DNA of 64,000 nucleotides from Kudoa neothunni (lineage: Eukaryota > Animalia > Cnidaria), in assembly GCA_964304625.1 (NCBI GenBank), contig OZ199838.1, forward strand, positions 10,125,741-10,189,740. Direction: 5' to 3'. Made by a program: the position numbers and the translations under genes. Position 1 is the first letter of the stretch; every line of letters starts with the position of its first letter. Positions 1 through 64,000 of the stretch are shown here, piece after piece. The notes beneath the pieces were generated by a model that worked only from the letters and a program-made list of their open reading frames with translations, was not told the DNA's origin and did not search any database.

Positions 1-322
1 TATTTCCAATTTTAGGAATGAATGGAGTATTTCTCTTATTTTTATCAATTAATACGGAAGAAATTTTATAATTTGACAATAAACTCAAAAACAACCACCA
101 AACACTCCGGAGGAAGCAAGTAAGTGACCAATAGAAATGATGGGTATAATAAGCGCACAGCGCGTGCGCTCCCCACAAAAAAATAAATATTCAGTGCACA
201 GTATATACGCGCTCTCAAAAACCCATTTAATTTTTAATATTAATCTTGTAATAATCTATAAATTATATTACTTTAAAATAAATGTTAAAAAACATAAAGT
301 CACGTGACAACGTGCGAACATT

Positions 323-1303
323 ATGACCAGCCTTGAGTTGATTTTACCATCTCGGGTTTGTGTTTATGGCAATATCGATTCAGTTTTAAAAAAGGAGCAA
401 TTTGAAGAAAACATCTCTCAACTTAATCTTAACGTGAATTATCACGAAGAAGATGAATTTAACAAAATTGAAGCATTTTGGTGTTACATCACCTACGTAT
501 ACGACAGTTCAACGTTGAACTTGGATGCGAATAATGCTAAAAACAAGCCAAGCGCTAAGATATGCGCTGTAATAGTGAGAAACAAACAAGTTGAAAGTTT
601 TATTCTTGAAAAAAGTTGCTTAGATCATTTGAGATGGTTGTGTAATCAGGATAAATGTGGCTCCAATTGGGATACCATTCAATTGATTGTTGTTGGGCCA
701 AAAGCTAAGAAACAGGTGCAAAATGAACAGCAAGAAAAATTTATGCAAATTATGAACCCTAGATCTTCAAGCACCTCAAAAAAATCCCAACAGCTCCCAT
801 CAACATCCACTTTGGGTGAAGAACAACTTGAACAGAAACTAATTGGATTACAATTGGAATTAGGTATCAATTTAACATTCTGTACCGATACATTAGCCTA
901 CAACAAATGGATTAATTGTGCGATGAAATCAGCTATCCGACTTGATTCATTGACCGCCAACGAAAAACAAATACAAAATAATATTTTCACTTTGGATAAA
1001 ATGCTCTCCAATAAAATACAACCAAACACATCTAATTGGAAATCCAAATGTTGGATTCAACAATTGACACAATTTAGATCGATTGACGTTGATACCGCCA
1101 GATCAATCTCGCGGCATTATCCTTCATTGTTTGAGTTGAGACGAACTATTATGGAAAGTGCGCCGGATTTGTCATTTTTAGAAACTTTGATAGTTGAAAA
1201 AGGATATGGAGTTCTTGCTACAAAATCTACTGTTGGTAATACTGTTGCTAAACAACTAGCTCAAGTATTAACTTCAATAAACCCAAATGAATATGTGCTC
1301 TAA
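323..1303 (+). CDS. EME1: Crossover junction endonuclease subunit EME1/Mms4-like (MUS81 partner), intronless
   Basis: 326-aa ORF. The C-terminal WIQQLTQFRSIDVDTARSISRHYPS...VGNTVAKQLAQVLTSINP matches the EME1 HhH2 region ([25 protein letters not shown]...IGPELSRRIY..MT), and LIGLQL matches the inactive ERCC4 domain. Confidence 0.75.
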   Translation: MTSLELILPSRVCVYGNIDSVLKKEQFEENISQLNLNVNYHEEDEFNKIEAFWCYITYVYDSSTLNLDANNAKNKPSAKICAVIVRNKQVESFILEKSCLDHLRWLCNQDKCGSNWDTIQLIVVGPKAKKQVQNEQQEKFMQIMNPRSSSTSKKSQQLPSTSTLGEEQLEQKLIGLQLELGINLTFCTDTLAYNKWINCAMKSAIRLDSLTANEKQIQNNIFTLDKMLSNKIQPNTSNWKSKCWIQQLTQFRSIDVDTARSISRHYPSLFELRRTIMESAPDLSFLETLIVEKGYGVLATKSTVGNTVAKQLAQVLTSINPNEYVL

Positions 1304-1785
1304 ATGCCTTATTGTTGTATATTATGTAGTGTTTTTCATGTCTACATTGTATTTTTTTTCTGAATTGTGTTAGGAAGATACTGATCAGGAACAAATATAT
1401 ATTTCTAAAAAATGCGCAGCTTTTATAAAGTATCTTAACTGCAGTCTAAATAAATAATTGGATTGAATATTTTAAGAGAAAATATTAAATTTTTTTAGCT
1501 TTAATAATTCAACAGGGAAAATCCTAGTCTCAAATAATAACAATGATTTAATCAATAAATCTAAATTTGCATTCAAATGTAGAGGAAATCTAAATTTTAT
1601 ATACTTTCATTTTAAGAAAAGTTCGACATTTGTCTTCTTTTGGGTGGAAAATTCTTCGAGCTTCTTATTAAATAACAATAATTGAATCCAAATAGCAGAT
1701 TACGTGGTGAGCGATGAGAATAATAATAATCTTCGGTATTATTCGAGCTAAAAATCTTATTCAAAGATTTTTATATTTACTTTTG

Positions 1786-2559
1786 ATGATCAGAGCTTTT
1801 ATTATCATAAATAAAGCAGGCAGACCTAGATTTGTTAAGTATTATGACAATGATCTAGTAACAATGCCCATCGGCAATTTATACCACGAAATGTATTTTA
1901 ATTTAGACTGACGCTCAAAAACAAAATTTTGTAGTTGACGTCTATTTGCTGCTGATGAAAAGATCTGATAAAAGCTGTTGTATCGTCGATACTACAAAGT
2001 AAAGGATTAAGATGCTTGTTTCTAATTAGATTGCTGCTAGTATCTACAAAAATGAGATCCAAGGGACCAAGTTAATATATCGACTGTATGGATCGTTGTT
2101 CTTTTTGGTTGTGGTAGATCAGCTGGAAAATGATTTACTAATATTGGATGTTATTCACGTATAAATTTATAGGTTGTTCTCATCTAAATTAGTTTAATTT
2201 TAGACATTTTTGAAATGCTTACAAACGCTAATGGAACATCTCTCAGAGTATGAAATAGTTAACGAAAATGAAATGGTATATTTTTTCTGGATTAATCGCT
2301 TGTTAAGTAATCGATAGGTGTTAACCGTTTTGGATCAAATTATTTGTGGGGGAATTATTATGGAAACCAATACCGTTGAAATATGTAGCCAAGTCAGGGC
2401 TCAAAAAGAGATTGCCAATAAACATGTAGCTAATACACTTAGTTTTACGCTAATTTTGTTCTGTAGAACAACTTAACGCTCAGACAAGCACAAATGAAAA
2501 TCAAGAACTTAGTTACACCTTTGGCAGACTCCATAAAGCAACAATTTAAAAAAGCTTGA
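1786..2559 (+). CDS. AP3S1: AP-3 adaptor complex sigma subunit, 6 exons
   Basis: Manual splicing of 5 GT-AG introns gives MIRAFIIINKAGRPRFVKYY...KLIYRLYGSLFFLVVVDQLENDLLILDVIH...IICGGIIMETN, which are clathrin adaptor sigma motifs closest to sigma3. Stop TGA at 2557-2559. Confidence 0.8.
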
Positions 2560-2655
2560 CGAAAAATAACTTTTGACTTAGCTTTTATTCTTTTTTTAAA
2601 TTTTTGTTTTACGAACGTCCAAATGGGATATAAGATACTTTAACTAATTTCTATA

Positions 2656-4784
2656 TCTACCAAATATATAAAGACTAGTAGAACGTATGAGTGTGTACTC
2701 ATGTACGCGTATGTAATAAAAATATTTCCGTATAAACCGACATTTGTAAATTTACTGGCGGGAGCTGCCCAGCGTTGCTTGGGGAAGATTTCGCATAGAT
2801 ACGTTTCTTAATAATATTCAAAAAATATATTGAAGTTTCAAATTAACTAAAAATTTTTAAATGACATACCTTCAACGATTCGGATTTGCTAAATTTAAAT
2901 TATGATCATTTCTGTGAAGGAAAGTATCACTCCTGGGGTTCATTTAAAAATTTCGTGATCCGGCACCAACTCTAAATAATTTATTGTCAGTGTCGTATTT
3001 TTTTGCATTCCCAAATTATTTAAACCCCGTCAAAATGTTACCCTAAACGTTATTTTTGACCTGGCTCCGAAAGTTTGTGCACCACTGTTTACGGGAGATA
3101 AATAAATAGAAAAAGATATAGAATTAGAAGAAAACCTACGAAAATTTATTTTTATTACTCAAATCATGATCTCTTGGCCCGGCATAAACTTAAAGCGCCC
3201 ATTCCCATAAACAGCCACAAATCGCGTCAACTTCAACATAAAAAATTTAAATAATTGAGTGAAATAAAAGTACAGCCATCTGCGCTGAATTTAAGCACGT
3301 AAAGTTAAACTCAGCGGACGATTTCAATGAAATCTATGGACGCAGTATTTCCATTATAATGCTCCAATCCATGTAATTTTAATTTTCTCCACCAATTCAT
3401 TATTCATAAAACATATAGATTTTTGATCATATCTAAAACTATTAATATAACTTTTAAAATGTGTTTATCAAGCCAAATACGTTAAACTCCACAAATAAGG
3501 AGTGTATTCGCACAAACACCCAAATAGAAACACCAACCTTATACATAAAGATAGATGGCATCACTTAATCGACATTTAATAGAGCATATAAGGGAGAATA
3601 TTAACTTCAACCGACCATTACTATGATGTAAACAGGTGTTATTCCTATTGTTGAACTCAAGTAATCCGATAAATTAACTTTGAATCGACAAAATCACCAT
3701 TTTCTAAACACTTTTGGGAATATTTTGTAGTTTGAAAACAATTTAAAGATTTTTCGAAACATAGTGATTTTTAACAAATTTCATAAATGTCTCTATAAGG
3801 AAAAAATCTGGACGCACATGCGTACTTGCTGACACACAAGGACATTTCAGCTTTATATATATAGTAGATAAAAAGGTCTATATCTGCTTAATTCAGGATG
3901 TTTTGGTAGTTTACGTCATAATCAGATATATTATAACCTCAAAATGCTAGGATTTTTCCCATACCATAGATTTCATTAAAGCCGCCGCTAAACTTAATTT
4001 CAGCAATAAAATTCAACATAAACGATGTAATGTTGTTTAATTATTTAGGTTGATATTGAGAGGATATATATGTTTTCATACGTGAGTGTTTATTACAATT
4101 TTTTTTGGAAAAAAAGAAAATTTTAGCAAACAAAATTAATTGTTTTAAGGTTGTGTCTAACTATATAATTTTTGTTATTTTTATAATTTGCCTTTAATTA
4201 TCGTAATTTTAAGAGCTTATCACATTAGTTAAAGTATGATATTTTTTAAAGAAAATGGCTGTTGGCACGTAAAATAATATTCAGGTGACGCTATTTTTGA
4301 TTATATTTAATTATTTCTGGCCCACAGTCTCGCTCTAAGAGACCAAAAACAGTTAAATAATGCAGATTCCAAAAAATTAAATCTATAAATAGTTTTTAAG
4401 TAGGAGTTTCTGAGATTAAAAATTCCAGGGCGCGTGCGTATATACAGTTAAGGACAGCGCTTCCTAACTAAAACTGGAGTCGCACCCCTTTGCATACGAT
4501 AAGGTGTAACTGGCTTGAAATTTATCAAAAATTATTTTCAATTTTGATCGGGTCTCGCACCACCTGAGACCAAAGTTCGCACCCCTTAAGGTGAGGGCAC
4601 CCCCTGTTGGGAACCCCTGGTTTAGGATTAAATATTACCGTTCCAATAGTCTCTTCCTACTTATAAAAGGTTAAATTAATTTTTTCTCCAAATCAACTGA
4701 CAACATTTATTTTTTTATTTTTTAACATGTTTTTCTACGATAAAATATTCTCAATCCCACGCGAAGCTGGGAAATTCACACCAG
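2656..4784 (+). mobile_element. Non-autonomous Helitron (outer copy)
   Basis: 5' end A|TCTACCAAATATATAAAG. 3' hairpin CCCACGCGAAGCTGGG (4756-4771) about 10 nt before CCAG|T. Confidence 0.55.
2755..3868 (-). mobile_element. Non-autonomous Helitron nested in opposite orientation
   Basis: On the minus strand: 5' A|TCTACTATATATATAAAGCTG, then 3' hairpin CCCAAGCAACGCTGGG followed by CCAG|T. Confidence 0.6.
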
Positions 4785-5737
4785 TTATATCTAAAAGATA
4801 GTTTAAAATTCTACGATTAAGACATCTATTTCTATCTACTTAATAAATTCGTCCTATTTAATCGATTAAATTATTTTATGACTGATTTTCAGTTCTAATT
4901 GAATAAATATTAAATGTAATTATTTATTGTAATTTAATCTCCATTATTAAGTTAATTTTTAAACGAAAAGTCAGTTATACTAAGATAATACTAACATTGG
5001 GTTTAGTTTAAAAATACAGTGCAGCCTCGGAGTTCGACAAAAAATTGTGAGTCAGAAACTCTTTTGAGTTCGCACACACATAGAGAGCGTATTCAGAACA
5101 AATAAAGCTGGAGAAAAAACAGAGAAGAAAAGAAATTCTAGAAGAAGAGTCGCTCAATCAAATTGTGCGATCATCATCGAAAGAAAACCCTTTAAAACAG
5201 GGGTCGGCAATCCGAATAGGTTGCCGGGCCGAGTAGTCATGCAGAAATAAAAGAAAGGCCAGAATATATATGAACCCTTTAGCTGTACGGAAATTTTCAC
5301 AATGGAATTGAAAATTGGCTTACCAACTTCGTATTTCGCTATTTAAAATCATAATATTTTACTGTAAGGCGAGAGAAATATAACCAACGTTCGACAATTT
5401 TTTATGAGGGAAGGCTAGTTTTGTATAATTTTGTAATAAAAACTGGCATGATTTTATTTATATTGAATTTAGTATTTTCTATACTCAAGTGATGGCTCGA
5501 AAATGTAAAGAATAATAATTAAACGTCTCCATTTGTCACAATAGGACCAGTATCATAAAATCAGTAGAAATAAATAAGAAAATAGTTATGGAAAATGTTT
5601 TAGTCTTGATTTTTCTTTTTGCACATTTTTAACTAATAAGAAGAGATAATATTTAATTTATTCTGTTTGATTTGTTATAATGCTTTTAGACCCTAAAAAG
5701 CTCAATTATAAAACATGGGGGAAATTATGCAAATGAT

Positions 5738-5860
5738 GCCGTAGCGGATGAGGATCGAACCCGTGATCCTCGAGCTAAAAGTGGCGGGGCCTTACCACTT
5801 AGACTATGGGCCAGAGCACACCTGAAGCTAGGCGCTACTCTATTTTATCTGGATGTGCCA
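5738..5860 (-). repeat. tRNA-derived (SINE-like) repeat
   Basis: Minus strand has an A-box (TAGTCTAAGTGG) and B-box (GGTTCGATCC) but no pairing acceptor stem. A homologous copy lies at 53345-53460. Confidence 0.55.
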
Positions 5861-6399
5861 CAATGCCTATAAAAAATTAACTTTATCACTGATCTCTTTG
5901 CGAACCTGTAGGGGGTTACCAGAGTTGGTACGTTTTCGCCCTAAATAAAGGTATTGGTACGTTTTGCGGTCAGTGGATTTCGAGGTAAAATTATTATAAA
6001 TGCATGTCACATGATGAGATAATGTGTTAGAATACTTGGCACAAAGTATCCATTAATATCGCTCAAATAGCCCAAAACTTCAAAATTAACGTAACGAATT
6101 ACAAATTTTATTTAGCATCGAGCTTCAGAAAACATTGTATCACTGCTGCACAAGATGGTTGTCTCTTGAGCAAGTTATTCAGAAAATATTGGAAGAATGG
6201 ACGGTTCTCACAACGTTTCCCTAGATTGGACCATAAGAAAACAAGACTAATCTCTCACCTAAAATATTTTCAACCCTATTTAAACCCACAAATAAAATGT
6301 ACTATGCCTTTTTTAACTTTTATTATCCGTAATCATGAAACTCAAGGTCGAATTACAAGATGAGAGTTTAGAGTTCATTAACTAAGTAATTCCTTTGAA

Positions 6400-7050
6400 A
6401 ATATTATTAAGCGAAATTAATGATTTTTGAAAAGTCTGATCAAAAAATAACATCTTCTGGTGCTTAAATTTTAAATACTTCTTAAATTATATTCTGCCGG
6501 ATAAGTTTTATTATGAGTCGAAAGTAGAATCAATTTGGAATGAAAATATTATTGGAATAAGTATTCGAGATCTGGTTTACTTTCTTACCAAAAATCTGGA
6601 TTTCCATTTATTACTGATGAAACAGATATTTCAAAGGTTTTAAAGCATCGCAAAATTTATTCATTTACAAATATTTGAAGCAATGCTTCTTGTAAATGCC
6701 AATGAAGGGAAACCCCATTCCATTATACCCCTCTCAAAGAGATTTACAAATATTATTGCTGAAGATAGGTATTTAAATTTGGAGAGTGAATAGATAGAAC
6801 TTAGCCTGTAAAATAGCGGACATTCCATTGAAAAAGACCCCAAGAAATATTGGTATGCGGCCACAAATAAAAAAGGCGAAATATAAGTATCGATTACTGT
6901 CAAAATTACTGCTGTGTTTACTTGCTTTGCCTCATTCGTCTGGATCTTCTGACGGATTATTTTAATTAGAGAATGAAAAAAGTTAACAAACAGATTTACA
7001 TTGGAAAATGAAACAATAAATGCTCTTCTATATCTGAATGTTTACTGAGA
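6400..7050 (+). pseudogene. hAT transposase C-terminal relic
   Basis: PHSSGSS.RI...RFTLENETINALL near 6930-7030 resembles the hAT dimerisation motif PHSNAxxERxFS...RNRL. The segment has stops and frameshifts. Confidence 0.4.
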
Positions 7051-7119
7051 GACGCCAGTTGCATGAGATGGAATTCATCTGACCAATTAACTAAAATGAT
7101 GGAAAAAATAAACCTATAT

Positions 7120-8254
7120 CAGAGGTCGGCAACCGGTCTGTCTGGAAGAGCCAACTATTGATGGGGGAATTTTCTACTTCCGGAACCGCACATTAAATGT
7201 AGGCTCGAAAATAAAAATATTTAACTTTGAAACCATGAATACGTACATTTCAGAAAAATATGGAGAAAATTATCCAATTAGTCTATTTACGCGTTTTTCT
7301 ATAATTAATTAACCTATTATATTTATTATTAGTATTTTAATGCTGGGAGAAATAATAAAATTAAAAAAAGTATACACTTGAATTTGTCTGATTATTTCAA
7401 ATAATACTGAAATTTCGTTTTCGATAATTTCCATTATGATAAATTATAAAGTTTATCATTGACCTCTATACAACAAATGTACGATATAAAATTCATTTTC
7501 ATGAATATTTTTGCCAACAAAAAGAAAGTTTCAACTATACAATTTAATTTTTTAAAATTAAGAGTTATTTTCTCGAGTATTTTCCTGAATTTAATTATTT
7601 TAACGACATTTTATTGGGGTTTTCTTCGTATTAAAACTAAAGAACGTTTAATATTACGAGAGAATTCTTTCTAATGGATAACGTTTAATGAAAATGTATG
7701 TATAACTACTTTTTTATGTAAAAAATTTGACTAAACAAAATTTTAAAATTGGAAAAACTATCAACACTTCCATAAATATAATTGAAAGATTTACAAAAAA
7801 TTGTGCATATAAACAAATAAGATGTATTTTGTATAATACTCGAAAAATTTTGAATGTTAAAAAATAATTTGTTGATTTAAAACCGTAGATAAAATTGGGA
7901 ACATTTAGAGTTATTTTACCTCGTTAGTTATTGCATATGCAGAAGACAATGTTCTATGAGGAATTTTTAATATTTATAAGTTATTTGTTTTTGCTGAATC
8001 TTTTCTTTCTATGTTTAACTTTTAAGTTGTAAATTAAGAAAATTAGTTCAAGTTGGTGAAATTGGAGTACCATACATTCTTTCAATACCCATATGTTTCC
8101 CTTAAAAATGATTTATATCTGATGAAAATTCAAAATTTGAACCTAATAATGAGTTCAGAAACTAATAATTATAGAATTTCTTCGCGTTTTAACTTTAGAT
8201 ATTGTAGTTTATATTATGCATGTAAGGTGGGGAGCCGCAGGTAGCCAACTCCTG
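7120..8254. mobile_element. Non-autonomous hAT (Buster/Charlie-like) element
   Basis: TIRs CAGAGGTCGGCAACC / CAGGAGTTGGCTACC with a perfect 8-bp TSD ACCTATAT (7112-7119 and 8255-8262). Confidence 0.85.
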
Positions 8255-9221
8255 ACCTATATGATGAGGAGGACAGTGAAATTTAATTAACATTTCGATG
8301 TATAAACAGATCCTATCAACTACTTTTTCTGTTTAGATTAGTTTACTGTTGCTAGAATTATATTTTTTGTATTATTTTAAAAATATGATAGCTTTTTTAA
8401 AATTTTAGTACTATTTGGTACGATTTACAAAATTCGTCTGGCAACTACCGACCCCTTCTTTATAATCTATCGTCACAACCAAAAAATATTTATCACATAT
8501 TTCATTTTTATTATCATACTTAATATTTATTTGTTATATTTTATAAACACAAGATATACATGTTTTTCCATAAGTAGGAATAAAAATAGTCATTTGATTC
8601 GCGGTAACGAATTAAACTAATTTTCATTATTTCGCATGGGAAAAAATTATTCGGAGTCCGAACACACTTCTAGAACGGATTATGATTAAAGTCCGAGGTT
8701 TCATTGCATAATCAAATTTATATGTCACATTAAGGAAGATAAACTTTCACAGTTATATTTAGAATATAGTAAGCAAACTTGTTTTTTTAACATTAAAATT
8801 TTTATATAAACAAACTCGAAAATAAGAAAATCACTAATTTTTGCATTAATCGACTTTAATATTAATTTATTGATTAATAAAACCACTCAAATTTTATGTT
8901 TGGCTCATGCCACGAATTGATATTTTTAAATATCCATATAATTAAATTTCATATCTCATCATATAATTTAGAAAAACTATGATTGTATATTTCAACGAAA
9001 AAAATAGCTTAATTAGTAATCACTATAAAAATTGATATATTGACATTAACTTTATGCGGTTAAAATAAACTGTATTGTTGCAGTTTAATCGACAACAAAA
9101 AATACTTATAATAATTGAATAATTGAAGACCAAAAATACAATTACCAAAGAGATCTACATATAATCTTCGTCATCATAGAAGCTAACATCGTTCATATTA
9201 AATGTAGAATCATCCAACAGT

Positions 9222-12200
9222 TCATTGTCTGAGCTGGTGGGAATCGTCAAATCGTGGTGCAGCTCGTATTTTTGTATTTTTTGTAACTTTATTAGTTTTA
9301 TTACTTTTCATCCTAAATATTGTCAATAAAAATACCTCAACTAAATAGAAATCAATACTTATTATCAGGTTTGGATTTCAGTGGTTTTTCATTATCGTTC
9401 AAATTTCCATTGAAATCTTCAACGTCTGATGAGACAACATGGAAAATCTTATCTTCATCATCATCATCATCGGATATTTTTTCAAAATCAATACTTATAT
9501 CATCTGATTCACCATCAGAGATTATGGTAATATCATCGTCAGATTCGTGTTTTCTTTTGCGTTTTTTGGTTGTAGCAGTTGTTGATTTTTTCGGTTTACT
9601 TTCGGTCTTTTTCATTTTACTAGCGGTTGATTTAGGTTTCTTTTCCTTTGTAGTTGGGTTTTTAGCAACAAAATCTTTCATAGAAGGCATATCCTCAGAC
9701 TCAACTACTTCAGTGGATGTAACAGTGTTGGAGTTTTCAGTTTTGACGGGGTTGTCTTTATTATACTTTACAATCTTATTTTTATTTCCATCCATTGAAG
9801 GTAGATAGACAAACCGATCCAATCGATTAGGAGTAATATTGGACTTGACTGAAACAGTTTTGCTATTGGTTTTTTTTGTTTTAGAAGATCCAATTTTGAA
9901 ATCAGTAAGTTTGGGACCAGGAAGATCTTGTTTTGCCGCTAATTGTTCCTGTTTGTCGAGTTCTTGAAGGAGGTTATCCAAATCGGCCAACCAACTTTCT
10001 TCGACGCTTCTATTTTTGATCAACTCTAGCTGAGTCAACATTTCATCTCGTTCTTTCAATAATGCATCTTTTTTTTCATTGGTCAAATGCAAAAGTGACA
10101 TGCCATAAAGGTATTCATAGTCGTTATCGTCACCAGTGTCGTCAGGGGAACGCGAATCCAGTTGATCGTTTTCAGCTTCCAACAAACTTGCAGAAAGTAT
10201 ATTGTTGTCAGAAGATGTAGCTACTTTATTCTGCCAACGCTTCACCGGATCACTATCAAAACCTTTTCTGCGTAAAATATCAATCATTTCTTTCTTCTTT
10301 TTATGCCTAAGTACAATTTCATCGCTGATAATTCCTAAGATGAATCGAGCTTGGTTTTGAAGTTTTTTTGCATGAGCATTACATTTATCGATCAAATATT
10401 TTTTCCTTTCCTCATATTTTTTGTATCTGACTTGATAGAAAAGTTTCATAATTTCTTCCACACTCTCAAACTTTCTCAAAACTCCCTCATTATCATACAG
10501 CACCAGCGAAGTCGTAGACATTAACGATTCCAATTTGAGCTGTTTGAAAATGTAATCGTTGGTGTAGCTGGCGAGTGCATTTTTCTCCAAGGTAACTAAA
10601 AATCTGACTTTTGTGTCACTATGATACTCCTCAAATGATGCTATTCTTAGTTCGGAAACTTTTTTGGTTTTATCATCGGAAGTGTTGGATTCGAGCATAG
10701 GTTGCAATACTTCTTCTTTATATGGTTGAGTCCAGGTACGAATAGGTAGTTCTGATATTTCGACTTTGTTCTCCTTCAACGAATAGAGAGTGCCCAAAAT
10801 TGAGAACTTATTTGGGCCTATTTGAACGATTTCACCAGAAAAACCCTTATACCAAGGTTTCATCGGTTTTGGTTGGGCGTTATTTTTGATCATATCCTTC
10901 AAATTTTCAATAATTTCTCGAGGGTTATAGTTGGGAATCTTGGTAGCGTACGCCGTACCGATTCCTTCAGCACCATTCACCAAAACCATAGGTATAGTGG
11001 GACAATACCAATCAGGTTCAACCAATTGATTGTCCTCCATTTGGTAGGTTAGAATAGAGTCATCATCCACAGGAAAGATCGACCGTGTAAGCGGATTCAG
11101 AGTGGTGAAAATGTAACGAGCGCTAGCTGCATCTTTTCCACCGTTCAACCTACTACCAAACTGACCCAACGGCATCAGCAGATTGATGTTGTTGGAACCA
11201 ACGAAATCTTGAGCCAATCCCACAATGGTTGAAGCCATACTCGCTTCACCATGGTGATAGGCTGTTAGTTCAGATACAGCACCAGCCAATTGAGCAACCT
11301 TGATTTCTTTCTTCTCGTAGCGTTTCATCATGGTGTACAGAACTTTGCGTTGTGAAGGTTTTAGACCGTCCATGATATTAGGAATGGCACGTTGATTGTC
11401 GGCGTTAGAAAACTGCACAAGTTCCATGTTGATGAAATCATGATAGCTGACTCTTCGAGTTGATTTCTGATAAAGGTACACATCAGGAAGGTTGAGTTGT
11501 CTACGTCTTTTGGACTCCAACAACGCGGCATCCAACCAGAGCTTACGAGCGTCAACACTATCCTTGGAGAATGCCATTTTGATGGCTTGATCACAAACAT
11601 CACCTTCATAATGGAAATCAATGCAATGACGCTCCATAGCAGAAAAATATTTCTTAGCTTCAACACTTGTTGATGTACCCAAACCTTTGTAGTATTTGAC
11701 CCGCCATTTGTGCGAATTTGGTGTGGTATCTTTCCATTCTTGATACTCTGGAAAACTGAAAAACTCATGCGACTCATTCTTATAGAAAACTTTGATCAAC
11801 GGTGTGATAAAGGATTGGATAAATCCGCATTGAACTAATTTTGGCCAATACGAATGTATAAAGTTTATAATAAGACCTTTGATATGGGAACCATCCTCAT
11901 CCTGATCAGTCATAATCATAATTTTTCCATAGCGCAAATTCTTAAATTCGTTAGGATTTTCATATTTACACTTAAAATTGAGGCCAAGGATTTTAATTAG
12001 GTTTGATATCTCGGAATTTTTTATGATAGTGGAGTAGGTGGCATTTCTCACATTGAGCAGTTTACCTCTCAATGGAAACACACCATATAAATCTCTGCCA
12101 ATCACACTGAGACCTGCCACAGCTAACGACTTGGCAGAATCTCCTTCGGTGAGAATCAAAACACACTTGGATGACATTGATGAACCGGCTTTGTTGGCAT

Positions 12201-13583
12201 CGTCTAATTTTGGAATGCCTGCCAAAATGGCCTTTTTAGGATTACTGGCGATTTTCATTAGAGCGGTTTTCGACTTCAAATTAACAAATTCTACAATCGA
12301 ATCGGCACACACTTTGGCTACTTGCTTCAGAAACTTTTCACTTGGAACACATTGAGAACCAAACTTTTTCGCTGTTAGCACCAAATTTTCCTTAGTTTGA
12401 GAGTCGAAACATGGATTCTCAATCTTAGAATTCACAAACAAAAATATGCTGCTCTTGATAAAAATTGGCTTGATCAACTTTTTGTCATTCACTCTCTTCG
12501 AAATAATAGGCATAAGATAATTGACTAATTGATCATATATATAGTTGACATGTGTTCCACCTTTTGTGGTAGCTATACTGTTGACAAAACTCATCTGTTG
12601 TGGACCACTATCGATTGGAGCTACACACAACTCCCATCTGTCATTGACCTTCTCGTAAAGAATGCCGTTCTTATCGGTTCCATTTTTGGGTTGATTTTCA
12701 TCGGTTGCAACCACAGCATCTTCAACTCCATTGATTCCTCTCAGGTATAGTTGAGCGTAGGTTTTGAAGTCCTTGATCTTCAATTGTTCGTTGTTGAAGA
12801 AAACCTTGATTCCATGAGTCACGCCTGCTATATCATAAGCTCTACGTTTGAGTAGTGCGAGGAAATCGTCGTTAATCGATGTTAAACCAAATCTCTTGAG
12901 ATCAGGCCAAAATTTAACACAAGTGTAATCTTTGCCATCAAATTCTTTGATAATAGGATCCTTTGCAGAGTTCATATTATTGGACCATTCTTGTAGGAAA
13001 CGTTTGCCATATTTACCGGAAGCTGTTTCAACAATGAACTTATTACTGAAGATATTACAGAGTTTGGCACCGAACCCATTTCTGCCGCCAGTGATCTTTT
13101 TTTGATTATCGTTATAGTTGCTCGATGTTAGCAAATGCCCAAAAATCATCGTAGGCACATACATATTCTCGCCTTTATGAATCGTCACAGGAATACCAAG
13201 ACCATCATTCCACACACTGATTTCATTTTTCGCTCTATCAAAATTAAAAGAGTTAATGAACTAAGAGAACAACTTTAAATGTGATACATGTCTACGTTAA
13301 TTTTTATTTTTGACATATTCTTGTCGCGCTCTTTATTGTCAGATGCATTCACAAGTATCTCATCAAATATCTTATATAGACCGGGTGAGAATGTGATATT
13401 TTTTTTGATTATAGTGTTAGTAGTATCGTCATAGATCCACATTTCTTGTGAATCTAACGTTGTTGATCCTATGTAGGTATCAGGACGAAGTAATATATGC
13501 TCCAGCTGTGTTTTTTTCTGGTAGATATCCTCTACTGTCCGACTACTGTCCAAATCATTGTTTTCTGTGGCTCTAAAATCCAT
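9222..13583 (-). CDS. TOP2: DNA topoisomerase II
   Basis: ORFs 13275-13583 and 9352-13215 are joined by a 53-nt intron at 13235-13287 (NVDI|AKNEISVWNDG). Motifs: GGRNGFGAK, LILTEGDSA, PLRGK, MTDQDEDGSHIKGL, YYKGLGT and catalytic ASARY. A probable 46-nt last intron lies at 9313-9358, so the 3' end is uncertain. Confidence 0.97.
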
Positions 13584-15939
13584 CCCCGCTCTTCGTAATC
13601 GGATAAACCGGCGGCGTTGTTCGGTTCAGTTCGCTATTCAAGCTTGATTTTAACTTCCGTTTAATATTGATAAGAATTAAAATATCTCATCATAGACTTT
13701 TAAATTTAGTATTTCTAAAATGTTTTAAATTCTCTACGATGCATTATATTTCGTTTCAACTTTTTCCATGTTTAATGCACACAATAATAATATACTTTTT
13801 ATTATTTAAAATTTAAACAATTTTTGAGAAAAGTATTAAGGAAATAATTTTAGAATTTTATTTTGAGGTGCAACCATTACCTAATCCAAATTTAATCTTG
13901 TGTTCGTATATTTTTGTGATAAATTTATCTTGGCTCCTTAGAGCTTTAGTGAAATACATAATGTAATTAAATTCAACACATGGTTATAAACATACAGATT
14001 TTTAAATCTAATCACGAGAACTAGGGAGATTCCAAATGGCAGGCGTAAGCCCACGGGTTATTTGAAGTTAGTTTTTTTGAGTTATTGCTCTATTCTGAAG
14101 AAGACGATAGTTAACACATTAGGAAAATATGTCTTTATGTAGGATTGGTAATAATGGTAATTTTTTTCTGAATGAATTTAGTGTATGGATATTGTTGTCG
14201 ATAGAATATTGACTCCTTTTAATCCCTACATACCGCCAAACCTCGATGTTGCGTAATTCCTAATTTTCATCACTAACCTGTTTAGTAAGAAACCTTGTTT
14301 TTCTATATTATGGTTTTATTATAATTTAAACGTATTAAAACATTTATTCACGAAACACTCGTTATTTCGTTGAAACATTTTGTTACGTAATTATTAAATA
14401 GAGCGAGATTCATTATTACGTAGTTTTTGTGACTTAATTTTTTTATTTAAGAGATAGACGTTTATCTTTTACATATACAGACTCGAAATTTTAAGGAAAT
14501 GTAAATTTATTATTATTAAAAAATTTAAATGGAGTCAAATCAATGCCAATCTCATGATAAAGTCGAGTGATCTAATAGGTTACTTTAAAGATTATTTAGT
14601 CATAAGGATCTTTTCGTGCACAAAAAACAATGATTTAAATAATGATTAGAAATGTATAAAACATTTCTCAGGACAATTAAAACTACAAGTGACAAATATG
14701 AGAGAGTTAGAAAGATATTCAGTAGAAACATTCTGCCAAAAGAGGTGTTTCTGGAAATAGTTGCTCGTCTTAAGAGAAAGAATCAAACTATATTTTAAAG
14801 TAAGAAAAAGAGGGGTTTAACGTTTGAGGTATATGAAATTTTACAACAAATTTTGAGGAAATTGCAAGTGTATCTGTTACATTCAATGATTGATGGTTTG
14901 CCGAAAAACTTAATTCGGTTAACTCCTAAGATAACACTGAAGTGTCGATGAAACTTCTTTTTTCGCGAGGAGTTACATTAAAATCTGTTTAAAGATTGTG
15001 TTTTGATAAAAAGAAGAAAATAATTTTTTAAAATGATTGATCATTTTACGATTTTTATGTTCTAATTGAAATAAACTATTATTAGCTATTAATTGGATAT
15101 TTCAAGTCCCAGATGCATTCAAGTGTACAATACGTACCTTGTAAATGATTTTACATAAAATAATCATGTATATTAACTGAAGAGTGAAAAATGGGAAGAC
15201 CTTTTTTTTGTTGGACCAATACTTAATTAATCAAAAAAATATTTATGGTTTTAATATAATGAAATTTCTTTGTCTCCCTATAAATTCATTCGTGCAATAA
15301 AAAACGCTTGATCTAGACATAAATCATGATTTTTATAGCAGGGGTCGAAATCAAATTTTCAGCATAAATTATTTTACTTGCTTCTATTTTAACACTACTA
15401 AAATCAAAGTGCAGTGGGATGTTCAATGGAAACCATTACTAATTTATAAAAAGAACAAAATATAACTTATGGATCACAGTTGATTTAGACAACGTTAAAT
15501 TCTCCGTTTTGTAGTGATTAATAATTAATAAATTTGTAGATATGCCGTCCTTTATAGTAATACCACATTAGATCGATTAAGAAGACAAAGTACATTATTT
15601 AAGGATTAGTGACCTATTTTTGCTAGATCTGTGTGAATGATTTCTCAAAGAAGATCTTTTGGTAGTATCTTTTGCAATTGGGATAGTTCTATCCATTATC
15701 TTATTGATATCTTAAAACCACCGAATAACTGTACGGATTGTTAAAGAACCAGTCATTCAATACATCGAAAAAATTAGCGATATTGCTCGAAAATGTGTTT
15801 TAAAGAAACTTCCATTTTTGAGTTAACGTTTCTCGCCAATGTAAGAATTAAACTTTATGATTTTTCAATGTTAACATATTATTGGTTGGTGGGTGTAAAA
15901 AGCGTTAACCTGATTGCAATTACCAGGTACTCTTCTCGA

Positions 15940-16370
15940 GCGATTACTGACTATTGTCATTATCCTCACCAGCCGTTAGCTGACAGTTTAAACCTTAAAT
16001 AAATAGTTTTTATCGGAGAAAACATAATTGTGGAGACTTGTGAGCCAAAATTTTGCAATATAAAGCGTAACAGAGGGTATGGCGTTAATGGAGTATGAGT
16101 TCTTGAGGGTGTAAAAACGAAACTAGAAAGAAATATATTTTCAGTAGAGGTTTCTAACAGAATCGCAGAGATTCTTATCAGAAACATTAAAACTAAGGTT
16201 CAACATGGCTCCATTGTCATAACTTGTTACTTCAAAATTTATGGAATACAACGCAATTTTCGGATTCGCCTCATTGTAAATCGCAATACAGAATATGTGG
16301 ATATTATCACAGGAGTTCATACAAAAACGAATGAAAGAACCTGAGATGTTATCAAATACAAAGTATCACT
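15940..16370 (+). pseudogene. Merlin (IS1595/ISXO2-like) transposase relic
   Basis: IGENIIVETCEPKF..KRNRG...VSNRIAEILI..I...V..GSIVIT...VN...EYVDIITGVHT with stops. Confidence 0.6.
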
Positions 16371-17439
16371 AAGAAGCAGAATATCATTGGTTAAAGAAGA
16401 TGGTTTTGTCTGTATGGATGGTACCAATGAACTTATCGGTGAATTTAATGGAGAAGAAAAACCAAGTATGATTTATGGGAGGATTTTATATCTCATCAAA
16501 AGAATTCTAATTGAAAATTTATTAGATTTTTTGTTTTTTATTTGTTTTACATAGTTTTTGTTTATGACATTAATCCGTTGTTCAATTGGAATTGGGCGAT
16601 TGGTAATTATTAAGTGGGTGGTACCTAAAAAACGTCCTATTAAACATCTATTATTTCGCCGGTTTCTATGCAATTCTTTTTAATATAATAAATAGATACG
16701 GAGCGCAAAAAATCAACTTCGAAAAATGACTTCTAATTTTAAGCATTTCCCATTTCGAGCAAAATCGTCCCCGCCGTGTAATCTCTTTAATTTACAAAAA
16801 CCTGCATATTTCCTTATTCTCCACACATATTTTAGCTCATTCGTTACTTAAAATCACTTCTATTATTTCCTGTCATAACATTTTTCCCCAAAAGTTAGTT
16901 CAAGTGTTATATATATATATTTTACAAACAGAACAAATTAATTTCTTCGTACACAACCAAATATAACGTAAACGTGGCTATAAATTTTCATATGGAAACA
17001 CAAAGCTTAGTTTATATATTTTTATCAAGTATAGAAAATTTTATAATTGGATTTGTCGTAAATTTCCAAGTAAAGTATGGTAATTATCCAAATATAACGT
17101 GGTTTATTTTAGAGGTTTCGTAGATAAATCAACAACGAGTACTTATGCATCTTAAATAATTTTTAATTTACTTTATTTGGGTAAATGTAAAAAATCTAAA
17201 ATGCTAAAATTAACATTTTTATAAGTAATGTTTTATAACTGAATCTATGAAAATGTAATATTTTGTAGAAAATTTGAATATGCAATGATTCAATTGCCCC
17301 AATTTGATTATACGAGCTTTTGAATTTTATCATCATATAATACATATCTGTTTTTAAGAATATATGTTTAAATGAATTTAAAATAAATATTCGGATGATA
17401 TCACATATTTCTTTGAAATCATTTTTTTAAAAGGATTCA

Positions 17440-17700
17440 TACGTAGGATATATACTTTAAAATTGTATACAAGCATTTAATCTCTTCCAACATCTTTCGG
17501 TGATATTTATGTATGTACTATCCTGGACGTATCTTTTTGAATGATGAGCCTTAACATTATCATAGCAAAACTCACCTATACCATTATAAGCGGAACACTC
17601 GTCATCACATATGGTTGATCATTTTTAGATTTCGTATTCGATGATGGGTAAGAGCATTGCTGAATTACGTTCCTCTTCATAGAAATACCTCATTTTTACA
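17440..17700 (-). pseudogene. Merlin transposase relic
   Basis: Minus-strand RNSAMLLPII..I...STICDDECSAYNGI......HHSKRYV...YINITERCW matches the ISXO2 core. Confidence 0.6.
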
Positions 17701-18434
17701 TGAGTGATTTTCGCCACATCATCAAATTTAAGTGGAACTATTAAAAAAAACCTAGATGCCGTGAACCCTTCAATCATACTTTTATAGAAATCGCTTAAAC
17801 CAATGAATATAAAACATAAAATTTTGTCTATAAATCAATATCTTTTTGTTAAATTCATTAGATTAGAACAATTTTATATTATTAATCTCTCTTCATTACA
17901 TTCAGGAAAACTTAGAGTTGAAAGTGTTAAGATGAATTTAGTACGTAGGTTACAAAGCTCACAAGGAACAGCTGGCACCAAAGCCCCAGACGAGGTCGTT
18001 TTACTCCTTTATTTAAATTTGCTGTCTTATGTAATAAATTATTTAATTAAAGTCTATATTCACATAGTTTAAACTAACATTTAATCTGTTTTAACTAATA
18101 AATACTTCAAATTGGTGCTGATTAACCCGTTTTACACCCTTCAACTAGATTCAAAAACTAAAAAAAGGACTTGATTTAGGTATACATAGCACAGCTGCAC
18201 ACTAAATATTATTCTGGGGAAAATAATGGTTAAGATTTATTTCGCTCAGGTTCAAAACTAAAAAAATCCCTAACTGCGTCATTTTTTGAGCAAGGAAATG
18301 GAAGGATTAAATACGCAAAGTAATTGAGTGACTACAGTTTAAGAATTCTTTATTAAACCAAAACACACACACACACACAAAGTATAAACACAGAAGAATA
18401 AAAACCAAAAAAATATTAAATTGGTTCATATTAT

Positions 18435-19272
18435 TCAATTCGAATCCTCTGAATCCGAAATCATAAGATCTTCAACTATGAACAAATCAAACTGAATTAA
18501 AACTAAAAATAGACTTACTTAACTCCTGCTTATCCTTCTTACTGAGGGTTGCTATCTAAAGGTGGAGGTAATATGCTGTAAGAATTGAATCAGATAATTA
18601 CGAGATTTAGCTGTTCGCTGGCAGTGTTAACTTGTAGTTCAGGAGACGATGATTTCTTTTTTTCCTAACAATCAATGAAACTATTCCATTGTTGCAACAA
18701 TATCGGTACTAAGCATGGTAATAATTTCAAAATATTATCGGCCATGATTCTAATAGAAAATTATGATATATCAACACCTCTAGCGTACTTGGTTCGTTTT
18801 ACTGAAAATGCATTAGATATGCGTTCAATTGTGGCAGTCTACAATGGTAAAAACAAATAAAATTTTTTGCATATTATTAACAAATAAAATTGATTACATT
18901 TGTTTGATGATCTATGATCAAAATGCATTCCTTAGGAGAAGGTTTTTTTGGCCCTTTAAAAAATGTGTATTCTGATTCCTAATTTTAAAATGAACAAAAG
19001 GATAACAGCAAACACAAAAGACATCATTAGGAACGGCCACAAGAACTGAATCGCCTCCTTGGCAGTACAAATGCATATCTTTGGCAGAAATACACGAGGC
19101 AGGAGTGAAATCAACTATTCCAATTACATTAACTATTCTTCCCAAATTACATAGTACATTTAATTGTGTTGTACAAGTCGGATTTGGTGTTATCCATAAA
19201 TGTATTTCCAATACGTAATTTGTATTTATGTTTGATGACGGTGTCATCTTCGTTTTCATTTTTATACTCCAT
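18435..19272 (-). CDS. EAF: ELL-associated factor (EAF1/2 family), 8 exons
   Basis: Splicing 7 GT-AG introns gives MEYKNENEDDTVIKHKYKLRIGNTF...YNTIKFDFTPAS...TFFKGPKKPSPKECILIIDHQTNTATIERISNAFSVKRTK...EDLMISDSEDSN*. This matches the EAF N-terminal domain (YDFKPAS, VFKGSK, KECILII, EKLSS.I.VKKTR). AATAAA lies downstream. Confidence 0.88.
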
Positions 19273-21194
19273 TTCCAATAACTAAATTTAAATACTAATG
19301 GTGATCATTAGATTGCGATTAAAACCTTCGCAAAATTTTCACCTCTGGCGATGCGCGATTTACTGACTATTCAAGTTGAGCTTATTGGTCCATACAAATA
19401 TAATCTTCATGGTATACACGCTTGCGCGGTCGAAAATTTTAATCTCATTATTTCTCATTTACTGATATAACCAAATGAAATAAATATAGTATACATCATG
19501 TTTATTTTGTTAGTTCATTTTTTCCTCATATAGCCTAAACCATACACTTTAGATTAAGTTTTTGGTCATTAGCCACTTTAACTTATTGGTTGTAGATTTT
19601 ACACATACTCAATATGTTCTTTTTCATATTTCAGACAAAATGTAAACAATTAAATGTACAATAAATAATTGATCAAATGATGAGTATGTTAAATTCATTA
19701 GAATATAGTTGGATCGATAATCAGATTAGCATCATTAATTGTAGATTCGAATTTTTAATTTTTTATAAATATTATTTCTGGATAGATTCCAAATAAATCG
19801 AATGTATGGAAATAAATGAAGGGCGGAGAAATCAATATTATTAGGTATTAGACGGGGGTAATAGTACGAAATAATTTATTCTGATTTTTTTATACCTGCT
19901 GATCGAGAATATAAACATCGGATCAATAACAATTGACGCAAGCGTCGATTATGTCCATGACTAATGGTGAGGTGCAATTGGCTTCGGTTCACGAACCAAC
20001 CGTTGGATATGGTTACATCGGAGATAATGGGCTGCAATTCAATGTGAATTACAAGTATAGAAACTTTGCCAAACAAGCAATGTCCAACTATAACAAAACA
20101 TACATTGCTGATTCAGTGAAAGCGAAAAGTTTCACTGTTTCGAATTTTATTGAAACTGAGCCAAGATTGACGTACATGCTTATCGTACACGCGTGTTAAC
20201 TTAATCCACACTTAGGATAATTTTGTACAAAAACGAACAAAACAACATTCAAACTATCTATTCGGAAGAATATTGCCAGCCATTCAGATGTTCGATATAT
20301 GCCGATAAAAGTGGTAAACATTCATATATAGAGGTTTTTATTTGTTTAAATGGTGCACGCCCTTCCATTCAAAATCTATTATGCAACGATCTTCAAATAT
20401 TTTTGATTAGTATTAATTAATTATAATGAGACAAAGACATTTAAAGAAAATTCAGCTTATTTCCATCTGAATACAGAATTATACATAAGATATTGATTTC
20501 CAATTGTTCTAGTTCAGGGGTGGGAAATTTGTGGTTCACGGGACGCATGCGTCCGGTGGATACTTTCATGCTTAAGTTTTTTGTTTGCGGTTTAAAGATA
20601 ATCTATTACCTAAAAATTGTTAGTTATAACGATTCAAGGTGTTTAAATGGTCTACAAATTTTTGGTTGTCAAATTACAGAATATAACGAAAATTAATAAA
20701 TAATTGCATTCGTATGTATCATTACCTCGTAAAAATTTCAACTTTTCTTGAAATGCATTGAAAATTTATTTTCTACTCGGTTTGTAACCAATGGCTTGAT
20801 ATAATCAATATGCTTGCATTGATCAATTTTTATGTGCATGCGCGCCAGTTTTGATGTTTATTTCTCATTTATATACTATTTCATATCGAAGAATATTAAA
20901 AGCTTTTAATATTTTTTACAACAGATTGAGTTTTAGTATATATATTTTTTCCTTTGATGTGGGTTTGTTATAAAATTAAAAATAATGATAATAATGATTT
21001 ATCGGATAATTCTTAACAATAGTCCGTATATAACTTTTTCATTATTAATCTCTCAAGTTTTAAATTTATATATGAATATTTTGAACTATGAAAAATTATA
21101 TTTTATGGAATATATTACGATTATACATTAAAATAAATTATATTGTTTAAAATGGCGCAGTTTCAAATTTTTGAAGGTGTATTCTAATGTTATA

Positions 21195-22468
21195 TAGGGT
21201 TTTCCGAGCTTTAGTGACACGTTAGTTTAATATTTATGAACTTTAAAAACAGATAATAGCGACGATTCTCAAATGAAAACTCGAACCAAATTTAAGAGAC
21301 AAACAATAAGTGACCGAGATAGGAAAATGATTGCTAATCAGTGCGAATTGGGTTACAGCAATGCCGTCATCGCTGAAAATGTTGGAATTAAGCGACAAAC
21401 TGTTGCTTCAATTGTAAAATTGTATCTTCTTGATGGGAAAGAAAAGTCATTAAAAAGGGGTGGTGACTTTTCTTCAAAACTCAATGAAGATCAAAAGTTG
21501 CGTATTAGAAGTTGGGTGGATGAGGACGCCACAATTACCCTCAAGACTCTTCGTCAAACATTATTAGACGAATGTGGCGTGAGTGTTAGCGTTAGCACAA
21601 TAAATAGGTGCCTTAAAGAATTCCACTATTCTTTAAAAATGCTCACCATTGTTTTTGAACGAAGAAACTCTGAAGATACAGTGGAAAAACGTTTTGTGTA
21701 CGCCCAAGAGTTCAATTCAAAATTGTTTGAGGCAGAAGGCAACAACTTTGTTTTTATTGTCGAAGTTGGTTTTATTGTATCGTCACGTACAAGACGGAGT
21801 CGTTCGCTTGCTGGTACATCAGCATATGTAAACGTGAAAGCCGTCAAGTCAAGGAACATATCCGTCATCGCAGCGATGAATAAGTATGGCATGGTGCTAT
21901 ATAAAATAAATCGAAGACCAGTAAATGGCGAAGATTTTAAAGAGTTCCTCATTGAGTTGGCAGATTTGTGCCGTTCTTTGGAAATTGAAGATCCATGCTT
22001 CATACTCGATAATGCAAGGATACATCATTATCGGGGACTTAGCGGAATTTTAGCAACGTTACAACTAACGTTGATGTATCTACCTCCGTATTCACCCTTC
22101 ATGAATCCAATTGAAAATGTTCTCAGCAAATGGAAAAACCATGCTGTGAGAGGACATGCGAGAAATGAAAGCGACCTTTTAAATTTAATAGATGATGGTT
22201 TCAAAGTTATTACCACCAACGACTGCTCAAGTTATTATCGAAAAATGCTTCGATATATCAGCAGATGTTTGAACCGAGAAATTATTTTAGAATAAGTATA
22301 AATTATACGATAGTGTTTGGATATCTTTTTCAAATTCCCAAAATTATTATTTTTTGTTCATTCGAAATTTAAAGTAATATTTTCGTATTTTTTACCTAAT
22401 TATATAGCTATCTTAAATACCTTGTCACTAAAGCTTGACATGATGTCATTAAAGCTCGGAAAACCCTA
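21195..22468 (+). mobile_element. Tc1/IS630-like transposon, full length
   Basis: TIRs TAGGGTTTTCCGAGCTTTA(G/A)TGACA at both ends, flanked by TA. Confidence 0.9.
21273..22295 (+). CDS. Tc1/IS630 DD34E transposase (first catalytic Asp replaced by Val)
   Basis: 340-aa open ORF with an N-terminal HTH, FVFIVEVGF (normally FIDExGF), ILDNARIH, then 34 residues to YSPFMNPIE. Confidence 0.9.
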   Translation: MKTRTKFKRQTISDRDRKMIANQCELGYSNAVIAENVGIKRQTVASIVKLYLLDGKEKSLKRGGDFSSKLNEDQKLRIRSWVDEDATITLKTLRQTLLDECGVSVSVSTINRCLKEFHYSLKMLTIVFERRNSEDTVEKRFVYAQEFNSKLFEAEGNNFVFIVEVGFIVSSRTRRSRSLAGTSAYVNVKAVKSRNISVIAAMNKYGMVLYKINRRPVNGEDFKEFLIELADLCRSLEIEDPCFILDNARIHHYRGLSGILATLQLTLMYLPPYSPFMNPIENVLSKWKNHAVRGHARNESDLLNLIDDGFKVITTNDCSSYYRKMLRYISRCLNREIILE

Positions 22469-24163
22469 TAATTTGGAAGTGGCTGTTAGCACTGTAAATA
22501 ATATTCGGGTGACACTAGTTTTGTCTATATTTAATTATTTATGGTCCACCGTTACACTCTTAGGATCCATATATAATTAAATATAGCAGATTCTAAAAAA
22601 TTAAGTCTGTAGACAGCTTGTAACAATTTATGGGATCAAAAATTTTCGGTGCTCAAACGTGCATGCCGTTTTGGATTAAATTGGACCGTGCTAATAGCCT
22701 CTGCCTTATAATTCACTAATATTATTTTTAATTTGTTTTTAGATAAATTAAAATTACCTTAACATTTTAAAATTATTTTAGAAATAATATTCAATATAGA
22801 GCGCAGTGGGAATGCAATTTTTCTCTTTTTTTTTGAATTTTAAACGAGCATTGGGAACGAAAGGATCAGAGTTTCAGCACTCATTTTAACCTTGAATTTG
22901 AATCATGCTTTTATTTTACTCTTTTAGAGTATTGTCTCAATTTATAATTTAAGATTATTTTTTATTTTATCCATAACAATCGATAATAACCAAATTATTG
23001 TTAGAGTGCGTTCAAAATAGAATAAGAGACTATATTAAAACTGCAAATTATGACGAAAATGGATACATTTTCTAACAAAATATGATTTCATAATTTTTAT
23101 TTTGATGTAAGTAATTCCTTTCAACTATTGTGCTATAAGAATTATGATTTTACTATTTGCTATAGCAATGTTAATAGTAATAAACCTTTATGTTATAAAA
23201 CAATTTAATTGCGAGCAATACTACCTATGAATGGTTGATTAGTGTCATAGATTTTGTTTTGCCAACTTTATTATACTTCCACTGATATAGCAAATAGATT
23301 TAATATAAGCACGATTTTGAAAAAGTTAAAAAAGCATATTTATTAATGCACTAAAAACATTAGTAAACTTGGTGGAATATAACGAGAAGTTGATCTACTT
23401 AATAATAAACTTTGTGTACAATTTTAGATATTGTTTTATATCCTTAGAAGTCGAACTTTACATTGTTGATTAGTTATTTTTTCATTTAATGCTCCCTCCT
23501 CAATTTTCTTTGTGATATCCTAACAAGTTGATATAATTCAAAAAAGATTTCTCTATTAGTGTACAATGCATTCTTACTTCTAAAATATAATCGAAAAATA
23601 AAGTAATATTTGATTTAAAATTATTTGTGGATATTGATCACATTGCAATCTACATTTTTTAAAATTAAAAGTAGAATAATATATTTTTGAATATTAAATA
23701 CTTTAATCTCTTCGTGAAAATAATTTTTTAAACAAAGATTTCAAATCGTTTTAGAGTTAATAGTAATTATCTAATTTCTTGTAAGTTAAAATAAAAAGCT
23801 TGTCTATTATTTTTTTAATGTTGATAAATATAAGAAAATTAATTACCTACAATTTTTGTTATTAAAAATCATTCACGAAATATGTTTTTTCTAATTCAGA
23901 TGTTTAAGCTGTATAAAATTCGTGAGTATAAAACCAACTTTTATATATTTTTTCTATCAAAATGTTAAAAGATATGTTTGATTCTATGATCGTTACATCA
24001 TTAGAGATTATAATGGGAGAATATTTAATTCTAGTGAATATTTAAAAATAGACTATTTTAAATAAAACTATGAAATAAATTGAAATCATTTGTGTGGAGT
24101 GGTTTATTTTTCCAAAAATATATATACATGTAAAATATGCATATAATGTATATCAAATTTCAG

Positions 24164-26806
24164 ATCGAGGATGTGAATGCTCTTTGTTTAAATACTCACA
24201 AATTGGAAAATGTTTTTGTGTATACAAATGGTAATGTGCACTCAAGTATGGTTTTATATATTATGCTAAAGAGCATTTTGGATCGTTGGCTTGGAGTTAT
24301 GATCTCAACAAACTTTTATTTATCGGAGAATCGGTCGACAGTGAAACCAATACAAATGTAATTAATATTTGAAGCAGCAACATTTATATAGCTTCACTTT
24401 TTAATTTAAAGAATAAATATAACTATGTGGAAACTTTTGGGAACGATCTTGAGTCAGTTAAAAATCCTAAAATATTCCAGTTTGATCTCAGTACTAAAAC
24501 ATGTGAGATACTGAATGTGGACTTAAATGACAAGCAATTTCCAAAAAGAGTATCCTAATTTAACGTTTCGTGGAATTGACTTTTCTTCTTAATAAAGATC
24601 TTCTCCAATAACCAATCAACTTTTGTGATAGTTATTTGTGTTAAGCACTTCAAATCCGGGATTTTGCATTGTGATAATGTTGATCAAGACCTTTATTTGC
24701 TTCAAAATCTGAGACTTGGTATTTTTGTGTATTTTTGTATATGATTTAACCTGCATTGATTTAGTTGAATTTTGGGATAAGAACTATTCCGTTTTGGATG
24801 TCACATTTGGAGTTGATAGTAAAAATCAACAAGAGTTTATGGTAGTGGCCTTATATAGCGTTTATATTTCTATTTTGTAGATTATACTCGCAAGAATTAA
24901 AGGAGGTCCTCATAGAATTTCGTCGAAACTATTTATAGTAATAAGTGACTTTCTTAATTCGTTTTTATGATGTTATTAGTACGACTTGAAACAACGTAAA
25001 ACTTTGGTTGAAGAGAAGGGTAAGCTTGTTGTTTTATAATAATTCATTGCTTCATTACAGTTATTCACACTTATGTGACCAATCTTCGCGATGGTGCCGT
25101 TGTTGAAGAGAAGGATGGAAAATTATCGGTCTCGTTATGCTTGGCTGTGGTTGATTCTCTCAAAAATAAAGTTGTTATTGAGAAATATGTTTGGAGCGTT
25201 GGTGAAAATGAATTCAGAAAAATCCGTGTCACTCGTAGCGCTAACTTGAATTTTTTCTCTAAGCTGAATTACATTTTATTTCTATTCACAGAACAAAATT
25301 ATCCATCGGCGACCATTCTTTGTTCGCTTACTTTTATAATCGAAAGAAAGGTTGAAAATGTTAGTGTTTTATCATTTTCGACTTTAAATGAAGCTCCGTA
25401 TTTGGTAAATAAGCCCTAATAATCTTAATAGCTGATTTGATGAGGTTTCTTAGATTTGCTATAACGGAAATGAATTTATTCCAATGGAAAATCGTATGAT
25501 TGGGGAGGTCCAAACTTAATAAATGGAGTTCACACTTATAGGTCTTCCTTTCTGTTGTCTTGGTCTCACCAATTATTATGTTGTGAATTTGAATAAAAAT
25601 TACGAGGAAACTAGCGATCTAACAGGTTCATTGTTGTTACACCACCTCGAAGTTTACCCGTTTTTGATTTTTGTTAGATCTATGGTTCAATTATAGTTTT
25701 GTTGAGAACAAAGCCGGTGCACCACTTCTTGCTATTCCTCACGGTGAATAATTTTTTTTCTTTGTTGCATTTAAATTGAAATTTAGGAGGTCCTCACAGC
25801 CAATCTCTTAATGTCTTCAATTATTTCCTATCCTGTTTTCAAATGTTCAACTTACTTTTTGGTATATTTAATTTACGCCAATAATATTGGGGAAAAGATT
25901 TTGAGCTGTATATTAGTTAACTATGTTGGTTCGACCGGTTTCGATCCTTCAATACTTACCTCTCTTATTGGGAAAATTGGAGACGTTGAGATTGAAAACA
26001 ATCTCGTAATTTTTAGTTAAAATTTAATCTAAGATATGATATAGTTTTCGATTAAAGACTCAAGAAAAAGGTTTTCGTCCTTGTTGAGCGACGAAAACTA
26101 CGTAGTTGGGGGATCATATGGAGGCTACATCGCATCGTATTTGTGCTCGTTAGAACCAGTATGTCGATGTTCTACATATTGTTATTTTTATTTTCATGAG
26201 AAATATTTGAAATTTACAATTTTTGTATCCAACAAATATATTTAGAATTTATTTAACAAATGTGTTTTGATTAACCCCCTTGTTGATTTTCAAAGTAACC
26301 AATTTTGAGTTAACCTTCTAAATCAATATTCTAGGCTCTATTCTTACGTCAGATATCCCAGAATAGTAAGAAAACATATAATGTCTCTTTTTTATTGTTT
26401 ATAGTATCTTTTGTTGCTTCAATTGCGATCCAAGCTTGCTTCTCTCTCAAATCGATGACGAAACATTGAGAAAGCTTCGAAAAGCCTCTTCTATCACCTA
26501 TGCTCACAATGTATAGATTAGTAGAGAGTTTTTTTACAATTAAGATTGTTTAGGTGATAACTCCTACTTTAATGTTGCTTGGAAGTAATGACAGGAGAGT
26601 ATCGAATACTCAAGGAATTGCATACACTAAAGTTCTTAAGGCTACTGGTTGTGATGTTGTGTATATCCATCTTAGAAAATCAAAATTATGCTAATTATAT
26701 TTTTTGTAGCGTAAAAATTTATCCGGAATCCTCGCATTCGATGAATGTGGTTGGAGAACTTGAAGATCTTACGAAAACAACAATCAAGTTCCTCACAGCA
26801 TCTTAA
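24164..26806 (+). CDS. APEH: Acylamino-acid-releasing enzyme (S9 peptidase); 5' exons not resolved
   Basis: About 19 GT-AG introns. The spliced product has FGSLAWS, GGPH, PHGGPH, VNYVGSTGF, GGSYGG (Ser), SDIPE, TPTLMLLGSNDRRV (Asp) and YPESSH (His). Confidence 0.88.
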
Positions 26807-27035
26807 ATATGCTTATTAAACATAATTTCAACATTCTGCTGATGATAGTCTATGATGTTTTGCTATTTATGATTTTCTGTCTTAATTGCAGTTTGGATAT
26901 ATCGCACATACCGTAGGATTCTGCACTGATGTCTAATCAAGGTACTGCTTTTGCGCTAGTGTATCTCTTTTCAGTAGTGAAAATCGTTTTCAAGGCCAAT
27001 GTATACCCTGCTAATATGCATTAAGTTATTTGTTG

Positions 27036-27086
27036 AGGTCAGATAGCTCAGTGGTGTGGTGGCTGGGTTCAATTCCCCTGCGGATC
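27036..27086 (+). repeat. Truncated tRNA-like repeat
   Basis: TAGCTCAGTGG A-box and GGTTCAATTCC B-box with the anticodon arm deleted. Confidence 0.35.
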
Positions 27087-27713
27087 AATCTACTGTTTCC
27101 ATACGAATGGTCCTTATCATCTAATGCAGTGTTTCGCAATCTAGGGTTTGCGTACTAATTTCAGGGAGTTCGTGAGGAGGCTTTTACCCTAAATAATTAG
27201 TTATTTCTAAATCCTGACTATAATAAGAATCGAAGCTAAAAGCATAATTATAGAACAATAATATAAATATACGCGATTAATATACTTTGGAACTCTTATT
27301 CATTTAGCGTAGATAGTCGGGAGTCCGTGAAAGTAAATCGATTGGAAAACACTACCCTAATTGGAGGTGTTATCAAGATAAGAATGCATTAAAATGTGTA
27401 GTCTCACATGTAGCTAAAGTTTAATCAAACAGAGTAATTTTAATTATAAGTTTGAAGAGCCGAGGACGTACTAATAGGCATGAAATCTCTTTAGAGTCAA
27501 ATTCCCTATGAATATAAGGTTTGGAGTAATGGTATCCCAACAAACGAGGATATTTAGTGAACTAAGCTCTCACACTACAACAAAAGAATAACGGCAAATC
27601 GCGATGTTATCATTCGTCCTGCGGTGCCTACAGTTTTAATGGGAGTGCTGTAAACGCCCATAATTCCACAATCTAATAGCTTGTGCCAGGAATTTGCTCT
27701 TGTACACGCAATA

Positions 27714-28035
27714 CTGCATTTCCTCGAAAATAAGATCAAGCGATATTTAAAGTTGGAATTTTAAATAGGACCTGGCATTGTTTCGGAATATCTTGGTGGT
27801 GATTATTCGACAGGACCTTGATTTATAGGCTATAATCTCAATAATAATGAATAATTATGGTTTCTATGAAGATAACAACAATTTTTTTTCTATAAAAACC
27901 CCTATCTACATTACTGTTTCATTAGTCACATGGAAGTATAATCCTTTTGATTTTATTTCAGAAATATAAGACCTAGTAACTATTTCTTGCGTAAAACTGA
28001 TAATAACACGGGGTCTTATTTTCGAGGATGCATCG
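27714..28035. mobile_element. Tc2/pogo-like MITE
   Basis: TIR core TCCTCGAAAATAAGA inverted at both ends, flanked by TA. Confidence 0.7.
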
Positions 28036-28658
28036 TAAATGCAATAAGGTATTGTTTTCTTCAGCGGTAAGGATCACAACGGGCTTTTAAATCTTAGGAA
28101 TGCATTAAGGTTACGTGATACCTTTAATTCTGGAGACCCAGAATATTCTTGAAGGGATGGTAATTTAAGTGATCACCTCGAGAAAACGACGCTCATTGAG
28201 CTCAACTATCACGCTACATCAAGATCAAAATTAGAAGGGACATAGCTTATATGCGAACATCCTGCGGTACATACAGTGTTTATGGACTTAACTAGACCAG
28301 CCAAAAAATAACGTGATGTTTCGTCAGAAATTTTATTTGTACTACCTTATTTATAGTTTACAAAATGTAGCTATAAACGGTGTAGATTCCACGACGCAAT
28401 GTAAGATATAAACTTTTCGTGTAAAAAAAGAAGTTAATACTTTAAAAACGGATTTTAAAAACATACAATGATTAAGATTGTGTATAATTGAGAAGCTTAA
28501 ATTTTTAATCAATTAAAATCTTAAGAATAGGAAAAACTAAGAAGTTTGTTCTAAATTTACTGATAGCTAATAAAATGGACTAAAAGTAGTTATCCAACGA
28601 ATAATCACAAATAATGCTAACAAATAACAATGACTACATTTCTACATAATTTCCAGTT

Positions 28659-31600
28659 TTAAAAATCCACTTTCGATGGACTTTGTCCATCAATAAACGC
28701 ACAGGAAACTTTAACTTTGTCCGATATCAATTTTTGCAGAGAAGGGTCCACATTACTATCACTTTGAGGTGTGTTTGTGACGTGTCGAACAAGAAAGTAT
28801 TTGATTCCATTAGCAAGCTCACTCAATTTATTGGAATGTGAAAAAATATCAAATATTAATCTATAAGTACGCGAGTGTAAAAATATATTACTATTTCAAA
28901 AAATTGTTATTACTTTAGTGAGCTGATAGGGAGCTGAAGAATATCGTTAAATAGATTTTTGAAAAAACTTAATTGACAAGGAGTAACATCTTGAAATGTA
29001 ACGATCTAAATGAATAAAAAAGTGTTAATTATTCCTACGCGCACAATGACATAAATAGTTGATAACTATACTTTGAGCACCTTCAGTGTGATAGCTTCTG
29101 TGAGAAGCAACTGAACCAACAAACACTTGAGATTATTGAGGAAGATGTTTGTGGAGCTCGGACCAATCGTTCTTATTTTATCCCACAATGCAAATTGAAA
29201 CGATGTCTTATAGATAAAAAAATCAAATTAAATGCCAAAATTAAACATTTAACATTACTTTGAATGTTCTATGATGATTACAGAATTCTTGAATGAGCTT
29301 TGGATAAAACATATTAAAAAATTTTTCCTACAAATAAAAAATAAACACCATAAAATAAATAGAAAAAATAGGTTTTCGGAATTTATCACTTGTAAACAAC
29401 AATATAATGTAACGTGAGCAATGTCAGATGTTTCTTTTCCACTAAGATTGAGTTTGATCAGTTTGACAAAGGCCTCATTCACACTTTGGGTTGTCATGAG
29501 TGTACAGAAGATATTTTGTTTTATTTGAGTGTTCATTCGATGTTGTTTTGCAAGCTGAACAAGTTGATGACCCCACTTAGTTTTTTGATTATCATTTTTT
29601 AGGTTGCTTTTGTGGAAAAATGTTGTAGCTTGAGAACCGGCCCCAAATGTAATGGAAGACTCTGAAAGCCACCATTTACCTACAAGCCAAGACATTACGT
29701 TATTTATCATGTTAAAGCAATAAAATTAATAGTTACCACTAGAATCAGCATCGAGAAGATGAGAATAGGTAAAATTTATTCCATCCAAATCGTTGTTCAC
29801 AGTATCTGGGTAAACTTCCAATTATAAACATCACTCTAACAGTAGATACTTTTTCGGGATTTAGTAATACCATTGGAAATATTCAAAAAGTTGTCCAACA
29901 TATCATTATTAAATTCATTAACACATTCTTTTTTGATTTTGTTACTGGCCAAGTTGTTAATAGTTTCCAACATAAAGGACACACGCGGTCTAAAAATTAG
30001 TATTTAAAACCCCTGTAGAGGGTTTAGAAATACGTCATTAGCCATTGTTCGTTTTCCTGAGCCCGTTCATTAAGTTTTGAAATCCAACCCTATTTCAAAA
30101 GACATTGGAACACTCACAATAACTCGTATATACTTTCAACAACGTAGAATTCACCTTTTTCAAATGCAGTCCGCTATCTAAATTCACGCTTAAAGATAGA
30201 AAACAAAAAAAGTTTAAGAAGGTAATGACTGTTAATGAAATGAACATTAAAGTATTTAATCCTAGCCAGTTATTGAGATTAATACTATGCTATTTAACTA
30301 TCAACAGTTGCTAAACGATAACAATTAAATGAAAGAAAAAATGGCATTTTTGTTACAGCAGGTAACCGATAACACGCACTTTCATCAGTACGACGTATTC
30401 AAAGTTTATATTGGGTGACACGGTTATAATAATTTTATGATTGTAAAAAAGTAAGTCTTTAAAATATTTTTGAAATGAATTAGGAAATAACGAATCTGTT
30501 ATATCACGCGGCTAACCGATAGTACACATTTTTTTCGGCCGAACCACGTAGATTTTATTTTTGTTTATTCGAAATGAGGGTAAAATTTAATGTTAATGTT
30601 AAATTTTTTTAGGAATATTGAGAATAATGGAAAATTATTTCAAAATATATCTAAACGCGCAATAATAGTCATCATTAGACATTTTACAGTATACGCTGGA
30701 TCCAAATTTAATAGTAAGGTGGATTTTTTTTTAATCTCAGGGTCAAAGTATAAAACCCTTTTTTATCATGACGCTAAAAATATAATATAATATAATAGAA
30801 ATAAAATAATATTAATAATTTCATAGAACTGATTATATATTAAATTTTATCCCAATGTAAAAGGATATAAATATTCGTTCAAAAAATATAACTAAAACAA
30901 AATTTACAAATTATTTTTCAGCCAAATAATCTTAACAATGTACTTTGAGTTATTCTTATCTTAAAATAAGTTGTATTACTCATACCGAACAATAAAGAAA
31001 ACAATAAAATAACTGCGCGCATATTTTAACAGCGTATTATCGGTTCCAACGTTTAGTACTAGGGTTTCTACGCATGCCACGTCAAGCGCAGGATATAGTG
31101 TGAAATGCATCACGTTCGTCCTTTTCGGAAATCATAAAAGCCAGGTTACTACAATTAGGCTGATAAACGACCACGCTATATATAGAAAACGGACTTTTTT
31201 ACGAAGAATAATGCAAATAAAATGCTTTCCTCAGCTTTTAATGCACTATAAACTTACTTAAATTCAATTTAAGAAAACTCTGGAATAATTATGCTAAATT
31301 TTGGGTTAGAGAGCATATCGATATAAGGTTTTTTTGTTTGAGCTCTGAAAACTACGATTTTCTCACGGCTGTCTTAATCAAACCGTGCTGTTGATGTAAT
31401 AAATATCACGTTCACATTCTCGTTATCACGCATAACGCTTTTTATGGCGCTCATGTCTTTTCCATCACGTTCAAGTTTTTTAGAAACTCTATTTAGTACA
31501 CATTTTTTGTACGGCACCGAGGGGATTACGTACTATCGGTTACCTACTGCATTTAATCAGCTCTTTAAAACTTCAAAAAATCAGAATCGCACCTGATATA

Positions 31601-33549
31601 TATATATATATATATATGGAGAAATGAATTATACATTTTTTTAATCAAGTTTAAGTAGCTATGAAAAAAATAATTATATTTAGATGGTAGATTATAATTA
31701 AGAATCTAGTTTTATGTATTGATAACATTGTAAAAACAACAAAAAAATCTGATATTATTCATTAAAAGTACGATTAGTGAGATATATTCTGTACTTTATA
31801 AGAATTAACAAAAAAATTAAAGCTATTAAATTTATTATTATTTAAAAAATTTTACAACGGAGACACAAAAGCACCATTTCAACATCTTGCTCCAAACATC
31901 TTTCTACCAGTTTGGTAATCACATCATCGACGAGTTGGACTTGTATCAGACCGAAACGGTAAAAAATGGTGAAAAGAAGAATGCAATTTTGAGCATATTT
32001 CAGATCATCTCCGTTGGCTTCGTTGAAATTCTCATCAAAAAGCTGGCATAATTTTTGTAACAGAGTGATCACCAGTTCTGGGCATATTTTAAGAGCTAAG
32101 GTTTGAACCACTATTGTCATAGAAAAAAGTATTGAATCCTGTGTGAGTTTTGGTTGAACACAAAAATCGATTATTCCCTCACTCAGTTTCAAGCAGCAGT
32201 CTACAACATTAAATGAGATTATGTCTCTACAAAAAATGTGAAAATAAGTTTACCGTTCTTGGGATTGGACTGAAAAATGTTTTCCAGCTGATTAATACAT
32301 TTAATATAATTGGAATCTGTAACGCGATTTAATATGGAAGTAAACTGCCTGGATAATTTATTTAAAGAAGCCTTTCTTTCTTCGGATTCCTCCATTTGTT
32401 CAAGGAGTTTCAGTGCACTCTCTCCATTGGGCCCTGTTCCCTCACCGTACAAATCTAAACAACAATGCTCATTCATATTTGCCTGCCGCTAAAAAAATAC
32501 CTGTAAATTTCGTGTCTTCAATATTTTCATTATCCTTTATACTAGTAGAAGAGATATCACTATCAGTGTAGTCATCTTGTTGGTCAACGATCCCCGAAAA
32601 ACTCTCATTGTCGAAGTTAGTTTCATCAGCAGATTCATCATTAGATTTATCACTGCAATCATTGTTATCATCTCTTGAAGATACAGACGTTATTTCATCG
32701 TCATTATCGTTGTATTTGGCATCCAATTCATCATCACTGTCCGCGATAATACCGTTTGAAATTTGGCGCAACTTTTGGAAAAATTCTTGTTCGGTCTCTT
32801 CCTCTTCTTCGACACTGGAAATATCATCACCATTGTATGAGTTATCATCTTTGTATTTGGTTCCATGAGGAAGATAATCCTAAAAAATACAAAAATTAAT
32901 CGAAAGGTTGTGTAGTCATGAAGTACATTGGAAAGAAAATCGATTGGACTTCCAGTGGAGGGGTCCTTCATGATCGAATTGCATAAATCAATAATATCTT
33001 CATCAAATGAAAATTAAATAAATAATCAGCGTAGACAACCTCCAACCCCTTCGGAGTAAAAGACAGAGGGCGTTGGTTTTGATTTGTTCAATCGGAGGTT
33101 CTTTTCTAACATTCTGATTTCTCGTTCGTCAGCCTGATTTTGTCTCATAAGTTTCTCCAAGGGAGTTATATTTTTAGTCGAGATATTTTTCTATAAAATA
33201 ATTAATTAGAATTAAGAACAATCTAAATGAATTTACTTTTTCTATAGGCTTTTTTATATTATTAACATTATCCCGTTTTTTATTTGTTTCGTTACTTTTT
33301 TTCTTAGCAAAAACTTTCTAAATAGTTTATTATAAGTTTTGAGTTGATATGAAATAAGAACATGCAAAAAGGCGATAACTTTGAAATAATTACATTTGGT
33401 TTTACCGCTTTTTTGGCCATTTTTCGAATGGTTTTTCGCTTTTCTTTATGGGATTTACCCTCTATTTTTTTTGCTACATTGAGAAATCAAAAATTTAATG
33501 CGGAAAGCTTTTATCTACATTTTTTGAGTCGCTTCAACATACCAGCCAT
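28659..33549 (-). CDS. NOM1: Nucleolar MIF4G/MA3 domain protein NOM1 (Sgd1), multi-exon
   Basis: Basic/acidic N-terminus (MAAKKIEGKSHKEKRK), MIF4G part (ILNRVTDSN, EQDVEMVLLCL), GKWW, LAKQHRMNTQIKQNIFCTLMT and C-terminal GIKYFL. One intron is expanded by a TIR element. Confidence 0.85.
30356..31549. mobile_element. Non-autonomous TIR element in NOM1 intron (CAGTAGGTAACC family)
   Basis: TIRs CAGCAGGTAACCGATAACACG / CAGTAGGTAACCGATAGTACG with TA on the left flank. Confidence 0.7.
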
Positions 33550-33714
33550 GTTGTTGATCGGTAATTGCCGAGACAGGCCGGAATCTTAAGTGTTGAGCTT
33601 GTTGGAATCAAGTTCGAAAAATGATTGTAAAATGCGTTAATTTAATTTTCTAAAATATTTAAAAATTCGAAGACAAAAAATATCCTTAATGTGGGGAAAC
33701 AAGAAACTGTTAAG
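33550..33714. promoter_or_regulatory. Putative bidirectional promoter NOM1/DNPEP
   Basis: Only 165 bp separate the divergent start codons. Confidence 0.6.
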
Positions 33715-35830
33715 ATGGCGGAGTTTATTCACAATAGCCCTTCTCCCTTTCATGGTATTTCCTGTTGTGTATTATATACGTAAAAAAATAATTTTAAGTC
33801 GTTGAAAACTGCAAGAAAATCCTAAAGGATCATGGTTTCAAAGAAGTTCTTTCTGGCAATGATTGGCCAATTGAGAAAAATAACTCAGTATCTTACCTAA
33901 TTTTCTTACAATCTCCACGAAATTTCAAATTATTCTTTTTCGATTCTAGTATTTCACAACTGTTAATTCTTCTTCTATCGTAGCGTTTTCTGTTGGTGGA
34001 TGTTATGAACCTGGTAATGGGATTACCATCGTAGGGACACATACCGATAGCCCTTGCTTAAAAGTAAACATATTTAATATATATATATATATATAATGTT
34101 ATTATAAATTTTATATAACTTATTATGTGTAATCCTTTTGATTGTGCATTAGCTGGTTTTCAGAATAAATATGATAGATATCGTAATGAAGGAATGTGTT
34201 TTAAAATATTAATTATAGGTTAAACCATGCGTAGAAATGCTAAAAAATAAACATCATATGCTTTCTGTCCAACCTTACGGAGGCGGTCTTTGGCACACTT
34301 GGATGGATCGTCCGTTGCTTGCAGCAGGCCGAGTCTTCGTTCAAAAGGACTTAAATACTATTGAAGAAAAACTTGTCAAATTCGATAAACCAATTGCTTG
34401 CATCCCAAATTTAGCAATCCACCTGGAGCATGATTATAGTCGAAAATTTGAGATTAACAAAGAAACTCAGTTGTATACAATGAAATGGAAGTTTCTTTAT
34501 ATATTTTTCGCTTAGCGTACCTCTTACAGCCACAGTTTGCGCTTCTTCTACTTGCAATAATGATGATGATGCAAAGGATTCCACCAATAATGATGGAGAT
34601 AAGAAAATTTTTGTTGACCAACTGGCTCAATTGGCCAACTGTACCCCCGACCAACTACTTAGTGTGGAATTGTGCCTTGCCGATGCTCAACCACCTGTAT
34701 TATTTAAAATTGAGTTGGTATAATTTTTAACTTAAACCTAGTGCATCTATGGTTTGTATGAAGAATTTTTGTCGGCACCTCGACTTGATAATCTTTTCAA
34801 TACATACACTGGCCTTATTGTATTTTGATTTGTAGAGGAAAATTTTTTTGCTAATTATTAAATCTACACTGGTCTCTATAGGGATTTATTGAGTCCCATT
34901 CGTGTACTCCATTGTCTAAAGATAGTTCCATAAGAATGATAGCATGCTTTGATAATGAAGAAGTCTGACTATTTTTGAAGATGCATTGTGTGGATTTGAT
35001 TTTTAGGTAGGATCCAATTCTTTTCAAGGTGCACAATCAAGTTTCTTATGGCATGCAATAAACAGAATATTGAAAAAACTAAATATCAATAAATCGGGTT
35101 ATTTTATGCTATGTTTGCTTTCTGTTTATTAATGAGGATTTCAGATGATATCTTTGAGAGAACTATGGCCAACTCTTTGTTAATCAGTGCCGATCAAGCT
35201 CACGCTTTTCATCCCAACTATCCGTACACTTTTTTTTCTCAATTTAAAGATTATTTTCCATCTTTAGAGAAAAATACGAGACATGCCATCAGCCCTTAAT
35301 GCACAAAGTTAGAAAAATCCAAGTCGTGTTCCATGAGACTTGATTTGTTTAATTTAGGGATGTGTGATAAAGCACAACGCTCAGATGAAATATGCTACTA
35401 GTGGTCTCACTGCTTCAATTATCAAAATCATTGCTGACATGGAAAACATTCCGATACAAGTATTTTTTAATCATATCTACAATTGTCACGTCATTAAATT
35501 AAATCAAGGAATTTGTTGTGAGAAACGATTCTACGTGTGGTTCTACAATTGGCCCCCTAATGTCATCCAAGCTTGGTGTACCCACTGTTGGTATGACGCG
35601 ATCTTAAATGTTTACAAATAATATAACTTTGCTATAGATATTGGGTTCCCTATGCTTGCTATGCATTCAATCCGAGAAACATGTGGCGTTGCCAGTGTAC
35701 AACAGGCAATTACCCTTTTTAATGTAATTTCAAAATGAAGTTATTTTATCAATTTTGAGGTTATTTACTCTAGAAACTATACACCCATGTTCCTCGGGTA
35801 ATCCAGAACTTAACTCAGTCACAACAATAA
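33715..35830 (+). CDS. DNPEP: Aspartyl aminopeptidase (M18), 14 exons
   Basis: 13 GT-AG introns. Motifs: [71 protein letters not shown] and [14 protein letters not shown]. Confidence 0.95.
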
Positions 35831-38591
35831 TTTCGGTGCAATAAAAACGAGCCGGGTTACTTGCGTTGATGGTTCTACTAAAGCACTTAATTACATTCGG
35901 TTATTATTTCTATCTCATAACAATTTAAATAAATTAAATATATTTATTCGTATATGTTGTCTCATTACAATCCATGATTTGTTTTCGAAATTTCGTTTGC
36001 TCGTATGAAAAATAAACTTGCTTTTTATGCATCTGAATGAGTGAAATTATTACTTTTCTAAAACAATCTAATAGATTTTATGATAAACCATTTTATATCA
36101 TGCTTCGCATTTGATCACTTACAAACTTCATATTTTACCCTCTGTTTTAGATCTACACATAGTTTTGGTCAATAGTGTGATGAAGTGTCGATTGTTTTTG
36201 AACCATCATTTTAATGAATTTCAATAATTGCAGCTTATCGGGAATTAAATAAAGTCTCTTTACTGCGTAAACATTTTCTGTATTTTAATTTCACAATCCT
36301 TGGATTTTATTTCTCCAATATTCAATTTAACTACATTCTAAATGAACTTTTGGGGAAAAATAGAAATATAATATTTTATAGATCTATATAATGTTTATTG
36401 TTAAAAAGCTGTGACTGCGAAACATTTTAATCGGCCAGGTGAAGGATACACATTATAATTATAATATTTTAAGTAAAATCATTAAATCACGGACTTAATT
36501 TAAACCAAAAAACATTAAGATCTATAATTCAAATATTATTCCATTAATAATATCATTAGGTTGATGAAATTATGAACCATTTGGAAAAAACCACCCATGA
36601 AGTTAGCTGCGATTAGGGATGAAGTAAAAATATTCCTGATCCAATTAATTATTAATTTTGGAAACCTACAGGTAATAAAAATTAATATAAACAATTTCAG
36701 TTGGTTAAAATTTTATTTTCAAATTTAAAAGTTCATTTTTAGTGCGAGAGTGTGATATTACATCTTTAAGTGGGAAATGAGATATTTGTGAGGTCTAAGA
36801 TTTGGCAATTAAATGCTTAGCTATAAATACCATAACTACGCAGAATTTTCATGAAAATATTCTATTTAAGAAAAATTGGTAAAAAAATTGTTTAAAGATT
36901 GGAAAGAATCGAAATTTAAATTTATGTAGGTATAATAAAAATGATGTAACCATGATTAGACTATGATTGGCTCCAAGAGAGAGTAAAGTTCGTTTGTTCG
37001 CTATTGACAAAATTAAAATAATTTAAAGCTTTTAATTAAATGATATCTATTTAAATATCCCTCACAAGCTAATATAAAAACAATGTCCTAAAATTTGTTC
37101 AAATTTTGAAGGATTTGATCAAAAATTTCCCGATCAAAGTAGACATAGACAGGTTTTATCTTCATAATTCAACGTTTTCACATTAAAAGCTAGATTTGAT
37201 TTTTTATTGTAGGGATTTTAATTCAAAACACCTTAAGCAAGGTTAAACTCATTTATCTTAGAATTATGTAATGTTCAGGAGTAGATTACTTGACAGTCTT
37301 GTTAGAAATATTAGCTCAATAGTATTGTACACCATATATTCAATCATACCAAGTTCATCAATTTTAATAGAGAAATTTCGAAAAATAGGGAATTTCAAAG
37401 CTCTGAAAATTATTAAACATCCAAAAGTTTTCAACGTAAATAATTGAATATATAGACTTGATTTTTGATGTCGAAATTTTATTATATTCTAATCTACTCG
37501 AAAAAGCAGTCGATTGTATGAGTAAAGAGAATTTGGGGGTGTTCTTGTTAATCATTTCATTAGATAACTGGATTGAGAACTTTATATTAAAAATAAATCC
37601 GGATGGAAAATGGTAAAATTATGAAATATTTTCATATTAAAACGATATATATTTGAGAATTTGATTAAGATGTTAAATTTGAAGGTATCGACGGAAAATT
37701 ACATACTTTTGAATAAAATAAGGCCATTAATTAAACCATTAATATGCTTCAGCGAAAAAATGTCGACAGAACTACTTAATTTACATCTAAAAATGAACTC
37801 AAATGATACAAAATTTAAAAAGCATCCTTGAATTGAAATTTAAATCCTAATTAATTTGGAATCATCATAAATAATATGAAGATACACGCGTAGAATTTCA
37901 AAAATGTTTAAAGTCTTTTTATTGTTAAACATTTTCTTAATCTCAAAAAGTTATACAAAATAGATCCCCTATTATATTCGACTTTTTTACAAGGCGAATC
38001 TTCTGGTGCGGCATATTAGATTGTGGAGTTCTAGCTGGTCAGGCTGTCTCCATGAACGCTGTAGCTACCGAAGGGAGTAAATTTAACCCTTCGCCCTATC
38101 TTTCAACAATATATGGGAGTTTAGCCCACAAAAAATCTCATTTAAGATCGAATACTACTCGAAACATTATCTACAATAAGATTTTAGCGAATTAGCCCTG
38201 TGGGGCTTGCAGAATTCTTAACTGCCTAATGCGCTAATACGTGCCTGGAGATTCAAAAATATAATCTGTCCTTCCCCACTGAACCGAACTATGATTATAA
38301 GCATTACAATAATATAATGAGCGTGCGCTCTAATCGTAGCCACCATTACGGAATAGACACGTAGAACTAGACAGAGGCTGGGTTTGAACTCATGACCGCT
38401 TAATTCAAAGTCCAAGGGTCTTCACTCACATCACGTGTAGGTTGTCATTTTCGGAGGTACGGCAAGCAACCTACGTCGGTACACGGGTAATTTTTTCGTA
38501 CGCAGTACAGAAAGAATAAAATCTTCTCTAATGGTAAATATTTATTTTTATCAGAATTTTTTTCTTTGGCAGTTATTTGAGGGGACCTTAA

Positions 38592-40910
38592 CCCTTTCGT
38601 GCCCAAATTTTTATTTGATAAGACTTTCTTTTTTATCTTACCTGTAAAAATTTAAAGTTAAAATAAAGTGTTCAAATGCAACTTTTTTACTTTCTTCATC
38701 ATGTGCACTAGGGTACTCTTAGGGCACTTACGCAAAAAAAATTCAACGATAATCGTTACTCAAAATAGATTTTTACGCAGTTATATATTTTTATTTATTG
38801 TGATATGAATAGAAACAATTCTTTTTTTTACTACGCAACATAAGATATTGCATTTTAAACAAACGAAATATGTCTTACTTTTACATAATCGGCATTTGCT
38901 TTTTTGTCTACCGTATCGGGGTGATGACCGACATTGTCAGATATGATCGATTCAGTTAAGTTGTTAATTCTATTCTGAGTAGAATAAAAAACAGTATCTG
39001 TAATTGTCGATGTATCATGAGAGGGGAGTCCACGCTTTGTTATTACAGTTGATTTTGTATGGTGCATTAAATGTTCACTGATTGACTGCATAAAGACAAC
39101 AGATCCATTAATTCATTATTGGGAATTCTCCTAATTTTAGAATTGTGGCGATATAACAATCAAGCATTAGTTATGGCTTTATTCAATCCCCGAAAGAATA
39201 TCTTCATATAAAATTTACGGCATTTGTGGTTTCGATTATATAACGCCATCAATATATCCGATAAATCTACTCCAACCATATTTGTGCTGTACTCCGACAT
39301 AACATTAGGGCGATCAATGGTGATCATTCTTTTTGTACGCCTATCAAATCTCTTTATTGCCCCAACCCGATCTGAAGACGAATGCGTGGAAGATAATGTA
39401 TCTACAGAACCATCACACCATTGGGTTATCACTATTCCGTTTGTTTTATCCTGAAAACTTTCGTGTGACCCACGCCCTTTTTGCCAAATTTATTTGGAGG
39501 TGTTAATGGACAATTTTTGATTCGATTTCTTCTTATGGTCCCGACAGAGAAGATATTGCGTTCTTTTAAAATTTTCTGCAAGGGATTAAAGGTGAAAAAA
39601 TTGTCGAAGTACACGAAGAAACTTTTATGACTTGGAAGACTCTCGCACGATTTGAACACAAAATCACCAGAAACTTGACTACATGTATTATCAACTTCTG
39701 GGACTTTTACATCATACAAGAGGAAATCATATACGAGACCACTAGTTCCGCATCTTGTAAATATTTAAACTTCCATTTGGTTGGTTTCTTAGGAAGGTAT
39801 TGTTTGGCTTCACACTTCCCTTGAAGGTATCATATGCTCATCAACTGAATGATCAATTTCGGGTTTACTTTTTAAAAACGTAGGCAGTAGATATTTCAAG
39901 AAGGGTCGGATTTTGACGAATCGATCATATTTGGGTTATGCTTGATCATTTATTACTATCTTATTATTGTTAAATGAATTAATCTTGAGATTTTATCAAA
40001 ACTATTTCTTGAAGAGACTTTCGACACGTGTTGGTGATCAAATGATCTGCTCCAATATTAGCGGTAATGCGGCATTATTAAAATTCCTATCAAGATAATT
40101 ACACCAATGAACTTTTGAATCTCATCAATATCTGTTCACAAATTTATACTGCATCGGACTGCATAAACATTTGTTTCGTTTATAATCATTTCGATCAATG
40201 TTTCGCTAAACAAGAATTTGAAATAATCGATTGGATAGAACAACTCCTCCACGTCTTCAAATGCATCTACCGTAACGACATCATATGGGGCAGAGGGCAA
40301 GGGTCTTTCACGTGTCCTTTTAATGTTGTCATTATCACCATCACAATCATCTGATGATGAAACGCAAAAATCAACATCGTTCTAATTTGTTGAGCACCTA
40401 ACCTAATCATCAGAAACCGTGCCAGGATCTGATAAATCAGCATCTTGAAGAACGATCACTTCGGTTAGAGTGTGGGCATCATTCAGCCCGGGAACGTTGA
40501 GGTTGTGATTTATTTTCGTTAAAAAAATCAGCACACGTGCCCATAGGTCATCTTGGGGAACACGTATGTTTTTTTATATATTTATTCGATACGTTTTTAA
40601 ATTTTAGCTCAAGGGTTGGAAAATAAGTATTTACGCTGTTATATAAATTTAATTTTTTTTTGTTTCGATATCTTTGATAATGATAATTCAACGGGTCAAC
40701 AAATAATGTGACTTTGCCAATCAATAATTTAGAAAAGTAAGCTGTAATATAAAAATACTTTTTCAATAAATTATGTTTTATCTTATTTTAAGGTATAAGA
40801 TATCCCAAAAATCTAGAAAACATAATAAAACGTTGTAAACTCGCTATAATTAAGATGCCATGAACATAATAATTAATTGTACCCTTGGATGACTCTTGGG
40901 CACGAAGGGG
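38592..40910 (-). mobile_element. piggyBac transposon, full length with a decayed transposase
   Basis: TTAA TSDs at 38588-38591 and 40911-40914, TIRs CCCTTTCGTGCCCA / CCCCTTCGTGCCCA. Frameshifted transposase motifs VYFDNFFT, VGTIRRNR and YSTNMVGVDLSD. Confidence 0.9.
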
Positions 40911-42212
40911 TTAAGGACTTATCGGAGATGCCTCTGTGCCAAATATTGACAACGTATTAGCCAATTTAGTTAGTTTTATATACACGTCGGAAATCCTGGA
41001 TTCGCTTATTCTTTGAAAAGATTAAAGTTATGAAATTTTATTAATCGCTTTAATTTAGATGATTAATGCATTAAAGCACAAATCTATTTTGCAATAACGT
41101 CCTAGAAAGATTATTTTGAATTCAAATTAAAATAATTTCAGGAGATCATAAATAACGTTAAATTTCAAAGAGCTCTATAAAAATTTGACCAAGTGATTTT
41201 TAATAGTATTTATCAATAACCTATTTCAACAACAAAAATTTATTTACACAGTCTTTCACGCAAACACATTCGGAGACACTAATATTGGCGTTAATTAAGT
41301 TAAATATTTTATTGAAGCGAAATGTATAGTCGTTGTATAATTTGAAGATGAAGGTTTATTTTTCTAAGGCAAAACAAATAAACTAATCCTGCCACTGTAG
41401 TAGTGTTACTGTTATTAATTTTAATCTCCCTGAATTAAGTTTAAATAGATGATTCATAAATTTTCAAGGAAATATGAAATTCATCTACATTTTTGTAAAA
41501 AGACAGCCTATTTAGTTATGAATATTAACACACATTTCCTAAAAAATCTCCGTATATCGAGAGGATTAGTGTACACACAAATATACAGGCACTATTGTTA
41601 TATATATTGTTAAAATAATTGTAAAAATACTAAAATAAGATATATATTTTTATAATACTCTTGAAATCCACAAATATGAAAGTTCTTAAATTGTTTTCTC
41701 AAATATTTTAATTTTGTAGCCAGAATTTCATCCATGATATTGTATATGATAAAGAGTATAGGAATAACTGAAAACTGTCACCAAGAATAATTTTGATGTC
41801 ATAAATATATTTCGTTTTAGGGTTTTGATCTTAAATCATCATTATTATAACCAATAAAAATATTTGGGTATTAAGACTCTGAATACCTGTTGTATTGTTG
41901 TTTTTATTTTCTATGATAAGTCGGTCATACATTTGTTAAGATGCATCTAAAATTTCCAAATAATAAATTTTACTTTTACTTAATAAATGGTTAAACTAAT
42001 ACTGTTTATTCTCTTTAGGTATTGACTAGTTTTGAATAGTTCCACAAAACCTAACTACCATAAAATATTTTACACAATTTATCCAAATTACATATAATTG
42101 TTTTGAATTAAAATAATCCAAAACAAATTTATAGAATTTATTTACTACTCCTCTCCAAACTGATATTTTCTACCTAATCCCATAAATTGAAACTCAAGGC
42201 TATTGAAAATTT

Positions 42213-44393
42213 ATGATGTAAATACACTATGTAAAAAAACTGATTGAAATACATCATATAGGTTGAAGTGTTGTTATATTTATTATTTTTGGATTGTTAT
42301 GACAACCAACTTGTTGGGAATATTTAGTGATGACAGCAACGTTCAAGTAATTTTTTAAAATGACATTATTTTTTTTATAAATCATAATAATATAGTATGG
42401 AATAATTTTAATGAAGCATGTCGATAAAATAAATGCGGCAAGTTATAAAATTGAGACGATCAACAACCAACCACAATCAAAATCGACCAAACTAATAGTC
42501 ACTGAACTCGAATGCCTTCGTAAATACAAATACTTTGGAACTTGAAATAATTTTTAATGATATAATTTAAATATTTTATTCTGAAAACATATTTCATATC
42601 TGCGTGATAACTTTGCTTGAGTTATCGGTTGTTTTAAATATGAATGAATGTTGTTTAAATTTTAAAAACTTAAATCATTACCTGAAAAAGTAACTTTATA
42701 AACTTAGATATCGACAGTAACAAGTGTGCACAAGATATAAAGAAATCAACAAAAATTACTCAAATCCCCGACGATAAAATACTTCTAAAAGTTTTTTACG
42801 CCAAAGATCTACAAAAAGTGTAAACAAAAAATTTGTTCTTACTTTAGAAATTAAATGAAAATCTCTTTTATCAGGTCGGACGAAGCGAAAATTGATCAGA
42901 TGATCAAGCAAGACAATGAAGCACTCCAAAAATATTTTACTGTTAAAGGAATGATACCGGTCGAACTGTACAATGCAAGAACAGACGACATCCTAACCTT
43001 TGGTTCCTCTAATATTGATTTCGAAAATAAAGTATAATTTGTAGTTTACTAGTATAATTGCCTTTAGAAAATAAAACCAGAACTAACTTTAATATTCAGA
43101 GAAGATGCCTTGTTTTTAGGATTCATGACTATGAACCCTCAAAACTTTGCAGAATCACTTAAATACAATGTGAAATATGACGAACAGGGATATTCTATCG
43201 TTGCCAACGATTTTATGTGTTCATCTCCTGTGGAAATCAATTATCTTACCTTCAAGCAACTTATTCAAGTATCTAATTATGCCAAAAATGTTTATAAATA
43301 TTTTTTGTTTTCACCAATCAATTAAACAGGATTCCGCTACGAAGGAAGATATTCTTCATCCTTGTATATCAACAAACCAATTTATTTTGCTTGATACAGC
43401 GAATATCAACAGCAAATGCGTAACAGACTTTACTGTTAGAAATAAGGTGAAATTTGTGGGGGCATTTGATGAAGCAAAGTGCAAAGTGTTAATCGAAAAA
43501 GCAATAGCTCAAAAAGATCTTGATTTGAATCCAATAAAGAAAGGAAATTTCGCAGGATTAAATATTCCATTGCCGATAGATTCAAATATAAAGTTAAAGG
43601 TGAGCTTGTAATATTAATTTTTGTCTAATATAATTTGTTACCGTTAAAGTTATACATCTCATGGATCAAACAAAGTGATATTAAGGGTGATATCAAGACG
43701 GCGTTACAAAATATCCAGGACACTATGTGTGCTGCAGTCGGAACATCAACCGAGGTACGTTTACTGATTTTACTTAATATTTGTCAGTTGAATATTTTAT
43801 AGGTGCCGTCATCCAATATTAAATGCCTCCAAACTGTTTACTTGAGATACGTGATGGAAAATATTTTGGGTTACAATGAAAATACTTTGATCATAGATAA
43901 CCAGTAAATTTATTTCAAATATATCGTAATAATAAGCATATTTTAAGGGTTCGCCCCGACAAATCTGATAAGAAATTGGTGTTTAATGACCCAAGAATTG
44001 GCTTTTATTTCGAAGACGATCCGATTCCCCCACCATCGACGTATATTTATCTAGCTTAATAACTCCAATTAAACTAATTAATCGATCTCTAGTAGTACCA
44101 CATCAACCGAGGGTTCAACCACTCATGAAACATCAACCGAGGGATCAACTACTCATGAAACATCAACTGATGAATCCGCATCCACCACTAGTTCCGACAT
44201 TCCGTCTACTACTCCTGCAACAGAGGGAATGTCCAGTGGTAAAAAAGCTGGAATTGCATTAGCAATAGGAATCAGTGTTATTTTTGTCGCCGGTATTGGA
44301 ATCTTCGTCTACTTAAAGACAAAAAAAATTTCAAGAACAAATAACATTTCCAAAAAGCATCAAACCCAAGAAAAAATTAAAAGGTCTTGCTAA
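42213..44393 (+). CDS. CD39/GDA1-fold (NTPDase-like) membrane protein lacking all catalytic motifs, with mucin-like stalk; 11 exons
   Basis: Open spliced frame. Exons start at 42213, 42262, 42396, 42708, 42875, 43068, 43330, 43650, 43803, about 43948 and 44093. Product: hydrophobic N-terminus, NVQYGIIL, YSIVANDFMC, KQLIQ, ILHPC, SKCV, VGAFDEAKC, NFAGLNIPLP, KCLQTVYLRYVMENILGY, S/T repeats, TM GIALAIGISVIFVAGIGIFVYL and a basic tail. Confidence 0.75.
44100..44171 (+). repeat. Coding 30-nt tandem repeat (TSTEGSTTHE x2.3)
   Basis: ACATCAACCGAGGG(T/A)TCAAC(C/T)ACTCATGAA occurs twice, plus a partial third unit. Confidence 0.9.
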
Positions 44394-44999
44394 TGCCTGA
44401 ATTATTATATTTGAAATTGGATTTTCGTTTACTTATGATGCTGATAAATATCCATTACATGTCGTTGTTTTTCGCTCAATAGATTGAAAATTAAAGTACA
44501 GTTACACTTCAATTATTCAGAAATCGCACCTCCAATGTAACTATTCAACAATAATTCCAAGTAAAAGTTAATGAGCAACCATAAAATTTACACAATGAAA
44601 CATAAATAATAATGATGCATTGAATTCAAACATATTTATATAGGCCATTTATTCATAGTTTTTCAGGTTAAAAATATAATTAGACATTAAAGCATAAAGT
44701 CTTCTTGCATCTCAACGATTTTTTTTATACATATTAGATAGACATTAAAATTTGTTTGGGAATAATAATTCCTGGTTATGCATCCACAAAAACAATATTG
44801 TTCTAAAACAGAAGTGGGAAACAAAATGCCAACCAACGGGAGGTTCAATGATAAAGTAAAATTGTTAATTTTTGTTGCATAGTACTTGTATAATTTCCCC
44901 CACTTTTATAATCGATCACTTTAGCATCTAAAGTAGCTTAATAGAAAATTAAACGGAATAAATTAAATACTATCTAAACGGGCGTTAGAATGATCACAT

Positions 45000-45900
45000 T
45001 ATGTTTAAAAATTCAATAAACTCAAACGATTGCCAATGCATCGGTTGGTGATATTTATTAATTCATTATAAAGGAAGAAGTTAATGAATTCACAGAAGTT
45101 AGGGAGAACGTAACATTATCACCCGTAACCGCATGCTGCACCGATTCTAAGGCGGAGGGAAAAATTATATAAAACTAACCATTTCCTCATGAAAAATGTT
45201 GAACTTTCGTTAGATTTTTCTTGCAATGCAGCTAAAAATTATGAATCTAAATATCAAATTAAAAATTTACTAAACCAATTTTCAATTTTACAAGTGAAAA
45301 TGTCATTGCAGCTAAAGAATTTATGTATAACAGCCTTTCAACCCCCATTTTAAAACCTAGCGAAAAGGCATGTAATAGAAGGATTTGTTTTTCATTGGGA
45401 TTTCTCGATGATTCAAAAAAAGTTATCAAATAAAACAATGAAGTTACATTGTGAAATTAAATAATTAGTCATCGAAATAATAATTCATCGAAAGAATTAT
45501 TCATTACGTGACTTCCATAGCGCCGATGAGACGTGCTTTTTATCATCTTAATCCCAACAGAACATTATTAAAATTGGACGGTTAAAATTAAAATATTCAA
45601 TTTCAATCGTAATTTTCGCAAATGCATCGCTAACGCATAAATTGAGACCATTAATAATTGAGAGGCCTATTAAGCTATCATTGTTCGAAAATTGTTGTCC
45701 AATATATTACGGCACTTATCATTTGAACAAAAAGGCTAAAATTAAGCCATTAATATTTAAACATTCATTGACATTTTTAATTCGACAATTAAGGCAGAAA
45801 ATTTAAAATACCCTTCTTTCAATTATCAACACGATCGGCCGCGCTAGTAATGTTAATATTCAAAGGTCGAGATTCTATAAATCTCTTCTAATACAGTATT
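45000..45900 (+). pseudogene. pogo/Tigger transposase relic
   Basis: ADETCF (about 45520) and FANAS...KLRPLII resemble the pogo DDE_1 motifs N.DETGL and N.SG..KL.PL.IG. The segment is heavily degraded. Confidence 0.45.
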
Positions 45901-48699
45901 TCTCGATCAAGTTGCAAGCCACTCGCGCATCACGGTATCATGACGGGTGAACAATCACAAACTTCAGAGAGGGAAATGAATAGTTTAACTCAAGTGAAAA
46001 AATCACTCTATGGTTAGCGCAGAGACTAGGGGGCTGATTGTGATAAGCCATAAAGTATGTCTACTTAAACAAACTTGACTTTATAATTATTAACCCTTTG
46101 AGACCTGAAAATCAAGGAGTGAGAAAATTTCACGTTGTTTTAACATATTTGTAACTTAACTGAGTACAAGGAAAAAATGAGCGAGTGGCTTGCAACTTGA
46201 TCGAGAATACTGTATAAATTCACATATAAAACTCATTGACGCTATTATCAAGATGCAGCCGGATAGGTAAATTTTTACAGTCAAACAAAACACTAGTGAG
46301 TTTATCAAGCAAGTCGATATTCCGGAAATTCCAAATGAAGGGGATTCTGAATCATCCGAAGGCAGAAGAAGAAATATCAGACATTTAGGATCAAAGGTCT
46401 TTAAATTCTGTTTCAATCTATATTGAATACATCGAACAATTAAGTAATGCTAGTCTTAATGAAGAGATAAATTCAAGTGATGAGCTAATAACCTCGGTTA
46501 AAAGTCGTCTTAAAAGAAGTATTTAATACAACCAGCCAATTAAGATTATAATAATGTTGAATTCCAATCTTTAAAATTGCAGATTACTCTTATATAAATC
46601 TACAATTCTCTTATTGTCAGTATTATCTACAGTTTCCTCTCCAAATCTCTAAACTTTTAATTCACGCATATGCCTATAGAGTGCAACAAGTGTCATAAGT
46701 AATCGGCACTTTTTCCCACTAAACTAAATTTGAATTTTCTAATTCTTACTTATAATAAAGAAAATACTTTTAACTATCAAATAATAAAAAAATATCATTT
46801 ACTCAAAAAAAATAAGTCAAAAACATGCTTCGTTCGCAATCGCGTAAATAATAAAATCAAACTATCTAAAAAATATAAAATGAGTAAATATTATGATTCG
46901 GACCACGAGTTAAGAAATTTAAAAAATGACTATGGATAAGTATGACCTGAAAAGAATGTCATCATTGAATGGGGTTATAATATGAGATGTCATTTTAAAA
47001 TCAGGAGGTTTATGACTTTTGAACAATTCCGAGAAAACTTTAAACAAGGCCTCAATCGTGAATGGTGGCATTATTAACACTGATAATACCACTGCAATGG
47101 GGAGAAGATTCGCTCCAAAGGAAGGCAACAATAATAGAGATCATTTTAATTCTGAAAGACTTAAAGGGTATAATGACCAGGTTAAATTAAAATATGTTAC
47201 GTTTCATTCTAAAATTATTCAGCCAATCTAAAAACAGATGCAATAATGTCAAAATTCCTTTTAATCCATTTAAGTGTGCATAAAGTAATGATTAACATTG
47301 AATAAAAATTTCCGAAAAACATAAGTGCGCTTGAGCATCGGGCTCATACCAGCGTTGCCAACCCAAATCATAATTTTTTGTTAAAACGGAAGCAATATTT
47401 AATGATGTGCATAAATATTACGTTAATTTATAATTAGCTCAGAAACTTCGAATTTGTAACATCATTTGGTCGATGTGTTGAAAAATTTCCTCATAAGAAC
47501 AGGGTTATCTAATGTAGAGCACAGCATTCTATTTCGTCTGATGTTTTCGATAATTCCAGAAAAGAAAATGCTCTTACCGGAGAAACATTAATCAGAGCTT
47601 CAGGAAGTAAAGATTTGCTGTATTTTCCGATAGAATTAAAATTTATTTGTCGATAAACAATGGTCAACAATGCGATTGTTAATAATTTAATCAAACAAAC
47701 TTTGTTTTTGAGCCTATTCAATTCCTTTAATTTCAAACAATTGTATTACAGTCTTTCGTTGAATGTTTGAATAACACATAAAAACTATACCTAACTGAGG
47801 TTTATTTTTATGTGCGCCCATTTATTCATTAAAATTAAGAAAAATTAGTCAAGTAGATAATATTTAGTTAAATTTTAATTTGTTTAGGTAATAACTAAAA
47901 TTAGAATCTTTTGAAAATTGATAACAAACACTCGTAATGATAACTTAGCATTGGGCATCATCAGCATCAGGTACTTTTTTTTAATTCAAACACAAATTTC
48001 TCTTCGTAATAATTCCAAAATGATTCATGGTCACGATAAAACTGTCTTATCGCTAATAACGATAAAAAATCCAAAATGGTTGTTTTAACAGGAGCGTAGC
48101 ATTTAAAAATGTGTTCATTTTGATAGATTTTTGGCATGTTTTTTTAAGCTCAATTTTTGTGTTACGTGAGCTTTAAGACTTATTAAAATTTCTAATTGTA
48201 TCTTGCTTTCGGTGAACTTCTATTGCAAACATTTTAATTTGAAATAAAGCATTGTTCAAAGTATAAAATTATCTACTGGATGATTTCTCGTAATGAAATC
48301 AGCAACAACTGAATTCCATTTTTTGTGAATTTGCAACAACCTTCAGCCTTTGAAACATTGTTTTGCGATTATTCAGTCTTTCGAAGAACAAGAGCAAAAA
48401 TCGGGCATGGAAAAAAATTAGGTACGGCTGGCAACGCTGGCTCGTACGTATTGCAGCGATTCTACTTAATGAGACTTCATTCCTTGACTCATCGCGTACG
48501 AGCCCTGTTGGGCGGTATACTGAATTATAGATTGCAGAAATTAAATTAACATAAATAGTAAAAAAACTGTTACAAAATAAGTAAATAAACTTTTATGAAG
48601 AAAAAAATCGTCACGCACACAACACGAGCAAATGTTGTGTTCGATTAACCGGAAAGAAAATCGCTGATCCCAAGTTTTCTAGTTAATCGAGGCACTATT

Positions 48700-51600
48700 A
48701 TACACGGAAACCACTATAGAAATAACAGAAGAAATTTATTTTTACATCAATAACAACTTTAGAATATAGAGTATGCTAATTAGGGGTTAATTAAAACGGA
48801 ACAACTACACACATGAACTAATATAATCATTGTATGATTGGATGTAGTCAGTGTGTTCGATGAGAATACTATAAAAGTTGACAATTCTGGACACGTAATG
48901 TTTTCTTTTTTCCTACATACATAAGAGTTATAAAAACCCCAACATACACATAAAGCAATAACCATATGGAACTTTTTGGATCTTTCGCGTTCAGCTTTAT
49001 CAAATTCAACGGAGAATTTTTTAACATTTTTATCAATGTGCTATGTCAATAGTTAAACAGAATATTAAATTTGTACAAAATAATGCATTACCTTGATTTC
49101 ACTCTCCGATAGCATGCATGGTGGACGTGGTCTCCATAGGAAATCGGAAATATTTGCAACTGTTTGAGAGCGAACGAAATTTCCAACCATTGTCCAAATA
49201 GTATAACCAGAGTCTCTCTACAAATCAAAAGTAAGAAACACATGTACCAATCACCAAGTCCATACAAATGAGCAAGAAGTAGCACAAGTCACAAGATAAC
49301 GACCAGATGAATCCCAAGAAATCTTGTTCACATTTCTGAATTGATTGATGTTCAGTTGGGTACCGGTGTGAGAATCGAAAATGCGCATTTCTTTATATTC
49401 CCTAGAGCTAATTGAATGTTACTAAAGTAATTTAAAACCGCATTCGATACGTACGCATTGATAGAATGCAAGACAACCAATCTTCCATTTGGTGACCACA
49501 ATGCATCCATGCGGGGTTGCAACGTATGTGTGACTAGCCTCGATATATTAAAGGAAACATGAAACAAATTATACGAATGAGTTTAATTTGATTATCGACA
49601 ATTTGATAAAAGCTATATTTATCATTGAGGCACACGATGAAGACATCTCCGTTTGGTTCCCAAGAGAATGATGACACAAGACCTAGAGTACATAAATTAA
49701 AAATGAGAATAATTCAAATGAGTTTTAAATATGTAATTAACTATTGGAGAGTAAATAATTCCACAAAACTTGTATAAGAATACTTATATCAATGAAAAAT
49801 TTAAGGTTATAGCTAACCTTTTATGCTGCCTATGTATTAAATTCGAATAAACACCATTATCGATAAAATCAACGCTATATTTTTTTAATTTGAGCGAAAT
49901 CTCATTCAATTCAATAATTTATTATACCTTTTTTAAATATTTACAAAAATTACGCTTTTAACCCTTTTTAAATAATCATGGGCTCAAAGAGCCCATCCGC
50001 TCATTAAATTGGCGTTTTATCCTCGAATAAGTCATCGTTTTAACCCCGAATTTTATGTAAGTCCATTATATTATGTTTTCTAATGATTCATACTACTATG
50101 GAAGAATTTTTTCCTCCCGATTTTAAGTCGCGCTTCAACTATAGTGGATTATTGTTATATGCTTTAATACTAAATCTTGTGTTCAACTAATCTATTGAGT
50201 GTGACTTATCGTTACAATGGGAGATTTTATTGGTCTTAGTGATTTTTATTCGTCCGACACTGAAAGTATTGCATCTAATGAATGGAATGAAATTCTTGAC
50301 AATTTTTATAAATCCAATGAAGATTTCTATTTTAATTCAATCGTTACGTATGCTTCTATTTTTAGATCGTTTACCGTTCACATATAAAAATCTGATATCT
50401 GTATTGATTTAAAATTACAAAATTTCATTAAACATAAAAAACTTTTTTCAAATAGTTACCGATTTTAAATAAAATTACAATTAGGTATATATAAAAAGCA
50501 ATTAACATACGAAATTGATTAGACGTTGGAATAGGATTAGAAAATCGTATTTTGGTTTTTTGGTTTTTATTCTAGTTGAACTTTATCCAGTCTTATTTTA
50601 AATAATTTTCGAGTAAAATAATAGTTTAAAAATCTGCTAGAATTCTATTTATATTCACGTTCATACCTAATATGGTACCTCATACTGAATTTGAATTTTT
50701 TACAATTGGTGACGATTTTATTAGATCGGATTCTAAAAAATGCTCATTTCGGTTTAAAATAAATTAGCCTCAATCAATGTGTTAAATATGCTATTCAATG
50801 ATACGACGTTAATGTGCCAATAAAGTCTGAAGATATTTAACCGATTACTCGTCGAGCCCTAAAATGATTAAACTAATCTAACTGGACTTTTGGAGTCCAG
50901 TTCAACCTTTACGTAACTCTCCGATGATCGTTTACAAAGGGTTAACATCGTTTTAACATATTTAAGAAAATCTTTTAGCTGGTAAATAAATATTGTCGCC
51001 GACATTATTCCCAGATGACAGCGCGTATAAGTTTCAAGATTTTATGAGGAACCACTTTTTTGGTGGAACAAAGTGTAGCAATTCATAAAATTTTTGGATT
51101 CCACAAATCATTTTGATTGTTCATGAGTTAAATTAACGATTAATTAGTTCGAGAATTTTAATATGTTTAGATTCTCGATCTTTTAATTGGCTCTACTTGC
51201 AAATTTGAAACGAAAACAAAATGGATTAGCTCAGAGTAGGACCATAGCGCATATCAAAAAATTAAAATGTTTTTTTTTCGCGAATATGCGCCATATAATA
51301 TTGAGATTTTATGGTACCAATCATTAATTTTTTTATGAATTTAAATACTTGGAAGCTCTAACGAAAGCACGGGAAGGTCTTTCTCTCGAAGGAATACAAT
51401 ATCCATATTGAAGAATGATTTCTATAGGAGAAAATCAAATAATAAAACCATTTAAATTGTTGAATAGAAACCTTTCTAATAACTCTTTCGTGAGTAATAC
51501 ACAAATACTTGGATTTATCTTGGAAATAGAACTCCAACTATATTACAGATATAACTGAGGTGGAGAACAATGAAAGATATACCGACGTAGGATTAACCAC

Positions 51601-53232
51601 TTGTTTCAATTTGTGTGTTGAGTCATTTTCAATGTTGTATAACATAGCGATACCGTTTTGGTTGTCACTAGTTGTGGTCCAGTAACCGACACAACTCGAA
51701 CAGGGGGAAACTTTAATAGACCTTTATAAAAACAAATAATTCAACAAGCGCAAACAAAAGCATCAAACTTTAAGTTGGGTATATTTAAAGGATTTTTGGG
51801 GTGTGCTTTAAAGTCCTATTCCGCGTATGCTAGTTAACTTATGTCGATTTATAAAAACCAGTTACATCAGCGGCACACAATATTTTGTAGGAGTTTGATT
51901 TGCCTGCTATCAAATATTTTGAATCTGATGTCCAACTAATGATAAATCAATTTAGGATGCGAATTAACATCAAATGACAATTACTAAAGATCGAGTTGAA
52001 GAGTGGTGGGGGAGAAGGTAACTGGTCCTCGCCATAGCACCGTACCACAAGCAGTATCCACAATAATGACATTCTAAGCATTAACGTTCAAACCATACAC
52101 TTATTGTAAAAATTACATCACGCACAAGCTTATCAACACACAAAACAAGAAACCTAAAACAAAGTAGCAAGGTAGAAAAATCATAAAATTATCGAGGGAA
52201 TAAATAATACTTTTCATTTGGAGAGAACACAATATGTGAAACGTCGATTATCTTGATTGCACAAGTGAGCTGAAATTTGCCACCAGTGGTGGTCACACCG
52301 ATACAAACTCCTCCGTCACTTGTCAACGCTACAAATGTACCATGTGGAGACCAGTAAACTCTTTTTGCAGGAACATTGAGCTATCAAACATGAAATCACT
52401 TTCCAATGACAAAAATTACATCGATTTCTATGGGTTGGAATTCGTCATAATAGGTTTCAACTCTGTTCATCACAATCTTTTCAACTTTTTTATTCACAGA
52501 AGGAACGACGCAAAAGTGTTCACTCGCTGCATTGTTCACAAGCCAGCTGTTGTAATCAACCTGTGTAATTGATTTGTTGAAACAAATGATCAAAAAATAA
52601 GTCATACAGGTGACATTTGCGGTTTTTCGGCTGAATGAAACTCAAACTGTTCCGACATGTTCTGCGTTAGAGTGTACTCTTTGTAGGTGAATAATTTCAA
52701 ACGGTGAGTTTTGTCAAGTCTAAAATCATTGAATTTCTCCTTGTAAAAAGGCATATCTTCCGCTTTGGCTAATTGCACGAACATAATTCTATTGAAGGAA
52801 TCAAATTAATGTACAGTTTACAACACAAATACCCCTTGCTGAGCGAACTTTCTGAATCCATTGGTGAAAATATGGACAATGGCTTGTTGTATGGAACTTG
52901 GTCGAATGCTTTCTTAAAAAGAAAACTTTCCAGTTTTTGTAGACGTGATTCTTCAACTTTTGGCAGATTGATCAAGATTAGAAAACACTCAGGATTCAAA
53001 TAATTCCTTGTTCTGGCTACGGTGAATAGAATGAGCAAATAAATATATCGTTTCGAATGATGGGTATAGTTGTCTTAAGTAAAAGATAAATACATCGAGG
53101 ATCATTTGGATAATTGATATCGTCAAAGTCCTCATCCGTTAATAACGACAAGAGTTTCTCTCTATCCAGCTTGTCGTTCTCAACACAAGCATTAATTGTG
53201 CCAGTAAGTTTAGTTTTAACCGCAGCCTCCAT
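48700..53232 (-). CDS. EIF3B: Translation initiation factor 3 subunit B (divergent); 3' end approximate
   Basis: RRM segment LINLPKVEESRLQKL...SKG..FVQL...FRLDKTH, WD-like WSPHGT, FSPNEK and WSPNGR, and a C-terminal IDKNVKKFSVEFDKAE helix. Many small introns. Confidence 0.85.
49962..50941. mobile_element. Non-autonomous piggyBac-like element in EIF3B intron
   Basis: TTAA on both sides. TIRs CCCTTTTTAAATAATCAT / CCCTTTGTAAACGATCAT. Confidence 0.75.
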
Positions 53233-53344
53233 CAAGATTTAACGTGCCACGATCTCGAACGAACAGGCGTTTCCATTACCGAGGTCTACCTGTTGAGCTT
53301 CCTATTGCAAAACGATCTTATTAGAGATAAATAAATATACTCTT

Positions 53345-53460
53345 TGTAGTGAATGTGGATCTAATTAATTATTCTCGAACGAAAAATGATGGTTCCTTGT
53401 CACTTGATTATGGGTCACATCGCTCCTGAACTTTAGGCGCTACTTTATTTATGCGGACAC
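53345..53460 (-). repeat. Diverged copy of the tRNA-derived repeat at 5738-5860
   Basis: Collinear similarity: GTAG.G.ATG.GGATC...CTCGA...CACTT...TATGGG.CA...CCTGAA..TAGGCGCTACT.TATTT. Confidence 0.6.
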
Positions 53461-54802
53461 ATCGTTTATTTATCATTAAACTTTGGTATATCAGAAAATG
53501 GGCTTTTGAAAGATTTTGAAAGAAATTCTATAAGGTGCGAACATTATTCTGTTTGAAGTTATTTAGTCGTTTCCGATGCGCTCTGAATTGTAAAGTATTT
53601 TTTTAGAATTGATTTTTATTCAAACATAATGTATGCATACTGTTGAAAGATATATTTTTAACCTTCTAAGTAGCTGAAAAATTTAAAACCTCCAAATAAA
53701 AATAGGGAAGAAATCTACCTCACAGTTTTATTTGATGCAATTGCCTCAAATAAAAGTCAGCATTGACTGACAAAATATGAGACAAATTAATAGAGTAAAA
53801 TTTGAATAAATGGGAAGTTTTTATAGTTATTTTCTATGTGTATATGCGCGCGCAATTGTGTTATGTTTCTTTGGGGTGTGATTGTATATAGGCAGTGGTT
53901 ATTGCAACGGGAGGAAATAACTCGAAAACTAACATGTCTATAAAAATTTTAATTTCGTTTTTATAATAAATGATTTTTTCTCCAAATAATTTCAAATTTT
54001 GGGGGAAATATAATGTGGTGGAATTTTCAAGGTTGTTATTGAAAATTAAGTAACTTCATAAGGTCATTTTGATTTGATAGATCGTAGGAATACTAAAAAA
54101 AGCTTTCTAAGACAATAAAATTTTATGTAAATCGTAAGCTTTCTATAATATGAATCACCACGCCCAGGATTCCGCGCTATTACGTAAGATTTAGTTAACT
54201 AGTAGTACTGGTTATTTCGTTGGCTAACATCCCTCTGATTCGATACATGCAATTATGGAGAATTATTAACATATTAATTAAAGATTTTTTTTCTCAAAAT
54301 TTATAATATGAATAATGTGTATTAATGTATAACTCATTGTATTTAAAGCTATGTCTCAATCTATGAAATAAACACAAATCTATGATTTCGGGTTAGATTT
54401 ATTTATACTATATATAGGACTTTAAAAATAGATTATCTGTTAAACATATGGTAGTTTTTAAGGAATAGTGTGTCATTTCCTTGATTCTATGTTACGTCGC
54501 AATAATTTGAGGGTGTTGGGTAATAATTCTTTATATAAAAACAAAAATTTGATTATTATAATAAAATCAAGATCCTTTTAAGATAAATATAAATGGCGAG
54601 CATGTAACAATTTCTTGATAAAGATTAAAATATTTAATTGAATTTACGATATATACTTTAGGAGAATTTTAATTATCCCCCTAAATTTTTGGGCATGTCT
54701 TCAAACAGAAAATAGCTTATATAGCAATGTGTGGCCAACAATAACTCAAATAATAGTGCGCGCAGTTTTTCCTGGTTCGTTTATCTAATTGTTATTGGCG
54801 TC

Positions 54803-57800
54803 ATGGAATTTTATCTAGGAATGAAGTTTTAATCGTAAGAGCAATTACAAACTCATATCAGCTGTTATAAACGTTCTGCATTTTGCAAACTGAAAAATAA
54901 GAGAATCTAGGACATTAAAAATGTAAAAAATAAAATCAAAAAGGTATTTAATGATGCCTTGGTTTACTACGAAATGAAATTCGTATGCTTTCTTGGTAAT
55001 CTTCATAACAAAAGGGGGACTGGAGAGAGGAAGTCAACGACGTACAAGAATGATTGTCCATTTAATATCGTACTCTGGGCGAGCAATGATGACCAATTTC
55101 TGAAAATTAAAACATTAAATATAGAACACAACCATCCATGTAACGATTCATTGTATAAATTTTTGCTCGACCAAAGAAAAATTGATTTGTCAGATAACAA
55201 TATATCTGAATTAATTACACTTGGGCTAATAAAATCTTATACAAACTAAATTATGCCAAGAGACCGGTAAAGTTGACATTAAAATCACTGCGTAACATCA
55301 ACACAAAAAGATTAGCTAATATTGATGTACTGAAGCCCACAAATCTTCTAGCTCCGAATTATGATTGTAATGTTAAAATTCAAAAAAAATCTGATAATGT
55401 TGTTACTGGATTGTTTTTCATCGATAAACTAATGAAAAGAACTCTAACGTTCTACCCCAAAGTACTTCCGGTAGACGCAACATACAAGCTTCTCAATTCA
55501 CGATAATTTTTAATAATTATTTAGCTAGTATTTAAATGAGTTCCACGTATGGTTTTTTAGAGCACCATTGTATTTAACTGTTGCCGTTGATTCTATTGGG
55601 GAAACGCATGTAACTTCGGCGTGTATAATTTTTCATAATGACGAGGAATCAGTGAAATGGTACATGAACCAAATTTTGGAAAGTTGTCCTGTACTCAAGG
55701 AAAAATTGTGTACAGTTACAACAGACAAAGATACAAAACTTAGGAATAGTGTAAAAACAATTTTTCCAAATGCCCAACTTTTTATCTGCATGTTTATTGT
55801 TTTGCGAATATTTCGTAGGGAATTTTCAACATTAAAATATAATATATTATCAGAAAATCGAAATAAAATATTTCATTTGTTTAACAAGATGATTAGAGTC
55901 AACGATAAGATTGAATTTGACAAAATATGCTCTGAGTTGGTCGATTTAAATAATGTCAAACGGACGGAATATTTTCAAACTCGTTGGCTGCCAATTTATA
56001 ACTAATGGATCTTTCCTCTAAGTAGCGCGCAAAAAATTTATGGAAATACGCCCAATAATAGATTGGAAACTATTAATTCAAAATTAAAAAGCATTGTAAA
56101 ATGATTTTCAACAATGAGTGACTTTTTTAATAGATTCTTTTCAACCATCTATTCAATGCGTATTGAACGATACAATAAAATTGTGCAGTAGGTAACCTAT
56201 TTTCCGTAGTGACCGATTTTCGGTAACTAAGGAGTTTCTTCCATTAGAATATTGTTTTAATATTTTAATCCATATATTTGATTTCATTTTTAGGTTTTGA
56301 TAATAATTACAAAAATTTTAAAAATTGAACATTTAAAAGTAGCGGTTTTCACATTATTAGCGTTTAACCGCTTTTCCGTAACTTTTCAGCGCTAGGCGGA
56401 TTTAGTGATGTGCCTTTTTTTACATTTATGTCTGAAAAAATTAAAAATGAGGAAATAATAAGACAAAAACATAAGTGTATTGATTTGTTTTTAAAGTATA
56501 CTAAACAGGAGTGCAAAAATACGACTTTTGGTAAATTTTAGCTCCTTTCTATTACTACTTTAGATACCATCCTGATTAGGAAGAAAGATATAGTTTTTAT
56601 CTTATAAATTGGTTTGGCTACCTCAGAGAGAAAAAATTTTAAACAGTATTCAAATAACGACATCGATACTATAGTATGTGATTAGGTGAATTATTTGAGA
56701 TAAAAAAATTGAGCTATCTGATCATGATATCATATATGAACCAAAACAATTGACAAAATAATTGAACCTAAGCGTAGTAACGATCCATGATTGTTTCGTG
56801 ATTTTAAATCGCGATTTATTTTAAAAATATCATTGCTTATGGTGATTTTGCTTATGTTGACTAAGGTTTTGTAGAAAATTGGTAATCTAAATTGAATGAC
56901 TAAATCAAAGGTAACAACGATGGCTGTATCAATAACCTTGAAGAAACTACATTATTTTACTAACAACATAGAGATCTATTATTTTTAATTCTATGTTTCG
57001 TCGAGAGAAAAAAATCTAAAAAATAGTTACAGTTTCGCGACGTGCATCTACGCCAGGAGGTTGCATTGAATCTCTTGTGATTGGAAATCACAAAAACCAT
57101 GTTGTTTTAAAAATGCTAAATAAAACATTTCTTGTAAAATACAAATCAAAAAGGAAAAAAATGGATGACTAGGGAATCATTTAAGAAATATATTCCTAAT
57201 TTAACAATCAATTCAAAACGACGTACAAGAAAGTTTTTCTACTTCTTAATAATGTTACTTGCCACGACAAAATTCATTTATCGAGTATCTCTCTTATATC
57301 CTTTACAAAAAATTCAACTAGCGTTTTCCACTATTAGACCATGGAATAATTTTCTTATTCAAATCAAATTACAAAAATAATTTAATAGAAAGCCATATTT
57401 CTGCAGTTAGCAATAATATAAATACATCCTCCCAAAGTATGCTTCAAACATTGTTCCTAATTATAAGTAATGGGGCGGTGTTTCAAAGGATATTGTATTT
57501 AACTGATTCAGAAAATATGAGTTGCATGCAGCCGATAAATACAAGCGTTCATTAAATATTAATTTAAGCAATAAAGAATTCTAAGCTGAAAATTCCGAGA
57601 TTTTTCAAGAGGAAGTCATTATGCCTACATCAAAACACTTGGACGAGCTTGCTCCTTTGATTGCTGAATCTGCGGATTCTGAAACCGAAGATTTAGGAGT
57701 GGAAGAATTTATATCAGAAAAAGATGTAATTAAATTTTTAAACAAGCAGAAAAGATATACGATAGAGAGGAATTGATTATCTGGACGAAATAATGAGTTA

Positions 57801-58407
57801 AGATGATAAAATTACGACATACGTCTTTAAAAATATGAATAAAAATAACATTAAATAACATATTATTTCAATAAAAGGAGATGAATGTATAAATTAAATC
57901 AATTTCTTTAAAATAGGCGTATCTTTTTATTTTTGCGTGCGCAGAAAGTTACGGAAAATCGGTTACCTACTGTATCATTATTGTTGAAAAGTAACCAAAT
58001 AAATGATCCGAATCCAGTTAAAAAAATTATACTTTGAATTATTGACACCTTTCGCGTTTAAACTTGTTAATGAAGAAATTATGTCGATGAAATGTGTTAA
58101 TGATCCTATAGGGGAGTTAGTACGTGTTCCTGCAACTTCAGGAAATCATGATTTACCCTGTAGACACATTTTGTCTGCCAGAGCATTGTACCTGGAAAAT
58201 GCACTTGAGCCCTCACTATGTGGAGAGAGATGGACAAGAAAATATGCTCTTGAATATATTCAGGAATCTATTAACATAAATGCCTCTACAGAGAAAACTC
58301 AAAACTCCAGAACTGTTGACAATAAATCACGGACTAAATTGAAGACATATAACGCACGCTTTAAAAAATGCATTTTTCCATGCCAACAAATTTGCGATAA
58401 TTTCTGA
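54803..58407 (+). pseudogene. MULE/FAR1-type (ZSWIM3-like) transposase pseudogene interrupted by a TIR element
   Basis: LGMKF.S, CPFNI...HNH, VDATYK, TDKD..L, LFICMF.VLR, NNRLE..NSKLK, then the SWIM finger LPCRHI after the insertion. Contains stops. Confidence 0.8.
56186..57972. mobile_element. TIR element (CAGTAGGTAACC family) nested in the MULE
   Basis: TIRs CAGTAGGTAACC(T/G)ATTTTCCGTA at both ends, with TG on the left flank and TA on the right. Removing the element rejoins the MULE coding sequence. Confidence 0.8.
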
Positions 58408-58789
58408 AAATCATTGTGGAGAATTTTATGAAAAATTTATTCTGTTGATAAAATGATTGGAAGATATCCCAAGGAATAAAAATAATACAAAGTTGGACTT
58501 ATAATGCATTTACTTGATTCTGGGAGGACGATAACATTGGATAATTATTTCGCATCATAAAAACTTGCTTAGTATCTGCAAAAAACACAAAATTTCCATT
58601 CCTAGAACGGTTAGAAAAAGAATAACGTTTATTCCTCTTCTGTTTCTCCCTTATAAATCTCAAGAGCTGTGTTCCTCTCAATTCGAACTCCATAAGCAGT
58701 TTACTCTATTATCTCATGTGCCTAAAAAAAATAAAGCGGTGATCCTTTTGTAATCTGAGCATCATACATGTTGTGTAAGATCGGAGTAT

Positions 58790-59315
58790 CATTCAGTATC
58801 ACAAGCTATCTTAGAATTCAACATTAAAAAATGTGGGATTGACATAATGGATCAATATGTTTCATAATATTCCTTGAAAAGAAAATCTAGACGTTGGTAT
58901 TTTGCAATCTTTTGTCAAATGCTTGATGCAGCTGCTTCTAATTCTTTTGTGGTTTTCATAAAGAATACTCCTCAATATTATAAAACAAAACCGGACACTC
59001 TATGATAGACTTTTTTGTTGAATCTATCAATATCATTCATCAAAAATCCCCAGGAAAAAAATATTTAAAATCAAAAAGCAACGTGTCATCCACATGTATC
59101 GCGATCCTTAGAAACTGTATAATACAATCTAGAAAAAATTTGTTTATCAAAGACGGAAAAAAACTTAACGATCTCAAAGAGCGGGCTGTAAAATTTTTCT
59201 TGCTAATACTATAAGAATAAGTAACACAGTTGCGCTCTATGTGAAAGAGCAATTTGCAACGAACATTCTTGTAAAATATTAACATGCGGAGAATGTAATC
59301 GAAAACGTGGGTAAA
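58790..59315 (+). pseudogene. piggyBac transposase C-terminal fragment
   Basis: GIDIMDQYVS.YSLKRKSRRWYFAIFCQMLDAAASNSF plus the Cys-rich CALCERAICNEH..C.EC. Confidence 0.75.
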
Positions 59316-59333
59316 TATATTGGAATTTACACT

Positions 59334-60414
59334 GGGTTAATGTTTGAAAGGTCCCCGACCAGCAAAAAAATCTCATCGACGCACCTGGCAATTCTCAAAC
59401 AATGTTACCTGACATTGTTGTCGCCGAGAATTTAAAAAACCTCACTTTTGAGAATATTTGTTAGTTAAAAATAATCAAGTTGATTTAGTTTACTTTTTAC
59501 AAGGTTATATCTTCTACCGAGAGAAAGAGTCAGTGCTTGTGGCGCTACAATGAAGCTTACTCCCAGTAGAAGGTACAGAAGGATTTAACTTTAGTTGCTA
59601 CGTAAAAATATGTCGAAAAGAAAAATAAATTCGATTTGGATAATTAATTATCGGTCAAAACAATCATTATATAAAATATTGAAATAATATATTTTTGGAG
59701 CGAAGGAGGTTTTAATGAAAAAATGTGACATAAATATATTGCAACGGTCGTCGATTGCAGAAATATTATGAGAGATATTTTCAGGAGTTATTTTATTCGA
59801 AGCACAATAAAAATTGGAGGCCCCATAATAAAGGTTAAGATTGACGGGAGTCAACTCTGCAAAAGAAAATTCGGAGTAAGGATATTCCTATAAAATCAAA
59901 GCAAATGAATTGTTGGTAGCGTAAAGAGGAATAGGAAGGTTCTTATGGTTGAAACCGAAAAACTGGACGCCTATACTCTTGAAAACATTATCACCACCTA
60001 TGTCGAAAAAGAATCCATCATCCACTCCGATGGATGGCATGGCTACAATTCTTTAAGTGCTATGGGTTACACTCACGAGATTACAATCCATAAAAAGGAG
60101 TTTATATCGTCTGGAAGTACCCATAACAACAGGATTGAAGGTATATGGAGCGCGTTCAAATGAAAATATCAAAATATGACAAATGACGCAAAAATCGATG
60201 ATATTATCATATAGAATGTTGTGTTGCTTTCGACAAATTCATAAGACCATAGTTTTAGAACAAATTATTGATGTTATAATTTATAACTTATAAATTAAAT
60301 TTATAATTTTTTATAACGAATGTTGCAATTATTCGGAAAACAAAAAGTTCATTTGTCGGATATTTGGGTCCCCGTTTTTTTATGACATTCGGGGAGCATT
60401 CTAGACATTAACCC
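59334..60414 (+). mobile_element. Merlin transposon with TIRs and a decayed transposase
   Basis: TIRs GGGTTAATGT(T/C)T...TCCCCGA at both ends. Internal VKID...KRK, IIHSDGWHGYNSL and HNNRIEGIWS. Confidence 0.75.
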
Positions 60415-61745
60415 TTAATCTGCGAACACAATAAGGTCTCGACATCGCGTAACTTTTCGTTGGTACCTGTGCTGCGCACGCATGGTCACACAATCTATCT
60501 CTCCGGTAAGTTATTCCAGTTTGGAGTATATAGTTCGTTTTTTAGTGTATTATCACCTTAATTTATTCAAAGATTAAAATTTAATAATTCCACGTTTGCT
60601 TTGTCTTAAGAACCCATTTATGATTTAATTAACCTTCCGAGCGTGTCAAAATTGCATATGCATTTTATGTAATTAATACAAAATAGCAATAAAAAACAAA
60701 TTCTAGCTTATTTGATGATATTTAAAAATATATTAAATTTTGGAAGAATAACAATAGTTGTCATCATTTTAGAGAATTGATAACCCTCAAAACATTCCCA
60801 ATATTCGACATCCGACATTTGTGTTTAGATCTAATGGGTCCCCAAATACTCATAAGGTTATAAAACATCATGGAATGTTTTTTGGTAGAAGGAATATCTA
60901 AAAAACAGGTTCTAATGGGTTCAATTAGGAATTCTATGATTCTTATTTATTAAATTCAAAATTATCGAAAAAAAATCATTTTTTATTCACCTTAAAAAAG
61001 TTTTTGACGTAGAGATGCACGCAACATCAAATATTTTGGTATACATTAGGTGACAGCTCGTGCGCTTTACCACTCGTGGGCACCTTTCATGATTTGGCGA
61101 CTTACACGATACTGTTACTAATTAAAATCAATGGAATAAAAGCATAACAATTATAATGAATTATTAAAGCCTTATTTTTTTGTTTTAATTCGCTGTAAGT
61201 AAGAATTGGTTCAAATTTACGACTCGTGGGCATTATGCTTAAAAATTAAGTTGCCCAAATGATGGGCCTTGGGCACTCGAAGAGAACCAGGTAGCTTCGT
61301 TCTTTGGAAGATAAAATGGATATGATGGCATATTATGAATGAATATCAAATGGAAAAAACAGAAAAACTAAACTTCTCAATTATTTTAACTTTAAACTTC
61401 TATCCTCTTTAAATAAGATTTTGGGTAATAACGAATCCATTATAAAGTCTCATAATGGAATGAAAATTACAAATAACCACAAAACGTTTAAAAAATTTAT
61501 TATTTCTATGAATGAAAATCTAATTTATTTGTACGAAATGTACAAATTTTTCAGAAAACTAACTTATCAAATGTTATCTACCGCCATAGATCTAGAAATG
61601 ACGATTTAAGATTCGAGAAAGTCAGAGCTTTACCAGCAATATATTAGTAGCTTTTTGAAAGCACAATCCAACTAATAAGTATGATAAAAACTTTTGGTTA
61701 TATTTTATTGTGTATATTAATTGATCTTATGGAATTTATGTATAT

Positions 61746-61748
<3 letters not shown>

Positions 61749-61782
<34 letters not shown>
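61749..61782. repeat. (TA)n microsatellite
   Basis: Uninterrupted TA run. Shorter runs occur near 31597 and 34077, and a (CA)n run near 18363. Confidence 0.9.
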
Positions 61783-61784
<2 letters not shown>

Positions 61785-62606
61785 TTTATCTTGATTACTA
61801 ACTCTTACTCCTACTTCTCTTGAGTACAGAAAATAATTCATTTGTTACACAACACTTCCTTAAGATATAATGATTCATTAAGAAAGCTTTCTATATGTTT
61901 TTCTTTTGAATCGTCCAAACCTTATGATTAAAATGGGAAATAATTTTGATTGTAATAAAATTGGATATGTGAATTGCATTTATTATTTTTTTAAATTTTT
62001 GTTTCCACAAATTAAAGTCAAGCATCGACTAGATTAATCGCATTTAACCTTTACATCATTGCTATAAAAAAACTTGTTTTTATTAATATCCTTTTGAGTA
62101 TAAATGCAAACAAAGTATCAAATACAAGAGACTAAATTGCGAGTTACCGCAATAAAATGTTGCTATGTTCGCATGCGTCGTGACGGCCAGAGGGCACCTC
62201 GAACCCAATTCTCATTTTAGTGCCCTCGAGCCGTCACCTGCTGTATTCCGAACAAACTACAATGTCGTAATTGATTAGCACCCGATGCTGTAATAGTCTT
62301 TGAAAAGCTCCCCTTCATCTTAGTTCCTTAAAAACATGAAATCTTACATATATATTTTCGTACAATTTTAATACATTACTTGCTTTTGGGATTCCTTCAA
62401 ACTCATAGGTTGGAATGAAGATAGTAACGAAAGATTGCGCATAATTATTTGATTAAAAGTATATGGGTTTAAATAGTTACAATCTATGAAAAATAATTTC
62501 TGTAGATTTGACATAAAAATCATAAAATGCAAACACGATTTTAGTATATTTTGGCATTTGCGCGTGCGCAAAGGAAAACGCCCTTGTGTCGTTTCTTGTT
62601 TGAATA

Positions 62607-63166
62607 ATGTCACATATAGATACTATTGATGTGAATGAGAATGAACAAAATTTTATAAATCAGCAATTAAATGATTTAAACATATCGTCGAATAAGCTCG
62701 AAAAAAAGACGGAAATCCCCTCGAATTTCACTGTTGATGGTAATATCTAGTGATATCTGCATAAATAACTTTGTTGGATTTATAAGACATTATGATTTTT
62801 CTTTAGAAAAAAACGATTCGGTATGTTTGATAGTCATAGGAATGGCAGGCTCTGGAAAAACGACATTTATTCAAGTACCTTGAAGAATTTGAGTAAATAT
62901 TTATTATGAATGGGGGTTTAATTTTAGAGACTTGTGTCGGAATTGCATGCTCAAAACAATAAACCCTACGTTGTGAATCTCGACCCGGCCGTCTACAAAG
63001 TTCCTTATCCTGTGAATATTGATATAAGAGAAAGTGTTCGATTCAAGCAAGTTATGCAAAAGTATAAATTAGGGCCGAATGGTGCCATTGTTACATGTTT
63101 AAATTTGTTTGCTACAAAATTCGACCAAATTTACGATATCTTGGACTCAAGAAAGACTCAACACAA
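62607..63166 (+). CDS. GPN1: GPN-loop GTPase 1, first three exons (continues beyond the window)
   Basis: VIGMAGSGKTTF, VVNLDPAV, IDIR and YKLGPNGAIVTCLNLFATKFDQ. Confidence 0.93.
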
Positions 63167-63419
63167 GTAAATTGATAAGCTAGCGCGAAAAATAATATTC
63201 ACCTTCTTAACACATAAATAAATAAATCAGTTTTGGCTGAAAAATGATTTAAAACTAAACTAATCTTCGTTATTATCGTACTAACTAATTTGATTACGCA
63301 GCTGCACTCATGTGTAGAAATTATTTTTAATATTAAAACTCCACCTTCGATCTTATAAATTTAATTAATGAAATTTATGATTTTTTATACCACGCATCTA
63401 TAAAATTTAAGAGATAAGT

Positions 63420-63800
63420 CTAGCTCTGCGTGAGTTATGTTCGGAAAAACGCTTTAAATCATGGGGGTTTCAATTATTATGCAATGTTTTGAGCCCGCGT
63501 CATGAAATAATTCTTTACAATATTTATGTTACATGGTTATCGAAAAGGACGTTATTGAATCGTATTTTTGCATTACTCATAGAACTGGTTTCATTTTTAC
63601 GGGAGCGATAATTTCAGCTAGCGAATTATTTTTTTGATGAAAATTTTATTATTTTATTGGAATATATGATTGGTAAATTCAATACCTTCAATCGGCTTAA
63701 TCTATAGATACAAAGAGGTGGTGTTAATATAATCGAAACTAAAGAAAACATGATAGCTTTCCCTCAAAAATTAATTTTACTTAAACTTAATGTAGAAAAT
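63420..63800 (+). pseudogene. hAT (Buster/ZBED5-like) transposase relic inside GPN1 intron
   Basis: VSYVRKNALNH..FQLLC......HEIILY..YVTWLSK..LLNRIF matches the Buster motif VN.IR...LNHR.F...C......H..LL....VRWLS.G..L.R. Confidence 0.65.
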
Positions 63801-64000
63801 GATAAATTCGTGAGTAATCATATTAAAGAACTATACAACATAAATCTGAGGAGATTAATGGGTTCACAGATGTTTTTTTATGAGACGAATTGAAACAATC
63901 AGTTGTTTTACATTTAGATGAGTTAAAAAATCGTCTGTTGAATATTTTTTCCAAAATTATCGTGTTTAAAATAAGAAAGTCATTATTGTTTTCCGTTCGC

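What the first reader, a model, noticed from the sequence alone, without database searches (positions are those of the whole stretch)
42213..44393. Catalytically dead CD39/NTPDase-fold surface protein (candidate pseudo-apyrase)
Seen: an intact 11-exon reading frame that the ORF track shows only as unrecognisable fragments. Against recalled human CD39/ENTPD1 it aligns collinearly: NVQYGIIL vs NVKYGIVL, YSIVANDFMC vs YNVYTHSFLC, KQLIQ vs AKDIQ, ILHPC vs LRDPC, SKCV vs TPCT, VGAFDEAKC vs QGIGNYQQC, NFAGLNIPLP vs AFNGIFLPP, and KCLQTVYLRYVMENILGY vs YCFSGTYILSLLLQGY. All five apyrase-conserved regions are replaced: ACR1 DAGSS becomes MKHVD, ACR2 ATAGMR becomes YAKDLQ, the ACR3 EEG motif is absent, ACR4 DLGGAST becomes IFREDAL, and ACR5 GWTLG becomes approximately DPRIG. 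Inference: the scaffold is maintained while the ASKHA phosphate-binding loops are gone. The enzyme fold may therefore have been repurposed as a non-catalytic receptor, adhesin or variable surface antigen, which would be relevant to host interaction if the organism is a parasite. I know of no described family of this kind.
Basis: partly seen in the sequence, partly recalled or inferred. Interest (0 to 1): 0.9.

Follow-up and report, generated by a model that had tools for sequence, protein, structure and literature searches.

The report
Dead CD39-type apyrase surface protein
This intact 11-exon gene of a fish-muscle parasite (almost certainly Kudoa neothunni) encodes a membrane-anchored copy of an ATP/ADP-degrading enzyme of the CD39 type that has lost its nucleotide-handling loops, and it is one of at least 34 such genes in a genome of only about 5,300 predicted genes, so it probably binds something rather than hydrolysing it.

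Summary
Window 42213-44393 (+) gives an intact 517-aa frame over 11 GT-AG exons: an N-terminal hydrophobic helix, a ~385-aa ectodomain, a Ser/Thr stalk, a TM helix and a short tail.

Descent from a CD39-type NTPDase is supported by several lines:
- A profile of 8 paralogues matches a motif-intact CD39-type gene of the same genome (37 bits; best of 1000 shuffles 7.3; hhalign 95%).
- It also matches Pfam-positive myxozoan NTPDase-like proteins (42.6 bits; hhalign 96%).
- Seven of 8 intron positions and phases are shared with the intact gene.
- Eight of its 10 ectodomain cysteines align.

ACR1, ACR2, ACR4 and ACR5 are replaced; ACR3 keeps at most an Asp. No member examined has a DxGG loop at ACR4 (28 loci) or an ACR1 loop (8 loci). 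The family has at least 34 loci.

The genome matches the published Kudoa neothunni assembly (40.26 Mb; mitochondrial contig of exactly 18,219 b).

This scan had already flagged the same family on other DNA of this genome, and two follow-ups reached the same reading. It is a new variant of a known kind, a pseudoenzyme branch of GDA1/CD39.

The parts
42213..42217 (+). Exon 1 (tentative): ATGAT, a start codon plus two bases of a split ATG codon
   Evidence: First in-frame ATG after a TGA, followed by the donor GTAAAT. The surrounding bases are conserved in paralogue L005, but L005 has no ATG at that spot. Unverified.
42262..42346 (+). Exon 2: N-terminal hydrophobic helix (signal anchor or signal peptide), ending ...SDDSNVQ
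   Evidence: Paralogues also carry a hydrophobic segment directly before exon 3.
42396..42519 (+). Exon 3: first beta-strand YGIIL followed by the ACR1-equivalent MKHVDKI (canonical DxGS[ST] lost), plus the first Cys of pair 1
   Evidence: The phase-0 intron directly before [YF]G is shared with the intact NTPDase L003.
42708..42819 (+). Exon 4: ACR2-equivalent KVFYAKDLQK (canonical [AG]T[AG]GxR lost)
   Evidence: Aligned to the IGTGGLR motif of L003 and the YGTELTR motif of P0010.
42875..43031 (+). Exon 5: ACR3-equivalent ...ARTDDILTFGSSNIDF (EEG..YGW..NY lost; a conserved Asp remains)
43068..43268 (+). Exon 6: ACR4-equivalent LTLIFREDALFLGF (DxGG[AS]S lost) and the conserved ...NDFMCSS... Cys
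   Evidence: hhalign places it on the VVDIGGSSLQVGL motif of L003. None of 28 family loci has DxGG here.
43330..43599 (+). Exon 7: Cys-rich part of lobe II (HPC ... C ... KFVGAFDEAKC ... NFAGLNIPLP)
   Evidence: Alignment A1. It hits P0010 residues 263-323 at E 2.1e-4 in 1.84 billion proteins. In the AF2 model the top PDB rows are rat NTPDase1/2 in the matching region.
43650..43754 (+). Exon 8: helix region carrying the Cys in ...DTMC...
43803..43903 (+). Exon 9: ...KCLQTVYLRYVMENILGY..., partner Cys and conserved helix
   Evidence: Aligned to the ERCFSSKYLKF motif of L003 and to P0010.
43948..44040 (+). Exon 10: ACR5-equivalent ...FNDPRIGFYF (xWTLG lost; ADPR[IV]GF conserved within the family)
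   Evidence: The alignment is less certain here.
44093..44393 (+). Exon 11: Ser/Thr-rich stalk (61% S/T), TM helix (residues ~470-492), basic 25-aa tail and TAA stop
   Evidence: Hydropathy and composition. Weak Podoplanin-like compositional hit.
44100..44167 (+). 30-nt tandem repeat (2.3 copies) encoding the repeated TSTEGSTTHE unit of the stalk
   Evidence: Tandem Repeats Finder, 94% matches.

Best explanation
The gene encodes a non-catalytic descendant of a cell-surface (CD39-type) NTPDase, that is, a pseudo-apyrase.

Architecture. A hydrophobic N-terminal helix runs straight into the first strand of a two-lobed ectodomain, as in CD39. Four of the five conserved disulfide pairs are kept. 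A Ser/Thr-rich stalk of about 50 residues, probably O-glycosylated, follows, then a C-terminal TM helix and a short basic tail.

Why it should not hydrolyse. Both phosphate-binding hairpin loops of the actin/hexokinase-like fold (ACR1 and ACR4) are replaced, as are ACR2 and ACR5. It therefore should not be able to hold Mg-nucleotide or activate water. It most likely acts by binding a ligand in or around the remodelled inter-lobe cleft.

Origin. The gene arose by duplication of a CD39-type gene like the intact one at C1:884-887 kb. It belongs to a divergent family of at least 34 loci (30-53% identity among the close members) in Kudoa neothunni. The family is kept under purifying selection.

Shown here: gene structure, homology, motif loss, family size, intactness.
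Inferred: membrane topology, glycosylation, lack of activity, and a role at the host interface (surface coat, adhesin or receptor).
For: Gene model: intact 517-aa frame with 10 canonical introns.

Homology:
- The exon-7 profile finds only myxozoan NTPDase-like P0010 (E 2.1e-4) and a 91-aa fragment among 1.84e9 proteins. P0010 matches PF01150 at 45 bits and rat NTPDase1 at E 1e-8 over the same region.
- Joined product against P0010: 46.6 bits across the exon 6/7 junction.
- HMM of 8 members against P0010: 42.6 bits; against P0018: 35.4 bits; shuffles at most 9.9 bits.
- hhalign against the P0010 clade: 95.9%, E 5e-9, 296 columns.
- Against the motif-intact L003 gene of the same genome: 37.0 bits, with shuffles at most 7.3 bits; hhalign 95.1%, 273 columns. 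ACR2 and ACR4 align to the degenerate segments.
- Seven of 8 intron positions and phases are shared with L003, but not with the GDA1-type gene L001.
- Eight of 10 Cys align. The missing pair is still present in subfamily members L014 and L015.

Motif loss across the family.

Selection: pN 0.26 against pS 0.66 relative to the nearest paralogue.

Family size: at least 34 loci.

TM helix and stalk.
Against: - Pfam GDA1_CD39 recognises neither the single exons nor the locus in a six-frame scan.
- Exon-level profiles find no NTPDase in the PDB by sequence.
- The whole-protein fold was not predicted. The two fragment models are of low confidence (pLDDT 62 and 53), and the second gave only noise.
- There is no transcript or protein evidence.
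- dS is saturated, so omega of about 0.2 is only indicative.
- A conserved Asp at the ACR3 position and the conserved ADPR[IV]GF motif leave room for an unexpected chemistry.
- The function is inferred from architecture and family size only.
Confidence: 0.78

Rival explanations
1. It is a decaying, unexpressed relic (pseudogene) of an NTPDase duplicate, and the open frame is a leftover.
For: - All catalytic motifs are gone.
- No RNA evidence was obtainable.
- One family member (C1:5683077) has a TAG inside exon 7, so some copies do decay.
Against: - Eleven exons are kept in frame with canonical splice sites.
- Seven other paralogues at 30-53% identity are also open over exons 3/4 to 10.
- pN is far below pS.
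- New family-specific motifs are conserved: FLKVFY, ANxFxCASP, HPC, NFAGLNLP, ADPRIGF.
Confidence: 0.06
2. It is still an enzyme, either a nucleotidase using migrated residues or a hydrolase with a new substrate.
For: A family-conserved Asp lies at or next to the position of the ACR3 catalytic Glu, and ADPR[IV]GF is strongly conserved at the ACR5 position. Pseudoenzymes with migrated catalytic residues are known (PMC10211241, abstract seen).
Against: Both glycine-rich phosphate loops (ACR1 DxGS, ACR4 DxGG) are replaced by bulky or charged residues in every member examined. In NTPDases these loops bind the phosphates and the metal (established knowledge of the ASKHA fold).
Confidence: 0.07
3. 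The resemblance to CD39 is convergent or chance, and the family is an unrelated lineage-specific Cys-rich surface protein.
For: - Pfam and PDB sequence searches on the exons are blank.
- Most hits of the exon-7 profile in the big library are spurious leucine-rich-repeat proteins.
- No full-length fold is available.
Against: - Two independent profile links, each spanning about 270-300 columns, score far above shuffles.
- Intron positions are shared with an intact CD39-type gene.
- Cysteines are collinear.
- NTPDases top the structure search for exon 7 in the right register.
Confidence: 0.03

Closest known systems
Vertebrate cell-surface NTPDases (CD39/ENTPD1, NTPDase2; structures 3ZX3, 3CJ1)
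   Same: - N-terminal hydrophobic helix a few residues before the first strand ([YF]G[IV][IV]h).
- Collinear ectodomain.
- Cysteine pattern ...F.C..., .PC, C, G.....C, C, C.
- C-terminal TM helix.
- The exon-7 model superposes on residues ~261-337.
   Different: - ACR1, ACR2, ACR4 and ACR5 are replaced, and ACR3 is reduced to an Asp.
- One disulfide pair (C....C before F.G) is lost.
- A mucin-like Ser/Thr stalk is inserted before the TM helix.
- Pfam does not detect it.
The motif-intact CD39-type gene of the same genome (G000:C1:884130-887228, minus strand; L003)
   Same: Same exon plan, with 7 of 8 intron positions and phases shared. Profile match of 37 bits, hhalign 95%. It also ends in a TM helix.
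   Different: L003 keeps FDAGSTGTR (ACR1), GTGGLR (ACR2), the ACR3 Glu, DIGGSS (ACR4), NWTLG (ACR5) and all ten Cys. Its ACR1 exon scores 20 bits on PF01150. The candidate has none of these motifs.
Myxozoan 'ENTPD8-like' proteins: Thelohanellus kitauei P0010, Henneguya salminicola HZS_3131 (P0018), Myxobolus squamalis MXB_1919 (P0019)
   Same: These are the closest proteins in public databases. P0010's best match in this genome is the candidate's own exon 7. They are themselves partly degenerate (DISSYD, GTELTR, DMKNYS) and have TM helices at both ends.
   Different: They still pass Pfam PF01150 (45 bits) and keep the ACR1 and ACR4 Asp and an ACR3 with ..DEALFGW... They have no Ser/Thr stalk. 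They are found as single proteins in the databases, not as a large family.
Enzymatically inactive members of parasite surface enzyme families, for example the inactive trans-sialidase/gp85 proteins of Trypanosoma cruzi (from general knowledge, not tested here)
   Same: The working analogy: a large, divergent family of membrane-anchored, mucin-associated copies of an ecto-enzyme that have lost catalysis and act by binding.
   Different: Unrelated fold and organism. For the Kudoa family, no binding partner, localisation or expression is known.

Membership tests
GDA1/CD39 nucleoside phosphatase family (Pfam PF01150) | Match to the Pfam profile above the gathering score | tested here: inconclusive
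Single exons give no hit at E<=10. The six-frame scan of the genome hits L001 and L003 but not this locus.
GDA1/CD39 nucleoside phosphatase family (Pfam PF01150) | Demonstrable homology to accepted members (profile or profile-profile) | tested here: met
   Family HMM: 42.6 bits to P0010 (PF01150-positive) and 37.0 bits to L003, against shuffles of at most 9.9 and 7.3 bits. hhalign: 95.9% and 95.1% over 296 and 273 columns.
GDA1/CD39 nucleoside phosphatase family (Pfam PF01150) | ACR1 phosphate-1 loop, DxGS[ST]xx[RH] | tested here: not met
   YGIIL-MKHVDKIN in place of [FY]G.I.-DAGSTGTR. The loop is lost in all 8 members where exon 3 was found.
GDA1/CD39 nucleoside phosphatase family (Pfam PF01150) | ACR2, [AG]T[AG]GxR | tested here: not met
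   FYAKDLQK aligned to IGTGGLRN.
GDA1/CD39 nucleoside phosphatase family (Pfam PF01150) | ACR3 with the catalytic Glu, GxEEGxYxWxxxNY | tested here: not met
   ARTDDILTFGSSNIDF. Only an Asp conserved within the family remains near the Glu position. The alignment is uncertain by 1-2 residues.
GDA1/CD39 nucleoside phosphatase family (Pfam PF01150) | ACR4 phosphate-2 loop, DxGG[AS]S | tested here: not met
   LIFREDAL aligned to VDIGGSSL. No DxGG at this position in any of 28 family loci.
GDA1/CD39 nucleoside phosphatase family (Pfam PF01150) | ACR5, xWxLG | tested here: not met
   NDPRIGF against NWTLGK. The Trp is lost. The alignment is less certain here.
Cell-surface (CD39-type) NTPDase subgroup | Ten conserved ectodomain cysteines (five disulfides) | tested here: inconclusive
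   Eight of 10 are present at aligned positions (residues 70, 78, 212, 240, 258, 279, 345, 361). The C....C pair before F.G is absent here but is kept in L014, L015 and P0003. Disulfide bonding itself was not tested.
Cell-surface (CD39-type) NTPDase subgroup | TM helices at both ends of the ectodomain | tested here: inconclusive
   The C-terminal TM helix is clear (KD19 up to 2.76, residues 470-492). The N-terminal segment is hydrophobic but stays below the 1.6 threshold, and its start codon is unverified.
Cell-surface (CD39-type) NTPDase subgroup | Gene structure shared with a bona fide member in the same genome | tested here: met
   Seven of 8 intron positions and phases coincide with L003: four exactly and three within a few residues in the same phase.
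ASKHA (actin/hexokinase/Hsp70-like) two-lobe fold | Two RNase-H-like lobes seen in a confident 3D model | not tested
Pseudoenzyme | Homologue of an enzyme that lacks the catalytic motifs and is maintained by selection | tested here: met
   Homology and motif loss as above. Frames are intact in 8 diverged paralogues, and pN 0.26 is below pS 0.66.
Pseudoenzyme | Measured absence of the ancestral activity | not testable with these tools
   Needs a recombinant ectodomain and an ATP/ADP hydrolysis assay.

The most novel reading that the evidence does not exclude
Dead ecto-NTPDases on mucin stalks are a principal host-interface family of Kudoa. There are at least 34 loci, roughly 0.6% of about 5,300 predicted genes. 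They may form a variable coat, or a set of receptors whose remodelled cleft binds host molecules in the muscle fibre, for example nucleotides without hydrolysing them, or host proteins. They could contribute to immune silence or to the parasite's handling of host ATP. This would be the first described pseudoenzyme radiation of the GDA1/CD39 family.
Probability: 0.2. Interest if true: 0.75.

Novelty: new variant of a known kind. Interest (0 to 1): 0.6.

Why it matters
Myxozoans have very small gene sets. Their surface biology is almost unknown, and lineage-specific genes like this one are easily missed by homology-guided annotation. The published K. neothunni annotation had almost no RNA support (PMC12239612).

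A large, selectively maintained family of catalytically disabled CD39-type ectodomains would have three consequences:
- It would add GDA1/CD39 to the enzyme families known to spawn pseudoenzymes.
- It would give concrete candidates for surface antigens or adhesins of Kudoa, parasites that spoil tuna and other fish muscle.
- It offers a natural series from intact enzyme (L003), through partly degenerate forms (Thelohanellus and Henneguya proteins), to fully degenerate members. That series can be used to study how an ASKHA nucleotide site is dismantled and reused.

I found no paper describing such a family.

Tried and rejected
Blank or uninformative results:
- Pfam on the nine exon translations: no GDA1_CD39 hit, only compositional noise (Podoplanin, Vir) on the stalk.
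- PF01150 six-frame scan of the genome: hits L001 and L003 only.
- PDB sequence search with the exon-7 profile and with the exon-5/6 profile: no NTPDase.
- Big-library profile search: 15 of 17 hits are multi-repeat leucine-rich proteins matching F.G.F..C..L. I rejected these as spurious.
- The search for homologous proteins with P0010, with alignment A2 and with the L001 exon returned only 2-3 proteins each, so no broad canonical NTPDase alignment could be built.
- hhalign of the family against GDA1-type pieces (L001, P0020, P0021): nothing. The link is to the CD39-type branch only.
- tblastn of the joined product against L001: nothing.
- ESM-Atlas look-alikes for exons 6 and 7: low recognition, OGFOD2-like viral clusters, taken as noise.
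- AF2 of the exon-5/6 read-through piece of paralogue L006: pLDDT 53, Foldseek noise.

Technical failures:
There is therefore no RNA-seq check, and read laying was not used.
- The automatic exon chaining failed on L003 and on four paralogues. The L003 junctions were chosen by hand from the list.

Step left out by rule:
- The joined 517-aa product was not sent to Pfam, PDB, database or structure tools.
Full report
**What is at 42213-44393**

The region is AT-rich (about 29% G+C). A bacterial-style ORF list shows it only as fragments. Joining eleven segments on the + strand gives 1554 nt: 517 codons and a TAA stop. The segments are 42213-17, 42262-346, 42396-519, 42708-819, 42875-43031, 43068-268, 43330-599, 43650-754, 43803-903, 43948-44040 and 44093-44393. 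All ten introns are GT...AG and 36-188 nt long.

The only weak point of the model is the 5-nt first exon (ATGAT). It is the first in-frame ATG after a stop and is followed by GTAAAT. The bases around it are conserved in the nearest paralogue, but that paralogue has ACG where the candidate has its first ATG. The start is therefore unverified.

The product has five parts:
- a hydrophobic N-terminal segment that ends nine residues before the motif YGIIL;
- an ectodomain of about 385 residues with eight cysteines;
- a 51-residue stretch that is 61% Ser/Thr, encoded partly by a 30-nt tandem repeat at 44100-44167;
- a clear TM helix (residues ~470-492, Kyte-Doolittle 19-residue mean up to 2.76);
- a 25-residue basic tail.

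**Which organism**

The window is G000:C1:10125741-10189740 in an assembly of 40,260,978 bases in four contigs. The only database proteins related to the candidate are myxozoan.

A note by an earlier follow-up agent suggested Kudoa neothunni, and I tested that. The paper describing that assembly (PMC12239612) reports 40.2 Mb, three chromosomes, a circular mitochondrial genome, 30.41% G+C, a median intron of 49 bp, and a (TAAACC)n telomere at a single chromosome end. The same paper gives 18,219 bp for the mitochondrial contig.

In G000, contig 4 is exactly 18,219 bases. The (TAAACC)n array occurs only at the end of contig 2, at 12.0395-12.0401 Mb of 12,040,071. I take the genome to be that K. 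neothunni assembly, recovered from yellowfin tuna sequencing data.

The paper also says that almost no RNA reads mapped and that genes were predicted from protein hints. That explains why a fast-evolving family could go unannotated.

**Is it related to CD39/NTPDases?**

Direct tests at exon level are blank:
- Pfam finds nothing in the nine exon translations.
- A six-frame PF01150 scan of the genome finds two other loci but not this one.
- Exon profiles find no NTPDase among PDB sequences.

The link appears only with profiles and intermediates.

1. An alignment of exon 7 from 11 paralogues (A1) was searched against 1.84 billion representative proteins. It found only two credible relatives, a 91-aa metagenomic fragment and P0010 (E 2.1e-4, residues 263-323). 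The other hits are leucine-rich-repeat proteins and I reject them.
2. P0010 is the Thelohanellus kitauei protein annotated 'ENTPD8'. It passes PF01150 at 45 bits against a cut-off of 24.9. It matches rat NTPDase1 (3ZX0) at E 1e-8 over residues 36-314, which covers the stretch hit by A1.
3. The joined product, built in a script, aligns to P0010 with 46.6 bits and 32% identity over 94 residues. The alignment runs across the exon 6/7 junction, which also supports that splice.
4. I modelled exons 3-10 (or 4-10) of seven paralogues, and all are open. A profile of the eight sequences scores 42.6 bits on P0010 and 35.4 bits on the Henneguya protein P0018. The best of about 6,000 shuffled decoys scores 9.9 bits.
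5. hhalign against the three myxozoan proteins gives 95.9% probability, E 5e-9, over 296 columns.

**An intact relative in the same genome**

The weaker PF01150 hit (L003, C1:884130-887228, minus strand) is a CD39-type gene with the hallmark motifs in place:
- ACR1: FDAGSTGTR
- ACR2: GTGGLR
- ACR3: a Glu at the catalytic position
- ACR4: DIGGSS
- ACR5: NWTLG
- ten cysteines and a C-terminal TM helix

Its ACR1 exon scores 20 bits, and its exon-7-like exon 11.3 bits, on PF01150 at the correct profile positions.

The family profile matches the joined L003 model at 37.0 bits (E 1e-10), where the best of 1000 shuffles is 7.3 bits. hhalign gives 95.1% over 273 columns. In that alignment the candidate's KVFYAKDLQ lies on KFIGTGGLR (ACR2). 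Its LTLIFREDALFLGF lies on GVVDIGGSSLQVGL (ACR4).

The two genes also share their exon plan, which is independent of residue similarity. These junctions coincide in position and phase:
- the phase-0 intron directly before [YF]G;
- the junctions after ACR2 (phase 2);
- ...ENK|KIK against ...GTE|TVE;
- ...LIQ|DSA against ...LIM|ETN;
- ...IKLK|LYISW against ...IKLT|LMGSW.

Two further introns are in the same phase within a few residues. Only the last junction differs.

The other NTPDase of the genome (L001, GDA1-like, motifs intact) has a different exon structure and shows no profile similarity to the family. The family therefore descends from the CD39-type branch.

**Cysteines and structure**

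Eight of the ten ectodomain cysteines of L003 and P0010 align with the candidate's Cys 70, 78, 212, 240, 258, 279, 345 and 361. The missing pair, C....C just before the F.G motif, is still present in more distant family members (L014, L015) and in the fragment P0003.

Only exon-sized pieces could be folded by reference.

The exon-5/6 piece (pLDDT 53) gave noise.

**Status of the catalytic motifs**

In the combined alignment, reading L003 | P0010 | candidate:
- ACR1: FDAGSTGTR | VDISSYDIE | LMKHVDKIN
- ACR2: IGTGGLR | YGTELTR | FYAKDLQ
- ACR3: DETEAEYDF | GYDEALFGW | RTDDILTFG
- ACR4: VDIGGSS | LDMKNYS | LIFREDA
- ACR5: NWTLG in L003, against DPRIG in the candidate (less certain)

An Asp conserved across the family sits at or next to the catalytic Glu position of ACR3.

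Across the genome, the exon-7 profile finds at least 34 loci. Twenty-eight of them have an adjacent exon-6-like exon. None of those carries DxGG at the ACR4 position, and none of the eight detected exon-3 equivalents carries DxGS.

**Family and selection**

There are two subfamilies.
- About ten close members carry NFAGLNLP. They are the candidate, a four-gene cluster at C3:10.34-10.37 Mb, and genes at C2:5.884, C2:7.35, C3:2.04, C3:4.10 and C1:5.683 Mb.
- About twenty or more distant members keep the extra Cys pair.

The candidate is a singleton in its window. Its nearest paralogue, L005, is 53% identical. Against L005, pN is 0.26 and pS is 0.66, giving omega of about 0.2. dS is saturated, so this shows only that replacement changes are held well below silent ones. 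New family-specific motifs are conserved (FLKVFY, ANxFxCASP, HPC, KFVGxF.E..C, NFAGLNLP, VYLRYV.E..LG, ADPR[IV]GF). Conserved new motifs argue for a maintained function rather than decay.

**How it most likely works**

In NTPDases the two glycine-rich hairpin loops, ACR1 and ACR4, clamp the phosphates and the metal ion, and the ACR3 Glu activates water. This is established knowledge of the family and of the ASKHA fold. With both loops replaced by bulky and charged residues, hydrolysis is very unlikely.

The protein keeps the disulfide-braced scaffold. It gains a Ser/Thr stalk and keeps membrane anchoring. The most economical reading is a binding protein displayed on the parasite surface, one of a diversified set. 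I put about 0.8 on 'CD39-derived, non-catalytic membrane protein' and about 0.4 on a host-interface coat, adhesin or receptor role specifically. A working analogy, from general knowledge, is the inactive trans-sialidase-like proteins of Trypanosoma cruzi.

**What was not done**

The joined 517-aa product was not submitted to Pfam, PDB, the protein databases or structure prediction. Joined sequences were made only inside scripts from session files, for local BLAST, HMMER and hhalign.

**Relation to earlier notes of this scan**

Seven or more first-stage notes and two follow-ups on other DNA of this genome describe the same family with the same reading.

One of them (s1-701648) calls the gene that contains L003 a pseudo-enzyme. 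My reading of that locus finds ACR1, ACR2, ACR4 and ACR5 intact.

**Novelty**

Literature searches found no description of a pseudo-NTPDase family in Myxozoa or elsewhere. The T. kitauei genome paper lists an NTPDase only as a drug target.

**Verdict**

The gene is real and intact. It is a new, catalytically disabled variant of a known enzyme family and part of a large lineage-specific expansion. Its function is unknown but is probably binding at the parasite surface.

Noticed in passing
G000:C1:884130-887228 (L003, minus strand): CD39-type NTPDase gene with ACR1, ACR2, ACR4, ACR5 and the ACR3 Glu intact, and a C-terminal TM helix. It has the same exon plan as the dead family. An earlier first-stage note (s1-701648) had called the gene at this place a pseudo-enzyme.
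   Followed up: partly
G000:C2:7277245-7281069 (L001): Second genuine NTPDase, GDA1-like. PF01150 scores 119 bits on one exon, and the motifs YGIIDAGSTGSR, ATAGMR and ELGGAS are intact. It has a different exon structure and no profile similarity to the dead family. Part of the locus is masked as N.
   Followed up: partly
window 9352-13215 (-): Single open frame of 1287 aa encoding DNA topoisomerase II (DNA_gyraseB, Toprim, TOPRIM_C and DNA_topoisoIV domains). It is unusually free of introns for this genome.
   Followed up: partly
window 21273-22295 (+): Intact 340-aa Tc1/mariner-type transposase frame (HTH domains plus DDE_3).
   Followed up: no
window 323-1303 (+): 326-aa open frame with an EME1/MUS81 C-terminal domain (30 bits).
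   Followed up: no
window 38855-39719 (-): Three adjacent open fragments. By eye they resemble pieces of a decayed piggyBac-like transposase. Not searched.
   Followed up: no
G000:C1:5683077-5683280 (L010): A family member with a TAG inside its exon-7 equivalent and weak, fragmented matches elsewhere. It is probably a decaying copy.
   Followed up: no
G000:C2:11538816-11539037 and C2:11578201-11578422 (L035, L036): Two family members 39 kb apart with identical exon-6 and exon-7 translations. This looks like a very recent duplication, or possibly a collapsed or expanded repeat in the assembly.
   Followed up: no
L032 (ENA ERZ28624939, 901-nt scaffold; protein P0003): A metagenomic fragment encodes an exon-7 equivalent that is 33-45% identical to about 20 loci of the distant subfamily. 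The family therefore exists in at least one other, unidentified organism.
   Followed up: partly
G000:C2:12039536-12040069: (TAAACC)n telomere array at the very end of contig 2, and nowhere else in the assembly, as reported for K. neothunni.
   Followed up: yes
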